A DNA stretch of 64,000 nt from a virus. The position numbers were made by a program, and so were the translations under genes. Shown here piece by piece: positions 1-64,000 of this stretch; positions within the stretch are counted from its first letter, which is position 1; every line of letters starts with the position of its first letter. The notes under the pieces were generated by a model, which did no database searches, was not told where the DNA came from, and worked only from the letters and a program-made list of their open reading frames with translations. The stretch lies in the IMG/VR virus record IMGVR_UViG_3300047160_018755, positions 32,001-96,000 of that record. One strand, written 5' to 3'.

Positions 1-372
1 GCCGTTGTTGCCCTGGGTGCAGAACGAGTGGAACGAGGCCGCGGGGAGCTTCACGAGCGACGAGGCGCTCATGTCGACCGCGCCCGTCGCCGTGAGCGTC
101 GTGACGGTCGTCGCGTGCAGCGTGCTGGCGCCCGAGACGTGCGCCGTGGCCGACTGCATGTCGCCCGAGGCGACGAAGTTGCCCGTGATGTTCTGCGAGC
201 CGGTCATCTTCGCGCCGTTGACGGTGACAGTACCGTCCGCGTCGCTGACCTTGAAGACGACCTTCGAGCGCTTGCCGAACTTGCGGTCGAGGAACTCGAT
301 CTGGAAGGGCTCGCCCTGGGAGACGATGTACTGCTTCCAGTTCTTCTGTGTGGTGAACGGAGAAGTCGCCAT
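1..372 (-). CDS. Putative virion/structural protein, partial (runs off window); paralog of 385-786
   Basis: Hand translation from ATG 372 (GGAGG upstream): MATSPFTTQKNWKQYIVSQGEPFQIEFLDRKFGKRSKVVFKV...LPAASFHSF; shares both blocks with the neighbour. Not in ORF track. Confidence 0.8.
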   Translation of the reverse strand, partial: MATSPFTTQKNWKQYIVSQGEPFQIEFLDRKFGKRSKVVFKVSDADGTVTVNGAKMTGSQNITGNFVASGDMQSATAHVSGASTLHATTVTTLTATGAVDMSASSLVKLPAASFHSFCTQGNNG

Positions 373-384
373 GGGAGCCTCCTA

Positions 385-786
385 TTAGCTCTGGGCCAGG
401 ACGAGGACGACCAGGGTCGCGGCCGAGAGGTCGGTCGCCGACTGCTGGATCTGACCAGCCTTCGTGACCGTCGACTCGAACGACGTCAGGCGCGAGAGGT
501 GGTTGGTGACGTCCGCCACCATGATCACCTTGTCGCCGGGCTTGACGCCCGCGGCCGTGATGTGGTTCGGGGTGACCGAGGAGTTGGTCCCGAGGACGCA
601 GTACGAGTGGAACGACGCCGCCGGCAGCTTGGCCAGGGGCGAACCGCTCATGTCGACCGTGCCGTCCGCGTCGAGGACCTTGAAGACCGTCTTGGAACGG
701 CCGCCGAACTTGCGGGTCAGGTACTCGATCTGGAAGGGCTCACCGAGCGAGACGATCCATTGCTTCCAGTTCTTCGAAAATGCCAT
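385..786 (-). CDS. Putative structural protein, tandem paralog
   Basis: TAAGGAG SD; KNWKQWIVSLGEPFQIEY...LPAASFHSY shared with 1-372; function inferred only. Confidence 0.75.
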   Translation of the reverse strand: MAFSKNWKQWIVSLGEPFQIEYLTRKFGGRSKTVFKVLDADGTVDMSGSPLAKLPAASFHSYCVLGTNSSVTPNHITAAGVKPGDKVIMVADVTNHLSRLTSFESTVTKAGQIQQSATDLSAATLVVLVLAQS

Positions 787-868
787 GTGAGACTCCTTAC
801 AGTTGGGGCGTGGTCCCGGGAATCCGGGTTGCTACCCCCAAGATTCGGTCTCCACTGCAACAAAAGCC

Positions 869-897
869 TGGACATCCGGGCTCAGATCGGCTACCTT
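869..897 (+). promoter_or_regulatory. sigma70-like promoter of integrase (probably leaderless)
   Basis: TGGACA-17nt-TACCTT, ATG 6 nt after -10. Confidence 0.55.
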
Positions 898-903
898 GGT
901 GTC

Positions 904-2025
904 ATGCCAAGGAAGAAGCGCAAACGGCCTCACGGCACGGGCTCGATCCGTGTGCGGGACGGGCGCGCCCAGGTCCAGTGGACCGAGAACGGGCGTCGCC
1001 GGTCGAAGACCGTCGACTTGGCGGAGGTCCAAACCTTCCTCGCCCGCGCCAACGCCGGCTTGGAGTCACCCCAAGAAAAGAAGGCCTCGAACCGGCTCGA
1101 AGACCTGGCCCAGACCTGGCTTGACGGCCGCGCCGGCATGGCGTCCAACTACGACGAGCGCAACCGGTGGAAGAACCACCTCGCCCCGACCCTCGGCCAG
1201 CTGACCCCCGAAGAGGTCACGGTGCCGGTCATCAAGCGTCTCATCCTGGACCTGCGCGCCAAGGGCCTCTCAAAGGGCACCGTAGGCCTCCAGATCGCTC
1301 TGGTTTCGTCGTTCTTCTCCGACCTGGTGGAAGATGGGGTGGCCGCGGTCAACCCCGTCAAAATGCTTTCTAGGAAGTCTCGGCGCGAGCTGAAGTCGGA
1401 CACCGACTGGCGCCTGACGCCCTGGATCAAGGACCCGAACGACATCAAGCGCGTCCACGACGCCATCGCGGTCACCCATCCGCAGTTCGCCCTCGCCTAC
1501 ATCATCGGGGCCCTGGCCGGGCTCCGCACGGGCGAGGTTCGGGCGCTGTGCTGGGAGCACGTCGACCTGGGCGCGCGGCTCATCCACGTCCAGGAGAAGG
1601 TCGGCCGGCGCACGGGCGTGGCCGAGCCGCCCAAGGACAAGGAGTCCCGGTACGTCCCCATCACGGACAGCCTCTACTGGTACCTCCGCCACGCGATGCC
1701 GGTCGGCGGTGGCAGGGGTCTGGTCTGCGGCGATAGTATCTTGGGCAACTTCCTCGACGACCACCGGATGGGTGCGCTCATCTCTCGCGCGCTGGAGCGC
1801 CTGCACCTGCCGACGATGCGCTGGTACGAGGCGACACGCCACACCTTCGGCTCGCAGTGGGTCGTCAACGGCGGCACCCTGGAGACCCTGCGCGAGATGA
1901 TGGGCCACTCGTCGGTGACGGTGACCGAGCGCTACGCCCACCTGATCCCCGGCAACTACACGAGCGCGGACCGCGCCCGAGTGACAATTCCCGCGCAGGA
2001 TTCGACCCACGAGGTGCTGAATTGA
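904..2025 (+). CDS. int: Tyrosine recombinase/phage integrase
   Basis: Arm-binding-like N-terminus MPRKKRKRPHGTGSI; catalytic GLRTGE, TRHTFGS, MMGHSS, TERYAH. Start 904, not 28. Confidence 0.93.
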   Translation: MPRKKRKRPHGTGSIRVRDGRAQVQWTENGRRRSKTVDLAEVQTFLARANAGLESPQEKKASNRLEDLAQTWLDGRAGMASNYDERNRWKNHLAPTLGQLTPEEVTVPVIKRLILDLRAKGLSKGTVGLQIALVSSFFSDLVEDGVAAVNPVKMLSRKSRRELKSDTDWRLTPWIKDPNDIKRVHDAIAVTHPQFALAYIIGALAGLRTGEVRALCWEHVDLGARLIHVQEKVGRRTGVAEPPKDKESRYVPITDSLYWYLRHAMPVGGGRGLVCGDSILGNFLDDHRMGALISRALERLHLPTMRWYEATRHTFGSQWVVNGGTLETLREMMGHSSVTVTERYAHLIPGNYTSADRARVTIPAQDSTHEVLN

Positions 2026-2627
2026 CCGCAGAATGCACGAACATCGACCACAGCGACTACAAGGTCGCCACCAACCACTGGGGTCTGGAGCGCAAGGAGC
2101 GGGTCGAGTTCTGCCCGAAGTGCAAGCGCCCTGACTTCTACACCTGGTACCAGCGTCTGCTCTGGAGCAGCAAGGATCCGGCGTACTGGAAGCAGGTGTT
2201 CAAGGACGCGACCGAGCAGAAGGTGTTCTTCTTCAAGGCGGTCCCCAACGGGAAATTCGACCACCCGACCTACGTCTACGTGGACGCCGACACGGTCAAC
2301 GACCCCGCTTCAGTCCTCCGTCCGACGGTGCCGAAGCGGGCCCAGCGCGGCATCGTCGCCGACATCAAGCAGGAGCGCTACCGCCGACGGTTGCCGCAGA
2401 CGAAGGAGCACTACTACGGGCCCTACCAGGCCGGCATCAACGCCGCCATGGACGCGGCCTTCGAAGATCTGGAGTACGTCGACAACCGACGCTTCGCGGC
2501 AGCCGACAGTCGCAAGGACATGCGGCGCTACAACGCCCAAAAAGACCACGGCTGCTGCGGGTACTACGACGCAACGGTCACGGTCATGGGCCGACTTTTC
2601 TGGATCGGGTGCAACTACGGGCATTGA
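2022..2627 (+). CDS. Hypothetical protein (CxxC, C-terminal CCG..GCNYGH)
   Basis: Overlaps integrase stop; start uncertain (TTG). Confidence 0.65.
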   Translation: MTAECTNIDHSDYKVATNHWGLERKERVEFCPKCKRPDFYTWYQRLLWSSKDPAYWKQVFKDATEQKVFFFKAVPNGKFDHPTYVYVDADTVNDPASVLRPTVPKRAQRGIVADIKQERYRRRLPQTKEHYYGPYQAGINAAMDAAFEDLEYVDNRRFAAADSRKDMRRYNAQKDHGCCGYYDATVTVMGRLFWIGCNYGH

Positions 2628-2639
2628 TTCGATAGAAAT
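2626..2639 (+). promoter_or_regulatory. Repeated motif GATTCGATAGAA(A/G)T (copy; others at 6622, 11165, 12797, 13667 on +; about 19584, 26819, 42961, 44180 on -)
   Basis: Nine near-identical copies, all at or near gene boundaries and oriented toward downstream genes or a tRNA. Confidence 0.75.
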
Positions 2640-2856
2640 GGGCCGATGCGAAAGTACCCCCGACTGATCGCTTGGGCCCTGGCAATTGCCTTCGGCTTAA
2701 TCTTTTCTAGGTGGGGTGCATTCAGCCAACGCTCGGCTCCATCTTCCTCGCCTGGGGATTCAACTTCTTCCAAGCGATCGTCCTCGTGCTATTCTGGGAG
2801 CTGCTGAAGTGGCTTTTTCGCTTGCTAAACGACGACGAGCTTGATACAAAGGAAGC

Positions 2857-3531
2857 ATGTCAAACAACATCGAGCCCACAAAAGAGCAGTTCGGAGCGTA
2901 CCGGGACGCGTTCCAGTACTTCAACAAGCGGCTCTTCCAGAACCGGCTCCCGGAGATCATCCTGAACTTCAGCCGGCGCGCGAAGGCCTACGGCTTCTTC
3001 GCCCCGGAGCGCTGGAACCGTGACGGCATCCTGACGCACGAGATCAGCCTCAACCCCTCGATGATGGAGCGGACGCCGCTGGAGCTGTACTCCACGCTGG
3101 TGCACGAGATGTGCCACCTGGAGCACCACGAGAACGGCGACCACCAGTCCAAGAAGGGCTACCACAACAAGGAGTGGGGTGGGATGATGAAGGCCGTGGG
3201 CCTCCACCCGAGCAACACCGGCCAGCCCGGCGGGTCCGAGACGGGCTTCCGCATGACCCACTACATTGTCGAGGACGGCCCCTTCGCCAAGGCCTTCGCC
3301 GAGATTCCAAAGGAGTTCCTCCTGCCGTGGGGCTGCGCGCCCGAGCAGAGCAAGACCGTCGCGGCGCCGAAGAAGCGCGCCAAGTACCACTGCGCGGCGT
3401 GCGACTACAACGTCTACAGCTCGAAGGACGGGCTCGTCATCAGCTGCGACACGTGCAAGCACCCGCTGATCGAGGGTGACCGCGCCAAGGAGTCCGAGAA
3501 GGAGCCCGAGGCTCCCAAGAAGGACGCTTAG
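2857..3531 (+). CDS. SprT-like zinc metalloprotease
   Basis: TLVHEMCH (HExxH), YHNKEW, C-terminal CxxC...CxxC. Confidence 0.88.
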   Translation: MSNNIEPTKEQFGAYRDAFQYFNKRLFQNRLPEIILNFSRRAKAYGFFAPERWNRDGILTHEISLNPSMMERTPLELYSTLVHEMCHLEHHENGDHQSKKGYHNKEWGGMMKAVGLHPSNTGQPGGSETGFRMTHYIVEDGPFAKAFAEIPKEFLLPWGCAPEQSKTVAAPKKRAKYHCAACDYNVYSSKDGLVISCDTCKHPLIEGDRAKESEKEPEAPKKDA

Positions 3532-4493
3532 TCCTCGGCGATCGAGTCTTCCTCACGGCTGTGGAAGTACTCGTGGATGTCTTGGAGCAGCTGGGGCTTG
3601 TTCACCACCATGAGCAAGCCCTGTGAATCCTTCCTGAGATCCACGTCCGGGTCGAACTTGTTGGCGACCAAGATCTGCCAGCGCTCGCGGTAGAACCTCT
3701 TCGTCTTCGGGCCGTGGAAGTGGTGCATGATCGTGCCCGGGACGTAGCCGAGGTGCCCGTTGGTGACGCGCACCGCGTTCGTCTGCCACTCGAAGCAGCG
3801 GCGCTTGAACGAGTTCGTCATGCCCTGGTGGACCGACTTCTCGACCCGACCGATCGAAGCCCAGGCCATGTGGTGGTCGGCGCTGCCGAGGATGGGGAAG
3901 TCCATGAGACCGCGGGTGTTTTCCCAGAAGCTGCGCGTGCAGGCCCAGGCGAAGCCCGAGTGACCGTAGGGGTACGGCTCGGCCTTGTGCGACTGCTGGC
4001 GGATGCCCTTGGCGACGAGGCTCGCGAAGCTCCGGAACATCTGGTTCGAGTTGCCCCAGGTGCCGGTGTCAATGCACTCGGACCAGGGCTGCACGAGGTG
4101 GTGGTGCTGGAGCGCGTGCATCGTCTCCTGGGCCCAGTTGTCGTTCAGGAAGGTGATGTCGGCGTCGACCCAGGCCAGGTACTTCCAGTCGATCGGGAGG
4201 AGGCGCTCGACGAGGTTGAGGGCGTTCTCCTTGTGCCAGATCTCCTGGTTGGTGCGCAGCTGAAGGTGTAGCGGGTTGCTGGCCTGCGTGACCTCGAACT
4301 CGCGATCTCCGAACGCGATCTCGGCGACGTAGAGCTTGACGTTGGCGGTCCGGAGCATGCGCTCCTGGAACTCCCGGAACAGGCGGTAGCGGCTGTGGTA
4401 GCGCGCGCTGTTCGAGATCATCGTGATCACGTGCAGCGTGTTCCCCGACCGCAGAGCATGGTGCTGAATCTGATTGGCGATGTGTTCGCTCAT
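3528..4493 (-). CDS. Glycosyltransferase-like (GT-A) protein
   Basis: WHKENALN, YLAWVDADI (DxD), late HxxHG; start at ATG 4493. Confidence 0.6.
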   Translation of the reverse strand: MSEHIANQIQHHALRSGNTLHVITMISNSARYHSRYRLFREFQERMLRTANVKLYVAEIAFGDREFEVTQASNPLHLQLRTNQEIWHKENALNLVERLLPIDWKYLAWVDADITFLNDNWAQETMHALQHHHLVQPWSECIDTGTWGNSNQMFRSFASLVAKGIRQQSHKAEPYPYGHSGFAWACTRSFWENTRGLMDFPILGSADHHMAWASIGRVEKSVHQGMTNSFKRRCFEWQTNAVRVTNGHLGYVPGTIMHHFHGPKTKRFYRERWQILVANKFDPDVDLRKDSQGLLMVVNKPQLLQDIHEYFHSREEDSIAED

Positions 4494-4569
4494 GGTGTTT
4501 TGAAGATTGGGTCCGCGAGGAGATTCGCTAGAGAATAAGTTGACGAATCGATCGCCGAAAGGTAGAGTC

Positions 4570-5592
4570 ATGAGCGTGAACATCCGCGACGGCCTAACGT
4601 ACGACGACGTGCTCCTGGAGCCGGTGTACTCGCGCGTTGCAACTCGCAGGGACGTCGACCTCAAGATGGGCTGGGCCCTCGACAACGGGATCGACCTGGG
4701 CTTCGAGCACCCGCTCGTCCCGGCGAACATGGACGACGTCGCCGGCATCGACCTCCTGCGCGCGCAGCTGGTGTCCGGCGGGCTTGCCATCATGCATCGG
4801 TTCCAGCCTGTAGGGCAGCAGGTGGAGGACTTCCAGCACCTCCAGAGCGAGGGCAAGAACCGCATCGCCGCTTCGATCGGCGTCGACTGGGACGACTTCC
4901 AGGACGCGAAGACCATGGTCGGCGCCGGCATCGGCATCATCTGCGTGGACGTCGCTCACGGGGACCACTATTTGGCGGAACGCCAAGTCGCCATGCTCAA
5001 GGACCTCCACGACGCCCCGATCGTCATCGCCGGCAACGTCGCCACGAAAGGCGGGGCGAAGCGATTGTTTCAGGCTGGTGCCGACATCGTGAAAGTTGGT
5101 GTCGGCCCGGGGAGCCTCTGCACGACCCGGATCGAGACCGGCTGCGGCGTGCCCCAGCTGACCGCCGTCATGGACGTGACCGAGATGCGGAACGAGTTCT
5201 TCCCGTTCCGCGGCGTCATCGCGGACGGAGGCATCAAGAACGCCGGAGACTGCGTCAAGGCGCTCTGCTTCGCCGACATGGTCATGATCGGCAACCTCTT
5301 CGCCGGCACGGACGAGGCGCCGGGCTTCGAGGGCGGCAACTACAAGTCCTACAACGGATCTTCCACCCACAAGACCAACCACGTGGAGGGGGTCCGGGCT
5401 CGCGTCAAGAAGCGCGGCCCGTTCGACGAGGTGCTGCGAAAGTTGCTGGAGGGCATCCGTTCGGGATGCTCGTACCAGGGGTCCGAGAACCTCCACGAGC
5501 TGAAGCAGAACCCGCAGCTGGTCCGCATCACCTCCGCGGGGCTCACGGAGTCGTACCCGCACGACGTCGAGATCGTCCGTGACGAAGGCTAA
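4570..5592 (+). CDS. guaC: IMPDH/GMP reductase family, no CBS domains (GuaC-like more likely)
   Basis: [18 protein letters not shown], catalytic [17 protein letters not shown]; short flap without IMPDH RY dyad. Confidence 0.85.
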
Positions 5593-5596
5593 ATTC

Positions 5597-5749
5597 ATGA
5601 AGCTCCTCGTCTTTTGGTTCCCCATGATCTGTGTGTTGACCATGGCCGCGGCGGGGCTCGTGTGCTTCTACCTCGGCATGCACCGCAAGGGAGTGTTCTG
5701 GATGTTGGACGCAGCAATCACGGCCTGGTCGGCCTTCGCGCTGTTCTGA
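5597..5749 (+). CDS. Small membrane protein (50 aa)
   Basis: Hand translation MKLLVFWFPMICVLTMAAAGLVCFYLG...; stop overlaps next ATG. Confidence 0.6.
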   Translation: MKLLVFWFPMICVLTMAAAGLVCFYLGMHRKGVFWMLDAAITAWSAFALF

Positions 5750-6198
5750 TGCGTATCCAAAAAGACAAGTTCTCGTGCGGGGTGTTCGCGGTCCTCAACG
5801 CCGGGGACGCACTCGGCGTCCACCTGGCCGAGCGGACCGTGCGCAAGGACGCCGCCACGACCGAGGCGGACGGCACGAGCCAGCACGGGATCCTGAACGC
5901 ACTGGAGCGCGCCGGTCTCAAGGGGACCGAGTTCAAGATCACCGACAAGAAGGCGGCCTTCCTCCTACTCCTCGAAACGGTCAAGGCCGGAGCGCCCGTG
6001 ATCTTGTCGGTCGAGAACGACCGTCACTGGGTGGTGGCCTTCGCCGTCTCGGGCAAGAAGGTGGCGATCTTCGACTCGTGGCTCTCCCAGGAGAACCAGA
6101 AGGAGTGCGGGACCGACGTCTGGGACGCCCGCTCTCTCGCGAAGTGGTGGACGAAGACGGACGGCAACTACTACGGCATCGCGGTGGAGAAGGCATGA
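5749..6198 (+). CDS. C39-like cysteine peptidase
   Basis: QKDKFSCG, RHWVV, IFDSW triad pattern. Confidence 0.8.
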   Translation: MRIQKDKFSCGVFAVLNAGDALGVHLAERTVRKDAATTEADGTSQHGILNALERAGLKGTEFKITDKKAAFLLLLETVKAGAPVILSVENDRHWVVAFAVSGKKVAIFDSWLSQENQKECGTDVWDARSLAKWWTKTDGNYYGIAVEKA

Positions 6199-6452
6199 GC
6201 GAGGACGAGCTGTACGAGGCGCTCATGAAGATCAAGGATCCCAAGGTGTGGGACATGATCCTGGAGGAGTCCAAGAAGGCTGGGTGCCACTTCATGTTCA
6301 AGATGTGGTGGTTCGATTGGGACTATCGTAGGCGTCACCCTGAGTCCAAAAAGGTGCACCTCCCGATCGCTCGCATCGAGCGGACAGTTGACATCAAGCG
6401 GGATCCGTGCGACTGTACGCCGGAAACGTGTTGCTGTCGGAGGACAAAATGA
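6195..6452 (+). CDS. Hypothetical protein
   Basis: ATGA overlap; Cys-rich C-terminus. Confidence 0.6.
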   Translation: MSEDELYEALMKIKDPKVWDMILEESKKAGCHFMFKMWWFDWDYRRRHPESKKVHLPIARIERTVDIKRDPCDCTPETCCCRRTK

Positions 6453-6631
6453 AAAGCTCAATTCCAGGTCGACTCGCGGTGTTCCTGTGTCAGGGGCCGC
6501 ATCCCTGCGAGCACCACGTGCGGCAGGCCGAGGAGGTCTACAAGGAGATCCTCGACATCCAGAAACACGAGCGTGAGGTCGAAGCGCAGGAAGCGCTCGA
6601 ACGCGTCGCGAACAAGGAAAAGATTCGATAG
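6449..6631 (+). CDS. Hypothetical protein
   Basis: GGAGG SD, ATGA overlap. Confidence 0.6.
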   Translation: MKSSIPGRLAVFLCQGPHPCEHHVRQAEEVYKEILDIQKHEREVEAQEALERVANKEKIR

Positions 6632-6663
6632 AAGTTGAACGGAACTTTCACACGGGAGACAGC

Positions 6664-7983
6664 ATGGCAACGAGAGATCGGCTTCTGGCAGAGTTGGAGA
6701 AGGGTGGGTTCTCCACCAAGGCGTACATCGCGAGGTACGGCGGCACCTACGCCTCCGTCCACACCTCGCTCAAGCGCATGCGTGACCGCGGCATCGTGGT
6801 CGAGCTTCGCGAGCTGGCGGGCATCCCGCTGCCCGAGCCGACCTGGTTCCTGGTCTCGAAGATCGCGAACGCTGGCGCGCAGGCTGCGAAGCCGAACGTC
6901 ACCGCGCCGATCACGGGCGCTCCGGCGACCTACACCCAGGCCCAGAAGCAGGCCCAGGCGAACCCGCCCAAGAAGCTCCGCACCCGCGCGATCATCGTCG
7001 TCGACGACTCGGGCTCGATGCATCCGTACCGCTACGAGATGAACGACTCGGTCAACAAGACGCTCGCCGACTTCCGCCAGCAGGCGTTCGTCTCGGGCCA
7101 GCAGATCGACGTCAGCCTGTACTACTTCAACAACTTCCGCGTCAAGCCGGCCTTCCGCCACGTCGACGCCAAGGACGTCAAGTCCGAGCCCATCCACTAC
7201 CCGGACGGCGGCACGCCGCTCTTCAACGCGGTCGAGGACGCGATCCGCGACCACCTCATCCCCGAGCGCGGCGACGAGGAGGTCGGCTACCTCCTGATCG
7301 TCATCACGGACGGCGACGACAACGAGTCGCGCGACCGCACCGGCAACACGATGAAGAGCCTCATCCGCCAGGTCCAGGGCACGGACCGCTGGACGATCAC
7401 GTTCCAGATGCCTCCGGGCACGAAGAGCCGGTTCTGCAACAGCTACGGCGTCCACCCGGGCAACTGCATGGAGTGGGAGCTGTCGAGCAAGGGCATCAAG
7501 GAGTCGACGGTCGCCCGCACGGCCTCCGTCGGCGCCTACATGAGCACCCGCGCCGCCGGCAAGCTGTCGATGGACACGTTCTACACGGACCTGTCCGATC
7601 TCGACGTCAAGGACCTGAAGAAGAACCTGGCGAACGTCCAGGACAAGGTCCGCACGTGGACGGTTCCGTCGGGCTCGCCCGAGATCCGCCCCTTCATCGA
7701 GGAGAAGACGGGCACGACGTACCAGGCCGGCTCGGTCTTCTACCAGCTGACGAAGCCGGAGAAGATCCAGGACACGAAGAAGCTCCTCATCAAGGAGAAG
7801 GGCGGCCGGGCCATGTACGCCGGCAACGAGGCGCGCCAGCTCCTCGGCCTCCCCGTCGGGCAGGACTGCCGGGTCAAGCCGGGCAACCACGCCAACTTCG
7901 ACCTCTTCGTCCAGAGCACGTCGGTCAACCGCAAGCTCGTCCAGGGCACGGTCGTCGTCCACTGGCCCCTCTCGCTCCAGTAG
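6664..7983 (+). CDS. vWA-domain protein with N-terminal HTH-like segment
   Basis: MIDAS VVDDSGSM, GGTPLFNAV, VITDGDDNES. Confidence 0.85.
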   Translation: MATRDRLLAELEKGGFSTKAYIARYGGTYASVHTSLKRMRDRGIVVELRELAGIPLPEPTWFLVSKIANAGAQAAKPNVTAPITGAPATYTQAQKQAQANPPKKLRTRAIIVVDDSGSMHPYRYEMNDSVNKTLADFRQQAFVSGQQIDVSLYYFNNFRVKPAFRHVDAKDVKSEPIHYPDGGTPLFNAVEDAIRDHLIPERGDEEVGYLLIVITDGDDNESRDRTGNTMKSLIRQVQGTDRWTITFQMPPGTKSRFCNSYGVHPGNCMEWELSSKGIKESTVARTASVGAYMSTRAAGKLSMDTFYTDLSDLDVKDLKKNLANVQDKVRTWTVPSGSPEIRPFIEEKTGTTYQAGSVFYQLTKPEKIQDTKKLLIKEKGGRAMYAGNEARQLLGLPVGQDCRVKPGNHANFDLFVQSTSVNRKLVQGTVVVHWPLSLQ

Positions 7984-7992
7984 GAGGTCGCC

Positions 7993-8199
7993 ATGCACCC
8001 GCAGTTCACCTTCCACGCCCTGAACGATCAGGGCAAAGATCGGGCAGGCAAGGTCGCCGAAGCCTTCGACGGCCTCCTGTCCCAGCTGGAGCTTCTGTGC
8101 CCCGAGGGCCGTGAGCTGGCCCTCGTTCGCACGAACCTGGAGATCGCGTCGTTCTTCGCCAAGAAGGCCGTGGCCAACGCGGCGGAGAACCAGGCGTGA
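7993..8199 (+). CDS. Acb2/Tad1-like hairpin protein (candidate immune-signal sponge)
   Basis: FTFH...LCPEGRELALVRTNLEIASFFAKKAVA fits the FTYH...CPxxRExSLAxTxLEEAxFWA pattern as recalled. Confidence 0.6.
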   Translation: MHPQFTFHALNDQGKDRAGKVAEAFDGLLSQLELLCPEGRELALVRTNLEIASFFAKKAVANAAENQA

Positions 8200-8459
8200 A
8201 GACGATCTACAAGTACGACCTGCCCATCGATGACGACATCAACATCCCGCTGCCGGAAGGCGCCGTGGTGTTGAGCGTCGCCATGCAGGACCAGGGTCAC
8301 CCCAAGATCTGGGCCATCGTCGAACCCGGCAGCCCGACCGAGCGTCGCCAGTTTCACTGGCGGGGCACGGGTCACCCGCTGGGCAACGTGGGTCGGTTCG
8401 TGGGCACCGTGCTGATCCACAGCGGCGCTCTGGTCTTCCACCTGTTCGAGGGAGCATGA
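8196..8459 (+). CDS. Conserved phage protein (DUF7352-like)
   Basis: MKTIYKY...LPEGAVVLSV...IWAIV...TGH...GTV...LVFHLFE pattern. Confidence 0.6.
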   Translation: MKTIYKYDLPIDDDINIPLPEGAVVLSVAMQDQGHPKIWAIVEPGSPTERRQFHWRGTGHPLGNVGRFVGTVLIHSGALVFHLFEGA

Positions 8460-8959
8460 TCGAGAAGTGGAACGTCCGCTTCCTTCGGGAAGCGGCGCGC
8501 ATCGCCACCTGGTCGAAGGACACGTCAACCCGAGTCGGCTGCCTGATCGTGGGGCCGGCTCGGGAGATTCGGTCGACCGGGTACAACGGCTTCCCTCGGG
8601 GCGTCTTCGACGACGTCCCGGAGCGCCACGCCCGGCCCTTGAAGTACTCGTTCTTCGAGCACGCCGAGCGCAACGCGATCTACAACTCCGCTCGGGTCGG
8701 CGTCCCGCTGGAGGGCTGCACGCTCTTCTGCGCGGCCGACAAGCTCACCGGGCCGCCCTGCGTGGACTGCGCTCGCGCCTGCATCCAGAGCGGCATCAAG
8801 CACGTCATCTGCAACGGCAGCGAGGACCCGGCGACCTGGCGCGAGGATTGGCGCCCGTCGATGCTCTGCGCGCGCACGCAGCTGCTGGAGGCGGGTCTCA
8901 CCTTCCGCTGCCTGCCCAACGACCTGATCTGGACGCCGGACGGAAAGGTCATCGAGTAG
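8456..8959 (+). CDS. dCMP deaminase
   Basis: SKD..TRVG, GYNGFPRG, HAERNAI, PCVDC. Confidence 0.92.
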   Translation: MIEKWNVRFLREAARIATWSKDTSTRVGCLIVGPAREIRSTGYNGFPRGVFDDVPERHARPLKYSFFEHAERNAIYNSARVGVPLEGCTLFCAADKLTGPPCVDCARACIQSGIKHVICNGSEDPATWREDWRPSMLCARTQLLEAGLTFRCLPNDLIWTPDGKVIE

Positions 8960-8988
8960 TTGACAAGCTCTCGGTGATTTGATAGGCT
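8960..8988 (+). promoter_or_regulatory. sigma70-like promoter
   Basis: TTGACA-17nt-TAGGCT. Confidence 0.7.
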
Positions 8989-9018
8989 CTCTCCTGGATC
9001 ACAAACCCAGGAGAGAGC

Positions 9019-9720
9019 ATGGACCCACAGATCAAGAGACAGCGACTCGAAACCGGACTCAAGCTGGCGGGGGCAGGTGCGGTGTGCATCGTCCTCGGCC
9101 CGGCCGCCTTCCTGGCCCTCAAGGGCCTCGGCCTCCTCATCGCCTTCGGGCTCGCTGCCGGCACCGCCGCGGCGGGACTCAAGGTGGTTCCGCTGGTGAG
9201 CTTCAAGATCAGCAACGCCGTCGTCAAGGGCGTCATCGCCGAAGCCAAGGCGAATCCCATCGAGACGCTGATCAACCTCCAGGTCGAGAAGCAGCGTCAG
9301 CTGGAGGCGCAGGACCAGAACATCATCACGTTCGCCACCGCGGTCGGCAACTTCGATGACAAGGTCCGGACCTACTCCAAGCGCTACCCCGACAAGGCGC
9401 AGCGCTACAAGGAGATCGCCGGAAAGATGCACGAGGCGCTCGAAGAGCAGCAGCAGCTCCAGGAGCAGGCCCGTCACTCGCTCGTCGAGCTGGCCGGCCG
9501 TATCACGGAGGCCCGCGACATGTACGACATGGCGCTCGCGGCCAAGCAGGTGACCGAGCTGTCGGGCAACGCCCAGCAGCGCGTCTTCGCCGACATCAAG
9601 CAGCAGATCGCGTTCGACGCCGTCACCGGCAGCGTCAACCAGTCCTTCGCGGCGCTCGACGTCGCGGTCGCTCGCAGCAAGGAGCTGCCCGCCATCCAGG
9701 ACGCGGAGGTGGTGTCGTGA
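9019..9720 (+). CDS. Membrane-anchored coiled-coil protein (PspA/IM30-like)
   Basis: N-terminal hydrophobic helices, ANPIETL, long heptad region. Confidence 0.6.
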   Translation: MDPQIKRQRLETGLKLAGAGAVCIVLGPAAFLALKGLGLLIAFGLAAGTAAAGLKVVPLVSFKISNAVVKGVIAEAKANPIETLINLQVEKQRQLEAQDQNIITFATAVGNFDDKVRTYSKRYPDKAQRYKEIAGKMHEALEEQQQLQEQARHSLVELAGRITEARDMYDMALAAKQVTELSGNAQQRVFADIKQQIAFDAVTGSVNQSFAALDVAVARSKELPAIQDAEVVS

Positions 9721-9857
9721 AGACCTCCAAGAAGTTCTTCATCGGCTTTTTCATCGTCGCCCTCGCCGTCCTCGGCGTGGTCGCGTACGGAACCGACACC
9801 GGAGGGGATGATGCTGCCCCGTCGACGTCGCAACCCGACAACGGCATCAAGCTCTGA
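9717..9857 (+). CDS. Small single-TM protein (46 aa)
   Basis: GTG overlapping previous stop; KKFFIGFFIVALAVLGVVAY. Confidence 0.6.
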   Translation: MKTSKKFFIGFFIVALAVLGVVAYGTDTGGDDAAPSTSQPDNGIKL

Positions 9858-9869
9858 AAGGATCCGACC

Positions 9870-10847
9870 ATGAAGCGCACATTCGTCACCCTGTTCACCC
9901 TCATCGCCCTCACGGGCACCGCGTCCGCCCAGGAGTTCCTGGTCGCGGACTCCAGCTCCAGCGGCACCTACCAGGAGATGGTCGGTCAGATCGCGAAGTT
10001 CTGCGGTCCCGACGGCCTCACCATCAAGGAGGTCCGCCCGACCGGCGGCGCCACCGCGAACCTCGCCGCGCTCGTCAACAACGACGTCTCGGCCGCGTTG
10101 CTCCACTCGGACGTGATCTTCGCGATGTCGCAGCAAGACCAGCAGTACCAGAAGCTCAAGACCCTCGTCGCGCTCTACCCCGAGGAGATCCACGTCATCG
10201 CTCTGCGCAACTCCGGCATCAAGACCGGCGGCACCCGCATCGGTGGCTTCGGCGCCAAGGAGGTCGTGTTCAACTCGGTCGACGACCTGCGCGGCTACAA
10301 GGTCGGCGCGGCGGGCGGCGGCGTCTACACGGGCAACATCCTCAAGGGCTCGGGCAACCTCGGCTTCGAGGTCGTCGAGTTCACGACGGGCGCCGAGGTC
10401 CTTCCGGCCCTCGACAACGGCAACGTGCAGGCGGTCATCTTCGTCGGCGGGGCACCGCTGAAGAACGTGGCGAGCCTCGACGGCAGCAAGTACAAGCTGC
10501 TCTCGATCGGCCGCAACGTCGCTCCGACCGTCTACAAGCAGGCGGTCATCAACTACCCGAACCTGCGCTCGGGTGCGGTCCAGACGCTCGCCCCGCAGGC
10601 GCTGGTGATCACCCGCCAGTACAAGACGGCGGTCATGCAGAAGCCGCAGGCGCAGTTCCGCCAGTGCTTCTTCGCCCACCTCGACGAGATGAAGGAGATC
10701 CCGGGCCTGCACAAGAAGTGGCAGGCGGTCGACGAGAACGACCACGGCACCTGGAACTGGTACGAGCTTCCGGGTGACACGGCGGCTCGCGCTCCGGCCG
10801 AAGAGGTGCCCGTGCCGGCCGTGACCAAGAAGCGCCGGCTCCGTTAG
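9870..10847 (+). CDS. TAXI-family TRAP solute-binding protein, secreted
   Basis: Signal peptide; SSGTY, TGGATANL, ALYPEEIHVIA, GYKVGAAGGG. Confidence 0.75.
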   Translation: MKRTFVTLFTLIALTGTASAQEFLVADSSSSGTYQEMVGQIAKFCGPDGLTIKEVRPTGGATANLAALVNNDVSAALLHSDVIFAMSQQDQQYQKLKTLVALYPEEIHVIALRNSGIKTGGTRIGGFGAKEVVFNSVDDLRGYKVGAAGGGVYTGNILKGSGNLGFEVVEFTTGAEVLPALDNGNVQAVIFVGGAPLKNVASLDGSKYKLLSIGRNVAPTVYKQAVINYPNLRSGAVQTLAPQALVITRQYKTAVMQKPQAQFRQCFFAHLDEMKEIPGLHKKWQAVDENDHGTWNWYELPGDTAARAPAEEVPVPAVTKKRRLR

Positions 10848-11164
10848 TATCCACTAGGATTCGATCCTAGCGTAGACTAGAACCGCAAGGGTAGCGATCA
10901 ACCTTCCAGTCCACCGCCCCGTGATGCACGACATCACGGGGCGTTCCATGGAAGGCTTCCTGTCGAGAGGGAAAAGGCAAGCGGGGACAAGACAGCGGCG
11001 CCCCGTGTGCGAAGTGGTAAGCACGACAATGGCGGGACTCATGTAGCGCGATCTCGACAAGCGGTTCACCTGGCTGGCTCGCAGGTGGCCTGGCGAAGAG
11101 GATGACCCGACTCCATCGGTGCCTGTTCTGCCAGTGCGGGGGTTCGATTCCTCTGGCCAGCCCT
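10848..11164 (+). ncRNA. Candidate structured RNA ending in a tRNA-like T-arm/acceptor
   Basis: No convincing ORF; hairpins CTAGG-ATTCGAT-CCTAG and CGCCCCGTGATG/CATCACGGGGCG (10915-10943); GGGGG-TTCGATT-CCTCT; GGCTGGC/GCCAGCC. Confidence 0.35.
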
Positions 11165-11183
11165 GATTCGATAGAAAGTCAAC

Positions 11184-11591
11184 ATGGCACACAAACACTA
11201 CATGCCCTTCATCGTCACCGTGGACGTCATGGCCGCGAGCGTACCTGTCGAGCAGGTTGTGGGGGAGCTTGCGGTTCTGGCCACGCGGCTGGGCTGCTCG
11301 GTCCAGACCAAGATCTACGAGACCGACATCTTCGCCCACCCTGACGAGCAGCCGGGGGAGGTGGTCCAGCGGTGGAGGCGGCAGCGAAAGCCGCAGGTCT
11401 TCACCTGGCCGCCCGTCAAGGGCGACCGTGCCATGTACGTCGAGACGGGCGAGATCTGCACGTTCAACGGTGTCCACAACAACGGCGGCGGCTACGACAT
11501 CGTCGGCGCAGACGGCAAGGCACAGGGCGGTTTGGGTGAACGGGCCTTCGAGAGCGGCTCGTGGCTCCGCATGCACCCCGAGTTCACCTGA
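11184..11591 (+). CDS. Hypothetical protein
   Basis: ATG directly after GATTCGATAGAA motif. Confidence 0.7.
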   Translation: MAHKHYMPFIVTVDVMAASVPVEQVVGELAVLATRLGCSVQTKIYETDIFAHPDEQPGEVVQRWRRQRKPQVFTWPPVKGDRAMYVETGEICTFNGVHNNGGGYDIVGADGKAQGGLGERAFESGSWLRMHPEFT

Positions 11592-12058
11592 TGTTCTGGC
11601 TGGGCTGCCTGCTTTTCATCTACTTCTCGTTCCGCGCGGACGGCTGGATCACCTGGACCGAGTTCAAGGGCGTCACCCGGTGGCTGCTCAAAGGACCCGA
11701 GAAGGTTCCCTGCTGCCGGGCGTGCGAAATCGAACTTCCCGATCCCATGCTGCGTGAGCCACTGAGGTACGGCGCGTTTGTGTGCCTCGACTGCGCGGAT
11801 GAGGTCGAGGAGGCGGCGGGGCGCCTACTCCCCGAGTGGTACACCAAACCCCTTCCCCCACGGGCCCGGGAGGTGCCCATTCAGGAATGTCCGTACGTCT
11901 GCGCCGGTTGTGGTGTACAGTGCGACCACTGGTGCGACAAGTGCGACGGAGCGATCGTGGAGCTGGCGGAGGTGTTGGAAGTGAAGACGGCGCTCGACAA
12001 AGACAGGAGCCGTGAGATGACCGATTCCGAATTCAAACGCTTCATCGTGCCGTCATGA
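11591..12058 (+). CDS. Hypothetical TM + Cys-rich protein
   Basis: TGATG overlap; several CxxC. Confidence 0.65.
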   Translation: MFWLGCLLFIYFSFRADGWITWTEFKGVTRWLLKGPEKVPCCRACEIELPDPMLREPLRYGAFVCLDCADEVEEAAGRLLPEWYTKPLPPRAREVPIQECPYVCAGCGVQCDHWCDKCDGAIVELAEVLEVKTALDKDRSREMTDSEFKRFIVPS

Positions 12059-12363
12059 GCGACACTGAAGCCCAAGCCCGAGACGCCGCCCTCGACGCCC
12101 TCGCTGCGGCTCGCGCCGAGCTGGTGGCATGGGGCAGGACCATCGCCATCGCCCTCTGCGTCCGCAACGGCCACGTGACGTCGACCGAGGTCAAGGCTGC
12201 TTTGACACGGCTCGCGAACTTCGACCCCCGCCTCTCGGAGCTGCTCGACACCTGCGACCCGCGGTGGATGGGCGTCGTCTTCCGCGGCAAGGACTGGGTG
12301 CAGGATGGCTGGGACGACAGCGGCTCGCACAAGCGCCGGGTCCCGATCTGGAAGCGACCATGA
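12055..12363 (+). CDS. Hypothetical protein
   Basis: ATGA overlap. Confidence 0.7.
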   Translation: MSDTEAQARDAALDALAAARAELVAWGRTIAIALCVRNGHVTSTEVKAALTRLANFDPRLSELLDTCDPRWMGVVFRGKDWVQDGWDDSGSHKRRVPIWKRP

Positions 12364-12668
12364 ACCACCTTCGATTTGACCGTTCCGGCATCGACGTCGA
12401 CAAGGCCGCCATCATCTTGGCGATCAACCAAGACGGCTGGGCCGAGCGCCTGGTGTGCAGCCACTTCGACTGGCTCGGAGACCGATGGGGCCACAACCCC
12501 TACATCGTTTTGGCCGTCCTGAAGGACGACCCCGACATCTGGTACCGGACCTTCGAGGACGTGTACAGCCGCATGGAGATCCACCACATCATCCTCCGTC
12601 CCGACTTCCGCTGCCCCGAGGGGTACGTGATGCTGGAGTCGATCCTCGAACCGGACCGCAAACTTTAA
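12360..12668 (+). CDS. Hypothetical protein
   Basis: ATGA overlap. Confidence 0.65.
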   Translation: MNHLRFDRSGIDVDKAAIILAINQDGWAERLVCSHFDWLGDRWGHNPYIVLAVLKDDPDIWYRTFEDVYSRMEIHHIILRPDFRCPEGYVMLESILEPDRKL

Positions 12669-12696
12669 GTTGGCGGTTCGCCAATTTTAAGTTTCT

Positions 12697-12773
12697 GCCA
12701 GCGTGGACTGAAGTAGATAGGCCCGGGATTGCAACCCCCGGCCATGCCGGTGCAAGTCCGGCCACTGGCTCCA
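12697..12773 (+). tRNA. tRNA-Cys(GCA)
   Basis: Acceptor GCCAGCG/CACTGGC, loop TT-GCA-AC, U73, encoded CCA. Confidence 0.8.
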
Positions 12774-12780
12774 ATTCTCG

Positions 12781-12809
12781 TTGACGAACCCGATCTGATT
12801 CGATAGAGT
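12781..12809 (+). promoter_or_regulatory. sigma70-like promoter overlapping GATTCGATAG motif
   Basis: TTGACG-17nt-TAGAGT. Confidence 0.7.
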
Positions 12810-12852
12810 GTAAGTAGGCTTTCACTTCACACTCACAACGGAGTCAGATCTC

Positions 12853-13590
12853 ATGAAGTTCGCAGCGTCCCTTCTCATCGCGACAGCGCTCATCCTCGGG
12901 TGCGGGGACAACGTTCCCGCCCTCAGACACGGCACCGACGGAGGCGCCACGGGCGCCGCCGCCACCTCGGGCAACGGCGGCACACCGACCACCGACACGG
13001 GCACCGCGGGTACGACCGGCACGGCCGGCACGGCCGGGACCTCCGGCACGGCCGGGACCTCCGGCACGGCGGGCGCGGGAGGGACCGACGGCGTCGGAAA
13101 CCCTACCGGGACGGCTGGGTCCGGCAGCGGAAATACCACCGGGACGGCCGGCGACGGGTCCACCGGAGCCGCGGGCAGCACCGACAGCACGGGCTCAAGC
13201 GGTGCGAGCGGCAGTACCCCCACTGGTACCTCGACGAGCGGACAGGCCGGGTCTGGTGGATCGACGGGTGCGGCCAGCGACACCGGAACAGCGGGGGATA
13301 CCGGGAACTCCACGAGCGGGACAAGCGGAAGCCCGGATGCGTCCGGCAGTGGTGGGACGACCGGATCGAATACGGGCAGCGCCGGGACGACGGGCGCGGG
13401 TGGGACCGGTTCGACGGGAACAGCCGGGACGACAGGCAGCGGTGGGAGTGGCTCACCGGGCGCAGGTGGGACGACGGGTCGCCGGTACTGCGACGACGAC
13501 CAGGGTGACGACAACCAGGGCAACGACAACGCCCAGGGCGACGAAGATCAGCAGGGGTGCATCGAGCGGGTGAAGACGGGCTGCAAGTAG
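12853..13590 (+). CDS. Gly/Thr/Ser-rich low-complexity lipoprotein
   Basis: Lipobox ILG-C; GTAGTSGTAG repeats; acidic D/Q/N tail. Confidence 0.8.
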   Translation: MKFAASLLIATALILGCGDNVPALRHGTDGGATGAAATSGNGGTPTTDTGTAGTTGTAGTAGTSGTAGTSGTAGAGGTDGVGNPTGTAGSGSGNTTGTAGDGSTGAAGSTDSTGSSGASGSTPTGTSTSGQAGSGGSTGAASDTGTAGDTGNSTSGTSGSPDASGSGGTTGSNTGSAGTTGAGGTGSTGTAGTTGSGGSGSPGAGGTTGRRYCDDDQGDDNQGNDNAQGDEDQQGCIERVKTGCK

Positions 13591-13600
13591 CCTAACCTCA

Positions 13601-13640
13601 GGCCGTGACTGGGAAATCCCCGGTCACGGCCCTGTTTTTA
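13601..13640 (+). terminator. Rho-independent terminator
   Basis: GGCCGTGAC...GTCACGGCC then T tract. Confidence 0.8.
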
Positions 13641-13692
13641 TCGAGATTTCGATATTTTCATCGAAAATTCGATAGAAATGGGTGGAGGATCC

Positions 13693-14046
13693 ATGAACAC
13701 CAAGATCAGCGTCGTCTTCATGCTCGCGGCCATCGTCGGCCTGGTGCTCGCTCTGGGTGCCGATCTCGCCGGATGCGCTCACGTTTTCGATCAGGTTCAC
13801 GACGAGGTGGACGTCGCCGGCCCGACCGCGGTGGTCACCGGCCCCGCCCGCGGGCACTGGCAGGAAGAGGGCGAGCACGCCCTGCTCTCCTACACCGTGT
13901 TCGGCACCGATTGCACGGCGATGCCGTACGCGATCCCGGAGCTTCGGACGGAGGGCTGGTTCGCTCTCGGGCCGGGCGTCACGCTCTGCGTGATGTCGAC
14001 GACCGACAAGGTTCAGCGCATCTCCTACCACGCGGAGACGCTGTGA
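13693..14046 (+). CDS. Hypothetical exported protein
   Basis: GGAGG SD, hydrophobic N-terminus. Confidence 0.7.
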   Translation: MNTKISVVFMLAAIVGLVLALGADLAGCAHVFDQVHDEVDVAGPTAVVTGPARGHWQEEGEHALLSYTVFGTDCTAMPYAIPELRTEGWFALGPGVTLCVMSTTDKVQRISYHAETL

Positions 14047-14276
14047 GGACCTGCTCCTGCGGCAAGGCTCTGGAGCCCGGCACGGTCTACTACCTGGTCG
14101 AGCGTGCCACGGGCCCGTCCTGGGCGAAGTGGCGCGGCCAGCAGGGGATCACGTGGACCAACGACGTCCACCAGGCCGACGCGTACTGCGAGCTTCAGGT
14201 CGCTGACCACATGGCCCGCACTGCGCGCCACCAAGGCACCGAAGCCTTCGCGTCCGAGCACATCGACGTCGCATGA
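14043..14276 (+). CDS. Hypothetical protein
   Basis: GTGA overlap. Confidence 0.6.
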   Translation: MRTCSCGKALEPGTVYYLVERATGPSWAKWRGQQGITWTNDVHQADAYCELQVADHMARTARHQGTEAFASEHIDVA

Positions 14277-14608
14277 GATTCACAAAGATCCAAGCGGCCC
14301 TGTTTAAGAACGGCATCTCCTTCGTCCACATGGCCCCGACCGTGGAGCGCAAGGAGAAGGCGCTGGACGACTTCATTGCCGAGATCAACCGAACGGGCAC
14401 CTACTACACGCAGGTGTACGACCGGGTCACGCGTCAGGATGCCAGGGCGCGATTCATGCTCTGCGTCTCCAACGGGGCTGCCAGCGAGCACGTCGCCGTG
14501 ATGTTCGTGGACGGCAAGCGAGACGAGTTTCCCGACAAGCGCGCCTACGATGAGGCCCGCTACATCCCCGCCGAGGTGGATGGCGCCGGCCCCATGGTGA
14601 TCCGATGA
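14273..14608 (+). CDS. Hypothetical protein
   Basis: ATGA overlap. Confidence 0.7.
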   Translation: MRFTKIQAALFKNGISFVHMAPTVERKEKALDDFIAEINRTGTYYTQVYDRVTRQDARARFMLCVSNGAASEHVAVMFVDGKRDEFPDKRAYDEARYIPAEVDGAGPMVIR

Positions 14609-14886
14609 GCTACAAGTTCTGGTGCTCGAAGTGCAAGTTCGACCACGCGGGTGAGTGCGAGCCCGCCCCCAAGATCCCGATCGGCTTCCTACTCTTCGAC
14701 GAAGTCGCGCGCCAGCTCATGGTGTACGACGGTAGGGAGTGGCGCCCGTTCGGTTACAAGGCGGAGGATGGGGTGCTCACAGCCAGCGTCACAATCACTC
14801 TCCCACACCCCATTCAGTTCATCCCCATCAATTTCGTCATCCATCGGGACGGCCACGATGAAGAAGTTTACCGTAAGGATCAGTGA
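14605..14886 (+). CDS. CCHC-leader family protein
   Basis: [18 protein letters not shown]. Confidence 0.75.
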
Positions 14887-15190
14887 CTGCCGCGAGGACC
14901 GCTTCCGCGGATCGGGTGCCGGCGGCCAGAACCGCAACAAGCGTGACACGGGCGTGCGTCTCACCCACGAGCCCTCCGGCGTTGTGGTGGAATGCGAAGC
15001 CGAACGCAGCCAGCACCAGAACCGCGCAGGAGCGCTCAGGAAGCTCGCAAAGCATCCACGCTTCCTGGCCTGGGCGGACGCCGTGCTGCGCGGAGAAGCG
15101 TTCCAGCTGCGCGAGGAGGACGTCCGCGTCGAGGTCGGCGAGGAGGCTGCCGACTGCGCTCCCCACGAAGCTCACTGTGACGTGAAATGA
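14858..15190 (+). CDS. Class I release factor GGQ-domain protein (ArfB/RF-1-domain-like peptidyl-tRNA hydrolase)
   Basis: [26 protein letters not shown]...ERSQHQNR. Confidence 0.9.
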
Positions 15191-15414
15191 TCCCACCCCT
15201 CGGAGGCCCGGAGCCCTGGTGCTCGTGCTGCGTCGTCCCCAAGTGGGTGATGGTCGAGCAGATGCACCTGCTCTGCCAGGCGATCCAGAACGGCAGCTAC
15301 AACGTGCGCCCCGGCAAGCTGCGCCAGGGCTGCATCTCGTACATCTCGGATCACCCGCTGACCGAAGAAGAGACCGACCAGCTCTGGATTGAGACCTTCG
15401 GCCACACCGACTAG
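15187..15414 (+). CDS. Hypothetical protein
   Basis: ATGA overlap; last gene of plus run. Confidence 0.6.
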
Positions 15415-16040
15415 AGCAGCTTCGCGTTCTTGCCGGGCCGGGGGAAGTCGCGAGCGCCGTCCCGCCACGCCTGACTCAGCTCGTAGTAAAGCTCCCGTTC
15501 GCGGTCTTGTTCGAGTTCCCAGCACTCCTCGCAGAAGAAGGTCATGCCAGGGTCTTTGTAGCCGCCGCACGACAGACAGTTGAACGGCTTCCCGTCGCTG
15601 TCCCCGAGCATCTCGAACCGCACCTCCGGACGCTCCTTCACCGGCTTCGACACGAACTCGGCCAGAGCTTTCTGGAGGGGCGACGTCGGCTCCGGCTTCG
15701 CCGACTCCGCGATCGCCGCCATGATCGCTGCGTGCATGCGGTCGCCCGCGGCATCCTCCTCGATGACGGCCCCGATCAGGTCGAGGCAGGCGTCCGCCGC
15801 GATCTCGTAGCGCATGTTCTGCTCGACGAGATGCATGTTGTGGTCCTCGCACTCGCGGTAGACCAGGCGTGTGGTGGCCAGCTGCTCTTCAGCGGACTTG
15901 GTGCACCGGGCCTCGTACTCCAGGTCGCGCTTGAGCTGTACGATCTCCTTGTTCAGGCGCTTCTCTCGACGATGGTACATCGCCAGATCGCGGTAGACTG
16001 AAAGTAGTTCGGCTCGCAGCATTCCGGTGGTCTCAGTCAT
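15411..16040 (-). CDS. Coiled-coil protein with CxxC pair
   Basis: Heptads; CLSC...FCEEC. Confidence 0.7.
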   Translation of the reverse strand: MTETTGMLRAELLSVYRDLAMYHRREKRLNKEIVQLKRDLEYEARCTKSAEEQLATTRLVYRECEDHNMHLVEQNMRYEIAADACLDLIGAVIEEDAAGDRMHAAIMAAIAESAKPEPTSPLQKALAEFVSKPVKERPEVRFEMLGDSDGKPFNCLSCGGYKDPGMTFFCEECWELEQDRERELYYELSQAWRDGARDFPRPGKNAKLL

Positions 16041-16509
16041 TGGGCTTCAGCTTCTCGTACTCGTCGTACGCTTTGAGGGCCTGGGTGGCGACTGTGAAGG
16101 GGTCGCACTGGAAGACCCGCCGGCCGGGCCTCCACTCGCGCTGGATGCGCTGGAGCGCCTCCAGCAGCGTCGTGATCTGCTTGGTCTGGATGAGGAACTC
16201 CACCGCGGTGTCGACCCGCTCCATGGCGGTCTTGACCTGGCGGCACTCCGGGACGCTCTGGCAGCCGTCCATCGCACAGCTTTTCGTGTGGCCGGCCAGC
16301 TCCTGGCGCGTGAGTTTGGCGCGTGCCTCCTCGATCTTGACGATGGCGAGGCGTGGGTTGACCTTGCCCTGGTAGTGGCGCATCACCTGGTCGAGGATGT
16401 CCAGGTTGTGGCCCGTGGGGTTCTCGTCAACGAAGCCCTTGACGACGACCGCGAGGTCGCCGGGATCAGCGCAGGCCTGCGAGAGACCTTCGGGGTCGCG
16501 GTCGGTCAC
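16033..16509 (-). CDS. Hypothetical protein
   Basis: GTG 16509 overlapping upstream stop. Confidence 0.65.
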   Translation of the reverse strand: MTDRDPEGLSQACADPGDLAVVVKGFVDENPTGHNLDILDQVMRHYQGKVNPRLAIVKIEEARAKLTRQELAGHTKSCAMDGCQSVPECRQVKTAMERVDTAVEFLIQTKQITTLLEALQRIQREWRPGRRVFQCDPFTVATQALKAYDEYEKLKPND

Positions 16510-16922
16510 TTCGCGGCCTGAGCGTTGAGGACCCGCTCGCGGAACTTCTTGCCGAGCTGGTACATGTCGTCCTCCTCGTAGCCGGAGACGTCGGTCTCGG
16601 CGGCGTCGAAGCCGACGATGAAGTTCGACACCTGACACGAGGTGAGGCCGAGAATCTCCGCGGCCGTGTCGTCCGTGTTGGGCTGATTGTCGTCGTCCAC
16701 CGGCTGGTCCAGGATGACGCACGCCATCGGACACAGGCAGCCACCCGTGTCGGCTCTCCAGACGAACCCCTCGGGACCGTCGTACCCCTCCCGCTCGGGG
16801 ACCGACTCGACGCCCCATTCGCCGGGGGCGATCGTGAACCCCCGCAGGCGGGCGGCGGCGATGCCGGCGTTGAGGGACGCTTCGATGTCTGCGAGCTTTT
16901 GAGCTTTCAGTTTCTTGTTCAT
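16506..16922 (-). CDS. Paralog family B protein
   Basis: C..CPM...AAEILG...GFD...YQLGKKFR. Confidence 0.75.
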   Translation of the reverse strand: MNKKLKAQKLADIEASLNAGIAAARLRGFTIAPGEWGVESVPEREGYDGPEGFVWRADTGGCLCPMACVILDQPVDDDNQPNTDDTAAEILGLTSCQVSNFIVGFDAAETDVSGYEEDDMYQLGKKFRERVLNAQAAK

Positions 16923-16931
16923 GGGAAGACT

Positions 16932-17726
16932 CTACTCCATCGCTTCGATCGCCGCAACAAGTTTCTGCATGTCCCCGGCGTAGAACCCGGCGCAGTTGAA
17001 GTTGTTCACCTCGCCCACGAAGAGCCCGTCCTTGGTCTCGAAGACGTCCATGACAAACGCCCGAGCCGGCACCCACTTGCGGATTTCTTTCTGGGCGAAG
17101 CGCATGACCCAGGGCGGAGCGCCTTCCTCGTATCGCTTGATGGTCCCGAACTTGTAGAGGCTCGCGGTGACGATGCGCTTGTCCACGACCCAGAGCCGGT
17201 ACTCGCGCCAGATCTCACGCACGGGCGCCACGATCACCTTGGTGTCCAAGTCGACCGAGGACACGTCCTCGGGCTGGAGCCGGGCGAGCGCCTGGCGCCA
17301 CGAGACGAACGATGGCCAGTCCATGACTTGGCCCGCGAAGCTCTTCGTGTCGTGGATCGGGCGGATGAAGAACCGATCGCGGTCCGTGCCGCCGTACAGC
17401 GGATCGGCCACGACGTCTTGGATGGACGAGACCTCACAGTCGCCGTTGAGCATCTTCCAATGGTGGGCCTGAACCTCGTAGTCGAAGTTCTCGTTGTGGA
17501 AGCTCCCGGGCGCCCAGCCGCGCTGACGGGCGATTTCCGCCAGGGTGTACGTGCCCATGATGACCACGGGCACCCCGGCCAGGGTCAGCTCTGGCTCCAG
17601 CGCGTGAACGAAGGGGATGACGCGGACGAGCGTGTACGTCGACCGCAGGCGATCGAATGCATCCAGGAGGCGGGCGAAGCCCTCCTCCGAGAACATGTTG
17701 TTCTGGACGACCCAGTGAGTCTTCAC
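16932..17726 (-). CDS. ATP-grasp domain protein (DUF4343-like)
   Basis: FFIRP..DTKSFAG, REYRLWVV, FVMDV...GEVNNFNCAGFY. Confidence 0.8.
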   Translation of the reverse strand: MKTHWVVQNNMFSEEGFARLLDAFDRLRSTYTLVRVIPFVHALEPELTLAGVPVVIMGTYTLAEIARQRGWAPGSFHNENFDYEVQAHHWKMLNGDCEVSSIQDVVADPLYGGTDRDRFFIRPIHDTKSFAGQVMDWPSFVSWRQALARLQPEDVSSVDLDTKVIVAPVREIWREYRLWVVDKRIVTASLYKFGTIKRYEEGAPPWVMRFAQKEIRKWVPARAFVMDVFETKDGLFVGEVNNFNCAGFYAGDMQKLVAAIEAME

Positions 17727-17728
17727 GG

Positions 17729-18118
17729 CTACTCCAGCTGGATCCCGCCGGCCATGTGGTTGGGGTTGGGGTAGTCGCCGCCGCGGTGCAGGTAGTCCTC
17801 CAGGGCCCGGCGGAGCTGCGTGTAGCGCTCCAGGACTTCGAGCGGGAGATCTTCGAGGTCGACGTGATGCCGCTTGGTGGCCTCGATCACGTCCAGGTGA
17901 TAGCTCATACTACCGTTCCCGTCGAGCTTGAGACCCCAGTTGACCTGGTAGATCGGCGTGGGGTCATCGATCTTCGGCGGGTCCTTGGGCCACGACTCGT
18001 CACACTGAGAGTCGTTGACGATGGATCGGAGGAGCCAGTAGGACTCGGTGAGCACGCGGGCGCGGTTGACCCGCACGACCCAGTCCGCGACCGACCCGTT
18101 GAGGTTCTTGTTTTTCAA
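17729..18118 (-). CDS. Hypothetical protein
   Basis: Co-oriented run. Confidence 0.65.
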   Translation of the reverse strand: MKNKNLNGSVADWVVRVNRARVLTESYWLLRSIVNDSQCDESWPKDPPKIDDPTPIYQVNWGLKLDGNGSMSYHLDVIEATKRHHVDLEDLPLEVLERYTQLRRALEDYLHRGGDYPNPNHMAGGIQLE

Positions 18119-18483
18119 ATGAGCCCCCGAACCACGGCCCGGTACATCGCACGGGCGCGGTCACCGCCGTTGACACTCATCTGCCACGCAATCCACGAAT
18201 CGTAGTCGATCCAGAACCCACCCTGGTTGCCAGCCGGCGGGCCCATCTCCTCGTCGGTGCACGCGGGGATGGTGTTGTTTTCGAGGGCGTGGCCGAACTT
18301 GAAGTGGATGACCTGATCGCCCGGGACGTGGAACTGGTTCAGCCACTTCCCGACCAGGCCTGTCTTACGCTCCTCCGTCAGCGGAAGGCTGTAGTTGGTT
18401 GTCCAACGCCACTGCGGACCCTTCGGCGGGCATTCGCCCGCGTGGTCCTTCTTGCAGTTGCTGCACCAGAAAGCGTAGCTCAT
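18115..18483 (-). CDS. CCHC-leader family protein
   Basis: MSYAFWCSNCKKDHAGECPP. Confidence 0.75.
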   Translation of the reverse strand: MSYAFWCSNCKKDHAGECPPKGPQWRWTTNYSLPLTEERKTGLVGKWLNQFHVPGDQVIHFKFGHALENNTIPACTDEEMGPPAGNQGGFWIDYDSWIAWQMSVNGGDRARAMYRAVVRGLI

Positions 18484-18550
18484 GCCCAGACCTTACCAGA
18501 TCTGGGCTGGGAGTCAACCCCATTGCATCGACTGCACCAGAAAATGTAGC

Positions 18551-18793
18551 CTACCACGACGGCACCCGCTCGACGATCAGCTCGATCTGGGCGACGACCT
18601 GCGCGCGCCAGCCCGGAACATCCTTCGAAAGACGGCACGAGCGTCCGATGCACCACTGGTAGTACCGGTTGCAGTCGTCCTCGGTGTGACCGCAGACGCG
18701 GCAATCCCCGATCTCGTTCAGGGTCTCCCACTCCTTGGCGATGGTCTGGGCCGTCTCCTCGTAGGTGGGCGTGTCGTCTCGGAAGCCGATCAT
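18551..18793 (-). CDS. Hypothetical Cys-rich protein
   Basis: ATGA overlap at 18790-18793. Confidence 0.6.
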   Translation of the reverse strand: MIGFRDDTPTYEETAQTIAKEWETLNEIGDCRVCGHTEDDCNRYYQWCIGRSCRLSKDVPGWRAQVVAQIELIVERVPSW

Positions 18794-19206
18794 GGCCACA
18801 CCACGAAGCGGTTCTTGCCGCCGTCCGAAGCGGCGATGCCGTCCGGATCCCACCACTCGATGCGGCAGGTGTAGATCGGATGCGCGGGCGAGTTCCACTC
18901 GCGGACCTGGATGGCGGCGCCGCCTTTGCCGTTGGCCACGATCGCCATCACCTCGTAGCCGTCCTTCCAGCCCGCCGACTTCCAAACCGTGCTCCACTGG
19001 TCCTGGTGCTCGAAGAGCCACCGGGAACCGACCGGGATGACGATCATGGTGCCGTTGTTGGGCAGCGGCGTGCCGGCGGCGGGTGCCGAGGGCTTGCCGT
19101 CGACCTCCTCCACCGTCTTCTGGACGAGGGTCTTCTTGGGTGCCGGAGGACACTCGCCGGCATGGGCGAATCCGCAAGGCGTGCAGTAGAAGCTGTATCC
19201 GCTCAT
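18790..19206 (-). CDS. CCHC-leader family protein
   Basis: MSGYSFYCTPCGFAHAGECPP. Confidence 0.75.
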   Translation of the reverse strand: MSGYSFYCTPCGFAHAGECPPAPKKTLVQKTVEEVDGKPSAPAAGTPLPNNGTMIVIPVGSRWLFEHQDQWSTVWKSAGWKDGYEVMAIVANGKGGAAIQVREWNSPAHPIYTCRIEWWDPDGIAASDGGKNRFVVWP

Positions 19207-19403
19207 GGCCAAGCCTGCTTTGACAGTCGGTCGATCAGTTCCTTCTTGATGACGAGGTACGCGGCCTTCAGCTCATCGAGTGTCGCTTCTTTGATCGCCT
19301 CTTCCATCGCCTGCTGGTCATCCAGCGGCAACGGCTTGATCTTGGAGCAATCCCCAGCGTGGTCGAAGCCGCACGAAGAGCAGTGGAAGACGTAGCCGCC
19401 CAC
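19203..19403 (-). CDS. CCHC-leader family protein
   Basis: MGGYVFHCSSCGFDHAGDC. Confidence 0.7.
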   Translation of the reverse strand: MGGYVFHCSSCGFDHAGDCSKIKPLPLDDQQAMEEAIKEATLDELKAAYLVIKKELIDRLSKQAWP

Positions 19404-19406
19404 GGG

Positions 19407-19577
19407 CTACTCCTCTTCGTCGTCGACGAACTCGAACCCCTCGCGCGTGATGCCGATCTCGCAGTGCGCGCCGTCATCGTCCACGAAGAGCACCAAGATC
19501 TTGGCGCACTTGGCCCCCGGCAGGATCTTCTCCACCGACGGCCCCATCTCCTGCTCGAACTCTTCGAATTTGGTCAT
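19407..19577 (-). CDS. Small acidic protein (56 aa)
   Basis: Hand translation MTKFEEFEQEMG...DDEEE; directly after GATTCGATAGAA motif. Confidence 0.6.
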   Translation of the reverse strand: MTKFEEFEQEMGPSVEKILPGAKCAKILVLFVDDDGAHCEIGITREGFEFVDDEEE

Positions 19578-19594
19578 ACCCACCTTCTATCGAA

Positions 19595-20014
19595 TCAAGG
19601 GACGAAGCGGAGCCAGTGGCCGACGTTCACGTCGTAGAAGCCGTCGGTCAGCCAGCAGTCGATGTTGCACCACCACGTACCCCGGCCGGGATCTTGCTCG
19701 ACCCTGACCATGCCGTTGGGCGTCGCTGACATCACCTCGAACGTGGCGAATTTGTTGCCCGGCTTCCAGGGGTCCGACTTCTGCTTGCGGATCTCGGAGT
19801 GCCACGTGCTGCCGATGGCCGGCGGAACGGGCGGGGCCACGAGGATCGGCACTTTCCAGCTGTTCTGGGCGCTCTGCACCGCTTTCAGGAACATCCCCTT
19901 GACCTTCTCGACGTTAACGTCGAGGTCGGTCGGGACCGAGATCGTGAACTTCGCGGGCGGGCACTCCCCAGCGTGGGAGAGCTTGCAATTCGAGCACCAG
20001 AAGGCGTAGCTCAT
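19595..20014 (-). CDS. CCHC-leader family protein
   Basis: MSYAFWCSNCKLSHAGECPP. Confidence 0.75.
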   Translation of the reverse strand: MSYAFWCSNCKLSHAGECPPAKFTISVPTDLDVNVEKVKGMFLKAVQSAQNSWKVPILVAPPVPPAIGSTWHSEIRKQKSDPWKPGNKFATFEVMSATPNGMVRVEQDPGRGTWWCNIDCWLTDGFYDVNVGHWLRFVP

Positions 20015-20211
20015 CACTTGTCCCCGTGGAGCACCACGCGCACCGAACGCTCCAGCCACGTCACCGACAGCACCTGGCCCTTTGGGCCGACGTAGTCCTC
20101 GTCCGTGGTGTGAGAGGACAGGTCGACGTAGTCACCGACCCGCGGCACCGCCGGCCACATGCGGGTGGCTCGGGACTCGTTTTGCATGTGGACGAACTCG
20201 ATGGGGATCAT
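20014..20211 (-). CDS. Hypothetical protein
   Basis: Overlapping stop/start. Confidence 0.65.
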   Translation of the reverse strand: MIPIEFVHMQNESRATRMWPAVPRVGDYVDLSSHTTDEDYVGPKGQVLSVTWLERSVRVVLHGDK

Positions 20212-20224
20212 CGTGGGTGATCCA

Positions 20225-20413
20225 TCAGATTTTCAGCCCGAGCAGCTGGGCGAACGTCTGGAACTCGCCGACCTGCTGCTTGTTGATCATGAACTTCGTG
20301 CCGGGGGCATCGTTGTGCCACAGCAGGAACGAGCCGTCCTGGGCCTTGACCATCGTGAAGTTCGGCCCGACGTAGCGCTGGTCGCCACCGTAGATCGTGA
20401 TCGCGTCCATCAT
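20225..20413 (-). CDS. Hypothetical protein
   Basis: Co-oriented run. Confidence 0.55.
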   Translation of the reverse strand: MMDAITIYGGDQRYVGPNFTMVKAQDGSFLLWHNDAPGTKFMINKQQVGEFQTFAQLLGLKI

Positions 20414-20498
20414 TCCCACCACTTTCTGCACAAATACATGACCCCGAGCACCGCGATGGCGCACATCGCGACGTACGGGTTGACGTGGATCATCGGGA

Positions 20499-20732
20499 TC
20501 ACGTCACGCCTCGCTTCTTCAGCTCCGCCTCGACGAGCTTGAGCCGGCGGAAGAGCGCCGTCTCGGTCTCGGCGTAGATCGGGTCCGGGTCGTCCGTGGA
20601 CTGGATGCCGCGGATGCCGTCGTGGATCTCGCTCCGCTCCAGTTTGAGCTGGGCCGTGGTCGTGTCGGCCACAGCGCGCGTGCTGAGGGCGTCTTGGCCT
20701 CGTTCCAAGCGGATCTCGTCGTGGCGGCTCAT
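20499..20732 (-). CDS. Hypothetical protein
   Basis: TGATG overlap. Confidence 0.6.
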   Translation of the reverse strand: MSRHDEIRLERGQDALSTRAVADTTTAQLKLERSEIHDGIRGIQSTDDPDPIYAETETALFRRLKLVEAELKKRGVT

Positions 20733-20938
20733 CACGCGCTCCCGAACTGGTGCGAGGCCCAGGTCTCGGACTCCATGGACCAGAAGAACCCCAGCTCGAT
20801 CAGCCGGCGCTCGTCCTCGCCCGTGATGTCCATGCGCTCGAACCCAACCACGTAGAGCGTGTCGTGCTCGCAGGTCGTGGGCCACTCCAGGTCCTTGTAC
20901 TTGGCGAAGATCTGGAGGGCTTCGATGAGGCGCTTCAT
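20732..20938 (-). CDS. Hypothetical phage protein
   Basis: MKRLIEALQIFAKY...CEHDTL...LIELGF. Confidence 0.65.
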   Translation of the reverse strand: MKRLIEALQIFAKYKDLEWPTTCEHDTLYVVGFERMDITGEDERRLIELGFFWSMESETWASHQFGSA

Positions 20939-21153
20939 GGACGGTCTCCGTCGTTGGGGTCGACGCACGACGCGGGGCCACTCTGGGGATCGCGGCCGTA
21001 CCACGTCTCGCGCTCCTGGACCGCGGAGTCGAACGACTCCAGGCAGCCCCGGAGGAACTTGGCGAGGATGAAATCCGGCGTGTTGCTGCCGTTCTCCATG
21101 GACTCGCGGTTGATGAGCCGCTCCAGCTCGGAGCGAAAGGCGGCTGCGCTCAC
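20935..21153 (-). CDS. Hypothetical phage protein (ENGSNTPDFILA type)
   Basis: Motif recalled from phage small proteins. Confidence 0.65.
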   Translation of the reverse strand: MSAAAFRSELERLINRESMENGSNTPDFILAKFLRGCLESFDSAVQERETWYGRDPQSGPASCVDPNDGDRP

Positions 21154-21155
21154 GG

Positions 21156-21545
21156 TCAGTCCTTCTGGACCCAGTTCGGGTCGGCGTCGTCGCGAGCGCG
21201 GAGGCGCTTGCCCAGCTCGAAGAAGGGTCCACCCTTGCCGTCGCCGCGCTCGTAGCCCTGCTCCACGGCGACCATCTCCTGCTCGGTGGCGAGCCCGGTG
21301 TCCTCGATCCCCTCGAACACCGCCGCCTCCTTCTTGCTCCGGCCGCCGAGGAACTGGCAGACCGCCCCGACAGCGCAGCCACATGGCTTGCCGTGCAGCT
21401 TGGTGAGGTAGCCTTGGCCGGCCTTGAAGAAGAACTCTTCTTTGTCGAGCATCTCGTTGACGCCGATCTCGATGATCTTGGCGCGCTCCTTGGCGGAGAG
21501 GACGTCGATGAGGAGGCCGTGCTTGCTGTTCGGATGTTTGGGCAT
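21156..21545 (-). CDS. Paralog family B protein
   Basis: CGCAVG...GYE...FFELGKRLR. Confidence 0.7.
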   Translation of the reverse strand: MPKHPNSKHGLLIDVLSAKERAKIIEIGVNEMLDKEEFFFKAGQGYLTKLHGKPCGCAVGAVCQFLGGRSKKEAAVFEGIEDTGLATEQEMVAVEQGYERGDGKGGPFFELGKRLRARDDADPNWVQKD

Positions 21546-21627
21546 GGTGTGAACCTACTCGATCTGTGGGGTGATGTCAAGCCCTACGTGTTGGCCTTCC
21601 GTGAACGCTTGAGGCTCTCGGTCATGG

Positions 21628-22125
21628 CTAGAACGGCTGATCGCTCGGGCGGAGCGCCTCGTTGTGGGGGTCCATGATCCTCTCGCCCCGGAAGAGGACC
21701 GCCTCGTACAGCTCGTGGAGGCACATGTTCTTGAGGGCCAGGCGGACCAGCTCGACCGCCTTCCGGCAGCCGGCCTGCTCCAGGTAGTCCTGGGTGACGC
21801 CCGTGCAGGTGTTCAGCTCGAACATGCCGTTGGGGTCGCGCACGACGAACGGCAGCTCGTTGTTGTTGCGGGGGAGAATCCGCATGCACACGTGGAGCCC
21901 CGGACGCCGGCCCGAGCACGTCATGCAGAAGCTCATCCGCTGATCCCACTTCGCCACCCGCATCGGGAGCGGGAAGGCCCGGAGGTCGAAGCAGGCCGCG
22001 AGGTCGTCGATGTACGAGATCTCGCGGATGAGAGCATGAGCCCGTTCGTCCATCGTGGGCTTCTCCTCGACGCGGCGGGCGAAGATCACGAACGGGTCGT
22101 CTTTGCTGTTGACCTCGAAGGGCAC
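21628..22125 (-). CDS. Hypothetical protein
   Basis: GTG with AAGGAG SD. Confidence 0.6.
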   Translation of the reverse strand: MPFEVNSKDDPFVIFARRVEEKPTMDERAHALIREISYIDDLAACFDLRAFPLPMRVAKWDQRMSFCMTCSGRRPGLHVCMRILPRNNNELPFVVRDPNGMFELNTCTGVTQDYLEQAGCRKAVELVRLALKNMCLHELYEAVLFRGERIMDPHNEALRPSDQPF

Positions 22126-22127
22126 GG

Positions 22128-22475
22128 CTACTCCTTGTTGGCGGGCTGGAGTCGGCGACGCAGACGCTGGCCGACCTGGAAGGCCGGGCTGTTGGTGTCG
22201 ACGCTGGCCGGGGCGGCGTCGGGCCGGGAGGCGTCGAAGCCCCAGACGATGTCCCATGCCTCCAGCGGCTCGATCCCGAGCTTCTTGGCCGCAACGGCCG
22301 GAGTGTCGCTCCAGGAGTCTGCCACCACCATGGTGAGAGCGCAGCACTGGCTCCCGGGCTGGTAGCACCCGAAGGTCCCGTTGACGAGCTTGATGCCCTT
22401 GGCCTGGCCGCGCTTGACGGCGCGCTCGATCCGGGCCTGGATGTTGCGCCACTTCCTGTTGGTGTCTTTCGCCAT
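22128..22475 (-). CDS. Paralog family B protein
   Basis: CCALT...AAKKLG...GFD...FQVGQRLR. Confidence 0.75.
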   Translation of the reverse strand: MAKDTNRKWRNIQARIERAVKRGQAKGIKLVNGTFGCYQPGSQCCALTMVVADSWSDTPAVAAKKLGIEPLEAWDIVWGFDASRPDAAPASVDTNSPAFQVGQRLRRRLQPANKE

Positions 22476-22484
22476 GGTGGACTC

Positions 22485-22799
22485 CTAGGCCAGCTCGAAG
22501 AGCAGGGTGAACTCGCGGGGCGAGACCTTGATGTTGTCCCACCCGTCTTGGTAGTGGTCGTAGACCGGGCCCGGCGTCCGGGCCACGTAGTGGTTGACCT
22601 TCTCCGGCTTCTTGTCCGTGTGGACGACGATGAACCGGTTCTGGACGTAGACCCGGAGGTCCCAGCGCCGGAAGCGCTTCTTGAGCGCCCGCGTGATCGC
22701 CATCGCGTGGGGGCAGTGCTCGGCGATGTCCCAGTGGCCGCGGTCGATGTCGGCCTGGGTCACCTTGTAGTCGAGGGTGAACGAATCGGGATGCTTCAC
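22485..22799 (-). CDS. Hypothetical protein
   Basis: GTGA overlap. Confidence 0.6.
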   Translation of the reverse strand: MKHPDSFTLDYKVTQADIDRGHWDIAEHCPHAMAITRALKKRFRRWDLRVYVQNRFIVVHTDKKPEKVNHYVARTPGPVYDHYQDGWDNIKVSPREFTLLFELA

Positions 22800-23503
22800 G
22801 GCTGGGCCTCCGCGGTGGAACGCAGGAAGTCGATGACGTCCTGCTTGGTGGTTTCGGGCTTGTCGTTCCAATACCCGATCTCGCCGCGGAACTCGGGCTT
22901 GGCGTCGTAGAGGGCGTCGCAGGCGTTGCACTCGGCGGTGTAGGCCGCGTTGGAGCGGATGCCATCGTCGCGGACGATGTTGTCGAGCCCCAGCTCCTTG
23001 ATGGCGATCGAGACCGCCCCCAGCGTGCAGCAGGCGTACGGGGTGTTGTCGAGGTGACGAAGCGTCATCAGACCCTTGCAGTGGTCGAGGCGCTCCGCCA
23101 CTTCGGCGGCCTTCAGCAGGACTTCTTTGGTCGTGGGCATGGGGGTCCTTTCAGACGATGAGGTTGGGGAGGGCGGACTTGTGGGAGGATCGTACTTCTC
23201 CCGGAGGTTGGCGCCCAGCTTCCAGGCTTCCTCGCCTTCCCCGTACCGGCGGTTGCCGTCGAAGCCCTCCGTGATCCTCCAGACGTCGGAGACCTCGATG
23301 CCCAAGATCTCGGCCGCGGCCCCGAGGGAGTCGGCCTCCCGGTAGCGCGGGCCCATCACCATCGTGATCGGGCAGCACTTGGCGCCGGGCTCGTAGGCCC
23401 CGAAACACCCGTGCACCAAGATCGCCCCGAACTCCTTCCCGCGCTCGACCGCGGTCTCGATTTGGGCTTGCACCAACTTCCACTTTTCCGGCAGCTCGTT
23501 CAT
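22796..23503 (-). CDS. Fusion ORF: family B domain + DUF6197-like domain (internal SD and ATG at 23140)
   Basis: N part CCPIT..GFD..WKLGANLR; C part CCTLGA..YWND..TTKQDVIDFL. Confidence 0.65.
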   Translation of the reverse strand: MNELPEKWKLVQAQIETAVERGKEFGAILVHGCFGAYEPGAKCCPITMVMGPRYREADSLGAAAEILGIEVSDVWRITEGFDGNRRYGEGEEAWKLGANLREKYDPPTSPPSPTSSSERTPMPTTKEVLLKAAEVAERLDHCKGLMTLRHLDNTPYACCTLGAVSIAIKELGLDNIVRDDGIRSNAAYTAECNACDALYDAKPEFRGEIGYWNDKPETTKQDVIDFLRSTAEAQP

Positions 23504-23671
23504 GGATCTGACCCTAACCGATCCGTGCGGAGAATGCAACCCTCTATTCTCCGCAAACCCGACAAAATTTTTTCCACACCCAGTGGGGCAAAATGCCCCA
23601 CTGCCCCAGCCTCGCTTCCGCTCGGCCCCGGGGCGTTTCTAGGCTTGACACCAATCTCAGGAGGTGAGAGG

Positions 23672-24001
23672 ATGTCCCACATGCACCTCGTCCCACCTTG
23701 CGAATACACCTGCCCGAGCTGCCACTCAGCCGCGACCATCCCGGCCGACCAGGCGAGGGTGTGGGTGCGCCGGGGAATGGTCTTCGACCCCGGGCCGCGC
23801 CCGACCTACGCCGCGGTGGCCTTCGGGGTCGCCTCGCTCTGGTTGCTCTTCGACTACCTGGCGCCAGGGTGGGTGTGGATCCTGGCTGCGCTCTTCTTCT
23901 TCGCCCGGCGGCGCCAAGAGCGCCAGCGTTGGGTCGAGGCCTTCGAGTCGGTGACGTGGACCTGGGTCTGCCAGTCCTGCCGGTGCACCTTCCGGCCGTA
24001 G
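23672..24001 (+). CDS. CxxC-TM-CxxC membrane zinc-ribbon protein
   Basis: CPSC, two hydrophobic helices, CQSC; AGGAGG SD. Confidence 0.65.
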   Translation: MSHMHLVPPCEYTCPSCHSAATIPADQARVWVRRGMVFDPGPRPTYAAVAFGVASLWLLFDYLAPGWVWILAALFFFARRRQERQRWVEAFESVTWTWVCQSCRCTFRP

Positions 24002-24014
24002 GCGATGCCCCGGG

Positions 24015-24209
24015 TTAGGCCCGGTGCACGATGATGACCCGCACCTTCCCCATCCAGGTGAAGGTCAAATCCCGATGCTTCCGGAGGTAGGTGTACACCT
24101 CCTTCCACGTCACGTACTGGCGCTCGCCCGACTCGTGGACCACCATCCACCGGTCCTCCTGGACGAAGGGGCTGAATCCTTCCTCTCCCACGGGTTTCTC
24201 CTTGCCCAT
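24015..24209 (-). CDS. Hypothetical protein
   Basis: First gene of leftward run. Confidence 0.55.
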   Translation of the reverse strand: MGKEKPVGEEGFSPFVQEDRWMVVHESGERQYVTWKEVYTYLRKHRDLTFTWMGKVRVIIVHRA

Positions 24210-25338
24210 GGGGTGAAGTGTGGGGCCGGGGCGGTGCCGGGCGGACCCTTCATTTTGCGCGGAGCGCGCGAATATTTGGTCCGGATCCGCACCCGGTGGG
24301 CCCCTGGATGGGACCCTAGAATGTCCGGATGACCCCCGGGTGTAACCACGTACGGCCCCTGGGCTTCCCGCGGACCATGGCGCGCCTGATGTCCGGATCG
24401 ATGTCCGGTTGGGTCCGGCTGGCGCACGGGGTGGGGTCTGGAGTCACCGTGGCATTTTGCTACAATGCGTGCGTGATGTAGGTCGACCGTACGGATCCGC
24501 CCCCGGGCCGCGCGACGCGATGCGTCACGGGTCGGACCCCCGGGGTAGTACTAGGCTGGCATGGCCCTTGCATGGCTGGCGCTTGGCACGCGGCTTGCAT
24601 GTGCGCGAGATTGCAGCGCAATCGCAGCGGGTCACGCGTGTGTCGCGCGTAAGCGCGCGTAACGCATAGGGAAAACGCGGGAGGCCAGCGTATTTTTGAT
24701 ACGCTGGCCCGGATCGACGCGATGCAGTGGCTAGGGGCGGCATTGGCACGCCTTTTGCTTGGCCGGTCGCTTACGCGACGCGGTATCGTTTGGCCCGTTT
24801 TTTGCCCGTTTTGCCGCTACGCGGCGATCTGGGCTTTTGGCACGTTAGGTGCTACGGGGCGCTAGCTGCATTGCGTCGAATCTGCGATGGGTGCCTTTGC
24901 TGGGGTTGCCTGGGAACATGCCCGCGAGACTGCGCCGCCTTGCGTGTGAGGGGTTTTCGGGTCGGGTCGGGAGGTCCGGGCGAACCCACCTTGACGCGGC
25001 GCTTATGCGTTCCTAGGCCATGGCATGAAGATTGCTTGTTGGGGCAAAATGCCACGTTGTCTGTGAGGCAACAGGTGTTGTCTCGTTTCGGTACAGGTGT
25101 CGGATTTCTGTACGTTGCGGATCTGTACATGTTGCGTGTGAGGCAACAGGCGATCTATGTGATATCATTGGGGATCGGCGAATGTCACAAAACTCTGCCG
25201 ATCTGCGTCGAGCTCTAAGTGTGCGAAACCATTGGCTGGCACGGAAAGTGGATATAGGCTGGGGCACACACGAGACCGCCCGAAAGGCCGCGAAGGCCGG
25301 CCGAAACGGGCACAAACCGAAACGTAAGGAGGCCCACA
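24210..25338. promoter_or_regulatory. Divergent non-coding control region
   Basis: About 1.1 kb with no credible ORF between leftward and rightward gene runs. Confidence 0.7.
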
Positions 25339-25533
25339 ATGTTCACCTCAGTCGTTGCCCTGGTCGTCACCCTGGTTCTCGGCGCGCAGAGCGCCCCCGC
25401 CAAGTCGCCGCACGTGGTGTGCGAGACCTACGCGCCCAACGCGGAGCGCATCACCATCACGGTGTGCAACGGCCACGTGACCGACGCGTGCGACGACAGC
25501 GACCACTGCACGAGCGACGACGCGGCGCGCTAG
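25339..25533 (+). CDS. Small secreted Cys-containing protein
   Basis: Strong SD, signal-like N-terminus. Confidence 0.7.
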   Translation: MFTSVVALVVTLVLGAQSAPAKSPHVVCETYAPNAERITITVCNGHVTDACDDSDHCTSDDAAR

Positions 25534-25614
25534 GGTTGCCCGACGCTTCCGACCTGGTAGCAGGTCGGCGGCGACGGGGAATCAATCGCCCAACGCAACG
25601 TAAGGAGGCCCACA

Positions 25615-25839
25615 GTGTTCGAGACCCTGTACCGCAAAGCGTCAGACGCCGACATGGCGCTGCGCCGTCACGTGGTGCGCTGCGTCGAGTGCCAGTCTGG
25701 CCCGTGCAGCGACGCGTCGGACCTTTCGACGCAGGCCCACGTCGCGCAGCGTCAACTCGACCACGCGCGTCGTAGGGCGCACGAGGCCCGGGAAATCGCC
25801 CGCGAGGAGGCTTCCGAGCGCTCGCACCCGGTCGGCTGA
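25615..25839 (+). CDS. Hypothetical protein
   Basis: Strong SD, GTG start, HxxxCxxC. Confidence 0.7.
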   Translation: MFETLYRKASDADMALRRHVVRCVECQSGPCSDASDLSTQAHVAQRQLDHARRRAHEAREIAREEASERSHPVG

Positions 25840-25880
25840 TTCACCGCATCAAAACCCAAACGAAACGTAAGGAGGCCCAC

Positions 25881-25997
25881 ATGTATTCCAACAGCATCAA
25901 CGACCTGTACAACGCACTGCACGAAATCCTGGTCGAGGACCGCGTCGCCCGTGGCTGGCCGCTGTGGTGCGCCATCGTCGACGTCGACACGCTCTAA
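25881..25997 (+). CDS. Small protein (38 aa)
   Basis: Strong SD; MYSNSINDLYNALHEILVEDRVARGWPLWCAIVDVDTL. Confidence 0.6.
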   Translation: MYSNSINDLYNALHEILVEDRVARGWPLWCAIVDVDTL

Positions 25998-26397
25998 CGT
26001 AAGGGCGCATACATAGCACGGCTCATGCGATAGTGTCGCATGCATGAGCCGTGCCGAGGCTGATCTGCACGCGCCGAGCAGAGGGGAGCTCGTGGTGTGT
26101 TGTGTGTTGACGCAGGCCGTCAGCGTCAAGCTTCAGAGGCTCTGGGTTGGCACGATCGATGCATGCCCGAACATTTTGCGAGGTCTGACGCAGTGCCCAT
26201 GACGCACTGCGAACTATGCGGAATCATTCAATTGACGCGCTAACTGAGAATCGCGTCTAAGGCCCCTGGGAGCGCATAAGCAACGCGTCATCGGTTTTTG
26301 GCCATGTCGGGCCGTCCAGACCCCGAAACGTTGAACCTGAGCGATTGACGCGATGCGATTTTGCTGGGATGCGTCGAGGTGCTTGGCACGATCGATG

Positions 26398-26811
26398 CTA
26401 GGCGCCGAAAACTAGGCCGGCTGCGTCAAGTCGATGAATGGCATGAAACCTGCATACGAAACCCAGGTTCGCATCGCGGATTGGCACGGTGCGTTGACCG
26501 CCGAATCGCACTGCGTCACGATCGCGGGCGTTTTCTTGATGCGTCCCGGCGTAGAGGTGCGCGGGATTGACGCAGCCTTTCATGTCGCAGGTGTGACACA
26601 CGATTTTTCCGTGTGGTATCTCACCAAAAGCGATCGTGTAGGCCACGCGATGACGCAGGTACGCCTTCCCGTTAATTAGGAAGCTACCGTACTGATTTTC
26701 AGTCTCGCGACGATTGAACCAGCAGAGAAACGCACCGCGTCGAACGGTCGAGGCCTCGAATCGTTCAATGTCTGATCGCGTTAATTCTGGGATGGGCGAT
26801 GCATGTCGCAT
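26398..26811 (-). CDS. HNH endonuclease
   Basis: HRVAY...VCHTCD..GCVNPAHL..GTHQEN. Confidence 0.88.
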   Translation of the reverse strand: MRHASPIPELTRSDIERFEASTVRRGAFLCWFNRRETENQYGSFLINGKAYLRHRVAYTIAFGEIPHGKIVCHTCDMKGCVNPAHLYAGTHQENARDRDAVRFGGQRTVPIRDANLGFVCRFHAIHRLDAAGLVFGA

Positions 26812-27139
26812 GCCAATACTTCTATCGAATCTCCCAACGGTTTCGCATTTCTGGCATAAGTGGTGTGACGCAGAGCAATATCCCAGGAAATTGGGGGTGC
26901 GTAATTTCCGCGCACCCCGCGAAACGGGATATACAGGCTAAACCCGCGAAACTACACAAAACCGAATATTTTGGGGTGCGTCGATCGCTTCGCACCACGA
27001 TCCGCAACGCGTCAGATCGGCGCGAGACTTGCGGGGATCGGGTCGCGGCGAGGTTGGCACGTGGAATGCTAAACCCCTCGGTGGGCAAGCCCTGACGCGG
27101 GAGTCGAGGGCGCCCCGAAAACTGACGGCGAGGTGACCG

Positions 27140-28666
27140 ATGGAAAGTGAACGGAAGTGGTCGACGCAGCAGGGCGCGATTTTCGCGTGGCTGGCCGCAT
27201 GCCGCGTTGTGGCGACGGCGCTGCGCCACCTGGTGGTCCGTGCACGGGCAGGCACGGGCAAGACGACCACCATCCTGGAAGGCGTCAAGCGGGTGCCGAA
27301 GACGCTGCGCGTCATCGTCTGCGCGTTCAACACGCGTATCCGGAAGGAGCTTGTGACGCGGCTCGACAAGCTGCAAGCGCAGGGCGAGTGCCGCAACGTC
27401 GAGGCCCGCACGCTGCACAGCATCGGCCTCCTGTTCCTGGCCGGCGCGTGGGGCCGGCTCGACTCGGACCACAGCGCCGAGGTTGACCGCGACCGTGCAC
27501 GCGACGCGGCCGGCCACAACGCGCCCGACGAGGTCGTGACGCTGGTCGTCAAGCTGGCCTCGCTGGTCAAAAACGTGCTGCCGTTCGCTGGCCCGGAGCA
27601 GCTGGCCGACGTCGTCGCCCTGGCGCGTCAATTCGACCTGGAACCGTCCGACGAGGACGCCGAGGCCGGATGGACCGTGGAACGGCTCGCGCGGTGCGCT
27701 GGGAAGGCCGCCGACGCTGCGACCGAGCGCGACCCCAAGGGCCGTATCTCCTTCGACGACATGGTTTTCGTCCCCCTGGTCAACGGCTACGCTCGCCCGC
27801 GCTGGGACGTCGTAATCGTCGACGAGGCCCAGGACATGAACGCGGCGCAGCTTGCCCTGGCGCAGCGCGTGGTGACGCCCGGCGGCTCTATCGTGGTGGT
27901 CGGCGACGACAAGCAGGCGATTTACGGGTTTCGCGGCGCCGACGCGGGCAGTCTCGACCGGTTGAAGGCCGAGCTTTCGGCCGAGGAGCTTGGACTCACC
28001 GTGACGTACCGGTGCGGCAAGAAAATCGTCGAGGTGGCGCGGGCCCTGGTCCCGGACTTCACGGCGTACGAGGGCAACGCCGAGGGCATCGTCGACAGCA
28101 TCGCCACGCCGGCCATTTTCGAGCAGGCGCAGGTCGGGGACTTCGTCCTGTCGCGTAAGAACGCGCCGCTGTTGGCGCTGGCGCTGGGATTCATCAAGCG
28201 CGGCGTGCGGGCTCGCATCGAGGGGCGGGACATCGGCCGCATGCTGCGCAGCATCGTCGCCGGTCTCAAGGCGCGCACGGTCCCGGAGTACCTGACCAAG
28301 GCGCAGAAGTGGGGCGAGAAGGCGTCTAAGCGCTGCGCTCGCATCGAGTCCCCGGAGGTCCGGGAGGCCAAGCTGGCCGAGGTGGCCGACCAGGTCGAGG
28401 TGTTGGTCGCGCTGGCCGAGGGCGCGGCGAACGTCTCCGACATCCTGCTGCGCTGCGATACGCTCTTCGGCGACGACACGGGCGAGCCCCGCAAGCACGT
28501 CGTGCTCTCTTCGGTGCACAAGGCCAAGGGGCTTGAGGCGGACCGGGTCTTTATCCTCGCGGACACCGTGTCGACGCGGTCCGTCGAAGAGTCGAATATC
28601 TACTACGTCGCGGTGACGCGGGCCATCAAGCACCTCACGTGGGTGGTCGGCGAGGTCAAGAAGTAA
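27140..28666 (+). CDS. UvrD/Rep superfamily 1 helicase
   Basis: ARAGTGKT, DEAQD, QAIYGFRGA, SVHKAKGLE, YVAVTRA. Confidence 0.95.
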   Translation: MESERKWSTQQGAIFAWLAACRVVATALRHLVVRARAGTGKTTTILEGVKRVPKTLRVIVCAFNTRIRKELVTRLDKLQAQGECRNVEARTLHSIGLLFLAGAWGRLDSDHSAEVDRDRARDAAGHNAPDEVVTLVVKLASLVKNVLPFAGPEQLADVVALARQFDLEPSDEDAEAGWTVERLARCAGKAADAATERDPKGRISFDDMVFVPLVNGYARPRWDVVIVDEAQDMNAAQLALAQRVVTPGGSIVVVGDDKQAIYGFRGADAGSLDRLKAELSAEELGLTVTYRCGKKIVEVARALVPDFTAYEGNAEGIVDSIATPAIFEQAQVGDFVLSRKNAPLLALALGFIKRGVRARIEGRDIGRMLRSIVAGLKARTVPEYLTKAQKWGEKASKRCARIESPEVREAKLAEVADQVEVLVALAEGAANVSDILLRCDTLFGDDTGEPRKHVVLSSVHKAKGLEADRVFILADTVSTRSVEESNIYYVAVTRAIKHLTWVVGEVKK

Positions 28667-28687
28667 CGTAAGCTGGAGTACATAAGT

Positions 28688-28713
28688 CGGCCCGGACAGC
28701 CGGGCCGCCTTTT
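28688..28713 (+). terminator. Rho-independent terminator
   Basis: CGGCCCGG-ACAG-CCGGGCCG then TTTT. Confidence 0.65.
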
Positions 28714-28741
28714 GTAACCCATCTCACAGGAGAAAACGAAC

Positions 28742-29116
28742 ATGGCCAAGCACAAGCGGCACAACTTCCGGGCGGTCGAGAAGTACCAGGCGCAGCTGCG
28801 CGACGCGCACCGTCAATTCAGCGCGAAGCGTCAGCTGTGGGAGGTCCTGGCCGAGGCCCGCCGCGTCATCCTCGACGAGGCGGCCGGCGTCCTGACGCAG
28901 TCGGACTACGGCGAGGTCAAGGGCTACGGGCGGGCGTGCTGGGATGCGTCGTGGGACACCCTGACCTGGCGGCTGGGCCACGAGGACGCCGCCGCGTCGC
29001 GCCCCGCGCGCACGCCGGCAGACGCTGGCGGCTGGGACTACTCCACGGGCGCGCCCACCTTCGGCGGGCACTTCCACCCGACGGGCGAGCTTGCAACCCA
29101 CTGGGCGAAACTGTAA
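28742..29116 (+). CDS. Hypothetical protein
   Basis: AGGAG SD. Confidence 0.7.
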   Translation: MAKHKRHNFRAVEKYQAQLRDAHRQFSAKRQLWEVLAEARRVILDEAAGVLTQSDYGEVKGYGRACWDASWDTLTWRLGHEDAAASRPARTPADAGGWDYSTGAPTFGGHFHPTGELATHWAKL

Positions 29117-29130
29117 GGAGGCACACGAAC

Positions 29131-29520
29131 ATGGCACACTTCGTCAACGTCCCCACCTCGGCGCTCTGCGCGCGTCTGGAGGCCGCCGGCTTTACCCGGG
29201 GTGTCCAGGGTCGGGAGGTGTTCTACGAACGCCGCCACGCGCACGAGAGCCGCCTTTCCGTGCGCGTCTACACGTCGGCCTCGGACGGCTCGACCGAGGC
29301 CCGCGACTGCGGCGACGACGCAATCCGCGTCATCGCCCAGTTTCAGTGGCGCCACGCGTCAGGCGAGGTGCGTCGGAAAAACCTGTTCAAGGCGAAGGTG
29401 CTCCGCGTCACGTCCGTGGAGGGCGTGCTGGAGCGCATGATCAACGCGGCGCGTGAAGGCTACGCGGCGTGCAACCAGTATCTCAAGACGAACATTCGTA
29501 AGGAGGGACACAATGTCTGA
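29131..29520 (+). CDS. Hypothetical protein
   Basis: SD cassette. Confidence 0.75.
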   Translation: MAHFVNVPTSALCARLEAAGFTRGVQGREVFYERRHAHESRLSVRVYTSASDGSTEARDCGDDAIRVIAQFQWRHASGEVRRKNLFKAKVLRVTSVEGVLERMINAAREGYAACNQYLKTNIRKEGHNV

Positions 29521-29713
29521 GTACGTTGTCATCGACGCGGCGGGCCGGTTCCTGGGCTACGGCCCCAAGGCCTGGCACGCGGAGTTCCCGGAGGCGCGCA
29601 CGTTCGAGGACCGCGCGAAGGCTCTCGCCGCCGCGCGTCACACGAAGACGCTGTGCGAGGTGGTCGAGGACTACGGCCTCGACACGCAGCGCAGCATCGA
29701 AACTGTCGGCTGA
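29513..29713 (+). CDS. Hypothetical protein
   Basis: SD cassette. Confidence 0.7.
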   Translation: MSEYVVIDAAGRFLGYGPKAWHAEFPEARTFEDRAKALAAARHTKTLCEVVEDYGLDTQRSIETVG

Positions 29714-29746
29714 AACAACAACGCAACGAAACGTAAGGAGGATCAC

Positions 29747-30298
29747 ATGTCCATCTCGAATGAAACCCGCATCCTGACCGAGCGCGCCATCGTCCGCGCC
29801 CTCATCGAGAACCTGGCCCGTGCAGGATTCGTGCCCGTCTGCGCTTGGAACGGCGACGAGTACGCGCCATGGGGCAAGCAACGCCGCGAGCTTCCGGAGT
29901 GCTTCGAGCCCCGGCCCCTGACCGTCGAGGAGGCGCTGGCCGAGGTGTTCAGCGTCGACGACAGCACGCTGCACTTCGCGCCGGCCGGCGACACGGCGGC
30001 CTGGGGGAACCTCGGCGTCTTCCTCGTGGGCGGCAACGGCAACGACATCATCAGCGACTACCACTGCGGCAACGCGTCATTCGCCAAGGCGGTCGACGAA
30101 ATTTGCCTCAACGTCGAGGACTTGCTGCGCGTCGACATCTCCCTGGCCGCCTTCGTGCCGTGCGAGGTGCGCGGCCCCAAGGGAGAGCAGTGCAGCCGGC
30201 CGCAGGGCCACGCGTACGAGCCCGACCCTCGCACGTACGGCGACCGCACGACGCTCTGCGGCGAGGTCCACACGAGCAAAGACCACGACCGCTGGTAG
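29747..30298 (+). CDS. Hypothetical protein
   Basis: SD cassette. Confidence 0.75.
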   Translation: MSISNETRILTERAIVRALIENLARAGFVPVCAWNGDEYAPWGKQRRELPECFEPRPLTVEEALAEVFSVDDSTLHFAPAGDTAAWGNLGVFLVGGNGNDIISDYHCGNASFAKAVDEICLNVEDLLRVDISLAAFVPCEVRGPKGEQCSRPQGHAYEPDPRTYGDRTTLCGEVHTSKDHDRW

Positions 30299-30388
30299 CA
30301 GCACCGCGTCAAGGGGCCGGCCCCTTGCCAGGTTCGAGGCCTGGTTGACGCACGAACCCGTGTCACAAACAAACGTAAGGAGGATCAC

Positions 30389-30604
30389 ATGACGAAGAAA
30401 GCGTATTGGGTTTGGTGGACGTACAGCGCGAACTACGGCGGCCCCAAGCGTGTCGAGGCGAACGACGCCGCGCACGCGGTGCAGGTGGCCGTGGGCTTCT
30501 ACAGCGACGACTTTCGCACGAAGGGGACCGCGTACGTGTCGACAGAGCGCCCGGAGGTGTTCCAGGGTGACCTGCTCGTGCGCGCGTGCAAGGAGGGTGC
30601 GTAG
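30389..30604 (+). CDS. Hypothetical protein
   Basis: SD cassette. Confidence 0.75.
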   Translation: MTKKAYWVWWTYSANYGGPKRVEANDAAHAVQVAVGFYSDDFRTKGTAYVSTERPEVFQGDLLVRACKEGA

Positions 30605-30710
30605 GGATCTACGCGGGCGTGTAACGCCCCACGCAGTCAAACCCGTGTTGACCGCGTAGGGCGCTACGCACCAAAGCTTGTAAGTCCTTGATTTCTGGTG
30701 CGGCAGTCGT

Positions 30711-30728
30711 TGGCACGATTCGTGGATA
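30711..30728 (+). promoter_or_regulatory. sigma54-like box with variant -12
   Basis: TGGCACG-ATTC-GTGGATA upstream of 30747. Confidence 0.55.
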
Positions 30729-30746
30729 TAGTCTGGGCAGGAGGGA

Positions 30747-30980
30747 ATGATGCAGAGGAAAATCGAGACGCAGACCGGTGACGTGGAGGCCTTCGAGGTG
30801 CAGAGCATCGAGGCGCGGCGCTCCCTGGTGCGGGTCTTCGACCACGACTCCGAGGAAACGCCCCTCATCACGGCGCGTCTTCTCCCCAGCGAGGCCATCA
30901 AGCTCGCGCGCGCCCTGCTCGACTCGGTCGACGTCGGCGTGAAGACGGGCAACCACACCACCTACACCTTCATCGATTGA
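30747..30980 (+). CDS. Hypothetical protein
   Basis: AGGAGG SD. Confidence 0.7.
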   Translation: MMQRKIETQTGDVEAFEVQSIEARRSLVRVFDHDSEETPLITARLLPSEAIKLARALLDSVDVGVKTGNHTTYTFID

Positions 30981-30990
30981 GGAGACCGCC

Positions 30991-31482
30991 ATGCCCACGA
31001 CGCACACCATCATCAGCTACAAGTACAACGAGCTTGGGCCCACGGCGCAGGAGGTCGCGCGCGACTGGTACCGCCAGGGTGCGCTCGACTACGACTGGTG
31101 GGACAGCGTCTACGACGACGCGGAGCGCATCGGCCTGAAAATCACGGGCTTCGACCTGGGGCGCCGGCAGGAGTGCAGCGGCCGGTTCGAGACCAGCGCT
31201 CGCGGCGTGGCGCAGGCCATCGTGAAGGAACACGGCGAGGGCACGGATACGCGCAAGCTCGCCGAGGCCTTCCTGTCCGAGACCACCGAGGACGCCGACA
31301 CCTACGGCGAAGACGTCGAGGCCTTCCACCGCGACCTGCTGCGCTGCTACTGGTCGATCCTCGACCGTGAGGCGGATTACCTCACCAGCGACGAGTGCAT
31401 CGCCGAGAACATCGAGGCGAACGAGTACGACTTCGACGTCAACGGGAATCGGTTCGTCTGCCACAACACCAGCTGCACGTAA
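30991..31482 (+). CDS. Acidic hypothetical protein
   Basis: DYDWWDSVYDD...DYLTSDE..IEANEYDF pattern recalled from phage/plasmid proteins. Confidence 0.7.
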   Translation: MPTTHTIISYKYNELGPTAQEVARDWYRQGALDYDWWDSVYDDAERIGLKITGFDLGRRQECSGRFETSARGVAQAIVKEHGEGTDTRKLAEAFLSETTEDADTYGEDVEAFHRDLLRCYWSILDREADYLTSDECIAENIEANEYDFDVNGNRFVCHNTSCT

Positions 31483-31492
31483 GGAGGATCAC

Positions 31493-31762
31493 ATGGAAAT
31501 CACCGTCCGCAACAACGACGTCAAGGGCATCGAGCGCACCCTGTCCGACCGGGAGGCGTCCACCATCGCCAACGCCCTGCGCGTGGCGCGCGACCGCTAC
31601 AAGCAGGACGCCGTGCAGTGTCGCCTGGCCCGCGACGAGGAGAAGGCCGAGCAGAACGCGCCCGCGTGGGCGGGGGCCGCCTACGAGCGCCTGGCCAAGC
31701 AGTTCGACCAGCAGGCCAAGGACTGCGACGCGCTGTTCCAGAGCATCGACTTCGACTTCTGA
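31493..31762 (+). CDS. Hypothetical protein
   Basis: SD cassette. Confidence 0.7.
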   Translation: MEITVRNNDVKGIERTLSDREASTIANALRVARDRYKQDAVQCRLARDEEKAEQNAPAWAGAAYERLAKQFDQQAKDCDALFQSIDFDF

Positions 31763-31779
31763 ACTGTAAGGGAGCCCAC

Positions 31780-31983
31780 ATGACCAAGGAGATGAGAAAC
31801 GCCATCGTCGCCCACGTCGAGACGGCCGAGAGGGCCATCTACGAGGCCCGCGCCCTCGTGGCCGAGGACGACGACGTGCTCAAGGACACCGACAACGCCA
31901 TCGCCTACGGGCGCCTCGACTCGGCGCACGACTTGCTCGACCGGCTGCGCGGGCACATCAAGTACATCATCGCGAAACCGTAA
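31780..31983 (+). CDS. Hypothetical protein
   Basis: SD cassette variant. Confidence 0.7.
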   Translation: MTKEMRNAIVAHVETAERAIYEARALVAEDDDVLKDTDNAIAYGRLDSAHDLLDRLRGHIKYIIAKP

Positions 31984-31993
31984 GGAGGATCAC

Positions 31994-32371
31994 ATGTCTG
32001 CTCCAACCATTCCCTGCCGCTGCCCCGGCCCCTGCGAGGCGCGCGTCGAGTACGAGCCCGAATTCGAGGGCGACGACGGCACGAACCACTGCCTCTACTG
32101 CCCGCGCTGCGAGGAGGCGGGATGCGACATCGGCGACTTCGACCCGAGGAGTCAGAAACGCCAGGTCATCCCGTGCCGCGCCGACGTGCAGGACGAGGAG
32201 GACCGCCAGCAGGCCATCGAAGACGCGCGCCTGGACGCCGAGGACGCGTGCGTGCCTTGCCCTAAGTGCAACGGCACGGCCTACCCGCTGGGCAAGCTGG
32301 GGCGGCTCACGCACTACCGGTGCCGCGACTGCGGCGCCGACAGCAACAGCGACGGCGAGTACGAGGCCTAA
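31994..32371 (+). CDS. Zinc-ribbon protein
   Basis: CPRC, CPKC...CRDC. Confidence 0.7.
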   Translation: MSAPTIPCRCPGPCEARVEYEPEFEGDDGTNHCLYCPRCEEAGCDIGDFDPRSQKRQVIPCRADVQDEEDRQQAIEDARLDAEDACVPCPKCNGTAYPLGKLGRLTHYRCRDCGADSNSDGEYEA

Positions 32372-32391
32372 ACCTGTAAGGAGGAATACCG

Positions 32392-32664
32392 ATGTGGTAC
32401 GACGAGAATGACGACGCGCATTTCGTGCCGGCCAGCACTCAGGACCTGATTCGTGAGCAGGCTTACTACGATGGGCACTTCTGCCCGGAGAAGGCGTGGC
32501 TGCTCTCGGACTTCGACACCTGGGAGCGTAATCCCCACTACAAGGGCGAGCCCGTGCCGCACCCGGACGCGGACCTGGCCGACAACGAGGAGGCGCAGGC
32601 CGAGGTGCCCAAGGTTGCAAACTGGGTGCCATTCTTCGAGGGCGAAGATGACCTCCCCTTCTGA
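32392..32664 (+). CDS. Acidic hypothetical protein
   Basis: SD cassette; AWLLSDFDTWERNPHYKG. Confidence 0.7.
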   Translation: MWYDENDDAHFVPASTQDLIREQAYYDGHFCPEKAWLLSDFDTWERNPHYKGEPVPHPDADLADNEEAQAEVPKVANWVPFFEGEDDLPF

Positions 32665-32989
32665 CGCGCTGTGTGAGGAGACCGGGCGCCCACACAACTA
32701 CACCGCCGACCTGGAGTACGACGCGACGGGTCAGACCATCAACTGCGAGGACTGCGGCGAGCCGCAGCCGCAGGACGCCGGCAACTACGGTGACGCGACG
32801 TTCCGCAAGCTGATGGACCTCGGCCTGCTGCTGCAAGACGGGGACCAAATGGTGGGCCTCAAGCTGTTCCTGGGCAGCATGGACCTGGAGACGCCAGCGC
32901 TACGCAAACTTCGTGCCGAGATCGAGAAGTTCACCGCCCGCATCGAGGGCCTGACGCAGGCGGCCAAGGTCGCCACGGGAATGGAGTGA
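32648..32989 (+). CDS. Hypothetical protein
   Basis: Co-oriented run. Confidence 0.6.
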   Translation: MTSPSDALCEETGRPHNYTADLEYDATGQTINCEDCGEPQPQDAGNYGDATFRKLMDLGLLLQDGDQMVGLKLFLGSMDLETPALRKLRAEIEKFTARIEGLTQAAKVATGME

Positions 32990-33261
32990 CGCACGTGGAC
33001 ATCCGAGCGCAGCAATACGCCCGCCTGCTCGACCACGCCCACGCCGAGGCGCTGGCCCGGTCGCGTCTGTTCATCGGGTACCGGCGCCTCACCACAGTGG
33101 CCCTGGTTCGCATCAGGGACGCGCAGGACGAGTGTGAGCGCGACCGCTGCGCCCGTGTGGTCGGCTACCTCGCGCGGCGGCTTGCCCGCGAGCAGACGCG
33201 CCTCGACGAGGTGTTCTCTCACTTCCAGGATGGTGCGCAAGGATCTGCGCACCCTGCGTAA
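32986..33261 (+). CDS. Hypothetical protein
   Basis: GTGA overlap. Confidence 0.55.
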   Translation: MTHVDIRAQQYARLLDHAHAEALARSRLFIGYRRLTTVALVRIRDAQDECERDRCARVVGYLARRLAREQTRLDEVFSHFQDGAQGSAHPA

Positions 33262-33335
33262 CGAACTACGCAGAAAATCGCGCAGCGATCTACGCAGTCG
33301 GGGATCGAAACCGCACAGAATCAAGGCTTCGAGGT

Positions 33336-33353
33336 TGGCACGAAACGTGGATA
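33336..33353 (+). promoter_or_regulatory. sigma54-like box with variant -12
   Basis: TGGCACG-AAAC-GTGGATA upstream of 33377. Confidence 0.55.
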
Positions 33354-33376
33354 TCTCTGAGGCAGGAGGCAACGAA

Positions 33377-33826
33377 ATGACGCGGACCAGGACAGACCGA
33401 TGGCACAACACGGGCGGCAACGGGCCGGCCGAGGCGGTGTGGTGCCGCAGCCGCAAGGGCCGCTCTGCGGTCGTGCAGGTGTACAGGTCCCACGACCTGC
33501 ACGCCGCCAAGACCTGCGTCCTGGAGCGCTGGGAGAACTTCAAGCAGACCGCCGTGGCAATCAGCGGTCTCTCGTTCAAGACCGCCAAGCGCCTCGGCGA
33601 CGAGTTCCTCGGCGTCAAGCCGCGCAAGAGCCGCGCGGGCCTCAAGAAGTTCAGCGTCGTCGGCTTCTATGTCGACAACAACCAGCCGCTCATCAGCTGG
33701 GAAACGTGCCTGACGCCGCAGGAGGCGGCGCAGAAGGCAAAGTACCGCCGCGATTCCGAGGTCAAGGTCGTGGAAGTTCTCCACGGTCACCGCAAGGGAA
33801 TTCTCACCAACGACGAGGTGCTGTGA
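33377..33826 (+). CDS. Hypothetical protein
   Basis: AGGAGG SD. Confidence 0.7.
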   Translation: MTRTRTDRWHNTGGNGPAEAVWCRSRKGRSAVVQVYRSHDLHAAKTCVLERWENFKQTAVAISGLSFKTAKRLGDEFLGVKPRKSRAGLKKFSVVGFYVDNNQPLISWETCLTPQEAAQKAKYRRDSEVKVVEVLHGHRKGILTNDEVL

Positions 33827-34527
33827 TGGCTACGGACTGGAAGAAGAGAGACGAGGAAGAGCGCAGCGAGCGCATCACCCTACACGACCTTGTGGGGCCG
33901 CTGGCCCAGCTACTGGGCGCCGGCTGGAGTGTCGAGGCGCCGCGCGAGGACGAGCCGAGCCTCCCGTCGTACTACACCCTGCACGGCCCGGACGGGGCCG
34001 AGCTTGGTCTGTCTGGCGGCACGTGGGGCAGCAAGGGCAAAATCACCATCACGGCGCACTTCAACGACCGCAAGGACGGCGTCACGTTCTGGTACCTGCC
34101 GTACAAGGTCGAGCGCCCGTCTATCTCTGTCACGGGCACTCGCGGCGCCCTCGTCGTCGCCAAGGAAATCGCCCGCCGCCTCCTGCCCGACTACATGCCT
34201 CTGCTCATCTCGTGCAACGAGGCGCGCGCCCGGTGGGAGACCCGCAAGCGCAACGGGCACGCCGTGGCCGTGAGCCTGGCCCACTACATCGGCGCGGCCG
34301 AGGCCAACATCGAGAGCGATGTGCGCAACAGCGACGGCAGCACGTACAAAATCAACGTCTACCGGTCGGAGGCCCTGGCCGGCTCCCACGTCGACGTCAA
34401 GGTGCGCGGCTCCGAGGACTCCGAGCAGAGCGTCCGCATCGACAACATCGACGTGCCGCCCCACGTGGCCGCCGAGCTTCTGGCGGTCCTGGTCCGCCAC
34501 CATCACGCCGTCAAAGAGGAGGACTAG
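33826..34527 (+). CDS. Hypothetical protein
   Basis: TGATG overlap. Confidence 0.7.
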   Translation: MATDWKKRDEEERSERITLHDLVGPLAQLLGAGWSVEAPREDEPSLPSYYTLHGPDGAELGLSGGTWGSKGKITITAHFNDRKDGVTFWYLPYKVERPSISVTGTRGALVVAKEIARRLLPDYMPLLISCNEARARWETRKRNGHAVAVSLAHYIGAAEANIESDVRNSDGSTYKINVYRSEALAGSHVDVKVRGSEDSEQSVRIDNIDVPPHVAAELLAVLVRHHHAVKEED

Positions 34528-34758
34528 ATGCCGCTCATCAACCTGACCCCGTCCGAGGCCTGCTATCTGGCGGTCCTCGTGCGCGACCACGCCAACACCC
34601 CCGAGCGCCGGGCCATCTCTCCATCCGATGAGGCCGCCAACCGACAGCGTGACCTCGATCTGGCACTGGCGCACAAGCTCCTGGCCTCGGACGTGGCCTG
34701 CCGCCACTGCGCCGGGCTGCCCGGCTCCCCCTGCGAATACCACGAAAGGACCCGCTAA
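34528..34758 (+). CDS. Hypothetical protein (C-terminal CxxC)
   Basis: GGAGG SD. Confidence 0.65.
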   Translation: MPLINLTPSEACYLAVLVRDHANTPERRAISPSDEAANRQRDLDLALAHKLLASDVACRHCAGLPGSPCEYHERTR

Positions 34759-34759
34759 C

Positions 34760-34981
34760 ATGAGCGCAGCCATCGCCATCGATCTGTCCGAGGATGACAG
34801 CACGCCCATCCTGAGCGCCGAGACCCTCGCCTGGCTCGACGAGGAGGAGGAAACCGAGCTTCAGAAGCTCGCCCGCCTGGGGGCGCCCGTGGCCCTCATC
34901 TTCGCGCACCAGTGCGTCAGCAACGACGCCGGGTGGTGCACCGCCTGCCTCCGCTACCAGGCGGCCGGGGGTGCGCTGTGA
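34760..34981 (+). CDS. Hypothetical protein
   Basis: GAAAGGA SD. Confidence 0.6.
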   Translation: MSAAIAIDLSEDDSTPILSAETLAWLDEEEETELQKLARLGAPVALIFAHQCVSNDAGWCTACLRYQAAGGAL

Positions 34982-35433
34982 TTCGCTTCGGGCTGCACCT
35001 GTACCGCAATCTCTCCGACCTGGAGGGCGAGGGCCACAAGAGTCTCACGCCCGTTCGCCTTCAGGGCGAAACCACGAACGAGGAGTCCCTGCGCGCCATC
35101 CTCGACGGCGCTCTGGACGCCTACGGCACGAGCCTGAAGGACTTCGACCACCGCAGCGACGGGTGGGACCTCCGCCACCGCCAAGCGCGCTTCGCCAACT
35201 ACGTGGGCGCGCAGGAGGACGGCACCATCGACCCCGAGGGTACGTGGACCCTGGAGTTCGATCTGTTCGTGGCCGTCGTGGGCCACGACGGCACCCCCTA
35301 CCAGTGCCCCACCTTCGGCTGCCCCGAGGCGGACGACTGCGGTGTGGCCTGGGAGCCCGAGGACGAGGCGGCCGTCAAGGCCGGCCAGTTCGAGCCCAGC
35401 GAGTGTCTGGGCAAAGAGTGGACCGCCCGCTAA
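34978..35433 (+). CDS. Hypothetical acidic protein
   Basis: GTGA overlap. Confidence 0.65.
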   Translation: MIRFGLHLYRNLSDLEGEGHKSLTPVRLQGETTNEESLRAILDGALDAYGTSLKDFDHRSDGWDLRHRQARFANYVGAQEDGTIDPEGTWTLEFDLFVAVVGHDGTPYQCPTFGCPEADDCGVAWEPEDEAAVKAGQFEPSECLGKEWTAR

Positions 35434-35454
35434 CCCCAGCAAGGATCAGACCAA

Positions 35455-35895
35455 ATGAAACTCTCCGACCTGACCGACAAGGCCGTCGTGCTCATCATCC
35501 AGCGCGACGTCAAGAACCCCAAGCCCGACCGGCGCAAGACCCGAGACTTCGCCTGCCTCGAAACCTGGAAGGCCGGCACCCGCCTGCTCTTCAAGAGGTC
35601 CCGAGCCCGCAACGAGGTGGGCCACGGCTACGTCGAGGCCAAGAGCCTCTACGGGTGGCTCACCGAGCGCGACCCCGGATTCGAGGCTCTCATCGATGCC
35701 TGCGAGAAGGCCCCCAGGACGCTCAGGAACGCGCTGTGGATCGCGGAGGAGGGCCGGGCCGTCACTCACCCCTCCGACGTCCTGGGCACGCTCCTGGTGC
35801 AGGGCAAGCTGTCCCTCGACGACATCGACGCCGCCGTCCTCGCCTACGAGGAGATGACCGAGGAAGAGCAAGACCACATCACCCACAAGCTGTAA
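35455..35895 (+). CDS. Hypothetical protein
   Basis: AAGGA SD; leader AACCCCAGCAAGGATCA resembles that of the next gene. Confidence 0.7.
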   Translation: MKLSDLTDKAVVLIIQRDVKNPKPDRRKTRDFACLETWKAGTRLLFKRSRARNEVGHGYVEAKSLYGWLTERDPGFEALIDACEKAPRTLRNALWIAEEGRAVTHPSDVLGTLLVQGKLSLDDIDAAVLAYEEMTEEEQDHITHKL

Positions 35896-35919
35896 ACCCC
35901 AAGCAAGGATCAAGCCATC

Positions 35920-36417
35920 ATGAAAACGACCATCCTGTTCCTCATCGCGCTCACCGTCGCCGCGTGCGACAACAGCCCTAACGACCCGCCCGTGACCCCC
36001 GTCCCCACCTGCGTGCCCGAGGGCATCGCCACCGGGGACACCTTCGAGGTCACGTCCTGCGGGGACGGCAAGACCGCCGCCTGCCGCATCAACGAGGTCG
36101 GCCCCGGCGGCGTCCTCGCCCCCTTGTGGGGATGCACCTACGGCGGCCTCCTCTGCGTCCAGGGCTGCGAGAGCGACGTCCAGCCCCCTTCGGACAAGCC
36201 GGCGCTCGATCCCTGCCTGTACGAGCTTACGAGCCGCTACCCGGACCACGACCAGGCATGCAAGTTGCTTCTCGATCCCAACTCCAAGGCATGCGCCGTC
36301 GAGTTGAGCTTCCCTGACGAGACTCTCGACCACCCGGCCGGGCCGGCGCTCTACAACGGCTGCGTGCACGCGGACGGCGTGTGCGTGCCTTCCTGCATCG
36401 GCCCCAACGGCATCTGA
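35920..36417 (+). CDS. Cys-rich lipoprotein
   Basis: Lipobox VAA-C; 12 Cys. Confidence 0.75.
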   Translation: MKTTILFLIALTVAACDNSPNDPPVTPVPTCVPEGIATGDTFEVTSCGDGKTAACRINEVGPGGVLAPLWGCTYGGLLCVQGCESDVQPPSDKPALDPCLYELTSRYPDHDQACKLLLDPNSKACAVELSFPDETLDHPAGPALYNGCVHADGVCVPSCIGPNGI

Positions 36418-36429
36418 AAGGAGATCATC

Positions 36430-36801
36430 ATGGCCACCACCTTCGTCACGCCCATGGTCCTCAAGGCCCGCAAGGCCTTGCGGCTCATCAACGCCCGCCT
36501 CAAGAAGGGGGACGTCAAGCTGGCCCCCGGCATCCCGTTCGATCGGCACGGCATGACCGTGTGCGCCCAGGCCGCCCTGGTGATCGCCCACAACCCCGAG
36601 GTCGACGCCGACACTGCCCTCCACGAGGACGAGCGCACCGTCGTCCAGATCTTGCGCGGGCACGGCTACACCCCGACCCAGATCGACCAGCTGGAGCTTG
36701 GCTTCGAGGACCGCTCCTACAGCTGGAACGGCAAGCCCCAGCCCAATCACCCCTTCTTCAAGCTCGGACGCAAGCTCCGGCTCCTGGCGAAGTCGTCATG
36801 A
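36430..36801 (+). CDS. Paralog family B protein
   Basis: VCAQAA...LGFED...FFKLGRKLR. Confidence 0.7.
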   Translation: MATTFVTPMVLKARKALRLINARLKKGDVKLAPGIPFDRHGMTVCAQAALVIAHNPEVDADTALHEDERTVVQILRGHGYTPTQIDQLELGFEDRSYSWNGKPQPNHPFFKLGRKLRLLAKSS

Positions 36802-36965
36802 GCAACATGGGCTACTGTCGCTTCCAGAACACCGTGGGCGACATGGAGGACTGCGTCGATCATCTCGACGACGATCTGTCCGAGGACGAGCAGGAGGCGC
36901 GCAGGGAGTTCATCTCGATCTGCGTGCGCGTCGCCTCAGACTACGGGGAGCTTGACGAGTCATGA
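36798..36965 (+). CDS. Small phage protein (MSNMxYCRFxNT type)
   Basis: Motif recalled from phage small proteins; ATGA overlap. Confidence 0.7.
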   Translation: MSNMGYCRFQNTVGDMEDCVDHLDDDLSEDEQEARREFISICVRVASDYGELDES

Positions 36966-37156
36966 GCAGCCTCAAGAAGCTCGATAAGCAAATCTGGCAG
37001 GGATGCGAGTCGTACCAGGTTCTCGTCCCCGTGAAGTTCGACGTCAGGGACGGGGTCGTGGTGTCCGTCCAGCACCCCGCCTTCGAGGACGTCCAGGCCG
37101 CCTACGACGCCGCCCTTGCGGACCAGGAGGCGGGGCCGTCCCCCGTGACGCCATGA
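36962..37156 (+). CDS. Hypothetical protein
   Basis: ATGA overlap. Confidence 0.6.
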   Translation: MSSLKKLDKQIWQGCESYQVLVPVKFDVRDGVVVSVQHPAFEDVQAAYDAALADQEAGPSPVTP

Positions 37157-37308
37157 TCCGGGCGCTGCTCCTCGACGACAGCGCCACCACGGCGGTGGAG
37201 TACGCGTTCATCGCGAGCTTCATCGCCGGGCTCATCATCGTCGTAGCCTACGTCTTGGGCGGCAAGGTCAACGGCCTGTTCCAGAGCGCATCGAAGTGGG
37301 GTGAGTGA
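37153..37308 (+). CDS. flp: Flp/Fap (type IVb) pilin-like protein
   Basis: DDSA-TTAVEYAFIASFIAGLIIVV..LGGKVNGLF: E+5/Y+6 Flp motif. Confidence 0.8.
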   Translation: MIRALLLDDSATTAVEYAFIASFIAGLIIVVAYVLGGKVNGLFQSASKWGE

Positions 37309-37754
37309 TGACCAATGATCTGACCAAGCTCTACGGCAAGCGCGTGGGCGTGTACCGCAACCTGCACATGGGGCGCAAGCTCGGACGCAAGGTCTACAGC
37401 GTCGTGCGCTCAGGCAAGGTCGTGGCCCACGTGGAGCAGATCCTGCTCACCAACGTGGAGTTCAAGGTCCGTGCCAACGGCCGTGACAAGGTGCGCCAGA
37501 CCAAGCGCAAGAACGTGCACGCGTTCGTCGTGGGGGACGTGGTGTCCAGCGCCATGGGGATCGGCGCGGGCGGCAAGCTGGCCATCCCGACCACCTACAA
37601 CCCGTACGAGGACGACCACTTCGTGACCGACGCCTTCCGCCTCCGCTGCTGGGGCCCGCGCATGCACGTCTTCACGGCGCAAGTGACCGTGCTCAACCAG
37701 CATGGATGCAGCGCGGCGTACCTGGAGAAGGTCGTCGCCCAAACGAGCCCTTGA
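37308..37754 (+). CDS. Conserved phage hypothetical protein
   Basis: VYRNLH...FKVR..GRDKVRQTKRKNVHAFV. Confidence 0.7.
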   Translation: MTNDLTKLYGKRVGVYRNLHMGRKLGRKVYSVVRSGKVVAHVEQILLTNVEFKVRANGRDKVRQTKRKNVHAFVVGDVVSSAMGIGAGGKLAIPTTYNPYEDDHFVTDAFRLRCWGPRMHVFTAQVTVLNQHGCSAAYLEKVVAQTSP

Positions 37755-37779
37755 CGTTGGCACGGAACTAGGATAGGCT
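37751..37779 (+). promoter_or_regulatory. sigma70-like promoter with nested TGGCACG
   Basis: TTGACG-17nt-TAGGCT, ATG 7 nt after. Confidence 0.6.
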
Positions 37780-37786
37780 CTGAACC

Positions 37787-38335
37787 ATGGAAACACAACG
37801 GACGTGTCAGGTGTGCGAGGGCCTCGGCGTCAATGTCTCTGCCGGCTTCGAATTCGAGGGGCGCAAGTACCCCGAGACCCGCCGGCCGTGCAGCACGTGC
37901 CTGGGCAAGGGCGTCATGCAGGCGCCCGACTTCGTCGCCATCTTCAAGGCGGTGACCACCACGCGTGGGGCCAGCAAGGGTGGGCGGCGCTTCCGTCAGT
38001 CTGCTCCCGAGGGCTGGAAGCAGTCCAACCAGGGCGTCGACAACCGCCGCGCGTACTACGTGTGGCGCCTGGCGCGCTTCCACGGCGGCGCTGACGTCAC
38101 CATGCCCATGACGGCACAGCTGTTCTGCGGGCGTGACGCGTGGGTCGCGGAACTGGACTACTACGCTTCGCTGCTGGCCAAGAAGGTCTACGGGACCGAC
38201 CTGGCCGGCGCACATCGGTGGGCGCGCGCCCTGGGCGGCGACATCAACATCGAAGGGCTTCCGGCCACGGCCTACGAGTGTGGCCCGGTTCACGACGGCA
38301 ACAAACCCAGCTTCGAGCGAGAGGAACTCAAATGA
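37787..38335 (+). CDS. Protein with DnaJ-type CxxCxGxG pair
   Basis: CQVCEGLG, CSTCLGKG. Confidence 0.7.
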   Translation: METQRTCQVCEGLGVNVSAGFEFEGRKYPETRRPCSTCLGKGVMQAPDFVAIFKAVTTTRGASKGGRRFRQSAPEGWKQSNQGVDNRRAYYVWRLARFHGGADVTMPMTAQLFCGRDAWVAELDYYASLLAKKVYGTDLAGAHRWARALGGDINIEGLPATAYECGPVHDGNKPSFEREELK

Positions 38336-38583
38336 ACACGAACGTCGACGGCATCATCATCCAAGATCATGGCGAGCAGGTCCCCGACGACAAGGCGGTG
38401 GCCCGCGCGCAGCTGGAGGCCCAGTACGGCGAGGTGCTCGACACCAGCCAGATGCAGGCCAAGTACAGCGTCGAGGGCTTCGCGGCCCCCTACGTCGTCG
38501 TGACGCGCAAGGAGGACGGCGTGCGGGGCAGCCTGGCCTTCACTCACAGCCCGCGCTTCTACCACACGTTCTGCGCGGACTGA
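38332..38583 (+). CDS. Hypothetical protein
   Basis: GAGG SD, ATGA overlap. Confidence 0.65.
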   Translation: MNTNVDGIIIQDHGEQVPDDKAVARAQLEAQYGEVLDTSQMQAKYSVEGFAAPYVVVTRKEDGVRGSLAFTHSPRFYHTFCAD

Positions 38584-38586
38584 GCC

Positions 38587-39021
38587 ATGGGCTCGCGGGC
38601 GTGGAGACTGGCGGGGGCGGCCGTGTTCCTGGTGGCGATGCTAGGATTCGCCATCAGGGGCCGGTGCGCCGAGCCTGATACGTACGACCTCGGCATCTAC
38701 GAGTGGGGCCCGAAGCCCGGCTACGTGCGCGAGGGCATGGTGGGGAAGTTCCGCAAGGTCATCGACCTTCGCGCGTACAGGCGTGACGGCCTGTCCTACT
38801 ACTGGATCATCGACACCCGCATCAGTGGGCAGGGCCGCGTCTACCAGATGAAGACGCAGCACGCCATGGACTGCACCGAGCACACGTACGCCATCAACGC
38901 CGTCAAGGAGTACGACAAGGCCGGCAAGATGTTCAAGAACGCGATCATCTCGCCCCTGGAGTGGAGCGCGATTGCACCCGACACTCTGGGCGCCCTGGAG
39001 TTCAAGATCGTCTGCGAATAG
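38587..39021 (+). CDS. Exported protein
   Basis: Signal-like N-terminus. Confidence 0.7.
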   Translation: MGSRAWRLAGAAVFLVAMLGFAIRGRCAEPDTYDLGIYEWGPKPGYVREGMVGKFRKVIDLRAYRRDGLSYYWIIDTRISGQGRVYQMKTQHAMDCTEHTYAINAVKEYDKAGKMFKNAIISPLEWSAIAPDTLGALEFKIVCE

Positions 39022-39059
39022 TTCTTGACGGGGATCCCTGGTTCTGGTAGCTTAGAACC

Positions 39060-39494
39060 ATGGAAACGAATTCATTCTACTGCCCGCGGTGTCATTCCGA
39101 CAACACGCAGTCAGCGCGCCTCGTGGTCGCCGAAGGCACCACGTCCGGTAGCGGGACCATCTTCATCCTGGACAGCCAGAACGACGTCGACGTCGGTGTC
39201 ATGAACACGGTCACGCAGACGAGCGTGGCCAGCGCTCTTGACCCGGGTCCGTACCCGTCGTCGTTCTTCTGGAACGTCCTGGCGGCGGCGCTGGTCGTGG
39301 GCCTGGTGTGCTGGTGGATGTCCGTCGACGGCGTCTTCGGGCTTGGCTGCGCCGGGCTCGTGGCTCTCGCTGCGCTCATCCTCATCAGCGGCCTGTTCCG
39401 CATCGGGCCTCGGCGCTCGTGGCCGGCGCGCTACGCCCGCTTCCTCAGGCAATGGTTCTGCCACCGCTGCGGCATCGTGTGGGAGCGGTCATGA
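39060..39494 (+). CDS. CxxC-TM-CxxC membrane zinc-ribbon protein
   Basis: CPRC, two TM helices, CHRC; promoter TTGACG-17-TAGCTT at 39025. Confidence 0.7.
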   Translation: METNSFYCPRCHSDNTQSARLVVAEGTTSGSGTIFILDSQNDVDVGVMNTVTQTSVASALDPGPYPSSFFWNVLAAALVVGLVCWWMSVDGVFGLGCAGLVALAALILISGLFRIGPRRSWPARYARFLRQWFCHRCGIVWERS

Positions 39495-39838
39495 ACCCTC
39501 TCTTCGAGAAGGGCGCCACCATGGTGCTCAAGGACAAGAAGGAGCCCAAGCGCAAGCTGCGCTATGCGTTGGGCATCGACGCCAACGGCGTCCCCCTCAA
39601 GAAGGGCGACCGCGTGAAGTGGACCGAGGCGTACACGCGCCGGCTCTACTTGCGCTCGCGCCAGCACCGTGCCGAGTTCATGGGCCAGGTGGGCGTGGTC
39701 GAGGATCTGTGCAAGTGGGGCGAGGAGCGCGGCCCCGAGGTCAACGTCCGCTACTTCCACAGCAACTTCTTCGGCAAGTCCAAGAACGGCCTGCGCTACT
39801 CGGCGCACCCGAGCGACCTGGTCAAGGTGACCCCATGA
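39491..39838 (+). CDS. Hypothetical protein
   Basis: ATGA overlap. Confidence 0.65.
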   Translation: MNPLFEKGATMVLKDKKEPKRKLRYALGIDANGVPLKKGDRVKWTEAYTRRLYLRSRQHRAEFMGQVGVVEDLCKWGEERGPEVNVRYFHSNFFGKSKNGLRYSAHPSDLVKVTP

Positions 39839-39906
39839 CGGGGATCTCATGTGAGAGGGCTCGATTTTTCCTTGACACGGATCCCCGATTGTGAGATAAC
39901 AAAACC

Positions 39907-40365
39907 ATGCCAACACAAAAGTTCCTTCGTGAATCCCAAGAGCGGACCTACCAGGCGATCGAGACCCTCGGCGAGGTCTCGGCCTACGACGTCATGGACG
40001 TGGTTGCAGCCGGCCTGGAGGGAAACAGGGCCTTCGCGATGCGCCAGCGGGTGAGCGGCGCGTGCTCCGAGCTTCACGCCGAAGGCCGGATCGTCAAGGT
40101 CGGACGCAAGGTCAACCCTTCGTCCGGGGAAACTGTCAACGTCTACCGCGCCAACCCCGAAGGCACGTCGTGCAGCTGCGGCAACTGCCCCGGCGACGGC
40201 GCCGATGGCGAAGGGGCCGGCTACAAGAGCAAGTACGAGGCGCTCTTGGAGAAGTATCAAGCTCTTCTGGCCGAGCGCGTACCGCTCTGCCGTGACTGCT
40301 GCACAATCCTGTGCCGCAGCTGCACGACGAACCGCAACCGAGCCACTTTGGTTGCGGTTGCCTGA
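39907..40365 (+). CDS. Winged-helix-like protein with Cys-rich tail
   Basis: VSGACSELHAEGRIVKVG. Confidence 0.6.
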   Translation: MPTQKFLRESQERTYQAIETLGEVSAYDVMDVVAAGLEGNRAFAMRQRVSGACSELHAEGRIVKVGRKVNPSSGETVNVYRANPEGTSCSCGNCPGDGADGEGAGYKSKYEALLEKYQALLAERVPLCRDCCTILCRSCTTNRNRATLVAVA

Positions 40366-40507
40366 CCAAGACCAGTTCTTCGCCTAAATCTCTGGTACGG
40401 AGCGCGGCATGCTGCGCAGGGAGAGCCTGCGAGGGGTGTCTCGGGAGTGTCCTACCTGTTGAAACACCGGCTCCGTACCCTCTTTTCCACCACATGAAAG
40501 GATCCAC

Positions 40508-41137
40508 ATGACGACCAGCGAGATGTCCACCGACCTCGTCAAAGAGGTGACCGCCAAGCTTCACGAGCAGATCGACGCCGCCATCGAGGCGCGCAACTCC
40601 GCCTTCCAGGCCATGACGCCGGCCGAGAAGCGCAAGACCGTCGCCTACGACGTCCTGGAGCAGCTGTACCAGAAGCGCTTCGTGGCCCATTGCGGTCAGT
40701 GGCTCTCGTCCAACGACGTGACGGGCCTGCGCAACATCGACCGCTACGAGATCATCCCCAAGGAGGCGCTGGACGCCGATGCGCAGACCGCCATCGCCGG
40801 CAAGACCTGCGACGTGTGTGCTCTGGGCGCGCTCTTCGCCTGCACCATCGAGCGCCAGAACAGCATCGACATCGCGGGCGTGCGGCGGGCCGACTTCCGC
40901 GGCATCAGCGCCTACCTGACGGGCATCTTCGATCGCCGCACCCTCAACCTCATCGAAGCGTGCTTCGAGCGCCGCCGCGACTCCTGCGACTTCATGGACT
41001 ACGACAGCACGACGCGCCAGGAGGACGAGGTCCGCGTCAACACGTGGCTCAAGTACCACGGCAGCGAAAGCTCCTCCGAGCGCATGGTCTCGATCATGCG
41101 CAACATCGTCCGCCACGAGGGCGAGTTCGCGGTCTAG
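40508..41137 (+). CDS. Hypothetical protein
   Basis: GAAAGGA SD; CDVCALGALF. Confidence 0.7.
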   Translation: MTTSEMSTDLVKEVTAKLHEQIDAAIEARNSAFQAMTPAEKRKTVAYDVLEQLYQKRFVAHCGQWLSSNDVTGLRNIDRYEIIPKEALDADAQTAIAGKTCDVCALGALFACTIERQNSIDIAGVRRADFRGISAYLTGIFDRRTLNLIEACFERRRDSCDFMDYDSTTRQEDEVRVNTWLKYHGSESSSERMVSIMRNIVRHEGEFAV

Positions 41138-41434
41138 ATGACGTGGGCTGAGCTACGAGATGCACTCCAGTGCCGGCACCTGAGCGGGCGACACTGGAGC
41201 AACGGCGAGTGGCCGCACATCTACGAGTTCGCCTGCAACGACTGCGCCTTCTGGTGGACCAACACGGTGGTGACGACGCGCCCGCCACAGTGGGACTGGG
41301 CGGACTGGCTCATCGATCACTGGCTCGATCCGTACCACGCCTTCGCCGACTGCATCAAGCGGGAGGACGACCTGCCCTGCAAGGAGTGTCGCGAGTACGC
41401 GATGGATGCCGTGGGTGCGCCACGCAGGAGTTGA
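41138..41434 (+). CDS. Hypothetical Cys/Trp-rich protein
   Basis: 3' end overlaps tRNA-Arg on opposite strand. Confidence 0.5.
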   Translation: MTWAELRDALQCRHLSGRHWSNGEWPHIYEFACNDCAFWWTNTVVTTRPPQWDWADWLIDHWLDPYHAFADCIKREDDLPCKECREYAMDAVGAPRRS

Positions 41435-41488
41435 ACCTGCAACCTTTCCCTTAGGAGGGGACTGCTCGTCCAATCGAGCTAGAGGCGC
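41416..41488 (-). tRNA. tRNA-Arg(CCU)
   Basis: Cloverleaf, loop CT-CCT-AA, GTTCAA T-loop. Confidence 0.85.
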
Positions 41489-41493
41489 GTGGG

Positions 41494-41567
41494 TGCTCTT
41501 CGTAGGGATCGAACCTACATCCACAGGGCTTAGAAGGCCCGGGTCTTTCCAGTTGATGTAGAAGAGC
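41494..41567 (-). tRNA. tRNA-Arg(UCU)
   Basis: GCTCTTC/GAAGAGC acceptor, loop CT-TCT-AA; weak D stem. Confidence 0.8.
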
Positions 41568-41952
41568 GCTGATAGGTCCGCTCGCGGTGGCAATTGGCGC
41601 ACACGAGATCACATTTGGCAATTTCTGCTAGAATCTTGGACCGAGAGCCGTACTCACTCAACATGGCGACGCCGGCTACCTTCTTCTCTCCCGGACGATG
41701 ATCCCAGTCCATCACGTACGGAGGGTAGGCGACTCCACAGTCGGAGCACGGCTTCCCAGCTTTCAGGGACCGAGCGAAAGCAACGATCTCTTTTCTGTGA
41801 ACCTTCGCCTTCTGTAGGTATTTCCTCTTGTTCTTGCGGTAGTGCTCGTCCTTGTACGCCTTCTGGCACGATCTACAGAACGGCTGGAGCCCGTTCCTCT
41901 TCTTAGAAAACTCAGAATCTGGCTTCGGACCACACTTGGAGCAAATTGCCAT
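41530..41952 (-). CDS. HNH endonuclease with N-terminal zinc finger, inside tRNA array
   Basis: CSDC...MDWDH...EIAKCDLVCANCHR; reads into tRNA-Arg(UCU). Confidence 0.8.
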   Translation of the reverse strand: MAICSKCGPKPDSEFSKKRNGLQPFCRSCQKAYKDEHYRKNKRKYLQKAKVHRKEIVAFARSLKAGKPCSDCGVAYPPYVMDWDHRPGEKKVAGVAMLSEYGSRSKILAEIAKCDLVCANCHRERTYQRSSTSTGKTRAF

Positions 41953-41980
41953 GTTTTCAAGATTGTGATCCGATGAAAGT

Positions 41981-42050
41981 AGCCTGTGAGGGTGCCGCCC
42001 CCTCTTTGCCGCCTTGAAAGGGCGGAAGCCTAGCTGTTGACCGAACAGGC
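41981..42050 (-). tRNA. tRNA-Glu(UUC)
   Basis: CCGCC-CTTTCAA-GGCGG; atypical T-loop. Confidence 0.75.
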
Positions 42051-42115
42051 CGTGAATCCTCACTAAACTGCCATATCTCACCGCAAAGTGAGGATTGATA
42101 ATTTAGTGAGGTATG

Positions 42116-42185
42116 TAGCCCTATGGGGACTCGAACCCCATCCATCTGGCTGAGAACCAGAGATCCTACCCATAAACGATAGGGC
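42116..42185 (-). tRNA. tRNA-Glu(CUC)
   Basis: TCTGG-TTCTCAG-CCAGA; GTTCGAGTC. Confidence 0.85.
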
Positions 42186-42191
42186 CATGAG

Positions 42192-42264
42192 CATGTCGTC
42201 AAGGAATCGAACCTTGCTTTTCCGTTTTGGAGACGGAACCGTTCCCAGGACCGGTCAACGACAT
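42192..42264 (-). tRNA. tRNA-Trp(CCA)
   Basis: TCCGT-CTCCAAA-ACGGA. Confidence 0.8.
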
Positions 42265-42280
42265 ATAGAATTCTGCACGG

Positions 42281-42354
42281 TAGGCTCGGTCGGGTACGAT
42301 CCGACAGCCGTTCGCTTAAAAGGCGACTGCTCTGTCCGTTTGAGCTACGGGCCT
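42281..42354 (-). tRNA. tRNA-Lys(UUU)
   Basis: loop CT-TTT-AA; T-loop ATCGTAC. Confidence 0.8.
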
Positions 42355-42410
42355 GTGTGTCGGCTGTTTATGAGCCCACCGATCCGCCGACCGATCGATG
42401 AGAATCCCTG

Positions 42411-42482
42411 AGCGCGCTGCGAGGATCGAACTCGCTCCGTCTGGGTGGAAGCCAGGTATGCCGCCAAGTACACCTAGCGCGC
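42411..42482 (-). tRNA. tRNA-Gly(UCC)
   Basis: GCGCGCT/AGCGCGC, loop CT-TCC-AC, U73. Confidence 0.85.
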
Positions 42483-42498
42483 AGAAAGGAAATAAAGG

Positions 42499-42658
42499 AG
42501 CCGGTGTGCTACCGTTACACTAAGTCCGACAGAGGCAGCGTTTCACTCTAGACGTTTTGGCGACTTGATCAGGGCCGCTACTGGCTGTCCTAGCTGCATG
42601 TCCCTCCCACCGTATCAGGGCAAGAGGTTTGGTGTGGAGTCGAACCACTCCACCGGCT
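42499..42658 (-). ncRNA. Permuted tRNA-like element with long insert (weak)
   Basis: AGCCGG, T-arm, about 100 nt, D-arm, CCGGCT; no clear acceptor pairing. Confidence 0.4.
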
Positions 42659-42660
42659 TT

Positions 42661-42734
42661 TGGAGCACCTACCGCGAGTCGGACGCGGGCTTCCTCGTTG
42701 GCAACGAGGTTTGCTACCGTAACAACTTAGGTGC
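42661..42734 (-). tRNA. tRNA-Gly(GCC)
   Basis: GCACCTA/TAGGTGC, CCTCG-TTGCCAA-CGAGG, U73, encoded CCA. Confidence 0.85.
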
Positions 42735-42757
42735 GTATTTCGTAGTCTTTGGCAAAC

Positions 42758-42880
42758 TTACATTCGTAGATCCGCCCTGTGTCCGTCACTAAAGGGAAGC
42801 AGGACCTTCTTCCCGGCGCGCACCAGGGCTGCCAAGATCATCGCCTTGGATAAATCACCAACTCCTGTTGTATCGCGCAT
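42758..42880 (-). pseudogene. Truncated PD-(D/E)XK endonuclease (tRNA/intron-associated type)
   Basis: MRDTTGVGDLSKAMILAALVRAGKKVLLPFSDGHRADL, then stop. Confidence 0.5.
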
Positions 42881-42882
42881 TG

Positions 42883-42955
42883 TTGCGGAGGTCGGATTCG
42901 AACCGACGTATGGCTGGGTATGGGCCAGCTGAATGGGCCACTTTTCTACTCCGCA
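42883..42955 (-). tRNA. tRNA with CAU anticodon (Met, initiator-like body)
   Basis: TGCGGAG/CTCCGCA, GCTGG-CCCATAC-CCAGC; C33; identity fMet/Met/Ile2 uncertain. Confidence 0.75.
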
Positions 42956-42975
42956 GTGTATTTCTATCGAATCTG

Positions 42976-43050
42976 TAGGTCCGGTGGGGGATGATCCCAC
43001 AACCTTTCGCTTAAGAGGCGATTGCTCTGAACCAGTTGAGCTACGAACCT
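42976..43050 (-). tRNA. tRNA-Lys(CUU)
   Basis: loop CT-CTT-AA; T-loop ATCATCC. Confidence 0.8.
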
Positions 43051-43107
43051 GTGGGGGTCTCTCCCTCAGTCAAGCCTGGATTTCGCGGCGGCTTTCCCTA
43101 CTTTGGC

Positions 43108-43184
43108 GCTGGCGACTTAAACCACTCGTCCACAGGCCCGATCTTTCGAACGAGCCCGGCGGGATTCGAACCCGCGTCTCCAGC
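43108..43184 (-). ncRNA. Circularly permuted tRNA-like RNA (YrlA-like)
   Basis: GCTGG, T-arm, CGGGCTC-G, 11-nt loop, GGGCCTG, D-arm, CCAGC. Confidence 0.7.
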
Positions 43185-43191
43185 AATTCCG

Positions 43192-43458
43192 TTACCTGCG
43201 CTTCTTGCTGTCGAGCTTGGTCGCGAACGACCTCTCGGCAGAGCGCTGAAGATCGAGAGCCTTGCTGTCCATCGTCGAGCCACGCTCGGTCACGACCCAG
43301 CCCCTGCTCCACTTGCCCTCGTCGTCCTCGGCACTGTCGATCAAGATCTCGACGTGCTTGCCGACCTTGGCGAAGCTTGTTGGAATGAAGGCGGTGTGAA
43401 TCTGCTTGCCGCCACCTTCGCACGGCCTTTCCATCCTGCATTGCGTGTACGATGCCAT
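43192..43458 (-). CDS. Hypothetical protein inside tRNA array
   Basis: AAGGAAGAG SD; MASYTQCRMER... Confidence 0.7.
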   Translation of the reverse strand: MASYTQCRMERPCEGGGKQIHTAFIPTSFAKVGKHVEILIDSAEDDEGKWSRGWVVTERGSTMDSKALDLQRSAERSFATKLDSKKRR

Positions 43459-43481
43459 CTGACTTCTCTCTTCCTTGTTTG

Positions 43482-43553
43482 TGGACCAGCAGGGAATCGA
43501 ACCCTGATCTCCGCAGTGCGAAAGCGGCGTCTTCCCATTGATACGACCAGCCC
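43482..43553 (-). tRNA. tRNA-Ala(CGC)
   Basis: G3.U70, loop TT-CGC-AC, A73. Confidence 0.8.
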
Positions 43554-43617
43554 AAAGTAATGGGTCGGTTACGACCGACTGGCACCTCGTGGATGCCATG
43601 TAGCCGACTGACCCTCG

Positions 43618-43689
43618 TGCGCCTCGCTGGGATCGAACCAACGGCCTCTCCCGTGTCATGGGATTGCTCTTCCGCTGAGCTAGAGGCGC
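43618..43689 (-). tRNA. tRNA-Val(GAC)
   Basis: loop AT-GAC-AC, GTTCGATC. Confidence 0.85.
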
Positions 43690-43692
43690 AGG

Positions 43693-43766
43693 CTCCAGTG
43701 TGCTACCTTTACACTACCGCGCCCATAGTGGTGGGCTTGGGCGGACTTGAACCGCTACTCCTGGAG
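43693..43766 (-). ncRNA. Circularly permuted tRNA-like RNA with internal ACCA
   Basis: CTCCAG, T-arm, AAGCCC-ACCA-CTAT-GGGCGCGG, D-arm, CTGGAG. Confidence 0.6.
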
Positions 43767-43771
43767 TTTCG

Positions 43772-43843
43772 TGCGTCTTGATGGGATCGAACCACCGGCC
43801 TTTCCCGTGTGAAGGGACTGCTCTACCGCTGAGCTAAAGGCGC
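43772..43843 (-). tRNA. tRNA-Val(CAC)
   Basis: loop TT-CAC-AC. Confidence 0.85.
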
Positions 43844-43910
43844 ATGTTTGGGAGTCTTCTTCACTCCCCACGTCTTGGACTATTTAATTTTCAGAGATCC
43901 GAACCCACTC

Positions 43911-43987
43911 TGGCTCCGGAGGACCGACTCGAACGGTCATCTACATCTGGTTAACAGCCAGGCGCTCTGCCATTGAGCTACCCCGGA
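43911..43987 (-). tRNA. tRNA-Asn(GUU)
   Basis: TCCGGGG/CTCCGGA, CT-GTT-AA, G73, encoded CCA. Confidence 0.9.
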
Positions 43988-44265
43988 AAACGCCTGGCCT
44001 GATCGGCTCAGGGTTACTTCAGGGTGGCTTCTACTTTGGCGCCGCCAGCCCACCCCATGCCGGCAGCGCACACGTTCGCCTCGGCCTTATTGGCCTCCGC
44101 GATCATGACGTTGACGTTGGTGTTGGTGAGCATGACTGGAACCCTCAGTAGATTAGGACTCGAAAACCGATCCACTACACTTCTATCGAATCTCGACGGA
44201 GAAAGCAAGCGAATACGTACATCCCCGCATTGCTTTTTCTGGCGTAACCTGTAGGGTGACGCGCC

Positions 44266-44481
44266 ATGGGAACAGAGGGTAGCAAGCGCAGGGCGGATGT
44301 GGTAGTATCGTCGAATGAGCACGGGGTTTGCATCTTCCACCCCACGAACCTGAGAGCACAGACGTGGCTGGCACAGAACGTGTCGGCCGAGTTCCACGAC
44401 AACGGCCACGTACGCTGTGGCCCGTTCAAGGCGGCGCAGCTGGTCTACTGGCTCGCCCTGGAAGGATTCGAGGTCAAATGA
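44266..44481 (+). CDS. Hypothetical protein
   Basis: Start uncertain; ATGA overlap with next. Confidence 0.5.
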   Translation: MGTEGSKRRADVVVSSNEHGVCIFHPTNLRAQTWLAQNVSAEFHDNGHVRCGPFKAAQLVYWLALEGFEVK

Positions 44482-44696
44482 CGAGCCGCATCAGACGCAA
44501 GACGCCGGTCAAGAAGCTCTACCCGTCCCAGGTCAAGGCCGAGTGGAAGAGCCTGGGACGTCGCGCCATACGCTTGTGGAAGCTGTCGGCGGGGCTCGAC
44601 CCCGAAATCGACAAGCTCTTCAAGCGCATGGACGCGTGTGATCGTGCGATGGCTAGGGAAGCTCGACGTCAGAGGCGCGAAGCTTCCGTACGATAG
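44478..44696 (+). CDS. Basic hypothetical protein
   Basis: GAGG SD. Confidence 0.6.
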   Translation: MTSRIRRKTPVKKLYPSQVKAEWKSLGRRAIRLWKLSAGLDPEIDKLFKRMDACDRAMAREARRQRREASVR

Positions 44697-45168
44697 CGTC
44701 CGCCTCGTCCGGAGGCACGCCGTGCTGCTGGAGCAGTCCAGAGAGGCGCTCGAACACGTGGTTGACGCCGAACGTGAAGCTGTCGCTGTTGCGCGACACC
44801 ACCGCACCAGGTGGGCGCCAGCACACGATGCAGCGCTCCGCGGTGACATCCTCGTCCGTGGGGAGGGATTCCTGTGGCGCGGCGCCGCCCGGCACGGTCA
44901 CGTCTTCCTCTGCGTCTACAACAGATACGCTCATTTCGCACTCCTGGGGTTGACCGATCATGTTCGCCGGTATATCACACTGCATCCTGTCAGGGAAGCC
45001 CTTATCGCACAAAAGCGCCACGATCGTGACACCTACAATGGATCTCACAATACGTAGGGCCCCGGATAGCTTTAACCGCTGCATGTGGTAGTTTGAAAAC
45101 CATGGAAGGCACGCAAGACACGGTGTCGAGCGGCCAGCAAAAAGCAGTTGGGGAGAAAGGAAACGACC

Positions 45169-46029
45169 ATGACCACCAGCACGAAGAACGGCAACCAGGG
45201 GCAGAACAACAACACCGAGAAGAAGGGCGGCACGCTCAGCTCAGCTGACGCATTGCAGCTCCTCTTCTCCACGGCAAACGCGCAGGGGTTGGAGCACGAC
45301 CGCGTCAACCCCGCACGGGTAGTGGAGCTGAAGAAGACGCTGGGCCGGTGGAAGAGGCCCAAGATCATCACGACGCCGAAGGGTGTCATCCTGCAAGGTG
45401 CCGACTACGTCGCGGCGCTGGCGGCAGCACCGAACGTCGAGGCCGAAGTGGACATCGACAGAACGGGCACGACCTCAAGGCGGGAGCTAAAGAAACCCGC
45501 AACTCCTGTCGAAGCTCTCACCAAGGCGGGAATCCAGGACGCAGCCTTCAAGCTGGCGGTCTGGCGCGGGCTCAGGGAGGGGGCAACATCCAACCCCGAG
45601 GCGGACACACCGAAGCAGCTGGTCGAGAAGCTCGCAGACCCGGCGTTCCTCAAGCCGTTCGAGGCGCTCAAGGCACCCTACGATGCCGTGTCGTCGCAGG
45701 GCGTGGCCAAAGCAGGGAGGCTGCGGTCCAAGATCGCATTTGCGGCCTTCCACCTGGCATACGCAGCCAACCCCAAGGTGATCGTCCAGCTGTACTCGGA
45801 CTTCATCGCAGGGAAGGCGCCCGCCGGCTCGCCGCTGGAGAAGCTCCTTCACGCAGCGAGGCACGACAACATCAACAGCGGCTCCGGCCGGCGTCCCTTC
45901 ATGCTGAAAGCCAGCATCCTGCTCGCAGCGCAGCTGGCAGGGGAGAAGGTCGAGCGCGCATCCGCAGACCCCGCGAAGGGTGAGAAGGCCGTCCAGATCT
46001 TCCTCTCCCAGACGCAGGGGAATGCCTGA
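45169..46029 (+). CDS. Degenerate ParB-like protein
   Basis: RVNPARV...W..PKIITTPKGVILQGADYVAAL (DGxHR replaced); many A-ending codons. Confidence 0.45.
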   Translation: MTTSTKNGNQGQNNNTEKKGGTLSSADALQLLFSTANAQGLEHDRVNPARVVELKKTLGRWKRPKIITTPKGVILQGADYVAALAAAPNVEAEVDIDRTGTTSRRELKKPATPVEALTKAGIQDAAFKLAVWRGLREGATSNPEADTPKQLVEKLADPAFLKPFEALKAPYDAVSSQGVAKAGRLRSKIAFAAFHLAYAANPKVIVQLYSDFIAGKAPAGSPLEKLLHAARHDNINSGSGRRPFMLKASILLAAQLAGEKVERASADPAKGEKAVQIFLSQTQGNA

Positions 46030-46056
46030 CGTAGCAGGCGGCGGCGTCGAGGATTT

Positions 46057-46090
46057 AGGCCGGTAGGGATCTTCCCTACCGGCCTTTTTC
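46057..46090 (+). terminator. Rho-independent terminator
   Basis: AGGCCGGTAGGGA-TCT-TCCCTACCGGCCT then TTTT. Confidence 0.85.
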
Positions 46091-46156
46091 ATTTCTGCGG
46101 ATTCTCCTTACCTTACCTACACTTCCGAGAAAGGTGCCGGTCCTTACGTTTCACCG

Positions 46157-46185
46157 TTGACAGTAAAAATGGCCCGTGGTAATCT
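46157..46185 (+). promoter_or_regulatory. sigma70-like promoter (leaderless)
   Basis: TTGACA-17nt-TAATCT, ATG 7 nt after. Confidence 0.75.
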
Positions 46186-46192
46186 CTGATCC

Positions 46193-46393
46193 ATGGTGAA
46201 CGCACACAAGATCGAGGTCGTAGTTCCGAGGGATGACGAGAAGCGCTTCTGTGACCTTCTCCATCTGAATGGTTTCGTCACAGAGGTCGAGCGCCCCGAT
46301 GGGCGACCGGTGGTGATTCACGTCTCCATCGCAGCGGAGCAGGTCGAGGGCGCGGATGACACGCAGCCCTACCGCTTCGGGGCGGTGGCCTGA
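46193..46393 (+). CDS. Hypothetical protein
   Basis: Follows promoter. Confidence 0.65.
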   Translation: MVNAHKIEVVVPRDDEKRFCDLLHLNGFVTEVERPDGRPVVIHVSIAAEQVEGADDTQPYRFGAVA

Positions 46394-46626
46394 TGAACGT
46401 CAAGATCAACCGGAAGGACGCGAGCGGCTGGGTCGGCGCCACCGTCAAGGTCCGCAAGCACGAGAACCCCGACTACGTGGGCCAGGAGGGTGTCGTCACG
46501 AACTCCCTGCCGGCGTCCGATGGGAGCGTGTGGTCGCTGCACGTGCGGCTGACCCGGTTCCCGGAGATGAAGAGCCCGCTCATCTTCGCGCCCGACGAGG
46601 TCGAGCGCCAGGGCCTGACGAACTAG
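46393..46626 (+). CDS. Hypothetical protein (SH3-like beta pattern)
   Basis: TGATG overlap. Confidence 0.65.
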   Translation: MNVKINRKDASGWVGATVKVRKHENPDYVGQEGVVTNSLPASDGSVWSLHVRLTRFPEMKSPLIFAPDEVERQGLTN

Positions 46627-46629
46627 CCC

Positions 46630-46743
46630 ATGTGGCGGTTCCTCCTCGGCCTGGCGCTGGGGCTTCTCGTGGGGGCCGGCGTGGTGCCGGTCCGCAAGCA
46701 CCTGCGCGAGATCTTCCACGTCGTGGCCGAGGGCGTTCGATGA
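46630..46743 (+). CDS. Small TM protein (37 aa)
   Basis: MWRFLLGLALGLLVGAGVV. Confidence 0.55.
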   Translation: MWRFLLGLALGLLVGAGVVPVRKHLREIFHVVAEGVR

Positions 46744-46892
46744 AGGCGTACGGCGTGCCTCGCAAGCACGCCCCGGGCAGGAAGATCCGCGGCACCAGCC
46801 GCGACTGCCCATGCTGCGGGTCCATCAAGGGCCACAAGTGTAACCGCAAGAGCCAGCGCAAGCGTGCGCGCAGCCAAGAGACCGAGGAGTGA
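46740..46892 (+). CDS. Small basic protein
   Basis: ATGA overlap; CPCC; K/R-rich. Confidence 0.6.
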   Translation: MKAYGVPRKHAPGRKIRGTSRDCPCCGSIKGHKCNRKSQRKRARSQETEE

Positions 46893-47071
46893 CCGTGGAA
46901 CAAGGCATCCAGATCTACGTCGACGGCCAGTGGCTCTACGTGCCGGCCGTGAACGCCGAGCACGCCGACAACCTCCACCGGCTCAGCAACGAGGTCGTCG
47001 CGCACATGCAGGTTCGTCGCGTCGCGAAAACTGCCGAGGGCCACATCGTCACGATCCACGCTACCGAGTGA
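46889..47071 (+). CDS. Hypothetical protein
   Basis: GAGGAG SD. Confidence 0.6.
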   Translation: MTVEQGIQIYVDGQWLYVPAVNAEHADNLHRLSNEVVAHMQVRRVAKTAEGHIVTIHATE

Positions 47072-47120
47072 TCCCGACAAAGTCCTGGACTTCCAAGTAA
47101 CGATCTGGTAAATTCTAACC

Positions 47121-47417
47121 ATGGACAGAGCAACTGATCTTTGCACTTGCGGCAAGCCTCGCGACGAGCACGGTGATTTCTTCGATCTCACGCAGCACAC
47201 GTTCTTCCCGAACCCGCAGCCGAATGCGGTGCCCAAGAAGAGCATGATCGAGCGCGTGGAGAAGTTCCTCGGCGCGCAGGGCTACGTGATGGCGTCCGCG
47301 GACAACGAGTTCCGCACCAACGATTCTACGTTCCGCGTCCGCGAGGACGACGGAACGATCTGGGAGGTCGCGGTGATTCTCCGGAGGGGTCCAGCAGCAA
47401 GCTCGGAGGGTGTGTAG
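47121..47417 (+). CDS. Hypothetical protein
   Basis: Promoter TGGACT-17-TAAATT at 47086. Confidence 0.65.
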   Translation: MDRATDLCTCGKPRDEHGDFFDLTQHTFFPNPQPNAVPKKSMIERVEKFLGAQGYVMASADNEFRTNDSTFRVREDDGTIWEVAVILRRGPAASSEGV

Positions 47418-47502
47418 CACGCGGTTTTTGGTCGGTTCCCCGCGTGTGAGTGGCCTCATGCAATTCCCCGGTCTGGGTAGTGCCGAGCTATGACGGGGGC
47501 GA

Positions 47503-47540
47503 GCCCCGGCAGCCGAAAGGTTGCCGGGGCTTTCTTCTTT
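47503..47540 (+). terminator. Rho-independent terminator
   Basis: GCCCCGGCAGCC-GAAA-GGTTGCCGGGGC then T-rich tract. Confidence 0.85.
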
Positions 47541-47583
47541 CTGGGGTCTTGACTTTGTCGGGGATCCTGGTATGGTCGAATCC

Positions 47584-48003
47584 ATGAACAATTTCCAGCC
47601 CCGTTCGAGTCTCACCAAGTACGTCGTCGTCTCCGTCACCGGCCTGGTGGTGCTCGTCGCCACGCTGATGCTGGTCATCCCGCCCTACAGCGTTTGGAGT
47701 GCGACCAAGACCGGCCAGGCCGAGCTGGCGCAGGCGACGCTGAACCGGCAGATCAAGGTCCAGGAGGCCGAGTCCCTGAAGGCCGCTGCGGCCTACCAGG
47801 CGGACGCCGAGGTCATCCGAGCCCAGGGCGTCGCCAAGGCCAACAAGATCATCGGCGACAGCCTGAAGGACAACGACGCGTATCTGCGCTACCTCTGGGT
47901 GAACGCCCTGAACGAGAAGCAGGGCGACAAGGAGATCGTCTACGTGCCCACCGAGGCGAACCTCCCCATCTTGGAGGCTGGGCGCAGCACGAAGGGAAAG
48001 TAG
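47584..48003 (+). CDS. Membrane protein with SPFH/band-7-like coiled region
   Basis: TM then AE..RA.GVAKANKIIGDSL...YLRYLWV...IVYVPTEANLPILEA. Confidence 0.65.
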   Translation: MNNFQPRSSLTKYVVVSVTGLVVLVATLMLVIPPYSVWSATKTGQAELAQATLNRQIKVQEAESLKAAAAYQADAEVIRAQGVAKANKIIGDSLKDNDAYLRYLWVNALNEKQGDKEIVYVPTEANLPILEAGRSTKGK

Positions 48004-48004
48004 C

Positions 48005-48289
48005 ATGGCGCACCACAAGCGGGTCGTTTGGGAGTTCAACTGCCCGCGGTGTGGGAGTCACTACTTCGGCACCGTCGCCGGCCCGAACCCCAAAGACTAC
48101 TGGAACGGGGCCGAGGGCCACTGCAACGGCGACGGTGACAACAGCTGCAAGTTCAAGTGGCCGCGCTCGGAGGATTGGCTGTACTTCTCCGAGAACGTGA
48201 CCACCAAGTTCGACTCCAAGGAGGCGTACGACGTGGCGAAGAACCGAGCGGAGGGACCCTACCATGAAACGCCCAAGCGGTACAACTGA
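48005..48289 (+). CDS. Zinc-ribbon protein
   Basis: CPRCGS...HC..C. Confidence 0.65.
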   Translation: MAHHKRVVWEFNCPRCGSHYFGTVAGPNPKDYWNGAEGHCNGDGDNSCKFKWPRSEDWLYFSENVTTKFDSKEAYDVAKNRAEGPYHETPKRYN

Positions 48290-48491
48290 ATACAGCGGAC
48301 GCGACCCCAAGCGCATCCAGCGCATGGCCAGGCAGATTGTCGACCTGTGGGTGTGCTACCCTGACATGAGGCTCGGCCAGCTGCTGTGCAATCTGGATCC
48401 CGAGTTCGGGAAAAACACGTGGAACTTCGAGGACGACAAGCTCGAAGCTTCCCTGAAGAAGGTGCTGGACAACGGCGGCTATTTCAAGTAG
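48264..48491 (+). CDS. Conserved phage protein (RDPKRI type)
   Basis: RDPKRI...W..YPDMRLGQLL...EDD. Confidence 0.7.
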   Translation: MKRPSGTTEYSGRDPKRIQRMARQIVDLWVCYPDMRLGQLLCNLDPEFGKNTWNFEDDKLEASLKKVLDNGGYFK

Positions 48492-48501
48492 GGTGGATCC
48501 C

Positions 48502-48792
48502 ATGGTGACAGAAAAGGACAAAGACCAGCTCCTCTTGGGGCTCCACGGACCCATCTTCCTCCGTCTCGAAGACGGCGAGCGCGTCGGCGTCGACGTCTCC
48601 CAGACCGGCCAGATGAGCCGCTGGGAGCCGGTCCTCGAAGCAGCCAAGGTCCTCGTGAAGGACGGCTTCCTGGAGAAGCCTGTCCACAACGGCACGCCGC
48701 ACATCTTCTACCGGTTCACGGAGAAGGGCAAGAAGGCCCACCGCGACCTGTGGGCGGCTGTCGAAACCTCTCGCGCAAGGCAGGCCCGATGA
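48502..48792 (+). CDS. Hypothetical protein
   Basis: Co-oriented run. Confidence 0.6.
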   Translation: MVTEKDKDQLLLGLHGPIFLRLEDGERVGVDVSQTGQMSRWEPVLEAAKVLVKDGFLEKPVHNGTPHIFYRFTEKGKKAHRDLWAAVETSRARQAR

Positions 48793-49415
48793 GCAAGGTG
48801 ACGAGTCTCGACTCGCTGTACGACGACAAGGAGCGCCCCTACATCCCGCCGCCGCGCGGATGCATGGAATGCTACATCCCGGCCGCGGCCCGGAAAGCCA
48901 CCTGCGCCTGCTGCCCGCCGACGCGCAGCACCTGCATGCACGTCGAGCATTTCAGCTCGATCAAGACGGACTTCGACAAGCGCGGCTTCTTCTACGTCGG
49001 CTGCGGAGGTTCGCGCACGACCTACTCGCGCAAGGGATCGAACTACGTCTACAAGGTCCCCAGCGATCGATACGGCTACCTCGACAACTGGTTCGAGTCC
49101 CTGGTCTGGCAGGAGCGCGCCCACCTTCGCGCCCACAACATCCCCATGGGAGATCGTATCGCCCGCTGCTCGATGCTGCCCAGCGGCGTTCTCGTCATGG
49201 AGAAGATGGAGAACGCGAGGCACTGGGCACACAGCATCGAGATGGCCACTCAGATCGACCCGACCCTCGCCAACGACCCCGCGACAACCGCCTTCTACGA
49301 CATCGACGGTGGCCAGGGCGGCTTCGATCGCAACAAGCACTTCCGCCTGTACGACTACACCCACGGCACCCATCTCGTGGAGGATCCCGCCCTCGCCCAA
49401 ATGATGGCCATCTGA
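48789..49415 (+). CDS. Minimal protein-kinase-like protein
   Basis: VGCGGSRTTY, VYKVP, NWFE, LVMEK, YDIDGGQGG, LYDY. Confidence 0.55.
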   Translation: MSKVTSLDSLYDDKERPYIPPPRGCMECYIPAAARKATCACCPPTRSTCMHVEHFSSIKTDFDKRGFFYVGCGGSRTTYSRKGSNYVYKVPSDRYGYLDNWFESLVWQERAHLRAHNIPMGDRIARCSMLPSGVLVMEKMENARHWAHSIEMATQIDPTLANDPATTAFYDIDGGQGGFDRNKHFRLYDYTHGTHLVEDPALAQMMAI

Positions 49416-49477
49416 GGCTTGACTTCGGGATCGAGTTGTAGTACAGTCTTTTCAATGGCAACCACCCAGGAGAGCAA

Positions 49478-50212
49478 ATGACCGCCACCGTTCGCAGCCT
49501 TCCCCGTCCGGCCACCCGCCCCGACCTCGACACCAGCCAGTACCCGCTGCGCTACGTCGAGTTCTGGCAGATGCGCGGGCAGAAGTACAACCCGCAGAAG
49601 CGCGTCGATCGCGGTCGCAAGCAGCTCAAGGAGCTGAAGGAGAGCGTCGCCCAGTACGGCATCGTCGACGCCCCGGTGCTCACCTCCGACCTGGAGATCG
49701 TGGACGGCCACCGTCGTCGCGCGGTCGGCACGGACCTGGCCCTCGGCGGCTGCATGTGCCGCATCGCCCCCTTCGACTCGAAGGACCCGCGCGCCGATCT
49801 CCTCTACCAGGTGCTCAACACCGCGGAGGTCATGCCCGGCCGCCAGAAGCTGGAGGTGGTCGCCAAGGGCGGCCCCGGCTCGAAGGAGATCGTGGCCACG
49901 TGGGCCCAGATCAAGAAGTCCCTCGGCGACGAGGGGCCCTACATCGAGATGTTCGCCGAGCACGGCTACGTCGGGCAGTTGTGGAAGAACTGCACCCGCG
50001 TCGCGGACCTGCTGTTCAACAACGGCATCCTCAAGGACCGCCCTGCGCGCGAGTCCTTCGTCCACCGCGCCGTCATGAAGTGGCAGTGCACGGGCGAGCA
50101 CCGCCAGGAGGCGTGCAAGATCTACTGCACCAAGATCGGCAAGGGCATCCCGGGCTACAAGGTCCAGTCGCTCTGGAAGGCGATCGAGACCGGCGCCAAC
50201 GTCGAGGTCTGA
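49478..50212 (+). CDS. ParB/Srx N-terminal domain protein
   Basis: LKESVAQYGIVDAPV...IVDGHRR. Confidence 0.75.
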   Translation: MTATVRSLPRPATRPDLDTSQYPLRYVEFWQMRGQKYNPQKRVDRGRKQLKELKESVAQYGIVDAPVLTSDLEIVDGHRRRAVGTDLALGGCMCRIAPFDSKDPRADLLYQVLNTAEVMPGRQKLEVVAKGGPGSKEIVATWAQIKKSLGDEGPYIEMFAEHGYVGQLWKNCTRVADLLFNNGILKDRPARESFVHRAVMKWQCTGEHRQEACKIYCTKIGKGIPGYKVQSLWKAIETGANVEV

Positions 50213-50213
50213 C

Positions 50214-50555
50214 GTGAAGGTCAGGACCCCAGCCGAGCTTCTCACCGAAGCTCGGGCCCTCATCGCGAAGGGCTGGTGCCAGGGTGCGTCCGCTCGGGAC
50301 GTGCACGGGATCCCGGCCGACTTCTGGGGGCAGAAGGCGGTGACGTTCTGCATGTCCGGGGCTCTGTGCCGGATGGAGAACTTCATCTTCGACGCCCACC
50401 GGACCAGCCGCAACATCCTCTACAGCGTGATCGAGGTCAACAACCTCGCCACGTGGAACGACCGCGAGGGCCGCACCCAGGAAGAGGTGCTCGCCGCCTT
50501 CGACAAGGCCATCGCGATCGCGAAGGACCTTGACATCTCCGAACGGATCCGCTAA
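50214..50555 (+). CDS. DUF6197-like phage protein
   Basis: GWCQG...FCMSGAL...WNDREGRTQEEVL. Confidence 0.7.
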   Translation: MKVRTPAELLTEARALIAKGWCQGASARDVHGIPADFWGQKAVTFCMSGALCRMENFIFDAHRTSRNILYSVIEVNNLATWNDREGRTQEEVLAAFDKAIAIAKDLDISERIR

Positions 50556-50565
50556 GGTACACACC

Positions 50566-50895
50566 ATGAACAAGTTCTCGAACGTCAAACGGAAGATCCT
50601 GGGGCTCGTCGAGCGCAGCGTCCAGGAAGGGTTCTACCTCGCCAAGGGCTGCCAGATGCAGTTCGGGTCCGACAACGGGGATGAGACCGGCTTCTGCCTG
50701 GTCGGCCTGATCGCCCACAAGGCGAACAAGACCGGCAAGCCGACCTACTACCTCACCGCGGGTGCCGAGTTCCTCGACATCAGCGTTGGCCAGGCCTGTC
50801 AGCTGGAGGCGGGGTTCGAGGGGTGGACCCACTACAACACCGAGGACGAGTTCTACAAGCTCGGCAACCACATCAGGGAGACGTACGCGTCATGA
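50566..50895 (+). CDS. Paralog family B protein
   Basis: FCLVG...AGFEG...FYKLGNHIR; promoter TTGACA-17-TAAGGT at 50530. Confidence 0.7.
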   Translation: MNKFSNVKRKILGLVERSVQEGFYLAKGCQMQFGSDNGDETGFCLVGLIAHKANKTGKPTYYLTAGAEFLDISVGQACQLEAGFEGWTHYNTEDEFYKLGNHIRETYAS

Positions 50896-51413
50896 AGCTT
50901 CGCGAGTTCAAGAAGATCATCGCCGGCATGCACCCGGCGGCGTTCGCGCCCGCCTTCGAGCGCTGCCACAACGTCTCCGAGGTCCAGGTGGCCATCGAGG
51001 CCTTCGGCCTGGCCCGCGCCGAGCTGAGCAACATCGAGAAGCGCTACCGCGAGCGCGACCTGGAGCAGATGCAGGCCGTCGCCGTCCTGGAGGCTCGGAT
51101 CGACCTGCTCGACCAACAGATCGCTTCCCGGCAGATGGTCCAGGTCCGCGAGGCCGAGGAACCCCGCGAGGAGGTGATCCTGACCAAGGTCCAGCCCCAG
51201 GTGGGCCGCACCTTCGTCGATCGCATCGAGGTCATCAAGGCGGTCCGCGAGGTCAGCGGTATGGGTCTCAAGGACGCCAAGGACCTGGTCGACGAGGTCG
51301 CCGACAAGGGCTTCGAGCGCAAGCTCTTCACGGGCGTGACGTCCAAGGCAGCCGTGGCGGCCCGGGTGCTCGAAGCGGCCGGCGGCGTCGTCGTGCGCAA
51401 GGAGGCGTTCTGA
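50892..51413 (+). CDS. Protein with ribosomal protein bL12 (L7/L12) C-terminal domain
   Basis: RIEVIKAVREVSGMGLKDAKDLVD...LEAAGG. Confidence 0.85.
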   Translation: MKLREFKKIIAGMHPAAFAPAFERCHNVSEVQVAIEAFGLARAELSNIEKRYRERDLEQMQAVAVLEARIDLLDQQIASRQMVQVREAEEPREEVILTKVQPQVGRTFVDRIEVIKAVREVSGMGLKDAKDLVDEVADKGFERKLFTGVTSKAAVAARVLEAAGGVVVRKEAF

Positions 51414-51556
51414 TGCTCACGAAGCTCCTGAACCCCATGGGGATCAGGCTCACGAACGCGAGCGCCGCCTGGATCGTCCTCGGCACCCTTCTTTCACTCG
51501 GTCTGCACGTGGCGTTCTACGGGACGCTGCTCCACTTCGTCATCAAGTTCTGGTAG
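51413..51556 (+). CDS. Small TM protein
   Basis: TGATG overlap, hydrophobic. Confidence 0.6.
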   Translation: MLTKLLNPMGIRLTNASAAWIVLGTLLSLGLHVAFYGTLLHFVIKFW

Positions 51557-51563
51557 GAGGCAC

Positions 51564-51791
51564 ATGTCGTTCGTTCCGAAGATCAAGAAAGCGAAGCGCA
51601 AGGCCATCGCCCGTCGTTCGGGCAAGACGATCGCGTCGGCCATCGACCGTCTCAACGCGAAGCTCACCAAGCCCCACCAGTTCCCGGTCCACGAGAACAA
51701 CCAGCTCCACAAGACCTCAGCGGCGATCGCCGAGGACGCCCGCCGTCAGGAGCGCCTGATGGACCGCAAGCGCTGGAGCCACGCGGGCTGA
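51564..51791 (+). CDS. Basic hypothetical protein
   Basis: AGGAGG SD. Confidence 0.7.
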   Translation: MSFVPKIKKAKRKAIARRSGKTIASAIDRLNAKLTKPHQFPVHENNQLHKTSAAIAEDARRQERLMDRKRWSHAG

Positions 51792-51795
51792 TCGG

Positions 51796-53178
51796 TTAGT
51801 TCGAGATGACGCCGCACATGCTCGTCGTGATCGTCGAGTTGAGCGGCAACGAAGCCGTGGCGATGGCCGTGGCTGCGGCCTGGATGGGCGAGCCGTCACT
51901 CGTCGAGCCGTCCACAGTCACGGGCACCGACGCCGAGTTGTAGAGGAACGTCGTACCCGGGTTGACCTTGATCAGCTTGGCACTGTTGCCGCTACCCGCG
52001 ATGTTGTTCATGAGCATGAACGACCCTTGAGTGGAAAGGGTGAGGCAGTTGCCCGTGTTGTCGTAGAAGCACATCCTGGGTCCGTTCGCGTTCGAACCGC
52101 CGGAACCCATGGTGAAACCAACGGCGCCCTGGAAGAAGAGATTTCCAGACCACGAGAAGGTCATGCCGTTGCCGGTGAGGACGGCTGCGCCGACGAACGC
52201 AGCGGTGCGCATGTCGATGGAGCCGTGGCCGAGGAACTGCACGGAAGCCCAGAACGAGCAGTTCGAGAAGCGCCCGTTGGTGAAGTTCCTGGTCGTCGAG
52301 ATCGAGCAGCGGTCGTAGTTGATGTAGGAGAGCGTGTCGTTCGACACAGTCGAGCCGCCGTTAGCTGAGCGGTCATCGCAGAACAAGATCTGGAATCGCC
52401 CCTGGACGCTTCGCTGCATCTCTCGGGGGGCAGGGAAGCTCTGGGTGTAGATCTTGGGAAGCGACGAGATCGTGTAGGTGTCGCTCGCGGAGAGCGCACT
52501 GATTGCCGGCGTCGTCGCGTTGGTCACAGGATCGCTCATGCGAAGCGTGTTCGATCCGGAGTCCTTCATCGGGTGCCACCACACCTTCGTGCCGTTGGTG
52601 CGCTGGAAGATCACGCCGGCACGGATGAATCCAGACGCCGTCCACGAGCCGCCCGTGATGGAGTTGTCCACCATGTGGTTGTCTCCGGTGTTGGCGTTGC
52701 TCTGAACCTGCCCTGAGTACGAGGCCACGGTGCCAGTGTAGAGCACCGTGGGGGTGCCGATGAGGGAGATGCCGTCCGCGTTTGACGCAGCACCGGGCTG
52801 GAACTGGTACGTCCACACGGGAGAGTCCGTGCTCACGCAGTCCGACAGGAGGTTGATGGTGATCGACGTGCCCGACGGGATCGTCACCCACGCGAGGCGG
52901 TTGGCAATCTCCGTGAGGCTCTTGAGCGGCGCCGAGGCAGTGAGACCGGAGTTGCTGTCGCTTGCGATAGCGTTCTGCGGATCAACGTACCAGGTGGTTT
53001 GGATTCCCGGAGCCGTACCTTCACCGAAGGCAGCCCACCCCGTTGCCTTGTCTGCGATCTTGATGTAGAGCTTCCCCGTCAGAAACGAGTAGCCCATCTG
53101 ACCGATCGGAGCTTGCCAACCAGTGACGGTGGGATCCCCCTGAAGGAGGTATGCGACTGCGGTGTTGTTGTCAGCCAT
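51796..53178 (-). CDS. Putative receptor-binding/tail-spike protein (beta-helix-like), paralog 1
   Basis: WYVDP..ASDSNSGLT..APLKSL; G/S/T/N-rich. Confidence 0.6.
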   Translation of the reverse strand: MADNNTAVAYLLQGDPTVTGWQAPIGQMGYSFLTGKLYIKIADKATGWAAFGEGTAPGIQTTWYVDPQNAIASDSNSGLTASAPLKSLTEIANRLAWVTIPSGTSITINLLSDCVSTDSPVWTYQFQPGAASNADGISLIGTPTVLYTGTVASYSGQVQSNANTGDNHMVDNSITGGSWTASGFIRAGVIFQRTNGTKVWWHPMKDSGSNTLRMSDPVTNATTPAISALSASDTYTISSLPKIYTQSFPAPREMQRSVQGRFQILFCDDRSANGGSTVSNDTLSYINYDRCSISTTRNFTNGRFSNCSFWASVQFLGHGSIDMRTAAFVGAAVLTGNGMTFSWSGNLFFQGAVGFTMGSGGSNANGPRMCFYDNTGNCLTLSTQGSFMLMNNIAGSGNSAKLIKVNPGTTFLYNSASVPVTVDGSTSDGSPIQAAATAIATASLPLNSTITTSMCGVISN

Positions 53179-53194
53179 GGTTTAAAGATTCAGA

Positions 53195-54577
53195 CTACGG
53201 AGTTGGCATGATGCCGCCCATGTAGCCGGTGTCAAAGAGACCGACCGTACTCGTGAGGCCGGCGCTATTCGTCGTCGTCGCGTGGCCGACCTTGATCGGA
53301 TTGGAGAGCGAGGTGGATCCATCCGTCGTCGGCGCCACGGTGTGGTTGTAGACGACGGTCGAGGAGTGAAGCACGTTGAAGAGGTTCGCGGTGTTGCCTT
53401 TGCCCTTGAGAGCCGTGATGGCGATGTTGCTGCCGTAGCTCGCGCTGATGCAGTCGAGCGTGCAGTCGTAGATCGCGACCAGCGTGAATGAGACAGCCGA
53501 CGCTTGAGACGCAGAGATCCCCACGCCTTGGAAGTGGGTAGTCGAAGAACCGCTGCCGGCCAATTGCGACCCACGAGAGATGTTGATAACAATCGACCCG
53601 CTACCGATGAACGCTCCACCAGCGATGGACAAGTTGCCGTTGAAGACGGTTCCCCAGCCGGCAGTGATCCAAGCGCCGCAGTTCCAGAGGACCGCGTTGG
53701 GGATAGTCCTGGTGGTCTGGAAAGCGCAGCGGTCGTAGGCCACCAGGGCCGTCTCCATCTGCGCCAAGCTGGTCGCCGCGGCCGAGTTGTCCGCGCAGAA
53801 CTGGATCGTGATGTGGCTCGTGGTGAGCGTGTTCGAACGATACACGAACGACTGGTCGTAGATCTTCGGCAACTGGGAAACGGTGTACGTGTCGCTAACC
53901 GAAAGCGCAGAGATGGTCCTACCAACCGTCATCGCGTCGCTCATGCGAATCGTGTTTGAACCGAGATCTTTGAGGGCGTACCACCACAACGCTGTCGAAT
54001 TCGTGCGCTGGTAGAGCAAACCGGAAGCCATAAGCCCCGCCGACGTAAACGAAGTGGGGACGCCAGAGTCGGTCATTTGGTTGTCGTCGGACGCAGCAAC
54101 GCTGCCTTGCGTTTGCTGAGCGCGCCCAGTGACCGTGCCCGAGTAGATAACCTTCGGCGTGCCGAGGATCAGGAGGCCATCTGCGACGATCGCACCGGGC
54201 TGGACCATGAAAGTCCAAACGGGCTTGTCGGTGTTCACGCAGTCCGAGAGAAGGTTGACAGTGACAGTGACGCCAGTTGGGATCGTGATCCAGGCGAGAC
54301 GGTTCGCAACCTCCGTCAACGTCTTCAGTGGGGACGAGGAGGTGAGACCGGAGTTGCTGTCGCTTGCGATAGCGTTCTGCGGGTCAACGTACCAGGTGGT
54401 CTGAAGACCCGGCGCCGTACCTTCGCCGAAGGCGGCCCATCCCGTAGGCTTATCAGCGATCTTGATGTAGAGCTTGCCCGTGAGGAACGAGTAGCCCATC
54501 TGACCGATTTGGGCTTGCCAGCCCGTGACAGTTGGGTCGCCCTGGAGGAGGTAGGCGACTGCGTTGTTATCGGCCAT
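53195..54577 (-). CDS. Putative receptor-binding/tail-spike protein, paralog 2
   Basis: First about 100 aa nearly identical to paralog 1; ATG at 54577. Confidence 0.6.
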   Translation of the reverse strand: MADNNAVAYLLQGDPTVTGWQAQIGQMGYSFLTGKLYIKIADKPTGWAAFGEGTAPGLQTTWYVDPQNAIASDSNSGLTSSSPLKTLTEVANRLAWITIPTGVTVTVNLLSDCVNTDKPVWTFMVQPGAIVADGLLILGTPKVIYSGTVTGRAQQTQGSVAASDDNQMTDSGVPTSFTSAGLMASGLLYQRTNSTALWWYALKDLGSNTIRMSDAMTVGRTISALSVSDTYTVSQLPKIYDQSFVYRSNTLTTSHITIQFCADNSAAATSLAQMETALVAYDRCAFQTTRTIPNAVLWNCGAWITAGWGTVFNGNLSIAGGAFIGSGSIVINISRGSQLAGSGSSTTHFQGVGISASQASAVSFTLVAIYDCTLDCISASYGSNIAITALKGKGNTANLFNVLHSSTVVYNHTVAPTTDGSTSLSNPIKVGHATTTNSAGLTSTVGLFDTGYMGGIMPTP

Positions 54578-54648
54578 GCCCAAAAGATTCCGCCTGGGAA
54601 CGGAACAAAACGCTGGACTTTGGCCCCGATCCGGAGTAACCTTTCTGT

Positions 54649-55221
54649 ATGGTCAAGGGCACAAAAGACCCACAGGTTGCGCGCTGGTACGCCATCGCCA
54701 AGCACGGCGATCAGATGTACGGCCAGCAGCCCTACGTCTACCACCTCGACGACTCCGTCCACGAGCTGGTGACCCACGTCATCGACCTGCCGGCGCTGCG
54801 CTACTACGACCACGACGTGATCATCTGCGCGCAGTACCTGCACGACGTCATCGAGGACACCGAGACCACGCGCGAGGACCTGGACGAGCTGTTCGACCCC
54901 CGCATCGGCGTCCTGGTCCAGGCCGTCAGCGACGGTCCGGGCAGGAACCGCAAGGAGCGCAAGGCGGGCGTCTACCAGGCCATCCGCGACACAGGGCCGG
55001 CGGCGCTGGCCGTGAAGCTCGGAGACCGCCTGGGCAACGCCAAGACCGCGGGGCTCGTCAAGGGCACGTCCGACCTGCTCCAGATGTACCGCAAGGAGCA
55101 GGTCACCTTCGAGCAGGAGCTGAGGTGGTCGGAGAATGGCCAGGGCGGCATCTTCAAGCTCAACCTGGAAGGGTTCGACCCGGCCTTCACCAAGATCCGG
55201 GAGTACCTTGGCATCGCGTGA
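54649..55221 (+). CDS. HD-domain (p)ppGpp hydrolase-like protein (SAH/Mesh1 type)
   Basis: KHGDQ...PYVYH, LHDVIEDT, VSD, VKLGDRLGN; promoter TGGACT-17-TAACCT at 54614. Confidence 0.85.
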   Translation: MVKGTKDPQVARWYAIAKHGDQMYGQQPYVYHLDDSVHELVTHVIDLPALRYYDHDVIICAQYLHDVIEDTETTREDLDELFDPRIGVLVQAVSDGPGRNRKERKAGVYQAIRDTGPAALAVKLGDRLGNAKTAGLVKGTSDLLQMYRKEQVTFEQELRWSENGQGGIFKLNLEGFDPAFTKIREYLGIA

Positions 55222-55462
55222 GTACATCACCCTGAGCCGCAAGGACGCTCAGGTCAAGCTCGCCGCGGCGACGGGTGCCACCTACTTCATGCAGGTGACG
55301 GGCCAGTCCTGCCACTACAAGCCCGTGTCCGTGGCGCTGATGGTGCGCGCGTTCGAGCGCGACGACCGGGCCCGGCTGCGCATTCGGCTGTCCGACTCCA
55401 AGCACACCGTGTTCATCGAGAACGGCAAGGATCTCAAGAGTGGATACGAAGTCACGTTCTGA
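55208..55462 (+). CDS. Hypothetical protein
   Basis: Start uncertain. Confidence 0.5.
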   Translation: MASREYITLSRKDAQVKLAAATGATYFMQVTGQSCHYKPVSVALMVRAFERDDRARLRIRLSDSKHTVFIENGKDLKSGYEVTF

Positions 55463-55709
55463 GCGCCGGCTGTTCAAGAACCTGCCGCCCGTGCCGCGGC
55501 AGAAGATCTTGGCCTACCTCCAAAAACCCTCGCGGAAGGCCTGGGAGGAGGTTCGAGACATCCCCGTGAGCTTCGGACAGTCCCTCGAAGACGTCATCAA
55601 TACCCTTGACTTTGCATGGGGAGCGTACTATCCTTCCATGATCCTCGTCGCCCGCGCGTCGCGCGTCATCGATCGACGGAACCAAGACCTCAGCGCACTG
55701 GAGATGTGA
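55440..55709 (+). CDS. Hypothetical protein
   Basis: Co-oriented run. Confidence 0.55.
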   Translation: MDTKSRSERRLFKNLPPVPRQKILAYLQKPSRKAWEEVRDIPVSFGQSLEDVINTLDFAWGAYYPSMILVARASRVIDRRNQDLSALEM

Positions 55710-55710
55710 C

Positions 55711-56013
55711 ATGAGCTGGAAAACTGCCGAGAAGGAAGTTCTGACACGCATCAACAAGTTGCTGGCCGACGCCGGCCTCGACGGCCAGTTCGAGGCGGGA
55801 AGCGTCTACACCAACGACAAAACCGGCTTCGACATCCACCTCGAAAGCAAGGGCTACATGACCCTCAAGTTCTCGCACTTGGACGCGCTCGCCGAGGCGT
55901 TCAAGACGAAGAGGATCAACATCGAGGGCAGCACCCGCCAGACCGGCTACTGCGAAAGCTGCCGCGGCACCGAGGCCGTCATCGAGCTGACCGTCGAGGA
56001 AGCTCAAGTCTGA
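55711..56013 (+). CDS. Hypothetical protein
   Basis: GGAG SD. Confidence 0.65.
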   Translation: MSWKTAEKEVLTRINKLLADAGLDGQFEAGSVYTNDKTGFDIHLESKGYMTLKFSHLDALAEAFKTKRINIEGSTRQTGYCESCRGTEAVIELTVEEAQV

Positions 56014-56219
56014 TGGACGTGGACTGGAAGAAGGTCCTGGAGTGGTACATGTTCCACGTCCTGCACGAGGAGGGGACCACGTACGCTTCGAGCGCCTACG
56101 CCATGAGCTGCATGCCCATGGAGATCCGCATCGCGATCCGTGAGACCCACAACGAGACGATGACCCGCATCGTCAACAACCGCGGCATGATGACCAAGCC
56201 CGACGGAACGGAGTACTGA
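56013..56219 (+). CDS. Hypothetical protein
   Basis: TGATG overlap. Confidence 0.65.
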   Translation: MDVDWKKVLEWYMFHVLHEEGTTYASSAYAMSCMPMEIRIAIRETHNETMTRIVNNRGMMTKPDGTEY

Positions 56220-56500
56220 TGGCCCGCAAGGTCAAAATCCAGGCCGGCGACTGGGTCTTCATGAAGGGCGGCGGCAAGCGCCTCTGGGTGGTCACCGAGA
56301 TCTACGACGACAAGTGGAACAAGGGCCGGTTCGGCGCCACGCTCCACGACGGCTGGGGCATGGGGGGCGCCAACATGAAGATCTCCGAGGTCCGCAAGAT
56401 CGCCAGCCAGCGCGAGTTGCTCGCCTCCGAGAATTTCAAGATCGGCTACCAGCGCTGGCTGCGCGACCACGGCGAGCTGGTCGTCAAGAACGACCGATGA
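56219..56500 (+). CDS. Hypothetical protein
   Basis: TGATG overlap. Confidence 0.65.
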   Translation: MARKVKIQAGDWVFMKGGGKRLWVVTEIYDDKWNKGRFGATLHDGWGMGGANMKISEVRKIASQRELLASENFKIGYQRWLRDHGELVVKNDR

Positions 56501-57045
56501 TCCAGGTCTTCTGCGACGGCAGCATCACTGGCGGCGCGTGGGGGAAGAAGGACGCCAAGGCATCTCTCCCGCACGCGTGGTCCGGCTGGTGGGCCAAGGA
56601 CGAGCACGGCAAGGTGCTCCAGTGGCGCTCGCTCGATCTGGGCGAGGCCGAGTACATGTCCGCCAACGTGGCCGAGTACTTCGCCGTGCGCTCCGCGCTG
56701 ACCTGGCTGTACGGGAGCATCTGGAAGCACCACCAGATCGAGGTGCTCAGCGACTCCCAGGTCGTCATCTACCAGCTGACGGGCAAGCAGAACTGCTACC
56801 ACCCGAAGCTCATGGTCCTGCGCGACACCTGCCGGCGTGTTGCCGGCCACATGAACGTGCGCTTCGTGTGGACCCGCCGCGAGAACAACCGCGAGGCCGA
56901 CGTGCTCTCGAAGGCGCTCCAGATCTGGGGCCGGCAGGCCCAGAACTGGGAGGAGGTGCTGGCCTATCTCCGGAAGAAGCCGAGCGGCCGGGTCAAGAAA
57001 TCGGGCCCACGATCGGCGGTCCCGGAACCGAAATCAGGTGGGTGA
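56497..57045 (+). CDS. rnhA: Ribonuclease HI
   Basis: VFCDGS, NVAEY, SDSQVV, RRENNREADVLS. Confidence 0.9.
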   Translation: MIQVFCDGSITGGAWGKKDAKASLPHAWSGWWAKDEHGKVLQWRSLDLGEAEYMSANVAEYFAVRSALTWLYGSIWKHHQIEVLSDSQVVIYQLTGKQNCYHPKLMVLRDTCRRVAGHMNVRFVWTRRENNREADVLSKALQIWGRQAQNWEEVLAYLRKKPSGRVKKSGPRSAVPEPKSGG

Positions 57046-57532
57046 CGATGACGGTGTGGGTGAAGGCGTCGATGACAGCCGCCACCTGCGCCATGGCCTG
57101 ATCGGCGGGAGCACTGGCCGCGAAGTTGGCGGCCCAAGCTGAGATGAGTGCCGGCGCCAACGTCCCAGTGCCCACCAGGGTGACAATCCCGGGCAGCGCT
57201 GGGGGCGGAGGCGGGGTGCCGGCGGGCGTGAGCGGGAAGGCGACGGGCGGCCCGAACCAGAAGGCCGAGAAGGCCGCGTCGTAGATCTGGGCGGTCGAGG
57301 CCGGTGTCCCGTAAGGGTTGGCGAACACCGGCAGCAGCGTGGCCGCCAGGGCCTCCTCGTTCGCCGTCAGAGGCGCCGGAGAGCAGCCGGCGAGGGAGAT
57401 GGCGTCCTGGGCGTAATCGGCGTAGGCGCGAGCCCAGCGCGCGGCAGACTCGTTCGGGGTCTTGGGGTAGTCGCTACCGTTGCCGGTGATCGCGAGTAGC
57501 CCCTGCTTGAGCTTGGCGGCGAGAAGAGGCAT
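56993..57532 (-). CDS. Tail/baseplate-module hypothetical protein
   Basis: Last gene of minus-strand tail operon; Ala/Pro-rich. Confidence 0.6.
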   Translation of the reverse strand: MPLLAAKLKQGLLAITGNGSDYPKTPNESAARWARAYADYAQDAISLAGCSPAPLTANEEALAATLLPVFANPYGTPASTAQIYDAAFSAFWFGPPVAFPLTPAGTPPPPPALPGIVTLVGTGTLAPALISAWAANFAASAPADQAMAQVAAVIDAFTHTVIVTHLISVPGPPIVGPIS

Positions 57533-57948
57533 CAAGCCTTCTCCAGGTAATCTACCAAACGCCTAACATTTACGAGAGACTCCTTCAGCAAACCGACAGC
57601 CGTATTACACTGCCCGCAAAGAATTCCACGAACCCTGCCTGTCACGTGATCATGGTCAACATGAAAGTGAGACCGACCACGGTGTTTGCTAGGATCCTTC
57701 TCACCACAGACGGCACATCCGTCGCCCTGAGCTGCAAGTCGCTCACGATACTCAGCTAGAGTGATGCCGTAGGTTCTACGAAGATGGTAGTCGTGGATGG
57801 TATCTCGGTTCCTATCTCTCCACTTCTTGTGATAAGCGCGAACCCGATCACGATTCTTCGCGTTCCAAGCATTCTTTTGAGTGCGTTGGCCCACCTTGGA
57901 TTCGGGGTGATCAGCACGATACTGGCGCATATAAGCTGCTCTACTCAC
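57532..57948 (-). CDS. Endonuclease VII-domain (homing-type) endonuclease
   Basis: YGIT..EY..QGDGCAVC...VDHDH.TGRVRGILC..CN; AT-richer than neighbours. Confidence 0.88.
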   Translation of the reverse strand: MSRAAYMRQYRADHPESKVGQRTQKNAWNAKNRDRVRAYHKKWRDRNRDTIHDYHLRRTYGITLAEYRERLAAQGDGCAVCGEKDPSKHRGRSHFHVDHDHVTGRVRGILCGQCNTAVGLLKESLVNVRRLVDYLEKA

Positions 57949-58847
57949 ATTTTCACATATACCACACCCGACAGGATCGAGTCAAGGTTTTGTTGGATCT
58001 GCTGGAACTGGGCCGCGTTGATGGGAGGGCCCGAGGGGCCGACCGCGGTGGGGTGGGTCTGGGCGAGGATGGCCTGGATGAGCTGGTTGAGCAGGTCCTT
58101 CAGCTCGTTCCCGCCCACGGCCGGGTCAGTGGTCTGGTCGTCGCCGAGCTTCACGTCGGGGCAGATCAGGTCCATCTCAGTCTTGGCCGTGAGCTGAACC
58201 TTGCCGTTCACGCGGTCGATGAAGATCTTGTTGTCACCGTTGGCGTCGGAGACGGTGACGTTGCCGTCCTTGTCGATCTTGACGAACGTGCCGGCGGCGT
58301 CCGTGTTGGTGTCCTCAGTCGGATCGCCCGAGAGGTCCGTCGCGCCATTGTAGGTGAGCGTCAGCTCGCCGTCCTTGTTGATGAGCATGTCGATGCCGTT
58401 GAACACCGAGTGCATATGGTGTCCATCATCGATCGTGTCCTTGACGTCAGGCGCATTCGCGTTGCGGACGCCGCCGAGGATGACTGCGTTCTGCGACTCG
58501 CCATTGATGCAGAGGAGAATCACACGCGCGCCCTTACCCGGCGCCGGACGCTTCTGTCCATTCTGTCCCGAGGCGGACGAGTCCGCACGGTACGTGACGT
58601 ACGAGTAGTCCGCGATGCCGGCGAGATTGTCGATGGCGATGCAGTGGTCGTACATCTTCGTGACCGCCGTACCGTTCGCCTTGTGCGCGACCCACACCCG
58701 GTACTCGATGAACCTCTTCGAGACGTTCTCCTGATCCTCGGGGTAGTAGATGTTCTGCACCTCGCCGATGCGGAGCATGACGTTGCCCGAGACGCCGTTG
58801 TCGGGCAGGAAGCCGCCGTCTGCGTGGCCTGGGACTACGGGACGCAT
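57945..58847 (-). CDS. Baseplate central spike (gpV/gp138-like)
   Basis: OB-fold-like N-terminus, beta repeats, C-terminal THPTAVGPSGPP. Confidence 0.7.
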   Translation of the reverse strand: MRPVVPGHADGGFLPDNGVSGNVMLRIGEVQNIYYPEDQENVSKRFIEYRVWVAHKANGTAVTKMYDHCIAIDNLAGIADYSYVTYRADSSASGQNGQKRPAPGKGARVILLCINGESQNAVILGGVRNANAPDVKDTIDDGHHMHSVFNGIDMLINKDGELTLTYNGATDLSGDPTEDTNTDAAGTFVKIDKDGNVTVSDANGDNKIFIDRVNGKVQLTAKTEMDLICPDVKLGDDQTTDPAVGGNELKDLLNQLIQAILAQTHPTAVGPSGPPINAAQFQQIQQNLDSILSGVVYVKM

Positions 58848-60958
58848 TAGAGCAGATCCTTCAGAGCTTCATCGTTGGTGTCAGGCGGTCCGAAGACCTC
58901 ACCCTTCTTGATGGCAGCTTCGGTGTCGTAGTGGTTGAGCGGGGACTTGGTCTGCACGTCAGTGGCGGGCTTCGGATCTTCGGTACGCTCTTTGTGCTTC
59001 GTGATTCCACCCGTCGTACGATCTCCCGTCAGAGTGAGGCCCGGGTCGTACTGGGTGTTGTCGTTGGGGTCGAAGCCCGGGTAGATGGGCTGGAGACCCT
59101 TGCCCAGATCCGACTCGTTGATGGCCGGGTCGACGTCCTGGTCGCGCATGCCGTTGGTGAGGTGGAGGATGGTGCCGAACTGCTTGTTGCCCCCCTCGGT
59201 GTCCATCGAGACGTAGTGGTCCACCTGCATGACGTGGTAGACGACGCCATCGAAGAGAACGTTGTCGCCCTCGGCGACGGGAGCCTGCACGCCGTACAGA
59301 TCGATCATGCCGTTGAGGGTGAGGTGCGAGCCCATCATCCAGTCAGCGACCAGTGCCATCCACTGGCCCGGCACTTTTCCAACAGTGTCGTCGACCCAGC
59401 AGTCGACGTGGCTCACATGTGTGCGGCAGCCGGCGCGGAAGATGTCCACGTCGTCACGGACGGGCGGGTTGATGAGCATCTGGTACTGCTGCGGGGTGCC
59501 GCCGTTCTCCAGGTTCGTCGCCGTGCCGTAGATGTGAACGAAGTTGGTGCGCGTGGCGTTGCTGCGGCCGACGTGCACGTGCTTCACCATCGCCGACGGG
59601 ATGTGCCAGCGCGGTAGATCGAGGAACTTGGTGGTGGCGATCTTGTTGTCGGTGGGAATCAGGAAGCTGTCATGACCCGCGGCGGTAAGCTCGTCGGTGG
59701 TGAGCGTGTTTTTCTTTGCAGGACTCGGGGGGAAGGTGAAAACGTCCGTGGTGAACGGGATCTGACGGAACACGATGGTGGGCACCACCTTGCCCTCGGG
59801 GTTCACCTTCATCGCGGTGTAGATCTCGTTGATGGTGTGGTTCACGTACTGCTGGAGCACGCCCCACAGCGGACGGTTCGCGAAGTCCGGCATGAACGGC
59901 AGGAAGGTGCCGAGGAGCCTGCCGCCTTTCATGATCCTGCGGTTGGGACCGATGGAGTAGTTGAACTCCGGAGTGAACGCCGAAGGTCCGTTCTTGTTGG
60001 CATACGACTGCACGCCCGTCCACAGCTCCAGGATGTCCGCGTAGGACATGAGCCCCTTGCTGGCGACCCGCTTGCCGAGGAGGTTGCCGACGGAGACGGG
60101 CACGAGGTACGAGAACGGCGGATCGTTGTCGCTGGAACGGCCCTTCTCATTCTGGTCCGACAGCTGCGGGGTGGCCGAGATGTTCCCGCCCTCGCCGTCG
60201 AGAGTGATGTCGCCCTTCTTGTCCGGGCCCTTGCCGAGCACCATGTTGAGGAGGATCGGGATGATGTTGTTGATGTTGTTCTGCTCGATACCGTCCTCGG
60301 AGCCGCTGCCGAAGAGCGCGTCCGTGCTGACACCGAAGCGAGCCATCCACCCGAAGTTGCCGCCCTGGGCATCCGACGTGGCGAGAGCGTAGTCGTAGTA
60401 CATGTACGTGTTCAGCTCAGAGAACCCCGTGCACTTCAGGTTGTAGTTGGAGATCTTGGTGCCGACCTTGGGGATGACCGTGGTGTCCTTGTAGATGTCA
60501 TCCACGCGCCCGACGAACTTGAGGCCGTCGTTGAAGTTGTTGCACGAGTCCGTCGTGTTGGCGCCCGAGGCGACCGGGCCAATGCGACTGAGCAGGTCCT
60601 CGAAGTCGGTCCGGTTGTTCACCATCCACGCCATCACCCAGTCGCCGGGGATGATCTCGATGAGGTAGTTGATGTCCGCCTGCTTGAGCGTGGCGTTCAT
60701 CGATTTCGTCTCGGCGTTCTTGCTCATCGTGACGTTCATCGACAAGCAGTCGCTGGTGATCACCAACGGCTCGTCGGCGCGGAGCAGAGCGCCAGCACTG
60801 AGGTCGGTGGAGTCGGATTTCATCTTCTTACGGTTGAACGACAGAGGCTCACCGAGGCGGATGATGGCGATGACCCAGTACGGGTCCATCTCCAACAGAT
60901 CTGCGCCCGGGTCGACTCCGAAGTCAGCGGAGAGCGGGTAGATTCCTGCGCGCGGCAT
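58847..60958 (-). CDS. Baseplate hub-like protein
   Basis: Position between tape measure and spike; FVGRVDDI...L.C.GF. Confidence 0.55.
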   Translation of the reverse strand: MPRAGIYPLSADFGVDPGADLLEMDPYWVIAIIRLGEPLSFNRKKMKSDSTDLSAGALLRADEPLVITSDCLSMNVTMSKNAETKSMNATLKQADINYLIEIIPGDWVMAWMVNNRTDFEDLLSRIGPVASGANTTDSCNNFNDGLKFVGRVDDIYKDTTVIPKVGTKISNYNLKCTGFSELNTYMYYDYALATSDAQGGNFGWMARFGVSTDALFGSGSEDGIEQNNINNIIPILLNMVLGKGPDKKGDITLDGEGGNISATPQLSDQNEKGRSSDNDPPFSYLVPVSVGNLLGKRVASKGLMSYADILELWTGVQSYANKNGPSAFTPEFNYSIGPNRRIMKGGRLLGTFLPFMPDFANRPLWGVLQQYVNHTINEIYTAMKVNPEGKVVPTIVFRQIPFTTDVFTFPPSPAKKNTLTTDELTAAGHDSFLIPTDNKIATTKFLDLPRWHIPSAMVKHVHVGRSNATRTNFVHIYGTATNLENGGTPQQYQMLINPPVRDDVDIFRAGCRTHVSHVDCWVDDTVGKVPGQWMALVADWMMGSHLTLNGMIDLYGVQAPVAEGDNVLFDGVVYHVMQVDHYVSMDTEGGNKQFGTILHLTNGMRDQDVDPAINESDLGKGLQPIYPGFDPNDNTQYDPGLTLTGDRTTGGITKHKERTEDPKPATDVQTKSPLNHYDTEAAIKKGEVFGPPDTNDEALKDLL

Positions 60959-63564
60959 TAGTGGTGGTACCCGCGCTTACCGCCGCCCTGGGGAGCGGGG
61001 ACGCTGTGGTCCATGCTGGAGAGCGACGAGGCGAGGAGGTTGAGGGCCTCGGTCACCTTGTGGATCGCGTTCACCGTGTCACCGCCCGACACGATGCCGG
61101 CCTGGGCGTTGGTGCGCGCGTTGTTCTCTTCGTAGCGGGTGTGGGGAGCGGCGCTGATGTCCTTGCGAGTGGCGCTGCCCTCCTCGTGCTCCTGCTGGCC
61201 GACCTGGCCCTCGATGGCACCCTGAGCCTTGTTGGCCGTGTCCATGGTGGTGCCAGCGGCGATCTTGTGGTAGCTTCCCGGCCCGTGCGGCTTGCCGTAG
61301 ACGCCGATGTTGGCGGCTTGCTTGCGCAGCATAGTGAGGTTGTCGTTCATCGAGCCGGCGCCCGCAGCCCCAGCGCCCGCGAGGACGTTGAGGGCCTTCT
61401 CGATCTCACGCGGAGACTTGCCCTTCAGGAAGCCGAGGCCGCCAGCCTGACGGTACTGCGCGACCATGTCACGCTGCTGCTGGGTGCCGTACTCGTTCGA
61501 CGTGCCGAAGCGCGCGAACATCGTCGCGTTCTTCGCGCCATAGTACTTCGACACCATGTCGAACGTGATGCCGTTGTCGGTGAGGATCGACGGCATGTTC
61601 TTGCCGCCGGATTTGATGATGTCGTTGAGCTGGCCCTCGCTCAAGCTCGTGAGCATGTTGCGGATCGCCCACGGAGCTTCCGGCGAGGCCTTCATGGCCG
61701 CGCGCATGTTCAACGCCTTGTTGAGGTTGTCGACGCTGCCGCCGGCCTCGCGATCACCGAAGGCTTGGCCCTGGGACAGCTCACGCGCGACGCGCATCTG
61801 GCCACCGATGCCGGCGCCACCAGCTCCGACGGCCGCAGACATCAGCGTCTCCATGAGACCGCTGCCGCCAGTGCCCGAGCCAGCGTAGAAATCTCCACGC
61901 TGCATGAGCCCCATGGCCATGTTGGACAGGTTCATGCCGCCCGTGATGTCGAGCCCCTTCGGACCACCGATCATGCGCTGCACGCCGCCGAGCAGTGCGC
62001 CGGGCTTGCCAAACTGAGCGCCGCCGTACTGGAGGGCCGCGGCGTTGTGGAGACCACCGGCCTGGATGTTCAAGAGATTGTCGAGACCGCCGAGGCCTGC
62101 GCCGTTGGCGAAGCCACGGCCGTACTGCGCGACGTTCGCGAACGCGCCGCCGTACTCTCCGGCGTCACGACCATGAGTCGCGGCGAAGCTGCGCACGTAC
62201 TGACCGGCCGTCAGCGGGATGGCGGTCGGGTCGTTCTTGTTGCTGCCGTAGTAGACGTCCTTGCCGCTCATGCCGAGGGCACGCATCATGCCCGAGTCAC
62301 CGATCGAGCGGGCATACTGGTCGTTCATGCGCTCGTTGTACTCGGGATCGGCGCGCATCTTCGCTTCGAGCATGTCTTGGCGACGTTGCGCCTGGAGTGC
62401 AATCTCAGCGTTGCGAGCATTCTCCTGCTCGATGACCATCACGTTCCTGCTCTGGATGCCCGCCATCTGCGTGCCAGCGAGGCGCTGGCCAGCAAGCTCT
62501 CCAGCCGCCGCGCCCACGTACTCCCCACCCCTGCCAGCAACGCCAGCATCGAGAGCGTTGGTCGGGTGCAGCTTCTGACGACGCAGCTCCAGGAGGTCAT
62601 CCTGGGCCATCATCCGCTTGTAGTTCGGGTCCGAGTCCAGCGCGTGGATCGCGTGCACGCGAGCGATGTCGCCGTGACGAATCGAGAGCGCATTCTGGCC
62701 CAAAGTACCACCGAGCTGCGCGCGAGCGTTGGCCACCACCATCGTCCCCGTGAGGGCCTGGTTGATGTTGGCCATCTGGTTCTGGTACGAGGCGCCGATC
62801 GCGGCCTGAGCCAGCTCAACACCCTTGGTCACCGCCATGGCAGCAGTGGGGATGCCCGTGGGAAGACCGAACTGACCGGCGATGCCGGCCACGAGACCAC
62901 CCGAGCCACCCGGCCACCAGCTCGCACCGCCGCCCTTCGTGAGACCAGCCCACGTGGGGCGACCCCAGTTGCCCGGCGAAGGCGCAGCGGCACCACCGCC
63001 TCCTCCACCTCCACCGCCGCCACCTCCTCCACCCGGAGTCGTAGAGCCTGGACGAGGAGCGTTGGGCGGATTGCTCACGCCAACCGCACCGCCACCTCCC
63101 ATGCCACCGCCACCACCAGACACGGGACCACCGCCCATGCCGCCGAACATCCTGCGGAAGCGTCCGAAGATGCCCTCCATGCGACGCACGTCGCGGTCTT
63201 GGGCGTCGACCAAGGACTTGAAGTTGTCCTTCATCGACTTGAAGGACTTGTTCGTCTCCTCGGCAGTTTTGCGGATCTCGGCGGCGCCGGCCTTCGCGCC
63301 ACCAGCGATGGCGGCCGTGACGCCACCAAGGGCTCCGCCCGCGCCAGCGTGCGTGGCCTGCGTCGCGCCGGACATGCCGGGCTGCGCTGCCTTGTTTCCG
63401 ACCTTGACGGCTCCGAGGCCGCCGAGGAAACCACCCAAGCGCTGGGTCGACTCGACGAGGCGGTCGACCTCCTGCTTGATCTCCATGATCGAGCGCTTGG
63501 CTTTTTGAGCCGCAGCGTCGTCGACGACGATGGTGATTTTGATTGATTTGTCTGACGCCGCCAT
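60958..63564 (-). CDS. Tape-measure-like protein
   Basis: 868 aa, Gly/Ala-rich, helical N-terminus IKITIVVD; position in module. Confidence 0.65.
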   Translation of the reverse strand: MAASDKSIKITIVVDDAAAQKAKRSIMEIKQEVDRLVESTQRLGGFLGGLGAVKVGNKAAQPGMSGATQATHAGAGGALGGVTAAIAGGAKAGAAEIRKTAEETNKSFKSMKDNFKSLVDAQDRDVRRMEGIFGRFRRMFGGMGGGPVSGGGGGMGGGGAVGVSNPPNAPRPGSTTPGGGGGGGGGGGGGGAAAPSPGNWGRPTWAGLTKGGGASWWPGGSGGLVAGIAGQFGLPTGIPTAAMAVTKGVELAQAAIGASYQNQMANINQALTGTMVVANARAQLGGTLGQNALSIRHGDIARVHAIHALDSDPNYKRMMAQDDLLELRRQKLHPTNALDAGVAGRGGEYVGAAAGELAGQRLAGTQMAGIQSRNVMVIEQENARNAEIALQAQRRQDMLEAKMRADPEYNERMNDQYARSIGDSGMMRALGMSGKDVYYGSNKNDPTAIPLTAGQYVRSFAATHGRDAGEYGGAFANVAQYGRGFANGAGLGGLDNLLNIQAGGLHNAAALQYGGAQFGKPGALLGGVQRMIGGPKGLDITGGMNLSNMAMGLMQRGDFYAGSGTGGSGLMETLMSAAVGAGGAGIGGQMRVARELSQGQAFGDREAGGSVDNLNKALNMRAAMKASPEAPWAIRNMLTSLSEGQLNDIIKSGGKNMPSILTDNGITFDMVSKYYGAKNATMFARFGTSNEYGTQQQRDMVAQYRQAGGLGFLKGKSPREIEKALNVLAGAGAAGAGSMNDNLTMLRKQAANIGVYGKPHGPGSYHKIAAGTTMDTANKAQGAIEGQVGQQEHEEGSATRKDISAAPHTRYEENNARTNAQAGIVSGGDTVNAIHKVTEALNLLASSLSSMDHSVPAPQGGGKRGYHH

Positions 63565-63583
63565 CGTTCCCTAAAGATTGCCG

Positions 63584-64000
63584 CTACTTTGCCTTCGGTT
63601 CGGGCTTGTCGAGGAGGCCGAAGGAGTCCTGGTCGAGGTCGATGGTCTCGAAACTCATCTCGATTTTGCGGCCCGGGTCGACCTTCACGTTCGTCAGCTC
63701 CGCGGGCTTCGAGAGCTTGCCGCCCGTGATCTTCTCCTCGGCCGTGGGCGGGCGTAGCATGGACGCTACATTCCCGAGCGCCTTGACGGCCTCCTCAATC
63801 TTCTTGGCGGCCTCCTCGGACTTCTTGACTTCCTGGCCGAGGATGTACATCTCGGCGTCGTCCGCGTCCTCCAAACGACGCTCCAGCAGGAGCTGCTCGC
63901 GCGGCTTGGTCAGGGAGCGGGCTTCCTTTTCGAGGTCTTCGTCCTTCCAGTCCTCGTACACGTCCTCGATCCAGGCCTGCACGACGAACTCCACTGGCAG
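63584..64000 (-). CDS. Tail assembly chaperone-like protein, partial
   Basis: Acidic helical ORF just upstream of tape measure; runs off window. Confidence 0.4.
   Translation of the reverse strand: MPVEFVVQAWIEDVYEDWKDEDLEKEARSLTKPREQLLLERRLEDADDAEMYILGQEVKKSEEAAKKIEEAVKALGNVASMLRPPTAEEKITGGKLSKPAELTNVKVDPGRKIEMSFETIDLDQDSFGLLDKPEPKAK

Follow-up and report, generated by a model that had tools for sequence, protein, structure and literature searches.

A terminal zinc-knuckle-type leader on small, otherwise diverse proteins of uncultured soil phages

The window, by which we mean the whole stretch of 64,000 nucleotides that was analysed, belongs to the 182,279-bp genome of an uncultured soil phage in which five small genes, ZK1 to ZK5, open with a common 18-residue knuckle of the zinc-binding type. 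A first-pass annotation of the DNA had described this leader as Y-x-F-[WYH]-C-x2-C-x3-HAG-[ED]-C and had pointed to a degenerate remnant of it at about 18480-18556; both descriptions stood. The features are as follows.

14605-14886, + strand: ZK1, 93 aa; leader at 14605-14664; tail of class B type
18115-18483, - strand: ZK2, 122 aa; leader at 18424-18483
18480-18556, - strand: decayed leader remnant, a 25-codon frame in which G-Y-I-F-W-C-S-R-C is still present but the His and the fourth Cys are gone
18790-19206, - strand: ZK3, 138 aa; leader at 19144-19206, then a disordered linker; class A tail, all-beta and Tudor/SH3-like
19203-19403, - strand: ZK4, 66 aa; GTG start behind a GAGGAG site; leader at 19341-19403; class D tail
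19595-20014, - strand: ZK5, 139 aa; leader at 19955-20014; class A tail

When the window and the complete genome of 182,279 bp were scanned in six frames for C-x2-C-x3-H-x3-C, exactly five matches came out, all of them at ZK1-ZK5 and none elsewhere; in 60 base shuffles of the genome the number averaged 0.32 and never exceeded 2. Each of the five conforms to the full pattern [YF]-x-F-[WYH]-C-x2-C-x3-H-[AP]-G-[ED]-C as well, and the motif starts at residue 7 or 8 of each open reading frame. ZK1-ZK5 are coding-type, translationally coupled genes: their third-position GC (0.79-0.89) is the coding pattern of the phage genome, and each start either overlaps the upstream stop (ATGA/TGATG) or has a GAGGAG-type ribosome site. 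The remnant lies between the stop of the gene at 18551-18793 and the start of ZK2, which it overlaps through an ATGA.

The neighbours of the ZK genes are small orphan genes beside an ATP-grasp gene, a GGQ-domain gene and a DUF6197 gene, with no structural module. This context bears on the proposal, made in the first-pass annotation, that the leader serves in virion loading, that is, that it would admit its carriers to the prohead for co-injection in the manner of the T4 capsid targeting sequence. The T4 sequence is a short N-terminal peptide common to otherwise different small phage proteins; it has no metal-binding motif, is cut by the prohead protease and occurs on virion proteins. The likeness lies in the sharing of an N-terminal peptide by different small proteins, as in the T4 internal proteins. 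However, the ZK genes are found outside any structural module, the putative head-protease site L-x-K-[AS] occurs in none of the five ZK proteins, the leader is predicted to be a folded zinc knuckle unlike the short T4 tag, and its relatives elsewhere lie in DNA-metabolism or early-type blocks. Virion loading is thus disfavoured and, in our estimation, very unlikely.

An exhaustive profile search of 1.84 billion representatives (E <= 1e-3) extended the family to 160 protein clusters that carry the leader. In 139 of 154 family members the motif begins no later than residue 12, and the consensus, of about 18 residues, reads G-Y-x-F-[WHY]-C-[ST]-x-C-[KG]-x-x-H-A-G-E-C-P-P. The four ligands and the F at position -2 are 100% conserved, and the A, G and E that follow the His are conserved in 77%, 93% and 92%, respectively. 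On contigs of related phages the leader occurs in arrays of three to six copies, as on a 167-kb contig with six inside 12 kb and an 87.6-kb contig with three in tandem. In a complete 38-kb phage, a leader gene is flanked by a DprA-like gene and an endonuclease VII gene. The first impression of a constant leader on diverse proteins was therefore borne out, on a far broader scale than the five genes of the window: about 160 clusters, at least ten classes of tail, and arrays.

The leader is conserved as a peptide and not as DNA, and selection acts on the peptide. It had been remarked that the two closest copies differ at many synonymous sites, and the comparison of ZK5 with ZK2 agrees: 18 of 20 residues are identical, 7 of these 18 are written with other codons, and nucleotide identity is 77%. 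Among the five genes, the leader copies share 53-82% of their nucleotides and show many synonymous differences at conserved residues. The clustering of the copies and the presence of a decayed one between genes would suit a repeat that operates at the level of DNA or RNA, or that arose by recent duplication, and is not a protein feature. This reading is contradicted both by the divergence of the nucleotide sequences just described and by the retention of the motif in 160 clusters that span about 41% to 68% GC, and it can practically be dismissed.

Two independent AlphaFold2 models, of ZK1 and ZK3, gave the same hairpin for the leader at a pLDDT of about 70-80. The strands are placed at residues 4-7 and 12-15 in ZK1 (pLDDT about 79) and at residues 6-8 and 13-15 in ZK3, and the modelled layout runs from a beta-hairpin knuckle through a disordered Pro-rich linker to the tail. 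In the ZK3 model, residues 24-35 fall below a pLDDT of 50 and the tail rises above 90, which indicates that knuckle and tail do not pack together. Most likely the leader folds alone into a beta-hairpin knuckle built on one zinc, whose ligands would be Cys, Cys, His and Cys.

The tails of the family fall into at least ten types, several of which recur. An HMM of the class A tail matches 75 of 166, so that about 45% of tails are a Tudor/SH3-like beta domain. The tails of ZK3 and ZK5 belong to this class and have a domain in common (blastp E 7.5e-7; alignment A4, with 12 members). The earlier statement that the C-terminal parts share nothing obvious is consequently only partly right, as it fails for ZK3 and ZK5 with their common all-beta Tudor/SH3-like tail. 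ZK1 and ZK4 represent two further types, both of which recur elsewhere: the ZK1 tail terminates in a P-x-x-F-I-P-I-x-F strand and has relatives in P0006, P0016 and P0076, and the class D tail of ZK4 is one amphipathic helix with relatives that include P0072, P0117 and P0151. For the ZK2 tail, no relative was found beyond its own genome. Fold searches with the class A tail gave matches at Z 5-5.7, including RNA polymerase-binding Tudor domains at Z 5.7; this likeness is weak, as values below 8 may reflect a common arrangement alone according to the guidance for fold searches. In PDB and BFVD, Foldseek returned no hit at E <= 0.001, only a generic likeness to Tudor/SH3 and DUF1653. The tail model of ZK1 (pTM 0.26) was too poor for a fold search.

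The family of about 160 clusters has no name, no Pfam or NCBIfam family and no solved relative. The five window proteins matched no family above threshold in Pfam, NCBIfam or PHROGs, and the same was true of 20 other family members in Pfam and PHROGs. Sequence searches of the PDB with leader profiles reached at best E 0.3, with rubredoxin-like C-x2-C only, and the ESM Atlas returned only unnamed viral clusters (score 0.87, under the level counted as a lead). A tblastn search with ZK5 found no match among 50,697 phage records. Myxococcus phage Mx1 holds no copy; its one match to a loose pattern lies antisense within a gene, no more than the reversed-pattern control gave. A full-leader DNA pattern found two matches in 185,579 bacterial species genomes, one of them a C-terminal form from a MAG of Flavisolibacter and the other, L125, unlike a family member in appearance; at this stringency the family is essentially absent from bacterial chromosomes and prophages. 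In the literature, the spacing C-x2-C-x3-H-x3-C, sought in four common notations, was found in no paper, and nothing relevant turned up on phage CCHC zinc knuckles. The initial judgement that this is not a described system was correct as far as Pfam, NCBIfam, PDB and these notations reach.

Among known modules, zf-CCHC (PF00098, retroviral/CNBP) resembles the leader in having a very short Cys-Cys-His-Cys metal site on a hairpin, adjacent aromatics and the possibility of a tandem arrangement, as in P0024. The spacing differs, as the first reading had noticed: zf-CCHC has x2/x4/x4, whereas the leader has x2/x3/x3 in all 154 members and bears the signature H-A-G-E-C. Unlike zf-CCHC, the leader has its aromatics before the first Cys, a net charge of zero and a strictly terminal position, and the PF00098 HMM gave no match at E <= 10 in the five window proteins or the 12 A4 members. 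The sole Pfam model that repeatedly touches the leader is Zn_ribbon_PRDM4 (PF18445), in 5 of the 12 A4 members, ZK2 and P0084, with scores under the 25.8-bit cut-off (best 19.6 bits, P0084; 15.8 bits, ZK2); the PRDM4-type knuckle differs in being eukaryotic and placed before a PR/SET domain. The SEC-C motif (PF02810), known from the SecA C-terminus, is a terminal zinc tag of about 20 residues that is joined by a flexible linker to unrelated proteins and serves in docking. SEC-C is bacterial and its ligands follow C-x-C-x8-C-[CH], in contrast to those of the leader, and its HMM found no match at E <= 10 in the five window proteins.

Many actinophage proteins (phrog_1581 and others) also end, at their very C-terminus, in the 12-residue core of the leader, and 89 of 117 pattern matches in IMG/VR terminate with HAG[ED]C or at most one residue after it. 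Proteins of the phrog_1581 type appear to share with the leader an identical 12-residue core, a strictly terminal position, attachment through a linker and fusion to varied partners. They differ from it in having the knuckle at the other terminus and no Y-x-F-W strand, and basic residues usually stand before the knuckle. In P0150, the full motif makes up the last residues, and this protein bridges the N- and C-terminal forms. Against the phrog_1581 profile, the leaders of ZK4, ZK5 and P0007 gave weak matches restricted to positions 153-170 (E 0.095-0.32), whereas actinophage proteins score between 1e-13 and 1e-29. Given these values, a single bridging protein and an actinophage C-terminal set that was chosen by the pattern itself, the comparison weakly suggests that the N-terminal leader and the actinophage C-terminal knuckle may be related.

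The carriers of the C-terminal core include HTH proteins and members of PHROG 'DNA binding protein' families, and the actinophage carriers lie in replication/recombination clusters, adjoining resolvase and exonuclease genes. Together with the location of the leader gene of the 38-kb phage between its DprA-like and endonuclease VII genes, this would fit a knuckle that binds nucleic acid as retroviral or CNBP-type CCHC knuckles do, in which exposed aromatics stack on bases and lend every member affinity for ssDNA or RNA. The three aromatic positions directly before the first Cys point in the same direction, and so does P0024, which has five tandem knuckles of equal x2/x3/x3 spacing, an arrangement known from CNBP. 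Retroviral nucleocapsid knuckles, however, are strongly basic, and the mean net charge of the leader is 0 in the core and only +0.4 in the following ten residues. Further, a lone 18-residue knuckle is usually a weak binder, and the failure of zf-CCHC to match argues in the same sense. We regard nucleic-acid binding as an unlikely role of the leader.

For a module that is terminal, modular, present in several copies and conserved at the peptide level, the explanation to which we give the greatest weight, with a probability of roughly 0.4, is that of a portable, self-folding zinc knuckle that acts as a common docking handle. On this view, a multigene family of modular design, made up of small non-structural phage proteins that are probably early, would have the leader as its invariant N-terminal part, with a flexible Pro-rich linker between the knuckle and the interchangeable tails. 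Through the knuckle, all family members would attach to a single common partner, which could be a host hub or a phage protein, and the tail would provide the individual target or activity. We infer that the knuckle binds zinc, that it is autonomous in solution and that it acts in docking. In a domain of 18 residues nearly every residue is structural, so that conservation is no proof of a binding surface, and the strictly terminal position could merely reflect the mode in which the module was acquired.

As the shared partner of such a docking handle, the first-pass annotation had named among others a C39 protease, and the phage genome does contain a C39 peptidase (window 5614-6198). This suggestion was not borne out. 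C39 was not found in the 38-kb phage, a complete genome with a leader gene, and no close homologue of the window C39 was found in any other contig; C39 was rejected as a required partner on these two grounds. A check for a double-glycine-type site, defined as [GAS]-G at -2/-1 of an N-terminal leader of 15-30 residues, showed A-G at leader positions 15-16, where a cut would remove the fourth ligand. Leaders of double-glycine C39 substrates have a hydrophobic -4/-7 pattern, which is absent here, the corresponding positions being D/S/A and Cys.

The strictly terminal position at either end of the protein, 3-12 residues from the Met or 0-1 before the stop, and the occurrence of the module on proteins as small as ZK4 (66 aa) would also suit a structural end-cap that has no partner and shields the terminus from host exopeptidases, N-degron recognition or AAA+ proteases. 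Such a cap would be unable to stabilise the fold of the tail because the linker is disordered in the ZK3 model, and the same linker offers an internal entry site for proteases. The very strong conservation of the module across tails that already fold by themselves is also at odds with it, and we consider a cap decidedly unlikely. If the leader were only a stabilising cap, it would still represent a minimal zinc fold that is new and of which no structure has been solved.

The presence of several copies per genome, in one operon, has a further possible explanation, namely that the knuckles bind each other as homotypic adaptors and assemble a mixed complex of paralogues, comparable to the effector-associated domains of conflict systems. 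The complete 38-kb phage is apparently single-copy, with one match for each of two DNA patterns; an interface of 18 residues would be very small, and there is no sign of oligomerisation. Homotypic adaptors are accordingly held to be extremely improbable.

Docking on one shared partner may be extended beyond the soil phages. The HAGEC knuckle would then be a general phage address module that docks many early proteins on one conserved host hub, e.g. RNA polymerase or an AAA+ machine, with the N-terminus used by Mx1-like soil phages and the C-terminus by actinophages, whose hosts are unrelated. In the tandem arrays, the variable Tudor-like tails would serve to recruit different host targets to this hub. 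We hold this wider proposal to be doubtful.

No other pool of genes of unknown function is as large as that of the small early phage proteins, most of which offer no experimental handle. The leader is a short, sharply conserved and easily mutated module that marks about 160 clusters of soil-phage proteins. If the knuckle docks on one partner, the identification of that partner would give the first functional clue for the whole family, and the leader would provide a natural 18-residue tag for tethering cargo. The core of the leader recurs on hundreds of proteins of cultured actinophages, and one homologue on the phrog_1581 side carries an all-Cys variant of the knuckle.

The phage genome is a single contig of 182,279 bp (63% GC) with repeated ends, which IMG/VR lists with direct terminal repeats and an estimated completeness of 100%; the window covers its positions 32001-96000. 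Because a window protein of 703 residues resembles a protein of Myxococcus phage Mx1 alone (32% identity to a hypothetical protein, the sole match in 50,697 phage records), the phage is, judging from sequence, a distant uncultured relative of Mx1. A six-frame scan for the zinc-knuckle spacing C-x2-C-x3-H-x3-C returned exactly five matches in the window, and a scan of the whole genome added none; 60 shuffles of the genome gave a chance mean of 0.32. All five contain the longer pattern Y-x-F-[WYH]-C-x2-C-x3-H-A-G-[ED]-C, beginning at residue 7 or 8 of the ORF, so that the five-copy leader described in the first-pass annotation was borne out and extended. The five genes, named ZK1 to ZK5 in coordinate order, and a leader remnant are located as follows.

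14605-14886, plus strand: ZK1, leader gene
18115-18483, minus strand: ZK2, leader gene
18480-18556, minus strand: leader remnant, 25-codon frame
18790-19206, minus strand: ZK3, leader gene
19203-19403, minus strand: ZK4, leader gene
19595-20014, minus strand: ZK5, leader gene

The third-position GC of the ZK genes (0.79-0.89) matches that of the other genes of the genome. Their starts are predicted to be coupled to upstream genes: ZK1 and ZK3 overlap the upstream gene by ATGA and ZK5 by TGATG, and ZK4 has a GTG start with a GAGGAG site 7 nt ahead of it. The earlier claim that the leader is conserved as a peptide also held at the level of codons: the ZK5 and ZK2 leaders are identical at 18 of 20 residues, 7 of these 18 use different codons (TCG vs AGC for Ser, for example), and nucleotide identity over all ZK pairs is 53-82%. 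The previously noticed degenerate remnant was recovered as a frame that exactly fills the space from the stop codon of gene 18551-18793 to the ZK2 ATG. It keeps G-Y-I-F-W-C-S-R-C but neither the His nor the last Cys, and shows a 12-nt alignment gap. It reads as a dead leader copy, consistent with an array that turns over by birth and death. The gene between ZK3 and the remnant (18551-18793, minus strand) encodes an 80-aa Cys-rich protein (C-x2-C-x-H ... C ... C ... C) with no family match, possibly a further small metal binder encoded in the same operon.

Searched with a profile of the five leaders, 5.8 billion proteins gave 13 from outside the phage genome (E 2e-9 to 1e-3), all unnamed and none with a Pfam domain. 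A degenerate DNA pattern of the full leader matched 17 metagenome contigs and one IMG/VR contig; across the genomes of 185,579 species it matched at two places only. The leader-HMM scan proposed earlier was run with a 35-leader profile on all 1.84 billion cluster representatives and yielded 160 proteins at E <= 1e-3, from which no known domain emerged; 20 further family members showed no Pfam or PHROG family. No relative of the leader was found in Pfam, NCBIfam or the PDB. The retroviral zf-CCHC model does not match it and differs in spacing too, and the PRDM4 zinc knuckle, the only Pfam model recurring on the family, always fell under its cut-off. The spacing was not found written in any paper by literature search, in agreement with the first impression that this is not a described system. 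The leader represents an unnamed new form of zinc knuckle, unusual in its strictly terminal and promiscuous use.

The consensus of 154 members is [E/D/S]-G-Y-[V/S/A]-F-[W/H/Y]-C-[S/T]-x-C-[K/G]-x-x-H-A-G-E-C-P-P, in which the F and the four ligands are invariant (A 77%, G 93%, E 92%); the mean net charge of the core is zero, and the ten residues after it are 22% proline. The motif begins within the first 12 residues in 139 of the 154 sequences, and most of the remaining 15 have an internal Met or Val just ahead of it and look like miscalled starts. In P0150 (147 aa), the full motif forms the last residues of the protein. Another retrieved protein, the metagenomic P0024 (233 aa), has a RING-like N-terminal region followed by five tandem knuckles of the same spacing; its 17-residue repeats (C-S-N-C-G-x-R-H-N-[GD]-E-C) belong to a kind of protein quite unlike the phage knuckle proteins. 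Among related large contigs, one of 167 kb carries six leader copies within 12 kb and one of 87.6 kb has three adjoining leader genes. A complete 38-kb phage record gave just one match to the DNA patterns, a leader gene flanked by DprA-like and endonuclease VII genes, and Mx1 has no leader copy. The module occurs in multiple copies per phage, among non-structural genes, and selection at the peptide level maintains it.

Contrary to the first impression that the C-terminal parts share nothing obvious, some ZK tails are related to each other; ZK2 has the sole ZK tail without a relative outside the phage genome. ZK3 and ZK5 have a C-terminal domain in common (blastp E 7.5e-7, small database), with a (nearly) invariant G-S-x-W, second W, G and R of a closing R-F-V-type strand in an alignment of 12 members, and an HMM of this domain matches 75 of 166 family sequences. 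A P-x-x-F-I-P-I-x-F strand closes ZK1 and represents a second recurrent type, and the short amphipathic helix of ZK4 was found again on about a dozen members outside the genome. The remaining tails fall into at least ten types, recurrent or single, including two Cys-rich types and the ZK4 helical type.

In the AlphaFold2 model of ZK3 (with 12 relatives; mean pLDDT 81), residues 6-8 and 13-15 form a beta hairpin (about 70-78), the linker, residues 24-35, scores below 50, and the all-beta tail scores above 90. The ZK1 model (with 14 relatives) has the same hairpin at residues 4-7 and 12-15 (about 79) and a poor tail. On the basis of these models, we regard the knuckle as a unit separate from the tail and flexibly tethered to it. 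The ZK3 tail gave generic Tudor/SH3-like matches only, the best being the CarD RNA-polymerase-interacting domain (Z 5.7, rmsd 2.1 A, 58 residues), DUF1653 and BAH/Tudor domains, followed by the CdnL, Mfd and UvrD/PcrA C-terminal Tudor domains. Because Z values under 8 can reflect merely a common arrangement, these matches are a lead only; Foldseek gave no match at E <= 0.001.

The leader is an invariant Cys2-His-Cys module of short length, found at a protein end in every case and connected to a wide variety of tails through a flexible linker. It would bind one zinc ion and fold alone, and because it is not packed on the tail, the knuckle would have a function of its own. Tentatively (probability about 0.4), we favour a common docking handle, because a tether plus a variable domain is the layout of adaptors. 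The address-tag interpretation first offered is supported in part. A terminal protective cap is improbable, and a homotypic assembly module very improbable. Virion loading, one of the options first proposed, is nearly as improbable as homotypic assembly, given the position of the ZK genes and the lack of the head-protease site L-x-K-[AS] in ZK1-ZK5. A C39 protease was also suggested, as a partner. A stand-alone C39-type peptidase domain (window 5614-6198, plus strand; 31.5 bits, above cut-off) lacks an ABC transporter part and has no close homologue besides itself in 5.8 billion proteins; it is not a required partner.

The shorter DNA pattern C-x2-C-x3-HAG[ED]C matched at least 117 IMG/VR loci. 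In 89 of 117 among the matches listed, the motif runs to within 0-1 residue of the stop, in real-looking genes on contigs whose GC is mostly 60-73%; the remainder look largely fortuitous, containing stops or having a non-coding composition. Most C-terminal carriers, a set picked by the pattern itself, have about 65 residues and match phrog_1581 (function unknown; E 1e-13 to 1e-29), the knuckle being positions 143-166 of that profile. Others are HTH proteins, coiled-coil proteins and 470-490-residue members of phrog_1568, a PHROG 'DNA binding protein'. Among Mycobacterium, Gordonia and Arthrobacter phages, at least 123 records contain a homologue, which is annotated 'hypothetical protein' in nearly every case. 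The carrier genes belong to clusters for replication and recombination: that of Gordonia phage Pupper comes after a polymerase, UvsX-like recombinase, resolvase and exonuclease, and that of Mycobacterium phage LilPharaoh stands two genes beyond a Cas4-family nuclease. This DNA-related company speaks for a weak nucleic-acid-binding knuckle, a reading that is unlikely, if less so than the cap, since the uncharged core argues against binding of the nucleocapsid kind. Independently of the pattern, the ZK4, ZK5 and P0007 (a retrieved member) leaders align exactly to the knuckle positions of phrog_1581, only at E 0.1-0.3. Taken with the C-terminal motif of P0150, this contact makes it plausible, not proven, that the N- and C-terminal modules have the same origin or, failing that, the same fold. 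Cultured actinophages lend themselves readily to tests of the leader's function.

In Arthrobacter phage Seahorse (MH910041.1, about 32799-32984; locus L145, 2501-2686, plus strand), an intact 61-codon phrog_1581 homologue ends in an all-Cys variant of the site, C-x2-C-x5-C-x-C, not in the HAGEC form; the record annotates instead gene 53, a 39-codon CDS that lies within it in a different frame, probably a mis-annotation. Locus L003 (7362-7553, minus strand) and other phrog_1581 members carry C-x2-C ... G-D ... H-x2-C in the N-terminal half, which weakly resembles Vps39 C-terminal and LIM-type zinc fingers (E 0.1-0.2); if this likeness holds, the 65-aa proteins would hold two metal sites.

Beside the ZK genes, a stand-alone 110-aa RF-1/GGQ peptidyl-tRNA hydrolase domain (PF00472, E 6.6e-21; window 14858-15190, plus strand) starts with a 29-nt overlap of the ZK1 end. 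Convergent with the rightward operon containing ZK1, gene 15411-16040 (minus strand) encodes 209 aa with a coiled-coil-like N-terminal region and a zinc-ribbon-like C-terminal C-x2-C ... C-x2-C. An R2K-clade ATP-grasp (16932-17726, minus strand; PF14243, E 6e-17; phrog_7313) in the same leftward block as the minus-strand ZK genes has homologues of 33-39% identity in jumbo phages of Ralstonia, Brevundimonas and Rhizobium; none was seen near leader genes in related contigs. DUF6197 is the sole Pfam family common to the leader-gene neighbourhoods of the phage and two related contigs, within 4-5 kb of leader genes (window 22796-23539, minus strand; L119 14986-15399; L120 5252-5608). On the 167-kb contig, NADAR, NAPRTase and phosphoribosyltransferase genes (16184-20378), about 6 kb from the leader-gene array, constitute an NAD-salvage set; phages use such sets to counter NAD-depleting defences.

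Follow-up and report, generated by a model that had tools for sequence, protein, structure and literature searches.

Genes that encode the 3′ half of a tRNA before its 5′ half, with a short linker at the acceptor end, are known from Cyanidioschyzon merolae (reviewed in PMC4090602). These permuted genes keep an anticodon loop, which is split at the termini, and they yield decoding tRNAs through a circular intermediate. Y RNAs are defined by their partner Ro60, and the role of their tRNA-like half has been in question since 2014. The YrlA RNA of Mycobacterium smegmatis has a 7-bp acceptor stem, which makes it a substrate of RNase P, and is subsequently given CCA (PMC4201824). Among phages, Thermus phage phiLo encodes Ro60 together with the Y-like RNAs Yrl1 and Yrl2 (PMC12135203), and a TROVE protein with a tRNA-like partner has been described in jumbo phages (PMC7824862).

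The present analysis concerned two elements, designated el1 and el2, in the tRNA operon of a soil phage from IMG/VR (genome G000), of which a stretch of 64,000 nucleotides, hereafter the window, was studied. As in C. merolae, the 3′ half of el1 comes first and the linker at the acceptor end is short; el1, however, lacks an anticodon loop. The elements share with the RNAs of phiLo and the jumbo phages that they are Y-type RNAs encoded by a phage, which are thought to redirect host RNA metabolism, but a bulged CGAA stem and a phage Ro60 are present there and G000 has neither. Compared with the M. smegmatis RNA, el1 has the same 7-bp acceptor stem together with a discriminator base, whereas the mycobacterial RNA contains the Ro60 motif and binds to Rsr, and the processing of el1 is predicted only. 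The likeness to YrlA as a class (RF02553; PMC4201824) comprises the order of the elements, the tertiary bases, and the covariation of the 15–48 pair; unlike YrlA, el1 lies in a tRNA operon rather than beside rsr and has neither the motif GNCGAAN0-1G nor an extended stem. A Ro60/TROVE gene within ~4 kb on the same strand, which serves as a criterion for YrlA (PMC4201824), is absent from G000. The distinctive point is that this phage has neither a Ro60 partner nor any Ro60 handle. With moderate confidence, we read el1 and el2 from their sequences as functional tRNA mimics without a Ro60 handle, which would be excised from the transcript of the tRNA operon by tRNA-processing enzymes.

Genome and Locus Organization

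The G000 genome is complete (182,279 bp), with direct terminal repeats and a G + C content of 63%, and it encodes a major capsid protein with 58.5% identity to the one of Myxococcus phage Mx1. It contains 31 tRNA genes according to ARAGORN, one tmRNA, and an RtcB ligase. The earlier note had seen neither a Ro60 nor an RtcB gene in the window, and this was borne out. When the search covered the complete 182-kb genome, RtcB was found 2.2 kb past the window end, whereas neither the Pfam profile nor tblastn with the Ro60 of Mx1 as query detected a TROVE or Ro60 gene.

The element el1 is located within a minus-strand array of 14 tRNA genes (ARAGORN), the order being Asn, Val, Val, Ala, ORF88, el1, Lys, Met, Gly, Gly, Lys, Trp, Glu, Arg, and Arg. 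Both el1 and el2 are on the same strand as the tRNA genes, and no promoter-like or terminator-like sites were found near el1. The coordinates of the features are given in Table 1.

Table 1. Features of the el1–el2 region, with positions in the window.
Feature	Position	Strand	Description	Evidence
el1	43108–43184	minus	permuted tRNA-like RNA without anticodon: closing stem, variable loop, T arm, closed 7-bp acceptor stem, D arm	sequence, fold, covariance models
el1 closing stem	43184–43180 with 43112–43108	minus	5 bp, GCTGG/CCAGC	
el1 variable loop	43179–43176	minus	AGAC, 4 nt	
el1 T arm	43175–43159	minus	GCGGG TTCGAAT CCCGC, canonical	
el1 acceptor 3′ strand	43158–43152	minus		
el1 discriminator	43151	minus	G	
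el1 acceptor loop	43150–43140	minus	11 nt; 12 unpaired bases with the discriminator	
el1 acceptor 5′ strand	43139–43133	minus	7 bp: 5 Watson–Crick and 2 G.U	
el1 U8 and G9	after the acceptor 5′ strand, before the D arm	minus		
el1 D arm	43130–43114	minus	class-II-like; 3-bp stem; loop with A14, G15, G18, G19	
el1 G26	43113	minus		
el2	43694–43765	minus	second, diverged permuted tRNA-like RNA	model R2, fold, re-permutation
ORF88	43192–43458	minus	conserved gene for an 88-aa protein; stop codon 7 nt upstream of el1	
tRNA-Lys(ctt) leader	43051–43107	minus	carries GGCTTGAC (43076–43069) and GGGAGAGACC; homologous leaders in relatives	
tRNA-Lys(ctt)	42975–43050	minus		ARAGORN and Rfam
tRNA-Val(gac) and tRNA-Val(cac)	43617–43843	minus	bracketing el2	ARAGORN and Rfam

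Structure of el1 and el2

The letter-by-letter reading of the minus strand at 43108–43184 that had been proposed previously matched the sequence exactly. The arrangement described with it, namely the 3′ half before the 5′ half, a closed acceptor, and no anticodon loop, was also confirmed by the sequence and by RNAfold. All 20 pairs of el1 and all bases of the usual tertiary contacts are intact in the sequence. The four-way junction was both the minimum free energy (MFE) and the centroid structure in RNAfold (−37.9 kcal/mol, z = −3.36), and one of 200 shuffled sequences folded equally well.

In the native order, neither el1 nor el2 was called as a tRNA by ARAGORN (default settings, introns allowed, or lowered thresholds) or by the Rfam tRNA model at its gathering score. 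The weak Rfam tRNA alignment of el1 (18.3 bits) included only the T arm and an acceptor strand. However, ARAGORN called a tRNA when the el1 halves were re-permuted, i.e., placed in the order 5′ half, artificial 7-nt loop, 3′ half; the re-permuted form of el2 was called as well. Thus, comparison of the original and re-permuted orders recovered a tRNA only after re-permutation.

The second element lies 510 nt upstream of el1 and occupies the 81-nt spacer from tRNA-Val(cac) to tRNA-Val(gac), with flanks of 5 and 4 nt. It was found by covariance model R2 before entering any training set (28.3 bits, E ~5e-6), and its MFE structure is a four-way junction. CCA is encoded after the discriminator, so that ACCA follows the acceptor 3′ strand, and the acceptor stem contains two mismatches. 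A search of el2 against Rfam, including YrlA, gave no match. Among the 502 tRNAs of the loci examined, no donor tRNA close to el1 or el2 was found.

A Family of Elements in Mx1-Like Phages

The covariance model R1 was built from el1 alone, and two rebuilding rounds produced R2 and R3; el1, which belongs to the training sets of both R1 and R3, scored 112 and 68 bits with them. Structurally matching elements in Mx1 and G009 were found with R1. Junctions of adjacent ordinary tRNA genes, where the T arm of one gene is followed by the D arm of the next, scored up to 41 bits with R3; therefore, membership rests on the stand-alone criterion and not on the score alone. Only covariance-model hits that overlapped no tRNA gene were accepted, and many hits at such junctions were discarded. 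Chen et al. (PMC4201824) had warned of false positives of this type. In total, 11 stand-alone elements were accepted in seven records of Mx1-like phages (Table 2), and none of them overlapped a tRNA gene.

Table 2. Stand-alone elements in records of Mx1-like phages.
Record	Elements	Ro60 gene	Setting
G000 (complete)	el1, el2	none	inside tRNA operon
Mx1	45199–45265	present, 11.7 kb away	tRNA region
G009 (complete)	tandem pair	none	upstream of PTH2 gene
G012 (15% fragment)	tandem pair	not seen in fragment	upstream of PTH2 gene
G024 (fragment)	two elements	present	flanking Ro60 ORF
G003 (80% complete)	one element	none	between tRNA-Arg and tRNA-Lys
G014 (fragment)	one element	present	~210 nt upstream of Ro60 ORF

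The modules of the tandem pairs in G009 (L053 1438–1581) and G012 (L063 1430–1580) are separated by 4 nt, and a U-run comes after each pair; the pairs lie 130–230 nt upstream of a gene of peptidyl-tRNA hydrolase PTH2. PTH2 was rejected as a partner: it adjoins both pairs but is absent from G000. Co-occurrence with RtcB was also discarded, since RtcB was present only in G000 and G030 and does not track the elements.

The acceptor hairpins of the family range from 2 to ~13 bp. The D arms are Ser/Leu-like in el1 and el2, Glu-like in the elements of G009, G012, and Mx1, and similar to the YrlA consensus in G003 and in the upstream element of G024 (G024a). Some members may have originated independently from different tRNAs. 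In a metagenome relative (L093), two weak stand-alone candidates with degenerate T or D arms (1561–1623 and 1717–1796; 25 and 21.5 bits) flank a tRNA-Met gene.

In an alignment of 10 members, whose pairing figures are inflated because the members were selected and fitted by structure-aware models, compensatory changes were observed in 17 of the 20 helix pairs, among them every one of the five closing-stem pairs, and 94.8% of cells were paired, against 36–50% with the partner columns slid by one to three positions. The covariation sought in related phages was present across family members, among which no sequence-level orthologue of el1 was found. The tertiary contacts, including the 15–48 pair, were not part of the search model. 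U8–A14 was found in all 10 members, and G19–C56 and T54–A58 in nine each. The Levitt pair 15–48 was G–C in five members, A–U in four, and another combination in one; the same G15–C48/A15–U48 covariation was reported for YrlA by Chen et al. (2014; PMC4201824). In three members, a non-canonical T loop (UGCAAxU) was accompanied by a change of base 18 from G to A. At the family level, this comparative sequence evidence demonstrates a tRNA-shaped body maintained by selection.

No orthologue of el1 at the sequence level was found by near or distant BLAST against GenBank phages, in IMG/VR, or in the relatives that carry ORF88. BLAST searches of the locus against GenBank phages returned generic T-arm matches only. 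An exact 22-mer of el1 had no match in IMG/VR, and a T-loop to D-loop pattern had 56 matches there, 51 of which were ordinary tRNA–tRNA junctions and none an el1 orthologue. The exact 23-mer of the el1 3′ half occurred at six loci of unrelated taxa in bacterial genomes; four of these were resolved by ARAGORN as ordinary tRNA-Lys, tRNA-Arg, or tRNA-Ser genes.

ORF88 and the tRNA-Lys Leader

The open reading frame upstream of el1, ORF88, has a GC3 of 0.83 and six homologues with 62–82% identity, which mark it as a genuine gene. Copies encoding 80–88 aa are present at L091 637–903, L092 3001–3249, and L093 2175–2393, each inside a tRNA array. The stop codon is always 7–12 nt from a tRNA or a tRNA-like structure, and in the relatives an ordinary tRNA stands at the place of el1, at most 12 nt downstream. 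Synteny comparison revealed that ORF88 and el1 form one insertion, specific to this lineage, which separates tRNA-Ala from the tRNA-Lys leader. The AF2 model of the protein (pLDDT 73) contains β strands and a basic C-terminal helix; no fold match was found in Pfam or PDB. The conserved C-terminus includes the Asp-Ser-Lys codons written ACAGCAA at 43211–43205, and ACTCCAA in L091. A role of this ACAGCAA as an RNA handle was rejected, and a search for a gene of the Ro60-shaped DUF2828 gave no match, as did its control search.

Downstream of el1, the leader of tRNA-Lys(ctt) contains a conserved motif composed of GGCTTGAC, 3–8 bases, and GGGAGAGACC or a variant of it, which in several relatives ends ~5–10 nt before the 5′ end of a tRNA. 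It was found in the window at 43076–43051 (minus strand) and at L093 1345, L091 357, and L092 3485. In L093, the motif precedes tRNA-Lys(ctt) directly after tRNA-Ala, with no tRNA-like element upstream. The heptamer CTTGACT at 43074–43068, 33 nt downstream of el1, had been likened in the earlier note to the 3′ strand of a Y RNA. Since it belongs to this leader, which is kept in L093, L091, and L092 where no tRNA-like element precedes it, CTTGACT is not a Y RNA strand and this likeness was rejected. The leader motif could represent a −35-like promoter box or a processing signal.

Relation to YrlA and Ro60

The phage Mx1 encodes Ro60 (vWA_Ro60, 64.7 bits; TROVE, 32.9 bits), annotated as the TROVE protein WNM70118.1. 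Its element gave a full-length alignment with Rfam YrlA (32 bits, E 5e-4), has a long closing stem, and is preceded at a distance of 28 nt by GCCGAATG, which fits the GNCGAAN0-1G motif. This YrlA-like Y RNA (OR576727.2, ~45169–45297; L039 1471–1599) is unannotated and lies between two tRNA-Pro genes, both of which were called by ARAGORN and are not listed in the record. Of the two elements that flank the Ro60 ORF in G024, the upstream one scored 42.1 bits against YrlA. The G014 element, which was in no training set, scored 43.9 bits with R3 and coincided with a full-length Rfam YrlA match of 37.3 bits, and the array-embedded element of G003 matched the YrlA module only (26.7 bits). The position of relatives' elements near or beside Ro60 and their YrlA matches thus indicated that the class of elements is the tRNA-like module of YrlA.

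The Infernal search of el1 with the Rfam YrlA model (RF02553) gave a local match to model positions 28–81, i.e., the T arm, acceptor, and D arm in the correct order; at 15.2 bits (E 3.2), it was far below the gathering score of 69 bits. No GNCGAAN0-1G motif was found within 60 nt on either side of el1 or el2 by a scan that detects the motif of Mx1. Folding of el1 with its flanks added no significant stem (z −0.46), and the el2 flanks leave no room for a Ro60-docking stem. The resemblance to YrlA-class Y RNAs noted earlier therefore stands for the topology, the local order in Rfam, and the matches of relatives, and fails for the motif, the long stem, and the Ro60 gene. These three absences weaken the suggestion that the element is a Ro60 adaptor.

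A complete Y RNA that docks to a host-encoded Ro60 (Rsr) through a stem of the flanking sequences is an unlikely alternative, although the module is of the YrlA class and is found alongside Ro60 in relatives. For el1, such a stem can be drawn with seven of eight bases paired, between CAAGCTCG from the last part of ORF88 and CAGGCTTG from the spacer that follows el1. However, on the 5′ side this stem would consist of codons for the conserved C-terminus of ORF88, and on the 3′ side of the tRNA-Lys leader, which is conserved and occurs also where no element precedes it. The missing motif, the flank folding, and the 5- and 4-nt flanks of el2 likewise argue against a docking stem.

Origin and Possible Function of the Elements

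We consider it improbable that the elements are scrambled pseudo-tRNAs without function. Such a remnant would have arisen by tandem duplication of a tRNA and loss or replacement of the outer halves, so that the 3′ half of the first copy and the 5′ half of the second remain; with two copies of one gene, these halves would be complementary from the outset. The lineage-specific insertion of ORF88 and el1 and the lack of an el1 orthologue in the data searched agree with this origin, and an odd tRNA at L092 3609–3684 shares CCAGC/GCTGG (there the anticodon stem) and the AGAC loop with el1 and resembles it in the T arm. In el1, however, every pair and tertiary base has been preserved, while nothing tRNA-like is left of the outer halves. 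A second copy (el2) occurs in the same operon, and the architecture recurs 11 times in seven records with covarying closing stems, sometimes beside Ro60, which also argues against a pseudogene.

Alternatively, the element might be an RNase P-directed 3′-end or stability element of the ORF88 mRNA. A precedent is the mascRNA of MALAT1, which is a tRNA-like structure. RNase P cleavage inside el1 would leave an mRNA ending in the T-arm hairpin, and the immediate vicinity of the stop codon in G000 and the constant presence of a tRNA at most 12 nt past ORF88 in relatives are in line with such a role. We regard it as very unlikely: el2 and the elements of G003, G009, and G012 have no ORF directly upstream, and an ordinary tRNA serves equally in the relatives, so that the permuted design would not be explained.

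The preferred reading is that of functional tRNA mimics, in which el1 and el2 would be small non-coding RNA genes whose product is an L-shaped tRNA body with a closed acceptor end and no anticodon loop. They would be transcribed within the minus-strand tRNA operon and released by the processing of their neighbours, with RNase P acting at the downstream tRNA and 3′ processing at the upstream one. RNase P cleavage at the 5′ end of tRNA-Lys(ctt) would set the 3′ end of the el1 segment. The 7-bp acceptor stem, the discriminator, and the 11-nt linker of el1 make a further nick by RNase P at G1 probable, like the one shown for the M. smegmatis YrlA. The mimic would then tie up proteins that recognize the elbow and the acceptor–T helix of tRNAs, and neither cleavage nor reading of an anticodon would be possible. 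The two mismatches in the el2 acceptor stem, the replacement of el1 by an ordinary tRNA in ORF88-carrying relatives, and the different D-arm types among members speak against a functional mimic.

The most likely use of the mimics, and a plausible one, would be that of decoys, i.e., uncleavable competitors that engage tRNA-directed nucleases of the infected host or other factors that bind tRNA; the target protein is pure conjecture. A comparable idea was put forward by Hughes et al. [quoted passage not shown] As a second option, the mimics might provide a link to host PNPase or Rsr; gel shifts have shown Ro60-independent binding of phage Y-like RNAs to host PNPase (PMC12135203). The tRNA-like half occurs in three ways, namely with Ro60 nearby or adjacent (Mx1, G014, and G024), as a stand-alone tandem (G009 and G012), and as a passenger of tRNA operons without Ro60 (G000 and G003), which points to a tRNA-mimic function that would not need Ro60. 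The phage G000 also offers a simple system for examining whether, as proposed in print, such mimics rival tRNAs for nucleases or other proteins that bind tRNA.

It is highly improbable that el1 and el2 are instead two-piece tRNAs without an anticodon, in which the linker would be nicked by RNase P, CCA would be encoded (el2) or added (el1), and charging would be carried out by a synthetase that ignores the anticodon, or that the ends of the pieces are re-joined into a decoding tRNA. The 5′ halves of both elements look class II, Leu/Ser-like. If either version were true, it would be without precedent among bacteriophages as a split or permuted tRNA system.

Hardly tenable is a true permuted tRNA gene of the C. 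merolae kind, in which an anticodon loop would result from joining of the ends, e.g., by the phage RtcB, followed by removal of the acceptor linker. The order of the halves, the RtcB gene in the genome, the ACCA of el2, and a post hoc resemblance of the el2 flanks GAAAC and GCCT to the halves of the 8-nt anticodon loop in the odd L092 tRNA are compatible with it, but the flanks of el1 and el2 give no 7-nt anticodon loop with U33, the family's acceptor hairpins of such varied length do not fit a mature tRNA product, and most relatives with elements lack RtcB. RtcB needs 3′-phosphate and 5′-OH ends; RNase P and RNase Z leave 5′-phosphate and 3′-OH ends, which RtcB would probably not join. Neither an Rnl1 nor an Rnl2 ligase was found in the genome; the Rnl1 control search likewise gave no match.

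Other Features of the Genome and the tRNA Regions

Just past the window end (97012–99568 of the G000 genome), the tmRNA gene adjoins the RtcB gene upstream of a second tRNA array. Within the window, 4 of the 15 ARAGORN tRNA calls had no Rfam support at the gathering score (51612–51701, 12697–12773, 42191–42264, and 42661–42734). Of these, the 90-nt call of tRNA-Thr(ggt) looks false and inside a coding sequence. A 196-aa ORF on the plus strand (50823–51413) matches in its C-terminal part the C-terminal domain of ribosomal protein L7/L12 (PF00542, 40 bits), an unusual cargo for a phage.

As a caution for annotation, genes of structured RNAs that escape tRNA finders can lie concealed in some spacers of tRNA arrays in phages. 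Other tRNA genes in the relatives' loci deviated from the usual form. Those at L092 3609–3684 and L066 1539–1611 have 8-nt anticodon loops (ARAGORN anticodons “tgaa” and “ttga”) and may be quadruplet-reading or otherwise odd. In G012, the Rfam tRNA match at L063 2240–2363 (46 bits) contains a 59-nt insertion inside the T arm; a gene of a GIY-YIG endonuclease is located nearby, and this may be an intron-containing tRNA.
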